Shown: positions 1 through 63,693, numbered from the whole stretch's first letter. The stretch: 63,693 nt of DNA, filler included, from Octopus bimaculoides (GCF_001194135.2; 5 parts of 4 records of this genome joined end to end with filler, not necessarily neighbours in it); one strand, 5' to 3'. The notes: generated by a model not told the origin, from the sequence alone. Made by a program: numbers and translations.

Positions 1-26699: not shown

Positions 26700-27097
26700 G
26701 TTTCAAGATGAAAGGTGTTCTTCCATCAGGATAATACTCAGCCACATACAGCATGGTTGATATTCCAAAGCAGTTTGAACGGGAAACGATGCCCTACCTA
26801 CCATATTTGCTGGACATTGCCCCATCTGATTATCATTTATTCCGCAGTGTTCAAAATCATTTGGATGGAAAAAATATGAATTCTGTAGACAAGGTCAGAA
26901 CAGTAGTGGAGGAGTATTTTTCATCATGGACAAAAGAATTTTGGAAGAGGGGCCTTACAAGTCAGCCAGAGAGATGGAAGAGCATTGTAGAAAATGAAGG
27001 AGTGTATATTTTAGACTTAAAAAAGAACTTTGTTTATCTTAATTTTTGAAAAATAAAAGTATAAAAAAAACTGCATTATTTATGGGATGACCCAGTA
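26700..27097 (+). mobile_element. Mariner 3' fragment with terminal inverted repeat
   Basis: HQDNTQPH...PYLLDIAPSDYHLFRS, ending in cattatttatgggatgacccagta|TA. Confidence 0.88.
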
Positions 27098-27510
27098 TAN
27101 NNNNNNNNNNNNNNNNNNNNNNNNNNNNNNNNNNNNNNNNNNNNNNNNNNNNNNNNNNNNNNNNNNNNNNNNNNNNNNNNNNNNNNNNNNNNNNNNNNNN
27201 NNNNNNNNNNNNNNNNNNNNNNNNNNNNNNNNNNNNNNNNNNNNNNNNNNNNNNNNNNNNNNNNNNNNNNNNNNNNNNNNNNNNNNNNNNNNNNNNNNNN
27301 NNNNNNNNNNNNNNNNNNNNNNNNNNNNNNNNNNNNNNNNNNNNNNNNNNNNNNNNNNNNNNNNNNNNNNNNNNNNNNNNNNNNNNNNNNNNNNNNNNNN
27401 NNNNNNNNNNNNNNNNNNNNNNNNNNNNNNNNNNNNNNNNNNNNNNNNNNNNNNNNNNNNNNNNNNNNNNNNNNNNNNNNNNNNNNNNNNNNNNNNNNNN
27501 NNNNNNNNNN

Positions 27511-27550
<40 letters not shown>

Positions 27551-27686
27551 GATGATGATGATATACACACACACATACTCATACACACATACATGCATAA
27601 ATACATACGTACATACAGGTTGACACTCATACAAATATATTTAGATACATAGATAAATGCATGCATACATATATACCCTCATAGAC

Positions 27687-27738
<52 letters not shown>

Positions 27739-27871
27739 TACGCATACATATATACATGCATAAATATATACATACACTTACATACATTTACGCACACACA
27801 CGTTTACATACATACATACATATGCACATATATATTTGTGTAGGTGTGTGTGTGTGTGAGTATACATATGC

Positions 27872-27910
<39 letters not shown>

Positions 27911-28116
27911 GATAAATGTATACATATGTCCACAGATACATGTGTATATATAAATGAATGAATACACATTCCTGTATACATCATCATAGATACCATTAGT
28001 TCATACAGACACATGGCATTATACAAATGACAGCTGAAATAAACAAACAAAAGACAAACAAATGGTAACCAAATGACAACAACAATAACAACAGCAACAG
28101 CAATCTTTCGTCTTAC

Positions 28117-28405
28117 CTTTATTCGGCTCCGAACATAATCTTTCTTTCTAATCGCCGGACGCCTTTGTAATGTCCCTCCACCATGTAATGTCTCCCTGGT
28201 GCCAGATCCAGAACCGCTTAAAGGTAACGTCCCTCCTCCAGGATTTTCATGGGATAATATTGTCCCACAACTCCCTGGAACCCTGCTGGGTTCCATCATG
28301 GAGGAGGGAACTTCCAAGAAGGAAGACAGAAGATTGGAAGAAGGATTTTCTTTTCCCCTTCTTTTTGTTTGTTGCTTTAATTGTAATCCTTGTTTACTTT
28401 CTGAT
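28117..28405 (-). CDS. Internal coding exon (289 nt) of an unidentified gene
   Basis: tttttag| acceptor and aag|gtaaga donor. Open 1+96 codons: SESKQGLQLKQQTKRRGKENPSSNLLSSFLEVPSSMMEPSRVPGSCGTILSHENPGGGTLPLSGSGSGTRETLHGGGTLQRRPAIRKKDYVRSRIK. Non-repetitive, GC-richer than flanks. Confidence 0.72.
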
Positions 28406-29923
28406 CTAAAAATTCAAACTGGTTTTCATTTGTGGTTGTTTTAGATTTTTAGTAGTTCACAAGACTAGAAAGTGACAGGGTGAGGGAGAGAGGGAAGAGG
28501 AGAGAGAGAGAGAGAGAGGAGGGGGAGAGGGAGATGGGAAGAGAAAGAAAGAGAAAGAGATAGTGAGAGAGAGATAGAGAGAAGAAAAGAGAGAAAGAGT
28601 AAAGGACAGTAACAGCTGGGACAATGATATCTGCATAACCTGACCTGGTTTGAGGGGAGGGGGAGTTCAGACAACTCCCCCCACCGCTCCCATTTCACCC
28701 ACTAACTGCCAGTTTACCAGAAGTTGATGACCAAAAAAACAAGAACTCAATGAGAAAGAAAGAAAAAAGCAACAAGACTGAGAGAAGCCAGCCAAACCTG
28801 TCATCAGACACAGATGGCTGCTCTAATGGCAGAGTAAAAGACAAACAGTTGTAGGAGGAGAAAGTATACAATTATAACCTGGTCGAAAATGAGACAAGGC
28901 TGTTTGATGTCATTCTATGCACTCCAACCGTTGGCTTCAACTAATCAAACCAGTCTTGTTGTTGTTATTTCAGTTTTCACCGTCTGGGTTGGATCCAGAA
29001 GTGTTTTTTTGAGTTGTTAGGAGCCGAAAATATTTTAATAAATTCAGTCAAAGGAGTGACTAGAGTTATTGTAGTAAATACTACAAAGGAATGTGACAAC
29101 AGTTTAGTCAAAGATAACAAGTTTGTGGTTGTTATTATTTTATTTGTTTCTTTTCTACTCTAGGCACAAGGCCCGAAATTTGGGGGGAGGGGAGGGCCAG
29201 TCGATTAGATCGACCCCAGTATGCAACTGGTGCCTAATTTATCGGCCTCCAAAAGGATGACAACCAAAGTCGACCTCATTGAGATTATTATCATTTTATT
29301 ACAAAATTATTGCGTAAACCCAAGCAAGATCTGGGATAAAAGCTAACTTTAACTGTAACTTTTTAAGAGGTAGGGTTCATGTATAAGTATACTGAGGACT
29401 ACACTAGCCAATGTGTCCTGCTTTGCTTTTCTTCTTGGACAGTAAAATATAATCTGAGGGAGGCATGACTGCTATGTCTAGCAAATCAAGCAACTCTATA
29501 AAGGCTTCCTCGTTGGCTTATATTATCTTAATGAATGAAAGTTTAATTAGAAATAAAATCTTTGTTGTTTATTTAGTTTTTATTGTTCTTTTTGCAGCAT
29601 TGTGTTGTTTTTTTTTCTTTTGTGTTAGTGAGAGGAGGAAGGACAGAGTCCATGAGTGTGGTGGGGAGTGGGGCAGGGTGCAACCAGTGGTGAATAAATC
29701 ATGATTCATTGCTTGCTGTGGAAGAAAACGGTGCAACAATGCAGTGAGTTGTTCTCAGACCAGAACCTTGCACCAAATGCCTTGGACAACAGGTGGACCC
29801 CAAGAAAGGCACCCAAGGATTAGATGAAGATGTTACACCAGGGATTCTAAAAATAATAAAATATTTGAATATATTAAAATATGTATTGAAAAATATATCA
29901 AATCAAAACTGTTTTGAATATAG

Positions 29924-30338
29924 GTGCAGGAGTGGCTGTGTGGTAAGTAGCTTGCTTACCAACCACATGGTTCTGGGTTCATTCTCACTGCATGGCACCT
30001 TGGGCAAGTGTCTTCTACTATAGCCTCGGGCCGACCAAAGCCTTGTCAGTGGATTTAGTTGACGGAAACTGAAAGAAGCCCGTCGTATATATGTATATAT
30101 GTGTGTGTGTGTGTGTGTGTATGTTTGTGTGTCTGTGTTTGTCCCTCCAACATTGCTTGACAACCGATGCTGATGTGTTTACATCCCCATAACTTAGCGG
30201 TTCTGCAAAAGTGACCGATAGAATAAGTACTAGGCTTACAAAGAATAAGTCCTGGGGTTGATTTGCTCGTCTAAAGACGGTGCTCCAGCATGGCCGCAGT
30301 CAAAATGACTGAAACAAGTAAAAGAGTAAAAGAGTAAA
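29924..30338 (+). mobile_element. tRNA-derived SINE, family 2, near full length
   Basis: A/B-box-like head ggtgcaggagtggctgtgtggtaag...gggttcattc, internal (TA/TG)n, and a (aaagagt)n tail. Confidence 0.88.
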
Positions 30339-31552
30339 GAATATATGTAGCGGTGAATAGCATTTGAAAATATGATTTAAATATGAATAAATATGAGAGG
30401 AAAGATTTTTTTATGAGGTGTTTTTTTTCCCTTTGTTTTGTTGTTGTTGTTGTTGTTAGTCATTTTCAAAAAAAAAACGTGATAAAATGTTAAGAAAAGT
30501 ATATAATAACAACAACAAAAAACTAGAACAGTACTGATTTCTGCCAACTGTAACAGAGAGAGAGAGAGAGAAAGAGAGGGGTGGGGACAAGAAAAAAAGA
30601 AATAAGAGAGAAAGAAAAAAAAAAACAAGAAAGTGAGGAAAAACTGCTATTTTTTCTGTTGTTTTGCTTTGAAATTGAAGCAACCATTCCAATTGGACGA
30701 GTCCCTCCCATCTCTGACCCCTGCTAACTTTTACACATCACTCCAAATTAACCAGTGGATATGACTAAATACCCTGAACACCTTTCTGTTGGTGTCACCT
30801 CAGCTGTTTAATGACATTGAAATAGGTGAGAGTTGATTTGTACTCAAAGTTGTCATTCAAGTAATGAATGACAAGGTGAACTGGCTTATCTTGCCTGGCA
30901 GGAGGAGGTGGGTTAATACAAACGTAACCACCACCACCAACACCAACACCAACATCACCACCATGAACATCAAGGTCACATTGTATTTTAATGTCACATT
31001 GTGTATGAAAACTGTCATATTGTATCAGAATCAATGAGGGAGAGACTTTGTGTTTGCATGCGGTTGCTTAATCTGCTAGAAATAACAGCCAAATCTCACA
31101 CAAGCCATGGGTGCAAGCATGGCCGTGTGGTTAAGAAAATCACTTTGTAACTACATGATTTCAGGTTCATTCCCACTATGCAACACTTTGGCAAGTGACT
31201 TCTGCTATATTTCCCAGCTGAATTTGGTAGAGAAACTGTGTACAAGTGCATCATATGGAAGCTGGGATGGGGGTGCCATGTAAAAAGCACTGGTGTTGGT
31301 TCCATGTAAAAGACACTGGTGCAGGTGCCGAATAAAAAGCACAAGTGATTGTGCCATGAATGAAAAAAAACACCTGACATACACTCTGTAAAGTGGTTGG
31401 CAATAGGAAGGGTATCCAGCTGTAGAAACCATGCTAAAACAGTCTATGGAACTCGATGCAGCCCCTGGCCTTACCAGGTCATGCCAAGCCATCCAACTCA
31501 TGCCAGCATGGAAAACGAACATTAAATGATGATGATGAAGATGATGATGATG

Positions 31553-31585
<33 letters not shown>

Positions 31586-32369
31586 AAGGTGCATGGCTCA
31601 GTTCTTAGAGTGTTGAGCTTACGATCATGAGGTTGTGAGTTCGAATCCCGGACCAGGCTGCATGGTGTGTTCTTGAGCAAGACACTTTATTTCACGTTGC
31701 TCCAGTTCACTCAGCTGTAGAAATGAGTTGTGACATCACTGGTGCCAAGCTGTATCGGCCCCTTTGCCTTTGCCTTGGATAACACTGGTAGNNNNNNNNN
31801 NNNNNNNNNNNNNNNNNNNNNNNNNNNNNNNNNNNNNNNNNNNNNNNNNNNNNNNNNNNNNNNNNNNNNNNNNNNNNNNNNNNNNNNNNNNNNNNNNNNN
31901 NNNNNNNNNNNNNNNNNNNNNNNNNNNNNNNNNNNNNNNNNNNNNNNNNNNNNNNNNNNNNNNNNNNNNNNNNNNNNNNNNNNNNNNNNNNNNNNNNNNN
32001 NNNNNNNNNNNNNNNNNNNNNNNNNNNNNNNNNNNNNNNNNNNNNNNNNNNNNNNNNNNNNNNNNNNNNNNNNNNNNNNNNNNNNNNNNNNNNNNNNNNN
32101 NNNNNNNNNNNNNNNNNNNNNNNNNNNNNNNNNNNNNNNNNNNNNNNNNNNNNNNNNNNNNNNNNNNNNNNNNNNNNNATATATATATATATATAAAAAC
32201 AAATATGATGGATTGTCATGGCTGGAATGCCATTGATCCATCATAATCTCAGTCATAGAATAATGTAGTACTAGATGTACTATAGAGCCTTGCTTCTCAA
32301 AGACTGTTGAATGTGATCTGAGAGAGATCTTGCTCCAATTTCTAGCAGGTTGAATTATTATTATATGAG

Positions 32370-32590
32370 AGGCTAAGGTGGCGAACTGGCAGAATCATTA
32401 GCACATCAGGTGAAACACTTAGTGGTATTTCGTCTGTCTTCACATTCTGAGTTCAAATACCACCGAGGTCGACTTCGCCTTTCATCCTTTCCAGGTCAAT
32501 AAAATTAGTACCAGTTATGCACTGGGGTCAATGTAATTGACTTAATCCCTTCCCCCAAATTTGTGGCCTCATGCTTCCAGTAGAAAGAAT
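32370..32590 (+). mobile_element. tRNA-derived SINE, family 3
   Basis: ggtggcgaactggcagaatcattagc...gagttcaaat...gtcgacttcgcctttcatcc. Other copies at 1720-1890, 14630-14812, 23790-24040, 29150-29278, 41685-41890, 46130-46500. Confidence 0.85.
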
Positions 32591-34973
32591 TAGTACATGA
32601 GAGACTTCTTATTGTCTTGCGGTACCCTGCCATACCATCACCTCTCTTTTATTTTTAAGACGTAGAGAATGACAAACCAACAGAGTGTGTGATGTGATTG
32701 CCTAACTTTCCACTGATTGACAAGAAAATGGTTTCCAAGCCAGAAGCCAGGCTCTTTCATCACTGAAATTTAAACATCATCAACAAAGTACTGATGTATT
32801 TATTTCTACACATGCATGTGACAGTGAGCTGGCAGGATTGTTAGCATGCCAGATGAAATGCTGAGCAGTATTTTGTCTGAGTTCAAATTCTGCTAAGGTC
32901 AACTTTGTGGCGCCCCTCTGCCAAGCCATGTCGAGCCAGTGTGGCAGAGTAGGCTCATCAAACCAGTGTGATCTCAAGTTCAATTTCATGGCCTGCACAT
33001 TGGACCGTGTTTGGTGGAGAGAAAACTTTGAGACCTGCAGTGGACTGAACATAAGCAATTCAATCCAATCCATTTATGTGTGTGTGTGTGTGTGTGCCAT
33101 GCCAGTGTGGTGCCACATAAAAGCACCTGTGTGGCACCACATAACAGTTCCTGTGCAGTGCCATACAAAAGCACCCAGCACACCCTGTAAAGGGGTTGGC
33201 ATTAAGAAGGGCATCCAACCGTAGAAACTATACCAAATCAGACCGGAGTTTGGTGCAGCCCCCCCAGTTTGCCAGCTCTGGTCAAACTGTCCAATCCATG
33301 GACAACAGACATTAAATGATGATGATGTTGATGTCGATGATGTATGTATATCTGTACATGTATGTGCACATGTACATATCTGTACGGTACGTATGTATGT
33401 TTGTATGCATGTCTTTGCATGTATCTGTCTGTATGTCTTGTACATATGTCAGTCTACTCATGTTTTCAGTTTTATGTAAACCACTAGAATGTTTTAAATA
33501 TTTCTACACTCCCATTAATGAGCAGTAATTGTTATTTCCTAATTAATCATTTCTCTTCTAGTTTTGTGAAGTCGTTTAATTATATAATTGTTATGGCGAG
33601 CACCCCCAGGTGAGATGTGGGCTGGTCCACTACTAATAAACAGTAGACGGACACAGTTAGTAGTGTGGGTCAGCAAGGTGTGCTGTTTGGGCTGGTCCCG
33701 CAGAGACGAGCAAATATGTTGTCATAATGCGGGACATAATAGTGGCGACGAGGATACCTCTCACTGTATAACAGTGTCGTTATAACAGTGGTAACGAGGT
33801 TATGAACACTTGTAGGAGTGTTGAAATGGAAGACCTACATTCAAGAACAATGAAAGAAAGTTTGAAGAATTCAAGCTCTAACATAGAATTGAACTTCACA
33901 TGGTGGAAAGTAATATACACACAGTGAAAAATATATAGAAAAAAGATTCTGAAGAAAAGAAACATGATAACACAGAATTGAACTACATGCAGTGAAAAAT
34001 AATAAAAAATAAGATTCTGAAGAAAAAAAAAATGTCTGAAAAAAATTGGAACTCTGACACAGAATTGAACTTCACACAGCGAAAAATATGTATACAAAAA
34101 AAAATCCTGAAGAAAAAAAATGTCTGATAAAACTGGAACTCTACACAGAACTGAACTACACATGGTAAAAAATAATTGTATGGAACAGATAATAATAAGT
34201 CCGTTCGAAGGATTTATAAGTCAGGTTGCTATATGTAATAGCACTATCAGTAATAATGTAGACTTGGTACTACCTGCGGCATTTTGAAAAAAAAAGAAAC
34301 TATGGTTCTGTGTGGAGCAAAAAATAATAATGACGTCCATGCGAAGGATTTAATAATTCTGTGTGGAACAACAAATAGTTCTGGTAAAAAGAAAAAAAAA
34401 TGAAAAAGAATTAACAATACATTTAAAGCGAGTCATACCAGATGATTTCAAATGCAAGCAGATATTATCTGTTGAAATTGAAAACAAACCAATTGCTAAG
34501 AAAGTTAAAATGGACAAAGAAAACGCAGGCCATTTTCTGACTGAGGATTCTAAACAAGTCCGCCTTGAAAAGACTCCAGGTGAAATGTCGATGGAAGTGA
34601 CTAGTGAAGAACACGTAGAAAATTCTGAAATTAGAGAATCTGTGCCATCTGTTGCAGGAAAAAGTTCTACTGAAAATGCTTCATTGAGGAATCGTTCTAA
34701 TGCAAACATTTAAAAGATAATGAAAGTTTGCAGGTAACCGATCCAGTTTCTGCCGAGAAAAGTGTAACGAAAGGAGAAGTCATAGAAATGAAAAATATAT
34801 ATATAATAATGGTGTGTGATTTTTGAAAAAAGAAAAAAAAGAAGAAAAAAGAAAGATAAAAATATATAGTTCTGTGTGGAACAAGAAAAAATCTAAATAA
34901 GAGAAAAATAATTCTGGTTAGAAGAAAAAGAAATAAAGAAAAAAAATAATGTGTTGAAAGAGAAAAAAAATAT

Positions 34974-35033
<60 letters not shown>

Positions 35034-35169
35034 GTTTAACATCTGCCTTCCATGCTAGCATGGGTTGGACGATTTAACTGAGGACTGGCGAACCATTGAA
35101 TTTGATTTTGATTTCACTTGCCTCAACAGGTCTTCACAAGCAGAGTTTAGTGTCCAATGAAAGAAAGGT

Positions 35170-35400
35170 ATGCCTAAGTGGGCTGGTTACACCACTGGCA
35201 TAGGCCACAGGTTATGGTCTCACTCAGCTTGCCGGGTCTTCTCAAGCACAGCATATTTCCAAAGGTCTCAGTCACTTGTCATTGCCTCGGTGAGGCCTAA
35301 TGTTTGAAGGTTGTACTTTACTACCTCATCCCAGGTCTTCCTGGGTCTACCTCTTCCACAGTTTCCCCTCAACCGTTAAGGTGGGGCACTTTTTCACACA
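35170..35400 (-). mobile_element. RTE-clade LINE 3' end
   Basis: RGRPRKTWDEVVK motif on the minus strand. Confidence 0.75.
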
Positions 35401-37079
35401 GCTATCCTCAACATTTTAACAATCCACTTTTCCATACATGCATGGATCAGATGGAATCTGTTGAGGCTGCTTTTCTATGGCTGGATGCCCTTCCTGTCAC
35501 ATGTTTCCAAGCAAAGTAATTCTTTATGTCCCAACATGTTTTCATGGAAGATGATAAATGAAGGACACTGCTTGTATGAAGGTGAGGCTCGTTTACAAGT
35601 ATATTACATTACATCAAGGCAAGGAGACACAAACACACCTGTAGGGCAGGATTCATGACAGATGAACTGTAGACAGGAACTTTGCTGTGGGCTAGCTAGG
35701 GAGTTGCTCAGCAGTGAAAGAGACTTTCAGTTGGAGATGGAAAACACAATAATGTTAGCAGCAAGTGTTAAACGAATCTGAATTAACTAAACAGAAATAA
35801 GTGGCAACTTAAGCCCTGATGTATGTAAAGTAATAAACCTTTGATGTATATATTCTTGTCTCTACTACACACCCACACATGCAGAGTACACAGACAGACA
35901 GACATCAGACACCAAATCCACTCACAAGGTTTTGATCAGCCTGAGTTTAAAGCAGAAGACACTTGCCTAAGGTGTCATGAAGTGGGACTGAACCCAAAAC
36001 CATTTGATTGGGAAACAAATTATTTAACGAAACAGCCATACTTGTTCCCCAATTGCAAAAGTATACCCTTCAGAGAACTAATACACCGGTTCCTGCTCAA
36101 AGAGAAACTGCTCTGATTACAAGTGCCATTATAGGATAGACTTGTTACAATCAGTCTCAAGTTTTCTCATGACACAGCCATGCATGCACTTTTGCTGATA
36201 AGCAGCAAAAAACCTTCCATTTAATGTTCTGTTGCACTGAAGCAATGAAACTTCATAAGGGCTGTTATCCCTGGTTATCAGTCAAAAAATATGTTGTGAG
36301 GATCTCCTTTGCAACTCCCATCATGTTATTTGCCTCATGACATGTGGCAGACTGACTCCAATGTTTGGTCGATAGGAGATATCATTACAAGCAAATGATA
36401 AGACATTCAAAAAATTTTTCAAACCAATAAGCAAGCTTCTGGTGCCTTATTTAAACTTTAATTTGCAGAAATGACATCAATGTTGATATGGAAATTTCTA
36501 CAGGTGCAGGCAGTGTTATGCAGGTGATGGTGGTGATGGTGGTGGCGGCAGTGGTGGTGGTGGTGTTGGTGGTGGATTTGAACAGACTCAGTGAATGTAG
36601 TGACTTCATTGTAACTTTCAGAATCTTTAACTTCACACATAAGTTGAGATGGTAACAGTTACAAGGAGAAACTACTGTTAATGGTCTCCACTGACTTAAA
36701 ATCACTTATAAAACCATTTTAACAACCTCTTTCCCCATAGCCTTGACCACATGACCACCACAACAGACACTCAGTGAAATATCATTTTGTTTTTTGTAGA
36801 CAATAAAGAATTAATTCAGTTATGTCATCACCTTTCTCTTGATTCCAGTCTCCAGAACCAAGAAGTCTTTGTTTTATTCCATACTGACTAATAACTATTA
36901 TTTCTTTCAAATAAATATATTTTAATAACAAAAAAGCTTGTTCTATATTGGAAGAATTAAAAGTTGAAGCCACAATTTTATTGTAGTATTTATTTGATAG
37001 TCTTCTCAGTTTGTTAGAATTGTTTTTCTAATTTATCTAATCAGTATAACAATTAATGAACTCATTTTGACTATCAGGT

Positions 37080-38450
37080 GATAATGACTTGCTGGCATAC
37101 ATTTTCTATGAATATGGAAAATCTCAACTTTATTTAAATGATTACACAGGAATTTCAACCATGTTTCGTGGTCTGCTACCACAACAGCTCCTTTATAGGA
37201 TCCAGTTAGCTGAAGACATCATCAGGAGGAACCACGTCCGGTTTCGGCCCCTACTCCTCTACCGTTTTGACGTGGCGGGGCCCCTCCTTTCGGAGGTGTC
37301 TTCAGCTCTGGTGTTGGGTGCATGTTTTCTTTCTTCTATTCCCTGGCCTCTTCGATGCAGCATCAACGAGTGTCAGCGTCCGACTGATCGTCGTGTCAAG
37401 TTCCCCTTTTTATATCTGCTGCTAGGCTCCAGCAGGCAGCCCCAGCTAGTTGTCACGTGACACTGTCTAAATTTCCCGCTGCTAGGGTCCANNNNNNNNN
37501 NNNNNNNNNNNNNNNNNNNNNNNNNNNNNNNNNNNNNNNNNNNNNNNNNNNNNNNNNNNNNNNNNNNNNNNNNNNNNNNNNNNNNNNNNNNNNNNNNNNN
37601 NNNNNNNNNNNNNNNNNNNNNNNNNNNNNNNNNNNNNNNNNNNNNNNNNNNNNNNNNNNNNNNNNNNNNNNNNNNNNNNNNNNNNNNNNNNNNNNNNNNN
37701 NNNNNNNNNNNNNNNNNNNNNNNNNNNNNNNNNNNNNNNNNNNNNNNNNNNNNNNNNNNNNNNNNNNNNNNNNNNNNNNNNNNNNNNNNNNNNNNNNNNN
37801 NNNNNNNNNNNNNNNNNNNNNNNNNNNNNNNNNNNNNNNNNNNNNNNNNNNNNNNNNNNNNNNNNNNNNNNNNNNNNNNNNNNNNNNNNNNNNNNNNNNN
37901 NNNNNNNNNNNNNNNNNNNNNNNNNNNNNNNNNNNNNNNNNNNNNNNNNNNNNNNNNNNNNNNNNNNNNNNNNNNNNNNNNNNNNNNNNNNNNNNNNNNN
38001 NNNNNNNNNNNNNNNNNNNNNNNNNNNNNNNNNNNNNNNNNNNNNNNNNNNNNNNNNNNNNNNNNNNNNNNNNNNNNNNNNNNNNNNNNNNNNNNNNNNN
38101 NNNNNNNNNNNNNNNNNNNNNNNNNNNNNNNNNNNNNNNNNNAACACCTTTCCGCAGCAGCTGAATTCCTCGTCTACCAATCCTTTACCGCATCCTTTCT
38201 CATTATCCATTTCCGGTCCAAGTCTGTTTCGTTTTTTTCCGTCCCTATTTGATCCTTTATTCTCCCCCCGTGGTCCGGGATCATGGGGGCATGATTTCCC
38301 ATGCTTTTTCGTTGCAATTTTACCCCGGATCGGGCTGCAAGCACATTGATCCTTCGTTACGCTGTCGTACTAAAAGCCTGTTCAAAAATTCCCAAGAAAT
38401 TTCTCTTGTCTCTTTTGCCAACAATATGGCCTTCACTCCTGAATTATAGT
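37080..38450 (-). mobile_element. Probable Penelope-like element remnant (endonuclease tail plus structured terminal region), spans a gap
   Basis: 38143-38450 reads NYNSGVKAILLAKET...NRDG..ETDLDRKW, similar to PLE GIY-YIG tails. 37200-37310 is GC-rich with CTGAAGA, CTGATGA and ggccGAAAC. Confidence 0.5.
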
Positions 38451-40543
38451 TCTTGCTCTCCAAGAAACACTCTTTGAGTCTTGAACATTTATTCTTTTAT
38501 TCTTTTACTTGTTTCAGTCATTTGATTGTGGCCATGATGGAACACCACCTTCAGTTGAAGAAATTGACCCCAGAACTTATTCTATCAGTCTCTTTTGCCA
38601 AATTGCAAAGGTACAGGGATGTGAACACACCAACATTGGTTGTCGAGCAATGGTGAGGGGACAAACACAGACACAAAAATACATACATATGTGTGTATCT
38701 ATGGATCACACAGGTTGTAATCCTTTGAAACATATGTAGGAATAAAGTATGCAATTTTAATATGCGTTTTCTCCATTCCTTAATTTCTTAAATATACTCA
38801 AATACCCAAAATTTCAAGGAGTTCCTGCCTTAAAAACAGGAACTAAACCACAGTTATTTTGTGTTCTTTGCTACATTGGTTTCTATTAACCCATTTATTC
38901 TATCAGAAGAATTTTTATTCATTAAGATAGAAGAAATACACATAATTATATATATATATATATATATATACATATCCGATGGGTTTCTTTCAGTTTCTGT
39001 CTACCAAATCCTCTCACAAGGCTTTGGTTGACCTGAGGCTATAGTAGAAGACACTTGCCCGAGGTGCCACACAGTAGGACTGAACCTGGAATCATGAGGT
39101 TGGGAAGCCACATGCAAACATTTGTCTATTCTCAAATGTTTTGAACAGATGATTTCTATGATAACTGGAATTCCAAGTTCGGCCAGTTTGCATAACAAGC
39201 ATGTGAGAAAGTTTATTGAGGCAGATTTTCTACAGCTGGATGCACTTCCTGTCACCAACCCTCTCCTGTTTCCAAGCAAGTATGGTAGAGGAGAGAGATA
39301 CCTGTGGGCACAGAAGGAAGGTGGTCAGTGGGAAAAGTGTGGGAAGGAAAAGAGGAGGTAATAGGAGTAAAGGATAGAAGATAGAAAGGTTCAGAAAAGA
39401 GATAAAAGAGAAAAAGGAAGTGGGGTGGGGGTAACAGGGGCTGATTTTGTCTTCAAGTGATTACAGGCACTGAGGAGTGATGGAGGGGTGGGTGTGGAGG
39501 GATTTCTGGATGGGGTGGTAGGGTAGAATGAGTTACAAGCCTACACAGAATGCTTTTAGGATTTAACTACTCTTGGGTGAGAGTTATAAAAACTGCATCC
39601 TTTTGCTAAGCCATGTTGAGCCAGTGTGACGGAGAAGACATGTTGAGGCCTTCATCCTGCAGTAGACTGCACATTGCCAATGCAATCCAACCCAGTTTAT
39701 TACCTCCGCCTTAAGGAAAGCAGAGGTATTGTTTTCACTCATGTTTGTTTATTTGTTTGTCCGAGGACAAGATATCTCAAGAACCGCTGGGTGGATTCGG
39801 ATGAAACTTTCAGGGATGTTTGGCCTCGTAACTGGCACTGACTGATTGGATTTGGGGATCGATCCAGTACCAGACAAGGATTCTAGATTATTTTCCCTGT
39901 TTTTTTTTTTTCTTAATTTTTGAGAGCAGTTGGGTTCGTTTTTAGTATTCTCGCTAGTGAGAGCAGTCAAGTTTATTTCAGATATTCTCATTTTAAAAAT
40001 CATCTCCGGCTAATCGTTGAGAGGACATTGGTGTTGCCTTGGCAGAGGTTTGTGCTCTCTGAGTGCTTTTGTTTATTTTATTTTCATTTCCATTTTAGGA
40101 TCAGTGACAAATCACCTTCCATAAATCTCACCAGTTAGACCAGTCCAAACTAACCGATTACTAAATTAGCTTGAACAGACCCAGTCACTTTATTATCTAA
40201 ATATATTTACTATTTTACTGTTTGAATAGACCCTAAACCACCAACATCAGAGGTAGTTCTTGTTTAACCCTGGGCCAGTGGTCTTATGATCATATGTGTT
40301 CGGCCTTTCTGTCATTCTATATCTACACAGTCCAATGCTTCCTTTTTTTTAAAGGGTAGTGACATGCGGTTTGAGGGTAATTTGTCTGCTATTTTTAGCA
40401 GGCAGAGTAAGTATACAGAAGTTCCCTTGTTGTTTCATCTGTACAGATGCATAGCTATGTAATTATTCAAACTGCTAGAAATAACAGTCAATCTCCTTTA
40501 ACCTTAAAGAAGGAAGAACTCATTGTAGGATATATTCCTTGAT

Positions 40544-40924
40544 TTGTTGTTGGCACTCCATCGCTTACGACGTTGAGGATTCCAGTTGATCCGATCAACG
40601 GAACAGCCTGCTCGTGAAATTAACGTGCAAGTGGCTGAGCACTCCACAGATACGTGTACCCTTAACGTAGTTCTTGGGGAGATTCAGCGTGACACAATGT
40701 GACAAGGCTGACCCTTTGAATTACAGGTACAACAGAAACAGGAAGTAAGAGTGAGAGAAAGTTGTGGTGAAAGAGTACAGCAGGGTTCGCCACCATCCCC
40801 TGCCGGAGCTTCGTGGAGCTTTAGGTGTTTTTGCTCAATAAACACTCACAATGCCCGGTCTAGGAATCGAAACCGTGATCCTATGACCGCGAGTCTGCTG
40901 CCCTAACCACTGGGCCATTGCGCC
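40544..40924 (-). mobile_element. tRNA-derived SINE, family 1, full length
   Basis: Head ggcgcaatggcccagtggttagg...ggtttcgattcc, (AAC)n tail, and TSD tccttgat (40536-40543, 40925-40932). Confidence 0.92.
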
Positions 40925-42449
40925 TCCTTGATAAACTAGGAAGAAAAGACAAAACAGGCTGATTGTGCAACAATGCATGTTTATCGTTTGAATGCACACC
41001 TGTCATTTGCATAACTAAATGTAGATGAAGTTGCCTCTATTACGCAAAATGAACAGTGACTTTACAATTGTTTATACCCAGTACAACACAGCTATGTTGT
41101 ATATATTTTGTATTATATGTATACACCCAGGGTGTCAGATTGACCAGGTGGTTGAGGTGTTGAGCTCAGAGGTTTGGATTCTCTGTGTGGGTGTCACATT
41201 GTGTCCTTGAGCAAGCATTTCATTTCTCACTGCTTCAGTCTACCTCGGTCTAAAAAGCCAACTGCTAGAGCAACCCTCTCTCTTCCTCTGGTTGTCACAT
41301 CCTTGATGTCCTGCTGGAAAAAGATGGGAGGTTTGAGTGTGTGTCTATGTCTGCTGTGACTACACAAGCACCTGAGACAATTATTGAGAGCATGATACAT
41401 GTTACTGAGGAATGATTCAGGTTTAACCCACCTCACACAAGAGGCTTTTGTGATATATGTATAATTGAATAAGTTGACCCTTGTATCTGATTACAACTTA
41501 TTTTATGGAAATGAAAACTCCAATGGTTTTTTTACCTCAAAGTGAAATTAAATATCAATTCTGTCATTTCTACAGCTTCACTCAATTTTCTTTTACCTCA
41601 ATTTTCTTTTACGTGCCAGTGTTGCATAAAAAACTTATACCAGGCCATGTAAAAAGTAACTAGCAGACTCTGTAAAATCCATTCTACTATAAGCACAAGG
41701 CCTGAAAATTTGGGGGAGGGGACTGGTCGATTAGATTGACTCTAGTACTCAACTGGTACTTAGTTTATCGACCCTGAAAGGATGAAAGGCAAAGTAAACT
41801 TTGGCGGAATTTGAAGTCGAAACATCTTTAAGACAGACGAAACTCCGCTATGCATTTTGCCTGGCACACTAATGATTCCACCAACTCGTTACCTTAGCAT
41901 ACACTCTGTAAAATAGTTGGCATTAAGAAGAACATCTGGCCAAAGAAACCAAGCCAAATCAGATTGGAACCTGATGCTGCTCTCCAGCTTACCAGTTCTG
42001 GTCAAACCGTCCAACCCATGCCAGCATGGAAAACGGATGTTAAATGATGCTGATGATGGTGATGAGGATCCATTCTGCTCCTTATTTTTGGTTGTAATTT
42101 ATTCTTGGTTCTTGTTCTGGTGCCAGATTTTGATATCCACCCAGAAGCTTTGGTTAGAACTAACTTCAGAACATTTTCTATAGACTTAATCAAAGACTTA
42201 ATCTCCAACATACTCCAAATTCTGACCCACAAACATGCTGTGTCTCCTCAACTTACCTTTTCCAACAAATTCCCAATCCTTCCTAAAATATCATCCCTCT
42301 GGAATATCGCGTCTCCTGCCCACAGAATATTATTCCTGTCTTTGTCTTGTTTTTGTTTTTCTAAGTTTACCAGACATCATCTTACAAACCAAATTTGTGT
42401 TTTGAGGCAAATTATTGCAAATAAATAGAAAACATTTTAAAAAGCCCAC

Positions 42450-42820
42450 ATGGGCATGGCTGTGTGGTAAGAAATTTGCTTCTCAACCACATGGTTCTGA
42501 GTTCAGTCCCACTGTGTGACACATTGGGCAAATGTCTTCTACTATAGCCTTGGGTCAACCAAAGCTTTGTAAGTGGTTTTAGTAGACAGAAACTGAAAGA
42601 AACCCATTGTGTGTGTGTGTGTGTGTTTGTATCCCACCACCACTTGATAACCAGTGTTGGTGTGTTTACATCCCCATAACTTAGCAGTTCAGCAAAAGGA
42701 ACTGATAGAAGTACTTCAGAAGATAAATACCAGGGTCAAGTCATTCAACCAAAATTCTTCAAGGCGGTGTCCCAGCATGGCCACAGTATAGTGACCGGAA
42801 CAAAAAGTAAAAAAGGAAAA
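42450..42820 (+). mobile_element. SINE family 2
   Basis: Similar to 29924-30338. Confidence 0.85.
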
Positions 42821-42929
42821 AGGATATCAATGTAAAAGATTGGTTCTTAATTCCATAGAATATAAAAAGGCTTTTGACAGCATCTACAGAGAGACCTTGT
42901 GGAATATCCTGCAACACTACCACATTCCT

Positions 42930-43418
<489 letters not shown>

Positions 43419-43469
43419 ATGTCAACATTATCAAGAATCTCTACTTGCTCTTCAGTTTTAAAATGCTGC

Positions 43470-43570
43470 AATGAAACAGAGACACAGGTGACACCGATTT
43501 CTCTTCAATCCAGTCAGGTGTGAAACAAGGTGCTACACTGTCTCCTTTCTTGTTCTTGCTTGTTGTTGCA
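43470..43570 (+). mobile_element. LINE reverse transcriptase fragment
   Basis: FSIQSGVKQGATLSPFLFLLVV (GVxQGxxLSPxLF motif). Confidence 0.75.
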
Positions 43571-44446
43571 CTTGCTTATCAACTTCATGGTCAACTTCAC
43601 AAAGAAACCCGACACTAATTCAAAAATATAGAATGGTCAAGTGTCCACAAAAAAGAAAGATTGACCAATATTCTGGGGTCTTTAATATTTAAAAAAATCT
43701 TTTATGAAAGAGAGATCACTGAGAAGAGTGAAGAAATGAAGATGTCTTTCTAGTTAAAACCTTCAACAGAATGGATTCTAGACGTCTCCAGATAGGTGTA
43801 AAAGACACATTTATTCCCATTCTAGTCTCTTGACTTGATTGGTGTCAATTATTCTCTGGGAAGACAGGTTTTAACCAAAACAGTTGGCATTGTACAGCAT
43901 TATTCTACCACAACATTTCTCTCTATAGTTATGACTGGATTGTGAAAGTGTTAGAGATGGGGGTGGCAGTGGTGGGGTAGGGTGATGGTGGTGGGGTAAG
44001 GTGACGGTGGTGGTGACAATGATGGCAACAGTGATTGTTGTTGTTGTTGTTGTTGTGGTTGTTTAATCTGAACTCTGCATGACTGAACCAAAATGTTTCC
44101 TAGTAGGAACCGTTCCATTTTATTTTTAGACATTTTTAGTCTTGGCCTGCATCATAAAATGTGTCCTTCCATTCTAAAGACGACAGGTCCTGATTTAAGG
44201 CAGATTTTACTGTTATTTTTAGCAAATCAAGTAACCTCCAAGTAGCTTCCACCCTGACTCATCTCTGGTTGGTTGACTGTGTCTTGTATAAAAAGGGAAA
44301 GTGTGGGGAAGTGGAGGTTATAGTTTTTAATTTTTATATTCTGTTCCTTGTCAAGTGTAAAATGGGTTGAATATTTCTGTAAATTCACACATTTTACATA
44401 AATTATTAAAATGCATGTTTTATATCTGGTTTGTTTTTCTTAACAG

Positions 44447-44533
44447 ACAAACAGAAATGCCTGTTTTTATTTGGTAAATGAAGCAGGAATAACGAAGTAC
44501 TTTACCGAAAGTCATGGGGCCTGGATACCAAAG
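44447..44533 (+). CDS. Candidate 87-nt exon of a plus-strand gene
   Basis: gtttttcttaacag| acceptor and aag|gtaagt donor. Open in phase 0-0: TNRNACFYLVNEAGITKYFTESHGAWIPK. Confidence 0.5.
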
Positions 44534-44865
44534 GTAAGTTTTAAAAGCCTATCTCTTGCCCTTGACATCAGCTGGTTCTGTGTCCTGCACCGTGGCCTCT
44601 AAAAATGTATTTGTACCATCAAGTCTTTGGGTTTCCTTTAATGAAACTAATGTAGCAGGACTCATCACCTCCCCACCATCATTGAACTTGCATTTGTCAC
44701 TTCGCAGTTTCTAAGCTTCATCAAGTGTACGGCCAAGCAATCGCTTGATCAAGTGTACGGCCAAGCAATCGCTTGATCAAGTGTACAGCCAAGTTATTGT
44801 CCAGTCAGAAGCCAAACATCACGTGAAGGTTCAATCTGGATCCTTCTGGAACGTTTCTCTAAATA

Positions 44866-45081
44866 CGAGGGGTGCTGAAAAGTTCCCTGCTTTAAGGGTG
44901 TCGTGAAAGGCCTAGTTGGAGGCCAAACCTTATGAGTTCTTTTACAGAGCTTAGAAAAACTGCAGGACCACTGCTATAAGTGTGTGAATCTGAGAGGGGA
45001 ATATATTGAATAAAATCATAATTAACTGATCCTCCTGTATTTTCTTTTACCCGAAGCCAGGAACTTTTCAACACCCTCTTG
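44866..45081. mobile_element. Mariner-derived MITE
   Basis: TA flanks (44864-65, 45082-83) and imperfect TIRs cgaggggtgctgaaaagttcc / ggaacttttcaacaccctcttg. Confidence 0.82.
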
Positions 45082-45231
45082 TAGAGTCTATTTTGGCCCC
45101 AAACTTCAGTGTGTCCTTGGTCGCAGTCCAAAATATTCTGTCCTAGTTGTTCTAGTGATTGCATACTTAACCAATATTCAATTCTAGTGGCACACATGAA
45201 GCAACACATGTATATCTATCTATCTGTTTGC

Positions 45232-45305
<74 letters not shown>

Positions 45306-45831
45306 CTTCTCACGGACGTGCTGTCACATCGGCTGCGAAGGTAAACGTTTATTTGACCTTTTATTGTCCACATTTTGTTGGAATTTTTTAATAATTTTGT
45401 TGCGAAGCACCTAGGCTTCATTTGTGTGTATTTTNNNNNNNNNNNNNNNNNNNNNNNNNNNNNNNNNNNNNNNNNNNNTTAATTAATTAANNNNNNNNNN
45501 NNNNNNNNNNNNNNNNNNNNNNNNNNNNNNNNNNATATATATATATATATATATAGATTACTTTCATATTCACTGAAATTTCCTTCTTGGAGAAAGAAAA
45601 AATATAGCTGCAACTGAAAGCGACCCTTAAGGGAAAAGGATAGTTTTGAGAAATGAGAAAATAGTTCTCTCAAAATTACTTTATAACCTCAGAATAAATA
45701 ATGTTTTGCATAAACATTTTAAGGAGTTTCATCAACGCTTTTACATCTGATTTTTTTCATGCTGGCATGTGTTGGATGAGATTTCTTGTGGTAGTACTAT
45801 AGGTGCCCTATAGTACTGCCTGTATAATTAC

Positions 45832-45889
45832 CATTAATAATAAGGTCTGTAAATAGCTTGTCTTAAAATGCTGTATAGTGTGGTGATTT
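45832..45889 (-). pseudogene. EIF3J: Duplicated eIF3j 58-nt exon with nonsense change
   Basis: Identical to 52334-52391 except tta>taa (KSPHYTAF*). Both splice sites and flanking intron are retained. Confidence 0.9.
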
Positions 45890-47904
45890 CTGGAGAGAGA
45901 GAGAAAGAGAAAAAAAATTAGGTGAGATTTTTCAAATTTGATAGTTGCACGTAAGAGACAGCAATGGGCGTGTCTCGGGATATTACATCGCCCTCAGTAC
46001 ATGACTGGTACTTATTTTATCGACCCCGAAAGAAGAAAAAGCCAAGTCGACTTCGGCAGAATTTGTTCGCTATATTTATATATCAGCATAATATAGTTTA
46101 ACAACGCTCACTAATCAATTAAATATTGCTTTCATATTTTAGCACAAAGTCAGCAATATCGGGGGTGGGGTGGGGGGCAAATCGATTGCATCGACCCCGA
46201 AAGGATGAAAGATAAAGCCGACCTCAGCAGAATTTGAACTCTGAACGTAAAGATGGACGAAATGCCGCTAAGCATTTCGCCCGGAGTGTTTAACGATTCT
46301 ACCAGCTAGCCGCCTTTATTTTTAGATATTCTTTTCTACTCTAGGCACAAGGCCCGAGATTTTTAGGGAGGGGGCCAGTCGATTAGATCGACCCCAGTAC
46401 GCAACTGGTACTTAATTTATCAACCCTGAGAGGATGAAAGGCAAAGCCGACTCGGTGGAATTTGAACTCAGAACGTAAAGATAGACGAAATACCTATTTC
46501 TTTATTAGGCATAAAGCCCTAAACATAGATGGGGAGAACCACAAGAACAGACAAGACCATAGTGGGGACAAAAAACATAAAAACGAAAGTAAATGAGATG
46601 AAAGTTATATAAAAATGAAAAAATGAATATTGACGCATGGGCATTAGCATTTGAACCGTTATATGGATTATCTACAATTTTTCTTTTTTTTCCCCTTTAA
46701 TTTCATACTTTTTTTTTTGTCTTTAGTAGAACTTCATCAATGGTTCGATATCTCTTAAATTCACCAGTGGTGGCAACTCTTTAAATTCCACCTCCACACA
46801 CTTCTTTCAACTTTCTGTAGTTTTCCTCTTCGATCGATATTGCCTTCATATCCTTCGCGTAGACGTATGAAGGCACCTTCACTCTTACTATTGAATGAAA
46901 CTTGATTATCTTTTTCTCTGTTTCAACATTTTTGGGGTACGTCGCAAGATACCATACTCCATCTTCTTTCCTTTCTCTTGGATTTTTGGTTTTCTCTTTT
47001 CTTCCTCCATAAATAGTCTCTTCATCTCACCTTCATGCAGTTGGGTTTCTGACTTTCTCCTTCTTACTGCCCTCCTTTCACAGTTTCTTTTCCGGCTGAG
47101 AACTCATTCTTTTCTTTTTAACCATAGTGAATCCCTTCGCCGTTTCTTTTTCTGTTGCTTTGTTCCTGCCAGCTCACTGCCTTCTTTATTTTTAAATATT
47201 GAAAGAGATGCGAATAATTTTTGGCTGATGTAATTTGCTTAAGTTCTTTTATTCATTTGACTGCGGTCATGCTGGAGCACCGTTTTTAGTCGAACAAATC
47301 GACCCCCAGGACTTATTCTTTGTAAGCCTAGTATTTATTGTATCGGTTTCTTTTGCTGAACCGACAAGTTACGGGGACGTAAACACACCACCATCAGTTG
47401 TCAAGCGATGGCGGTGGTGGGGAAACAGAAATATATACGGGCTTCTTTCAGTTTCCGTTTACCAAATCCACTCACAACACTGGTCGACCGGGTATAGAAG
47501 ACACTTGCTTAAGGTGTCACTGAGTGGGACTGAACCAGGAACCATGTGGCTGCTAAGCAAGCTTCTTTCCACACAGCCACACCTGCACCTAAATTAAAGA
47601 AATAAAATGGGGGAAACAACTTAAATGCGCCATTGGCTTTAACTTGGATAGCTAGAAGCTGATGCACTGTATGTCGTATGTGAAGTCTGGTATACCGAAA
47701 CATCTTACATAATTGTCCCTCGACAGCAAATATGTACAAGGAAAGCCTTTCCAGGGATCAATTCCTTATTTCTTGAAATTATCTCTCCTCCTCTTTTCAG
47801 TGTCGCTAGTTTTCGTTTTGTTTTTCCACACGAAAGTTAAATTTTAAGCATCTTAGGATTTCTTGCGTGCAATATTCAGTACATCAAATCTTTATGCGAG
47901 TTAT

Positions 47905-48238
47905 TGTTGTTGGCACTCCGTCGCCTACGACGTTGAGGGTTCCAGTTGATCCGATCAACGGAACAGCCTGCTCGTGAAATTAACGTGCAAGTGGCTGAGC
48001 ACTCCACAGACACGTGTACCCATAACGCAGTTCTCGGGGATATTCAGCGTGACAAGGTTGACCCTTTGAATTACAGGAAGTAAGAGTGAGAGAAAGTTGT
48101 GGTGAAAAAATACAGCAGGGTTCGCCACCATCCCCTGCCGGAGCCTCGTGGAGCTACAGGTGTTTTCGCTCAATAAACATTCACAACGCCGTCTGAGAAT
48201 CGAAACCGCTGCCCTAACCACTGGGCCATTGCGCCTCC
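47905..48238 (-). mobile_element. SINE family 1 with 12-bp TSD
   Basis: TSD tatgcgagttat at 47893-47904 and 48239-48250. Confidence 0.92.
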
Positions 48239-49002
48239 TATGCGAGTTATATACCAAAGCTAATTATTTATTTGTAACTGTCACATAGAACAGCCATTCC
48301 TCAATACAAGGGAAATAATTCTATTGTGAGATGATTAAAACAACCAACGTAGAAAAGTTTGAGGACATTTTCTCTAAGTGTAAAACCTCTTCAGTTCAGG
48401 ACTAACTCTCAATAAACAGAAAGTGATAACTATTGTATATGAGAGACTTTGAATTTGCAGGACTACTATATGTTAATGTCAGTAGTTCTATAATGGGTAT
48501 TCCGTCGGTTACGACGACGAGGGTTCCAGTTGACCCGATCAACAGAGCAGCCTGCTTCTGAAATTAACGTGCAAGTGCCAGAGCACTCCACAGACACGTG
48601 TACCCTTAATGTAGTCCTCAGGGAGATTGTGTGAAAAGGCTGGCCCTTTGAAATACAGGTACTACCTATTCATTTATGCCAGCTGAGTGAAATGGAGCAA
48701 TGTGAAATAAAGTGTCTTCGGGAATTGAACTCATGAATCTTACAATCGTGAGCCGAATACCCTAACCACTAAGCCACATGCCTTCACTATAATTCTATAG
48801 CAATTGAAACAAGTGTTAAAACCTTTTGAATTTTAAAAAATATCATTTTCTACTCTGAAAGAATGGAGGGATGAGGGAAAGAACAGTGCCAATAGCCACC
48901 TTCCATACTTTTATTTATTTAGATTCTACTAAAATGAGGGATAAGAACAATTGAGTGAGGTTAAATATGATTAGTAATTAATTTGAATAACCTTGTTGCC
49001 AG

Positions 49003-49041
49003 CTGACACCAACACTCATTTACAAGTATTGTGATGTCAAG
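49003..49041 (+). CDS. Candidate 39-nt exon, plus strand
   Basis: ccttgttgccag| acceptor and aag|gtaagg donor. Only phase 0 is open: LTPTLIYKYCDVK. Confidence 0.3.
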
Positions 49042-51247
49042 GTAAGGAGAAAAAGATATTGCCAACCTGAAATATATATACATATATATTCAAATAACAA
49101 ATGAAATACAGATGGAATATACGAGATTTTATTATTAATAACGACAGTTGTTTCGACACATCTAGCATCGATTCCTCTTGGGTGGGACACTCAACAGGTT
49201 CAGGAGTAGCCGGTGGTGCAGATGTATCTCGTCAGGTGATAAATAAACTTGTTAAAAAGACTGTTCCACAATGTAACTTTCCGTTTTGTAGAGAGAAAAA
49301 CAGCCAGACGAAGGAAATATCTTCATTTATATAGATCAAAAGTAAAATCACAGATGACAAAAAGAGAAATGAACACACAATCCAGCGAGAAAAGTATATA
49401 TTTATATACACACACAACAGGCTTCTTTCAGTTTCTGCCTTCCAAATCCATTAAGACTCTTGTCCAAGACACTACTCAATGGGTTTGAACCCCAAAATTT
49501 GTGGTTGGGAAGTGAACTTCCTAACCACACATCCATACCTGTGCATGTATAAAGAAAACAATTCAACACAACATTCTTAATAAGAAAATAATAAAACCAT
49601 TTAAGAGTCTTTGTAGAGTAGCAATGGCAAGAGCAAATATTTTAATTTCAGATTTCTGAATAACCAAAGTTGAACAAAACCAAACCAAAAATATTTTCAA
49701 CAAATTCACAATTTTCTTCAAATTGAGACAATGTCAAATCGGGAAATATTGTATTTTTGCATGGAGGATTATTTCATATTCTTTTCATGTATCATTTTAA
49801 AAACTGAATCCTGAAAAGGGTTTATGAATAAATCCCCGTCTATCACTTAAACATTTCTACTTTTCTAGAAGTTGGAAAACCAGATGTAAAGAAATGCCAT
49901 ACATCTCTCTGAATCATCAGCCAACAGTAGTTGGATATGACTATTTAGTTTAAAAAGTACCCATACTGGCCATTTTTTCATAGTAATAGACTACTTGGAA
50001 TGAATGTTCAATAAAAGTTTTAGGTAATCACTTTATGATGTTAGATTTATATTAAAACATTATTGCTCATGCTTATAATTTACTAAATTATTAAGAAAAT
50101 TCAAAAAGATCAAAGTTTCAAAACGTTTTGAATTAGTTACATTCTCAGTTGTTTTGCATCATTGAGAAGCAATTTGCTGAGTTGATAGTATGTTAGCATA
50201 ATGACCAAAAGTTCATAATTCTTTTCAGCACTTCACTTCAGGTTGAATCTAGGCTACCTTGTAAATAGAGGTTTACATTCAGCAATGCCTAGATAACAGT
50301 GCAGAGTTTAAATCTTACAGAGATCATGGAAGAAACAATTAATTATCCAACTTCAAAAACTGACACTTTGCAGTGCTGAAAATTATGGGACTAAAGGCCA
50401 TCAAAACTACAGAACAAAAGAAATGACTACCAATGTTATATGATCTTACTGCATTCAATTGTATTGTTTTGGGTTAAGTCAAAGCAAATACTAGCAAACC
50501 AAGCAATGGTTTGCTAGTAATAGGTGATGTACCAAGCTGTACGGTTTGAATCCATGACCATCTAGAAAGTCAAATAGAAAAACAATTGTTCTAAAATAGC
50601 AATTTTAATTAAATAGTAACTTTTGTTGGGTAATTATTCTCCAATAAGCAAAACTGATTAAAAACTGTTACAAACATAACAAAACATTTGATGAAGTAAA
50701 CAAACAAACATACGTAGAGAATATTTATTAATAGAATATTTATATTATAAATAATTTTTATAATAGAGATAGGAGGAGGGGGAAAAGAAAGAGGAAAGGA
50801 AGAAATTAAGAGAGCTGGAATTGAGATAATGTTTGTCAGCAATGGCACCAATAAGCCGGTCTTCTTTAAGATTCTCTACATAATAGTAAATTGATTTCTT
50901 TCTTTTACAAATGGTTCAAAAGTCAGTAGAGAAGCCATCCAAGGCACATGGACCAATGAGTTAAGTGCCATTGAGATGTCATCCACCATGTAAAAGCATC
51001 GTGATTTATTTAACCAACCTATTTAAATGTACAAGTTCATTTATTGTTCCAGTTTGCATGCTCCATCAAACAGCAGTGAAGGTGACGTCAATGTGGGAAA
51101 ATACAAAAGTCAGATACCCTGCACCACAAGCACCACCACCAATACTGTTTTTTAAACTTTCTATCATGCTGACAGTATCAAATTAATTATTAAGTAGCAA
51201 TCTATAGCCACAGCCAATGGACCAGGGGCACACACATCAGATATTTC

Positions 51248-51355
51248 TTACATAAAGTCTTCTGCAAAATCATCATAGCGTATATCATCTAAGTCATTTT
51301 CTTTACCAAACTTTATAGATGCTTTAGTTTTCTTTTTCTTCTTTTTCTCATTTTC
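51248..51355 (-). CDS. EIF3J: eIF3 subunit J, terminal coding exon
   Basis: ctctttttag| then ENEKKKKKKTKASIKFGKENDLDDIRYDDFAEDFM*: Lys run and acidic xDFM end typical of eIF3j. Confidence 0.93.
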   Translation of the reverse strand, partial: ENEKKKKKKTKASIKFGKENDLDDIRYDDFAEDFM

Positions 51356-51967
51356 CTAAAAAGAGGAGAGAAAAAAAAAACACTAAAATAAAATGCTGCT
51401 TCAAAAAATACTATTAGACAAACTAGGATTACTATTTTGAAAATAACATAACAGGCAAATGCATGGCTGTGTGGTTATACACACACATACATGTAAGTAT
51501 GTTAGTGTCTGCAATGACACTGCTTGTGGTAATGTTGCCCATACCTGCTGTAAACAAGTCTGATACATTTATCATTTGACATACAAAGATGTAGAATAAA
51601 GTCCCTTACTTGAACACAAGGGTTGGCGTCAGAAAGGGCACCTATAGTACTGCCACAAGAAATCTCATCCAACACATGCCAGCATGAAAAAATCAGATGT
51701 AAAAGCGTTGATGAAACTCCTTAAAATGTTTATGCAAAACACTATTTATAAAGCAAATAACAGCAAGTCTTAAGCAGTAATCATTGTATTTAAGTCATTT
51801 ACTTTACAGCTCTCATTACTACGTTTTTAGAGGAGTTAGAATTGTGGTATTAATGTGCAAAGTGACTTGAAAACTAATACTACAATTCTAACACATCTAA
51901 AAATATTGCTGCTTTAGTTGGTTAAAGACTAGTTAAATCATATTAAATTCTAAATTAGAATATTTAC

Positions 51968-52041
51968 CTTTTGTTGTTTCAGTTTTTCATGGTACATACT
52001 GCTAAGTGATGCATTAATTTTTCTAATTTCATCAGATTCAA
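51968..52041 (-). CDS. EIF3J: eIF3 subunit J, 74-nt exon
   Basis: ag|tt-ESDEIRKINASLSSMYHEKLKQQK|gtaaat, phase 1-0. Matches eIF3j LEIDDLKKITNSLTVLCSEKQKQEK. Confidence 0.93.
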
Positions 52042-52333
52042 CTAGTGGCAAGAAAAAGTTTAAATTAAAAATTATCAAAATATTTTACAATCAAATCTAC
52101 TTAATCTAATATATAAAAAAAAACACACAGTTTTAGTGACACTGAAACATGACAAAATAAAGAAATAAAATAAAATAAAATGTTCCGTTGCATGCAACTT
52201 TTATTATCAAAAGTTAACTTGTAAATACTGAACAAGAGTTCAAAAATTTAGCACAATATACACTTGCTTGAAAATAGCTTTATGCACATCTGTGATCACC
52301 AAGAGAAAAATATAAAGTATTGTTTATAATTAC

Positions 52334-52391
52334 CATTAATAATAAGGTCTGTAAATAGCTTGTCTAAAAATGCTGTATAGTGTGGTGATTT
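52334..52391 (-). CDS. EIF3J: eIF3 subunit J, 58-nt exon
   Basis: ctctctctcaccag| KSPHYTAFLDKLFTDLIIN+g |gtaatt, phase 0-1. Matches eIF3j KSLYYASFLEVLVRDVCIS. Confidence 0.92.
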
Positions 52392-53348
52392 CTGGTGAGA
52401 GAGAGAGAGAAAAAGAAAAAAATTAGGTGAGATTTAACTGATTTGTCTTAATTTTAAATACCAGCTTCAACTTTGTTTTAAATCTGACTAGCCAACAGCT
52501 TATATGCCAAGAATGTTATATAAAAACTTTACGAAAAACTAGGACATGCTGATTTGCCCATGGAAAGGAGTGGGCAAATCAGACAGTCAATTAGCATTAT
52601 GATATACTATAGTAGAACTTCTGCCAATGTGGGAAGAAGGACATTAAAAACAATGAGATAACTGCTTCTTCAGTGGTTTACAATACGCTGGCTTTGTTTT
52701 TGAGAAAGTCACCATTAACAGGATTTTAATTTATGAAGTTCTAAACTTAACACTTGTTATCAATCTCTACAAAATTTTTACTGGTTTAATAAAATTTATC
52801 TATTCATATTTTATATAAAACTATTGAAATAAATCTTGTTATTTTGTTAGTGATAGCACATGATTTCACTAGATAAACACTTGTTGTGTATCAGTGTATT
52901 TATGTAGTGTTAAATTTGTGGTTGAACTTTTAATTTGAAATGTCATTGCAACCTTCAAGGTGCACCTACTTTTAATAGCATGAATCTGTTTATGTACACA
53001 ATTCTTCAATGCTGTCATTGCATTGAATTTAACTTTATTTTTCACACAAAAATTCCATGAAAGTAACTTTTTCAAACATCACAAAATAAAAACATAAGGA
53101 GTTTCAAAGAACCAAATCAAGCATGCAATTATTTTAAAATTTAACTGAGACATAACTGTGTGTTTTAGAAATACAATAAAAGATGATCTGATATTGCATC
53201 AAGTACATCTCAGCATACCTTACTGTCTAGTTTTAACATAACTAGACTTTTTGCTTATACATCAAACAACTGTAGTTAATAGAACATTACATAACCTTAT
53301 TTTAAAGTCTATGCATATAAGGAAAAGAACAACCATAGAAAATATTAC

Positions 53349-53449
53349 CTCAAATGTTGTTATCTTTTCTTTTAATGCTTCTTCAAATTTTATAAAATCT
53401 TCTTCTGATTCTGGACTCATTTGGTCAATACCAGCTCCCTCCACTAATC
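53349..53449 (-). CDS. EIF3J: eIF3 subunit J, 101-nt exon
   Basis: ctctgttttag| (G)LVEGAGIDQMSPESEEDFIKFEEALKEKITTFE |gtaata, phase 1-0. Matches GIDAMNPSSRDDFTEFGKLLKDKITQYE. Confidence 0.95.
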
Positions 53450-54342
53450 CTAAAACAGAGAAATGATGTTTAGTTGAATTAACTAAAAACCAGTTAACAA
53501 CATCATCTCTCCCCAACAAAATATTTTAAATTATGGCAAAATTGCTTTTATGATTGAAAAATTTATTAAAACTTGCACAAGTGTTTAAGTCTATGACACA
53601 GAAAAACCAGGAAGGATATGAGAAAAAAATTGTGGTGTAAAATCTTACAATGTTGGGTATTACTTGAGATGATAGCAGATTGAGATGAATGGCCATTTGC
53701 TAGACTTCAGGCATGTCTAAACTCATGGAAAAATGAACATGAAAATATTAAGTGTTAGCTATATGTATATATATATATATTCATAATTGCTTTTAAATCA
53801 AAATGTAGTTTGCACTTTTAATCAAAAGGCAACTTGTGCTTGAGGAAATTGTTAAAAAAAAAATTTTTTAAAGAAAAAATGAGAGATATGCAACTTCCTA
53901 TGTAATTCAATGAGAGGTTTCTTGTCAACAAGTCCAGTCATGCCTTTATGAAAAGTTAAATTGTTTTTTACATGCTGAAAAAAACTAGGATGCTGTCAGC
54001 TGACAAATGGTTTGCAAATGTTGCCCTCTGGATGCATAAAATGTTAAAACATCATGTTAAATTTCAAGCTACATTTTTACTATTCTTCTAAAAGGACCCA
54101 ATGCAAGCACTAATAGTTAAATACAAATTTTCATGTTTACATAATCCAAACATATTGGTTCAGTACACTGCTTTCGATGATTTAGAGAGAAATGTATGTA
54201 CCATGTTTCAAATATTTTATAGAAAAATTAAACATTTTGTATCAGTCAATTCAATTACTGTAACTGTTATTGACAAAACAATGTATTATGCTGCAGAAAC
54301 ATCATCTCACTCAATGTTTTCAGTATTGTGAAATTACTTTAA

Positions 54343-54561
54343 CCCTTTAGCATTTAATCTGGCCTTATCCACCACAATTATTTGAACTGTTTTATGTTAA
54401 AACCGACCAAATTTAATCTCTCACACCTACCCTGCAATGTCATTCTAAAAATAAACAATCACATTGTCAAAATCTCACAGCTAAGAGATAATGCACGATT
54501 AATTCAGAACAATTGAATAAATAAGCATTACATTTGACAAAGAAACCTGAATGCCAATGGT
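54343..54561. mobile_element. TTAA-flanked piggyBac-type MITE (more decayed copy at ~56110-56310)
   Basis: ttaa|ccctttagcatt ... gaatgccaatggt|ttaa. Confidence 0.65.
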
Positions 54562-54781
54562 TTAATAAACAGATTTACGCCAAATCAACTTACATTGCTT
54601 TATACCATAAAGGATTATAATTGAAAATAAATATCTAGTTCACAGAAAGGAAATAGCCTAAACACCCAAACATTTAGTCAAACAAATATTCTAATATGAA
54701 ACAAGATATATAGATCATATAAAAATATTCTCAAGATAATACAATGAAAACTACTAAAAGGCAATTGTTCAATATGTGGTA

Positions 54782-54910
54782 TAATGTTGCACAGTTAGTA
54801 ATCACCAGTAATAACTAATAGTTAGTGGATTACTAACATGTACATTTAATATCCCTGAGCATTACGGCATAACAAATAAGAAAGTAAATGTATGCTGTCA
54901 AAGTCAGGAT
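54782..54910 (-). ncRNA. Box H/ACA snoRNA-like copy A
   Basis: Hairpin tcctga/tcaggg, H box ATATTA (54847-54852), second hairpin, ACA (54785-54787). Confidence 0.65.
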
Positions 54911-55776
54911 CTTTCAAAATTCAAATAAGTTAACCATTGAAGCCTTCACAATGAAATATCTCATAACTATGCACATCCTTATAAATCTTTACGGAAATTT
55001 CTTATTATTGACAATTCAAGCATCATTTTACAATTTAGCACATAAATATTTGACAGTTTGAGTCATTTTTTTGTCTTATACATTCATAGTTAATGACTTA
55101 TGCTACATGACTCAATTTGGGTTTAAGGTAAATTTGAATGTTTTCTTTTTCAGCATGTTGAAAATATTCAAGGAAAATGTCTTAATTTTACGCTAGATGA
55201 CATTTGAAGCACTGGTCGTGAAAATTAAATTGTAAATAAATTTCAGTGTTTTAGAGATTGATGCTAGGACCAACACAAAAACGAGATAAGGCAGAGATCG
55301 ATTTTAAAAAGTACTTCCTTGCAAATATTGTCACCATACACTCTTGCAAATTGTCACCTTACATAAACACCTAGTTTCTCTATCCCCACTTACTCCTACT
55401 CACCTCACACTATTAAGTATCACTTGGATACCTCATCACCAATATCTATCTTTTTGTAGTAACTACAGATTCATTCTCACTCTCTCTTGAATGAGTAGCA
55501 ATTGTAGCTCCTCTACAAAGACCTGCTCTTCCCCAGGTTTTGTACTCTTGTGAGCTGCATGGTTGCCTGTGGTGGTGAGAAAAGCACCCAGTATACATGG
55601 TAACAGGGTTAGTATTGAGAAGGACATCCATGCCCAAGCAGACACTGATAGATGATGCAATCCTTGGATCCATCAGACCCAGCTGAACTGTCCAGATAAT
55701 GCCAGTAAGGAACAGACATTAAACGATGATTATAAGAGACAGGCATATTATTAGCTGTTGGCAACAGAATAAACAA

Positions 55777-55909
55777 ACATGTAGCACAGTTAGTATATAC
55801 CAGTAACAACTAGACTATAACCAGTACATTACTAGCATGTGCATTTACTATCCCTGAACATTCGGCACAACATATATATATAAATATATGTATGGTTCAT
55901 AGTCAGGGC
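55777..55909 (-). ncRNA. Box H/ACA snoRNA-like copy B
   Basis: ccctga...tcaggg, H box ATAGTA (55846-55851), gcaca...tgtgc stem, ACA (55780-55782) plus 3 nt. Length 133 nt. Confidence 0.78.
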
Positions 55910-56796
55910 TTCTCCCCAATTTCAACTTTTGTTAGAAAAGCAGTTTAAAACTTAGCAAAATCTTTTAAGTACATTTCCAATGAAAGACAATGCAAATGAA
56001 TATCAATTTAAATTTTAGATCTACACTATCATTAAATTACTTCATATAATTTATTATCTAAATATGTTTAGCAGGCGGAATTATTATTTCAAAATAATCT
56101 TTTAAAACTTTAGCATTAAACATCTAGTTCAAATATTCTAGCTTTTTTATATTCAAACTTGCCAGACCCAATCTCTTACATTTACCAAATACCATTCTAG
56201 AAGTAATTGCACCATCAAAATCTTGAAGCACCAAGCTAATGCATAATTAATCAAAAACAATGTGAATAAATAAGCATTACATTTAACAAAGTGACTTGAA
56301 TGCTAAAGGGTCAAATATGAAGGAATTCAAGAAACTTTTATAATGAAAGATTAATCTTCTAGTGTTTAAAGAGACAATTCTCTCCTGTGTATTTAGAATC
56401 AATATTTCATACACAGTTCAATCAAATAAGAAATCAGTAGCCATTTCTTCGAGCTACTATCAAAATTAAAGGGACATGATAATACCAAATATATTTACTA
56501 GATCCTCTAGCAGTATAAAGTTAAAATAAGGAACATTCATTTATGAAAAGAGGTATTCTACAGGCTAAATAAAAAGTTAGCTAAAACCAGATGATTCATG
56601 AATTACATAATCATGTTCAAAAGATTAATCCATAGAATATCTAAATTGGTTTTACACACCCTACGTACTGTAAAAGAAAACTGAATTTTAAAGTTTACAT
56701 ACAAAATTTACCCAATATAAAGCAACAAGGTCGAGGGAAGGATTACAGTAAAACTCACAAGCCAATCAACAATATGTCAACACATGATAATATTAT

Positions 56797-56921
56797 CATG
56801 TACTGACAAACATTGAGTAGTCACCAGTAACAACTAGAATATATCCAGTAGATTACTAGTAAATGCACTTATTATCTCTAAACTACACAACATAATATCT
56901 GTGTGCTCTCAAAGTCAGGGA
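56797..56921 (-). ncRNA. Degenerate H/ACA snoRNA-like copy C
   Basis: H box ATAATA (56870-56875) retained, but deletions affect hairpin 1 and the lower stem before ACA. Confidence 0.45.
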
Positions 56922-57379
56922 TTTTTCAACAAATTTTATAACTGACTTTATGCTGCCAAGACCCACACAAAAATGAGATAAGATTTTGAAGAGTAGTTTT
57001 CCCAAACAGATGTATAAAAAATACAGCAGTCCAATAGAAAATGGTATGACACCATTAAAGAAATGAAAGCCATTCTTTTATGTACTATGAGATGGAAAAA
57101 TATCTATTTGGAAATAGGTGAAGCTGTAGAAAATTTGTGCCAATGTATTTTTGCAGGACCCATGCTTGCGTGGGTCCTGCAAAATAGGACAAATTCATGC
57201 AATAAAAAGCTTCTAGACAGCAACTACAAGGGTTAGTACCAGAAAAAACTGCTGCAAAAATTTCCATTGAAACCATAACATGGAAAAGGCATAAAAATGA
57301 TGATGAAAAAAGAAGAGATTCTATAATAAACCAATACAGATGGTCATAATATTACCTGCTGACAACAGAATAAAAAAAT

Positions 57380-57444
57380 ACATGTAGCACAGTATATATA
57401 CCAGTAACAATTAGAATATAACCAGTAGATTACTAGTATGTGCA
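57380..57444 (-). ncRNA. H/ACA snoRNA-like copy D (3' half, truncated by gap)
   Basis: tgtgctACAtg at 57383-57385 and second hairpin. Confidence 0.65.
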
Positions 57445-58161
57445 NNNNNNNNNNNNNNNNNNNNNNNNNNNNNNNNNNNNNNNNNNNNNNNNNNNNNNNN
57501 NNNNNNNNNNNNNNNNNNNNNNNNNNNNNNNNNNNNNNNNNNNNNNNNNNNNNNNNNNNNNNNNNNNNNNNNNNNNNNNNNNNNNNNNNNNNNNNNNNNN
57601 NNNNNNNNNNNNNNNNNNNNNNNNNNNNNNNNNNNNNNNNNNNNNNNNNNNNNNNNNNNNNNNNNNNNNNNNNNNNNNNNNNNNNNNNNNNNNNNNNNNN
57701 NNNNNNNNNNNNNNNNNNNNNNNNNNNNNNNNNNNNNNNNNNNNNNNNNNNNNNNNNNNNNNNNNNNNNNNNNNNNNNNNNNNNNNNNNNNNNNNNNNNN
57801 NNNNNNNNNNNNNNNNNNNNNNNNNNNNNNNNNNNNNNNNNNNNNNNNNNNNNNNNNNNNNNNNNNNNNNNNNNNNNNNNNNNNNNNNNNNNNNNNNNNN
57901 NNNNNNNNNNNNNNNNNNNNNNNNNNNNNNNNNNNNNNNNNNNNNNNNNNNNNNNNNNNNNNNNNNNNNNNNNNNNNNNNNNNNNNNNNNNNNNNNNNNN
58001 NNNNNNNNNNNNNNNNNNNNNNNNNNNNNNNNNNNNNNNNNNNNNNNNNNNNNNNNNNNNNNNNNNNNNNNNNNNNNNNNNNNNNNNNNNNNNNNNNNNN
58101 NNNNNNNNNNNNNNNNNNNNNNNNNNNNNNNNNNNNNNNNNNNNNNNNNNNNNNNNNNNNN

Positions 58162-58280
58162 GTATATATACCAGTAACAATTAGAATATAACCAGTAGAT
58201 TACTAGTATGTGCATTTACTATCCCTAAACATTACGGCATAACAAATAAGAAAATATATGTATGCTGTCAAAGTTAGGGG
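58162..58280 (-). ncRNA. H/ACA snoRNA-like copy E (3' end in gap; may be the same copy as D)
   Basis: ccctaa...ttaggg stem and H box ATAGTA (58217-58222). First 53 nt are identical to 57392-57444. Confidence 0.7.
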
Positions 58281-58823
58281 TTTTTCTCCCCACCAAATTT
58301 CAATATTTGTCAGAAAAAGTTTAAAACTTAAGAGCAAAATCTGTTATTCTAATGAGTGACAATTTATGTTCCACATTAACATTCAATGACTTCATATTGC
58401 ATACGAAGGATTCAAGGATATCTTTATAATGAAAGAGAGTTTGTTTTTTCATTCACAATTATCATAGGGCTAAGAATTAATACTCTAGTGAAATCAATAA
58501 CCACTTCTTTAAACTAAAATGAAAGACACTCTGTTAGGATAAACAAGAAATGAAAAGAAAGAAATATTCATTTAGAAAAAATATTCCACTAGTTAAATAG
58601 AAAATATTAGCTAACACAAGACAATCCATGGATGACATATCTTGAAAAGATTTTCCATTGAGTATCTAGTTTGTTTTTACACACCCTATGTATTGTAATA
58701 AAATCAAATTTAAAGTTTACATAAAGAAATTTACCCAATATAAAAACTATAATAAAGAAGCAATAAAATCCACAAGAAAACAATCAATATGTATCAGTAC
58801 ATGGTAATACTATGCAGTGACAA

Positions 58824-58942
58824 ACATGTAGCACAGTGAGTAGTAACAACTAGAATATACCCAGTAGATTACTAGCAAGTGCATTTAATATCCCTAAACT
58901 ATACGACATAACAAAATATTTGTATGCTCTCAAGGTCAGGGT
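58824..58942 (-). ncRNA. H/ACA snoRNA-like copy F
   Basis: ccctga/ttaggg, H box ATATTA (58886-58891), ACA (58827-58829). Short deletion in hairpin 2. Confidence 0.6.
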
Positions 58943-59873
58943 TTCTTTCAACAATTGGACTTATGATAAATTTGATTGTATTTTTCTTTCAGCATGTTGA
59001 AAACAGAGAGAAAATATTGTTTTACTGAAGAGGACACAAAGTAATGGTAGTGGAAATGAAACTGAAAATAAAGAAATTTATGCTAACAAATGAAGCAGTT
59101 GATATAATATAAATATTCCAGCGTTTTAAAAAATGATGCCAGGACACACAAAAAAGTAAGATAAGGCAGAAGTAAATTTAAAAAAATACATCTCTCTTTG
59201 AACATCCACAGGAAATTATGGTTAAAGAGTCAAACATACTAGATAATTAGAACAGACAGCACTCCAACAGAAAAAAGGTATGAAGCCATTCAAGAAATGA
59301 AAGCTTTTCTTGTATGAATAATGAAAGTGTAATACCCCAATTCCAACATATGAACCCTATTATTAAAAAAATATTTTACAAAGAGATTGTGTTTAGTCTT
59401 TCATAACGGCCATAAGGCAAATGCCTAAATTTGTATAGGACTAGGGAGATAAATGTCTACTGTATGGTGCAATATTTCATATATTTTATTAATGAATGAA
59501 CTTTCTAGCATAAACAGTACTAAATAATCAGACAAATATTTCTTAAAAGACACGATTATTACCAAACCCATTAATAGTACAGAGAAGAAATGAAAATAAA
59601 TATGCAGCTATAACAAAAAATAAGTTAAGTATTTAAATAGCTTGATAGAAATTAATTTACTGACCAAATAATAAAAGTTAGATACCACAAAACTAATATA
59701 TTAGGTGCAGGAATGGCTGCAAGGTTAAAAAGTTTGCTTCCCATTACACAGCAACTGGTTAAATTCCACTACATGGTACCTTAGCGTCTTCAACTGTAGC
59801 TCTGGTATGACCAAAGCCTTGTGAATGGCTTTGTTAGGTGGAAATTGAAAGCAACCAGTCATATATAAATATA

Positions 59874-60679
59874 CTAGCAGAGATATATGTCATTGCTCGG
59901 GATTAAAATGGCATAGTTTTTTTATTGTTTTACCTGTTCCGATCATGTGACTGCAGCCATGCTGGAGCACCACATTTAGTCGAAGAAATCGACCCCAGGA
60001 TTTATTCTTTGTAGGCCTAGTACTTTATTGATGTGTATGTATATATATATATGTATTGATAGAAAAGGTAAGACAACAAAAGAAAGAAAGAGACCTCAAT
60101 ATTATGTAAATAGAGGAATTTATCTGCAAGTAATATGTGACAATTATTCGGTAGCCATAATAAAACTCTGAGTTTCGGATGTTGGGGTGGAAACCCACAC
60201 TGTCATCTCTTCAGTTATCTGGCCATCGAAAAAATGCTATGAAAATGACCGTTAAAGGGAAATTACTGTGTGAATCACCATTATTAAGACAAAAGACCTA
60301 TTAGAATGACCGCTAAGTGAGGAGAGGGAGTAAAAATGTCCTTAGTATTCACGTAAGCACACCCACATACATGTGCCTATATGTATATACACATCCACCC
60401 TCACTTTCGGATCATATTCACATGTAGCTAAATATTTGAAACTATTATCTCACACTACAATAGATGTTATTGTTTCACTTTTTGACACATAATACCGAAA
60501 CGGGCTAAAAGATTGCTCCAGACTTGCATTAGGCAAGAAGGTGAAAATTTTTTTAGCCCATGACACTCCATGGACCCTATGTAGTGTATGCGTAAAATTT
60601 GAATGAAATTGGTTTGGTAGTTCTTCAGTTTTAGTGATACACACATACAGACACACATTCTCAGCTTTATATATATAGA
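59874..60679 (-). mobile_element. Non-autonomous Helitron with both termini
   Basis: 5' a|TCtatatatataaagctgag, 3' atcccgagcaatgacatatatctctgCTAG|t, inserted between A and T. Contains nested repeat fragments. Confidence 0.7.
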
Positions 60680-61031
60680 TATCCTCACAACTTTGTCTAT
60701 ATGTTCTCATGTACTGACACATATCAAGCCAAAGAGAAATATATTTGGAAACAGGCAAGCGTTGATTACTGGATAGGCATGTCTTGTACAAAATCTGCCA
60801 TGATGAAATTTATGTAATCCATGCAGGCATGGAAAAGAGGTTAATGAATGAATAAGATAAATATATGTAATATAAAGCTTTTAGACTGCAACTACAAGGG
60901 CTAGAACCACAAAACACTGCCTCAAAAACTTCTATTGGAACCATGACAACATAGAAAAGCAAACAAAAATGATGATGAAAAATAATGAAGGTTCTATAAT
61001 AAAGCAATACAGATGGCAACAGCATAAACAA

Positions 61032-61164
61032 ACATGTAGCACAGTTAGTATATACCAGTAACAATTAGATCATAGCCAGTAGACTACTAGCATGTGCATT
61101 TACTATCCCTGAACACACGGCACAACATATATGTATAAATATATGTATGGGTTAAAGTTAGGGT
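61032..61164 (-). ncRNA. H/ACA snoRNA-like copy G
   Basis: ccctaa/tcaggg, H box ATAGTA (61101-61106), gcaca/tgtgc stem, ACA (61035-61037). Length 133 nt. Confidence 0.75.
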
Positions 61165-62196
61165 TTTTCTTTTCCTTCCAATTTCAATATTTTTTGGAAA
61201 AACAGTTTAAAACTTTGATTAACAGCAAATTCTTTCAAGTATATTCCCACCGAATAGCAATGCAAATGGATTATTAGTTTAAATTCTAATTCCACACTAA
61301 ATTACTTCATATTTGTTTTATTAATTAATGATGTGTTCTGTAGAAGAAATCTATTTCTTCTATTCAAAAATATTTCCTAGACCCTCTGTCAGTATGAAAA
61401 ATGAAAATAAGAGAGATTCATTGAAGCTAAAAATATTCAACAGGATAAATATGGCAAATCATGGATCACTTGCTGATTTTCAAAAAATTAATCCATTGAG
61501 TATCTAATTTCATTTTACTCAGTCTCTATTGTGATGAACTTAAATATTACAAAGAGAAATTACCCAATATAAAAACTATAACAAACTGAGGGAGAAATAT
61601 TATATTTGGAAACAAGCATGTGTTGATGACAGGATAGGCGACTTTTGTAGAAAATCTGCCACAATGAACTTTATCTAATCCATGCAGGCATGGAAAAGAT
61701 GTTAAAATNNNNNNNNNNNNNNNNNNNNNNNNNNNNNNNNNNNNNNNNNNNNTTAATTAATTAANNNNNNNNNNNNNNNNNNNNNNNNNNNNNNNNNNNN
61801 NNNNNNNNCTGAATGCATGTGTATCGGCGTGTGTACGTACGTGCTGTTTGTGTTGTGCAGTCTTGTGTTGTACAGTTGTATAACATGCCTCTGTTAATAC
61901 ATGTGACTGTACGCATTTGGGACTGTGTGTGTGTGTTTAGCTTCTGTTACAAATGCGTTACACCGTTTTATCTTACTAAGTGTGACACACCATCTTGTGT
62001 TTGTATCTGCGTATATCTATATAAATGAGTATTGTAGGACACACGTGTGTTAAACCGTCGTATATTTTCTTGTATCACAGCTATACACATACTCTCACAT
62101 ATATGTATACACACGCATACTCACACACCCACCCACACACACACACANNNNNNNNNNNNNNNNNNNNNNNNNNNNNNNNNNNNNNNNNNNNNNNNN

Positions 62197-62240
<44 letters not shown>

Positions 62241-62275
62241 GAATGAGACCTCGATATTATATAAATAGAGGAATT

Positions 62276-62308
<33 letters not shown>

Positions 62309-62441
62309 TGTTACAAATGTGTAACATACTCTCTGAGGTAGATGTTACACCATTAACCTATCATGATATCATGCGTCACAACAAGATTGTGTGTGTGTAT
62401 ACATACACACACATATACACATGGCATATATATGTACACAT

Positions 62442-62479
<38 letters not shown>

Positions 62480-62569
62480 TACAGATACAACTATATATAT
62501 ATATATGTGGCATATATATATATATATATATATACATATATACATATATATTCTACACACACACACATG

Positions 62570-62616
<47 letters not shown>

Positions 62617-63012
62617 TAATAAGTTGTCTAAGTAGATGTAACACCATCAACCTCTATGATATCTTGTGTCACAACTGTATATATACTTTCATATCAGTAT
62701 GTCGTAATGTTACAACNNNNNNNNNNTTCATATCAGTATGTCGTAATGTTACAACGGTGTCACACCATTTCTTCTAAGTGTTCTCTCCCTACTGCGCCTG
62801 ATGCGGCGTCACATCTGTGTCACACTGAAGCAGTTGTTACACCCACACCTGTATTAATTATTGTGTCGCAACATTACTTCTATGTTTATCCATGGTTTGA
62901 CACACAGGCACACCGTTGTGATTGGCCGGTTGTCACAAGAATGTGACACACCTTCTAATGCATGACGCGTGTTTGGATGTGTTTGAGTCCGTGTCCGTGT
63001 GTGTGCGTGTGT

Positions 63013-63054
<42 letters not shown>

Positions 63055-63249
63055 TCTTTAGGAGCTCTGACCTCTCCTCCCCTCTCGGTCTCTCTCTTCC
63101 TTTCTCTCTCTCTCTTTTTCTCCCTGTCTCTCTCTGTTTCTCTCTGTCTCTGTCTATCTCTGTCTCCCATTCCGTTACTCTATCGTACACACCTGTATGT
63201 GGCATGTTTGTGTTTCTGTGACCGTACGATCGCAGGTGCTAGGCACAAC

Positions 63250-63576
63250 GACAGAGAGAGAGAGAGAGGGAGAGATAAAGAGAGAATGAAAGAGAGAGAG
63301 AGAGAGGAGGAGAGAAAGAGAGAGAGAGAGACTGATTGATGTATACAAAGGAGTGAGTGAGAGAGAGAGAAGTATGTTTGAGAGAAATGTTACAATGTGT
63401 GTGTTTACAGAGGAAGAAACCGACAGACAAAGAGACAGACAGACAGACAGACAGACAAAGAGACAGACAGACAGACACACCGACAGACAGACAAGCAGAC
63501 ACACCGACAGACAGACGGACCGACAGATAGACAGATAGATAGACAGACGGACCACCCGACAGACAGACAGACAGAC

Positions 63577-63609
<33 letters not shown>

Positions 63610-63610
63610 A
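63250..63610. repeat. (GA)n and (GACA)n microsatellites
   Basis: Directly visible. Confidence 0.95.
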
Positions 63611-63693
63611 GCTGGTTTCTCATCGGACCAACACGGTTCTTCCTTGCACGTGCTGACAGAGCCGGCACAGTGTCACACCCGAAGTCATCTATC

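What the first reader, a model, noticed from the sequence alone, without database searches (positions are those of the whole stretch)
54782..61164. Tandemly amplified box H/ACA snoRNA cluster upstream of the eIF3j exons, probably in one intron
Six to seven ~130-nt copies, all sense to eIF3j, show the hairpin-H-hairpin-ACA layout. The H box varies only at N positions (ATAGTA, ATATTA, ATAATA = ANANNA). The ACA sits one base after a gcaca/tgtgc or similar stem in five copies. The basal stem shows a compensatory change (ccctga/tcaggg versus ccctaa/ttaggg). The core is the only sequence shared by all copies. Translation-factor genes are established snoRNA hosts, but I know of no eIF3j-hosted snoRNA, and many paralogues in one intron departs from the usual vertebrate one-per-intron pattern. 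It would need endonucleolytic or unusual processing, or hidden non-coding exons. This is the best candidate for an undescribed system here.
Basis: partly seen in the sequence, partly recalled or inferred. Interest (0 to 1): 0.85.

Follow-up and report, generated by a model that had tools for sequence, protein, structure and literature searches.

The report
Probable H/ACA snoRNA array in eIF3j intron
One long intron of the translation-factor gene eIF3j in this cephalopod-like genome holds six diverged tandem copies of a ~130-nt element that looks like a box H/ACA small nucleolar RNA and seems to be kept by selection, but no stable RNA, target or known family could be shown, and many such RNAs in one intron is already known from flies and rice.

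Summary
There are six copies, not seven: an RNA contig bridges the assembly gap, so the two half-copies beside it are one copy. All six lie on the minus strand, sense to eIF3j, inside one intron of at least 8.2 kb.

Five copies keep hairpin, ANANNA, hairpin, ACA at 118-132 nt. A simple detector finds only these five on either strand, against 0.125 per shuffled piece. Random substitutions at the observed levels keep this layout in 2-20% of trials. Stem columns change less than loop columns. One-sided stem changes keep pairing in 18 of 28 cases, against 24% expected. DNA depth gives roughly ten to twenty copies in the genome, so this is not a dispersed transposon.

Against a working guide RNA:
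- No Rfam family matches.
- No rRNA target rises above a control.
- The 5' pocket arms differ between copies.
- The 3' hairpin has no canonical pocket.
- Classical covariation rests on two pairs.
- Available RNA data show only intron-level cover.

Best reading (about 0.6): a lineage-specific, probably orphan H/ACA snoRNA-like family amplified as an alternating A/B repeat. Several H/ACA snoRNAs in one intron is described for Drosophila and rice, so this would be a new member of a known kind.

The parts
54782..54909 (-). Copy c1 (B-type flanks), 128 nt. Basal stem strand 54904-54909, H box AUAUUA 54847-54852, ACA 54785-54787.
   Evidence: Passes the H/ACA detector (E1 -13.9, E2 -19.7). Its hairpin-1 pocket arms, CUUUGACA and CGUAAUGC, match those of c4 except for the last base.
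55777..55908 (-). Copy c2 (A-type), 132 nt. Basal stem strand 55903-55908, H box AUAGUA 55846-55851, ACA 55780-55782.
   Evidence: Best-folding copy: -39.0 kcal/mol on the minus strand against -30.6 on the plus strand. The pocket has 8+8 nt and lies 14 nt from the H box. The 51-nt unitig 55759-55809 has about 9x DNA depth.
56796..56920 (-). Copy c3 (B-type), degenerate. H box AUAAUA 56870-56875. The basal stem has a C-A mismatch, the 3' pocket arm is shortened, and ACA (56799-56801) lies 8 nt from the stem.
   Evidence: It fails the detector. In a related species its core is no better conserved than the flanks. Probably a pseudogene.
57380..57444 (-). Copy c4 (A-type), 3' half: hairpin 2 and ACA 57383-57385.
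   Evidence: It continues directly at 58215 once the false gap is removed.
57445..58214 (.). Assembly artefact: 717 N plus a duplicated 53-mer (58162-58214 equals 57392-57444). Not genome sequence.
   Evidence: A contig of run X19 spans 57391 to 58162 with 53 letters fitting both sides. Base 58162 (G) matches 57392 and not the other in-edge seen in DNA unitigs.
58215..58279 (-). Copy c4, 5' half: hairpin 1 with the compensated basal stem CCCUAA/UUAGGG (strand 58274-58279) and H box AUAGUA 58217-58222.
   Evidence: The joined copy is 130 nt and passes the detector.
58824..58941 (-). Copy c5 (B-type), 118 nt. Basal stem strand 58936-58941 (G-U variant), H box AUAUUA 58886-58891, ACA 58827-58829. 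A 7-nt deletion removes the 3'-side loop of hairpin 2.
61032..61163 (-). Copy c6 (A-type), 132 nt. Basal stem strand 61158-61163 (one A-C mismatch), H box AUAGUA 61101-61106, ACA 61035-61037.
   Evidence: It is 90% identical to c2 over 156 nt (D3), while their flanks are about 73% identical.
53449..61708 (-). Host intron of eIF3j, at least 8.2 kb, running off the piece. It holds the whole array as an alternating B-A-B-A-B-(TE)-A higher-order repeat.
   Evidence: Splice joints and the loose end at 53454. The upstream exon is absent from the window. Self-comparison of the piece. No joints inside the array.
53349..53448 (-). eIF3j exon just downstream of the host intron. It encodes ...GLVEGAGIDQMSPESEEDFIKFEEALKEKITTFE.
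   Evidence: PF08597, profile positions 138-250 of 250.

Best explanation
The core is a box H/ACA snoRNA-like gene family, specific to this lineage. It has been amplified by unequal crossing-over into an alternating A/B higher-order tandem array inside one long intron of eIF3j.

The units are transcribed as part of the eIF3j pre-mRNA. This is inferred from sense orientation and intron-level RNA cover. Each unit would then be bound co-transcriptionally by the dyskerin/Nop10/Nhp2/Naf1 proteins at its two hairpins and its H and ACA boxes. It would be released by cuts between units followed by exonuclease trimming, as proposed for the intronic H/ACA clusters of Drosophila and rice. That step is inferred from established knowledge and was not tested here.

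Five of the six copies look intact. c3 looks like a pseudogene. Only hairpin 1 has canonical pocket geometry, and no target was found, so the RNAs are best called orphan H/ACA-like.

Shown: the anatomy, the strand, the intron location, a moderate copy number and a structure-preserving substitution pattern.
Inferred: transcription as part of the host, RNP assembly, processing and any pseudouridylation.
For: - Architecture. Five copies show hairpin, ANANNA, hairpin, ACA at 118-132 nt, with ACA one base after the 3' stem.
- Specificity. A generic detector finds only these five on either strand of the piece. Forty dinucleotide shuffles give 0.125 hits per piece.
- Retention. Random substitutions at the observed levels (10-23 per copy) keep the layout in 28% of trials at 8 substitutions and about 2% at 20-24. 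Five of six copies keep it.
- Stem constraint. Paired columns carry fewer substitutions than unpaired ones (0.096 against 0.158, Fisher p = 0.01). One-sided changes in stems keep a standard pair in 18 of 28 cases against 24% expected. All three double changes keep the pair.
- Pairing. 94% of stem cells are paired, against 26-47% when partners are slid.
- Boxes. The H box is invariant except at an N position in all six copies.
- Pocket geometry. The hairpin-1 pocket has 8+8 nt and lies 14 nt from the H box.
- Conservation. Cores are more alike than their homologous flanks. For example c2 and c6 are 89% against 73%, and c2 and c4 are 90% against 73%.
- Strand. The minus-strand RNA folds better in four copies and equally in two.
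- Context. The array is sense and intronic in eIF3j.
- Copy number. Core k-mers reach about 5-10x single-copy depth, against 10^4-10^6 for true dispersed repeats nearby.
- Weak family signal. Three of the eight chance-level Rfam hits on c2 are H/ACA families on the minus strand. One is SNORA50 matched over its full length at 12.3 bits.
Against: - No Rfam family reaches significance.
- Strict covariation is limited to two pairs and is no better than column shuffles. Six related sequences give little power.
- No target in 12 eukaryotic rDNA units exceeds a reversed-sequence control (93 against 95 hits). No hit in conserved rRNA appears under the canonical 13-16-nt rule.
- The hairpin-1 guide arms differ between copies. 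Only c1 and c4 share them.
- Hairpin 2 is the best-conserved part, yet it has only a one-sided loop of 9-11 nt and no canonical pocket. c5 has lost even that loop.
- RNA contigs and raw reads show only low, intron-like cover that scales with DNA copy number. These appear to be ordinary mRNA-type libraries, which would lose a 130-nt non-polyadenylated RNA.
- The selection tests use a consensus as ancestor and treat related copies as independent. Their p-values are therefore optimistic.
Confidence: 0.6

Rival explanations
1. This is a neutral tandem segmental repeat. A roughly 1-2-kb intronic unit was duplicated several times. Its hairpin-rich, AT-rich core happens to contain ANANNA and ACA, and no functional RNA is made.
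For: - No Rfam hit.
- No target.
- The pocket arms are not conserved.
- Only intron-level RNA cover.
- Flanks are duplicated along with the core.
- Covariation is no better than shuffles.
- ANANNA and ACA are common in AT-rich DNA.
Against: - Cores are more conserved than flanks duplicated at the same time.
- Stems change less than loops, and their changes keep pairing far more often than neutral expectation.
- The layout survives in five of six copies, where random substitution keeps it in 2-20% of trials.
- The detector finds nothing else in 15.4 kb on either strand, and shuffles give 0.125.
Confidence: 0.22
2. The functional product is a small RNA cut from the long, nearly closed 3' hairpin. 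This could be miRNA-like or a snoRNA-derived small RNA. The H/ACA-like frame would then be ancestral or only a processing scaffold.
For: - Hairpin 2 is the most conserved part. Its stem has about 20-25 bp and 98% of its cells are paired.
- It lacks a guide pocket.
- There is a weak mir-725-like match at E = 0.5 on 166 nt.
- Tandem intronic amplification is common for miRNA clusters (general knowledge).
Against: - The stem is too short for a canonical Drosha substrate, which needs about 35 bp (established knowledge).
- The apical loop has only about 5 nt, and there is a 9-11-nt one-sided loop.
- The Rfam miRNA matches are at chance level.
- Hairpin 1 and both boxes are also maintained.
- No small-RNA data could be found.
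Confidence: 0.1
3. The core is a fragment of a transposable element, such as a SINE or MITE, that happens to sit in this intron several times.
For: - It is repeated.
- The plus strand begins with TAGCACAGTTAGT, which resembles a tRNA box A at 9 of 11 positions (read directly from the sequence).
- True transposon fragments lie between the copies.
Against: - DNA depth of core k-mers is only about 2-10x single copy, against 10^4-10^6 for real dispersed repeats at 56246-56292 and 59709-60780.
- ARAGORN finds no tRNA-like gene.
- All copies share one strand and a regular alternating order, with flanks duplicated alongside them. That is tandem duplication, not insertion.
Confidence: 0.03

Closest known systems
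[quoted passage not shown] 2004, J Mol Biol 341:669, listed in the references of PMC5932544) and intronic snoRNA clusters in rice (PMC2780460, Background)
   Same: Several snoRNA units, often paralogous, lie in one intron of a Pol II host gene in sense orientation. The mere presence of several units in one intron implies cutting between units rather than simple trimming of a debranched lariat.
   Different: - The animal here is a mollusc and the host is eIF3j.
- The units form an alternating A/B higher-order tandem repeat with further near-identical copies.
- No target or expression is shown here, whereas the fly RNAs were detected experimentally.
Canonical vertebrate intronic H/ACA snoRNAs in translation-related host genes, for example the Rfam families SNORA50, SNORA65 and snR43, the nearest weak hits
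   Same: Size of about 130 nt, hairpin-H-hairpin-ACA layout, a pocket 14 nt from the H box, sense intronic position, and a host from the translation machinery.
   Different: - Vertebrates have one snoRNA per intron.
- Rfam scores here are only 12-13.5 bits against gathering scores of 60-90, so no homology is shown.
- The 3' hairpin has no pocket, and no rRNA target was found.
Tandemly repeated snoRNA arrays such as mammalian SNORD115/SNORD116 (general knowledge)
   Same: Dozens of near-identical orphan snoRNA copies arise from tandem duplication of a larger unit, and copy number varies.
   Different: - Those are box C/D snoRNAs.
- Each sits in its own intron of a repeated non-coding host exon-intron unit.
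- Here no internal exons or splice joints were seen, and the host is a protein-coding gene.

Membership tests
Box H/ACA snoRNA | Two hairpins joined by a hinge and followed by a short tail, about 120-140 nt in animals | tested here: met
   Five of six copies measure 118-132 nt. c3 is degenerate.
Box H/ACA snoRNA | H box ANANNA in the hinge, directly after hairpin 1 | tested here: met
   AUAGUA, AUAUUA or AUAAUA in all six copies. Only the fourth position varies.
Box H/ACA snoRNA | ACA directly after hairpin 2 and 3 nt from the mature 3' end | tested here: inconclusive
   ACA lies one base after the stem in five copies and 8 nt away in c3. The mature 3' end could not be observed.
Box H/ACA snoRNA | An internal pocket with two guide arms, whose top lies 14-16 nt from the H or ACA box | tested here: inconclusive
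   Hairpin 1 meets it: 8+8 nt, 14 nt to the H box. Hairpin 2 does not: a one-sided loop of 9-11 nt, 17 nt or more from ACA, and absent in c5. One working pocket is enough for membership.
Box H/ACA snoRNA | Guide arms complementary to a uridine site in rRNA or snRNA | tested here: not met
   In 12 eukaryotic rDNA units from metagenomes there are 93 hits, against 95 in reversed controls. No conserved hit appears with the 13-16-nt rule. The animal's own rRNA and its snRNAs were not available, so the result fits an orphan or lineage-specific target.
Box H/ACA snoRNA | Accumulates as a stable RNA bound by dyskerin, Nop10, Nhp2 and Gar1 | not testable with these tools
   No small-RNA or size-selected library was found. 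mRNA-type contigs and reads show only intron-level cover.
Box H/ACA snoRNA | Stems maintained in evolution by compensatory or pair-preserving change | tested here: inconclusive
   Pair-preserving changes are in excess (18 of 28 against 24% expected) and stems carry fewer substitutions. The layout also survives divergence. Only two pairs have double changes, and the shuffle control is not exceeded.
Curated Rfam H/ACA families | Score at or above the family's gathering threshold | tested here: not met
   Best scores are 12.3-13.5 bits (SNORA50, snR43, SNORA65) against thresholds of 60-90, with E above 1.
Intronic snoRNA gene cluster (Drosophila and rice type) | Two or more snoRNA units in a single intron, sense to the host gene | tested here: met
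   Six units lie between the exon at 53349-53448 and an upstream exon outside the window. No internal splice joints were seen. This holds only if the units are snoRNAs.
Animal miRNA precursor | A stem of about 35 bp with a flexible apical loop, giving about 22-nt products | tested here: not met
   The hairpin-2 stem has about 20-25 bp, a loop of about 5 nt and a large one-sided loop. Rfam miRNA matches are at chance level. Products could not be tested.
SINE or other dispersed repeat | Hundreds to many thousands of dispersed copies | tested here: not met
   Core depth is about 2-10x single copy, against 10^4-10^6 for neighbouring transposon fragments. No tRNA-like gene was found.

The most novel reading that the evidence does not exclude
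This is an orphan, lineage-specific H/ACA-framed RNA whose selected part is the closed 3' hairpin rather than a guide pocket. Under this reading it was recently amplified to a dozen or more copies in the eIF3j intron, with copy number differing between animals. It would act as something other than a pseudouridylation guide. Examples are a source of small RNAs, or a dyskerin-bound element that couples eIF3j pre-mRNA processing to the supply of H/ACA proteins.
Probability: 0.15. Interest if true: 0.65.

Novelty: new member of a known kind. Interest (0 to 1): 0.4.

Why it matters
No cephalopod snoRNA study turned up in the paper search made here. If confirmed, this would be a previously undescribed H/ACA family in that group and an example outside insects and plants of many H/ACA units processed from one intron. 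It would add eIF3j to the translation-factor genes that host snoRNAs.

The array is young, partly collapsed in the assembly, and may differ in copy number between individuals. That makes it a convenient case for studying how orphan snoRNA families are born and amplified.

A practical point for annotators: the 717-N gap at 57445-58161 and the repeated 53-mer are an assembly error.

Tried and rejected
- Rfam on the whole piece and on c2 alone gave only chance-level hits.
- ARAGORN found no tRNA-like gene.
- Tandem Repeats Finder found no array, because the units are about 0.6-1 kb apart and too diverged.
- The transposon idea was rejected on DNA depth.
- The canonical miRNA idea was rejected on stem length and loop geometry.
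- Target search: 12 full eukaryotic rDNA units were fetched from metagenomes with the 18S 3'-end motif. All plausible pockets of both hairpins of all copies were scanned against them. Hit counts equalled those on reversed rRNA. One visible 8-nt match of the c2 arm to GUUCAUAG was recalled from memory of 28S and was discarded, because the other arm does not fit and other copies do not share it.
- A search for a small-RNA library (word 'miRNA') found none.
- An attempt to reach orthologous introns through the eIF3j protein gave no database hit for the C-terminal 114 aa. An exact-ORF look-up also found nothing.
- Reads from three related species aligned across flanks as well (about 84-96% identity). 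They gave little contrast between core and flank, except c2 at 98.5% against about 90-95% in one species.
- Raw reads of run X36 looked strand-biased in the intron but unstranded in the exons, so no strand claim was made from them.
- Paper searches found no cephalopod snoRNA study and no eIF3j-hosted snoRNA.

Full report
**What is there**

Reading 54500-61708, a repeat search, an alignment and a self-comparison show a 118-132-nt core repeated at about 0.6-2.2-kb spacing. All copies are in one orientation. The candidate RNA is on the minus strand. Its copies are:
- c1: 54782-54909
- c2: 55777-55908
- c3: 56796-56920
- c4: 57380-57444 plus 58215-58279
- c5: 58824-58941
- c6: 61032-61163

Tandem Repeats Finder sees no array because the units are long and diverged.

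**The assembly gap**

The 53 bases on either side of the gap are identical: 57392-57444 equals 58162-58214 (family D2). DNA unitigs break exactly at this shared stretch. They show a second in-edge, but the first base of the right-hand contig (G at 58162) matches the left-hand context.

A 268-nt RNA contig of run X19 then runs 57355-57391 and straight on to 58162-58392, with 53 letters fitting both sides. The two sides are therefore continuous. The 717 N and one copy of the 53-mer are an artefact. There are six copies, not seven.

**The array is a higher-order repeat**

Flanks are shared within two classes. The A-type class is c2, c4 and c6. The B-type class is c1, c3 and c5. The order is B-A-B-A-B-(transposon block)-A.

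Homologous flanks are about 66-82% identical and cores 77-90%. Examples are c2/c6 at 89% core against 73% flank, c2/c4 at 90% against 73%, and c4/c6 at 88% against 82%.

DNA depth shows further copies that are not resolved in the window:
- The c2 unitig 55759-55809 is about 9x single copy in two runs.
- About five more A-type copies carry a different upstream flank (section 5c).
- 61018-61708 is at 3-20x.

True dispersed repeats nearby reach depths of 10^4-10^6 (56246-56292 and 59709-60780). The core is therefore a moderately amplified local family of roughly ten to twenty copies, not a transposon. ARAGORN finds no tRNA-like gene.

**Host gene**

RNA joints with GT..AG on the minus strand define four exons: 53349-53448, 52334-52391, 51967-52041 and a last exon of about 50780-51354. 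Spliced together they read LGLVEGAGIDQMSPESEEDF...DDFAEDFM*. This matches Pfam eIF3_subunit PF08597 at E = 6e-28, profile positions 138-250 of 250.

A contig that continues upstream from 53454 carries ...ESDLKLAKEA. That sequence is absent from the window. No splice joint was seen inside 54600-61708. The whole array therefore lies, in sense, in one eIF3j intron of at least 8.2 kb that runs off the piece.

**H/ACA anatomy**

The RNAalifold consensus and single folds give this layout:
- Hairpin 1 has a 6-bp basal stem, CCCUGA/UCAGGG.
- Above it is an internal loop of about 8+8 nt, then an upper stem and a variable apical loop.
- Next comes AUAnUA.
- After a spacer of three bases (one in c3) comes hairpin 2, with basal stem GCACA/UGUGC.
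- One base later comes ACA.

The top of the hairpin-1 loop lies 14 nt from the H box, which is canonical. Hairpin 2 is a long, almost closed stem with only a one-sided loop of 9-11 nt on its 3' side. c5 has deleted even that. Hairpin 2 therefore has no canonical pocket.

c3 has a broken basal stem and a shortened 3' arm, and its ACA lies 8 nt from the stem. It looks like a pseudogene.

**Is this more than chance?**

- Detector. A generic detector looks for a hairpin ending at ANANNA, followed by a hairpin ending at ACA, within size and energy limits. It finds exactly c1, c2, c4, c5 and c6 on the minus strand and nothing else on either strand of the 15.4-kb piece. Forty dinucleotide-preserving shuffles give a mean of 0.125 hits per piece.
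- Retention. Starting from the consensus, random substitutions keep the layout in 28% of trials at 8 changes, 12% at 12, 5% at 16 and about 2% at 20-24. The copies carry 10-23 changes, and five of six still pass.
- Stem constraint. Substitutions are rarer in paired than in unpaired columns (0.096 against 0.158, p = 0.01). One-sided changes in stems keep a standard pair in 18 of 28 cases, where the spectrum seen in loops predicts 24%. All three double changes keep the pair.
- Strand. The minus-strand RNA folds better than the plus strand in four copies and equally in two. This fits stems that rely on G-U pairs.

There are caveats. The copies share ancestry, the consensus is not the true ancestor, and the structure was derived from the same sequences. 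The nominal p-values are therefore too small.

Strict covariation is weak. Two pairs show double changes, and the score equals the shuffle mean.

**What argues against a working guide**

- Rfam gives nothing significant on the piece or on c2 alone. The weak hits do include SNORA65, snR43 and full-length SNORA50 on the minus strand, at 12-13.5 bits.
- I fetched 12 complete eukaryotic rDNA units from metagenomes and scanned every plausible pocket of every copy. This gave 93 hits on rRNA against 95 on reversed rRNA. With the 13-16-nt rule, no hit fell in conserved rRNA, while the control gave a few.
- The hairpin-1 arms differ between copies. Only c1 and c4 share them (CUUUGACA and CGUAAUG). That pair also shows the tidy pattern of compensated stem changes plus loop changes.
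- The best-conserved part is hairpin 2, which has no pocket.
- RNA contigs from eight runs and raw reads from one show only low, intron-like cover that tracks DNA copy number. These look like ordinary mRNA libraries, which would lose a 130-nt RNA. No small-RNA library could be found.
- Three related species align across both flanks and cores (about 84-96% identity) and so discriminate poorly. c2 is somewhat better kept (98.5% against about 90-95%), and c3 is no better kept than its flanks.

**Most likely mechanism**

The eIF3j pre-mRNA carries the array. H/ACA proteins assemble on each intact unit. Cuts between units and exonuclease trimming then release RNAs of about 130 nt. These steps are inferred from what is known of H/ACA biogenesis and of intronic clusters. 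They were not observed here. The array itself grew by unequal crossing-over of an A+B unit. Near-identical extra copies show that this has happened recently.

**Comparison with what is known**

Several snoRNAs in one intron is a described organisation, the 'intronic gene cluster'. [quoted passage not shown] For H/ACA snoRNAs in particular, see Huang et al. 2004, J Mol Biol 341:669, as listed in the references of PMC5932544.

The arrangement is unusual for vertebrates but not new. What would be new is the family itself, the host gene (no eIF3j-hosted snoRNA turned up) and the animal group (no cephalopod snoRNA study turned up).

**Verdict**

- Observation: confirmed, with six copies and a false gap.
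- Interpretation: partly supported.
- Best explanation: a lineage-specific, probably orphan H/ACA snoRNA-like family in a tandem intronic array, confidence about 0.6.
- Rivals: neutral tandem repeat (0.22), small-RNA-producing hairpin (0.10), transposon fragment (0.03).
- Novelty: new member of a known kind.
- Interest: 0.4.

Noticed in passing
window 57445-58214: The 717-N gap and the 53-mer repeated after it are an assembly error. An RNA contig joins 57391 directly to 58162 (equivalently 57444 to 58215).
   Followed up: yes
window 56246-56292 and 54520-54545: A stretch of about 35-45 nt (ataagcattacatttaacaaag...) has DNA word depth near 10^5, against 20-50 for single-copy sequence. It is also abundant in three related species. 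It is a fragment of a very high-copy dispersed repeat lying between the array units.
   Followed up: partly
window 59709-60780 (related stretch at 47253-47306): A block of high-copy transposon or SINE-like sequence, with DNA depth up to about 10^6, is inserted between c5 and c6. It explains the longer spacing there.
   Followed up: partly
window 61018-61708: DNA depth is 3-20x single copy over core and flanks, and 61592-61705 repeats 60734-60844. More near-identical array units are collapsed in the assembly or lie beyond the end of the piece.
   Followed up: partly
window 55759-55809: This c2-specific unitig is about 9x single copy in two DNA runs but only about 2x in a third run under the same species label. 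The array's copy number may differ between animals.
   Followed up: no
window 57149-57184: A near-perfect 36-nt palindrome (gcaggacccatgcttgcgtgggtcctgc) lies in the A-type flank upstream of c4. Its only Rfam match is a chance-level miRNA hit.
   Followed up: no
window 51354-51967 and 53448-53648: eIF3j has minor splice forms. One uses an extra exon at about 51609-51678. Another has a joint from 53448 to 53648, supported by about a fifth of the reads of the main joints.
   Followed up: no
window 49395-49416 and 53760-53780: TA-rich simple sequence at these two places produces many spurious 'joints' and opposite-strand joins in the RNA reads. These are not splicing.
   Followed up: no
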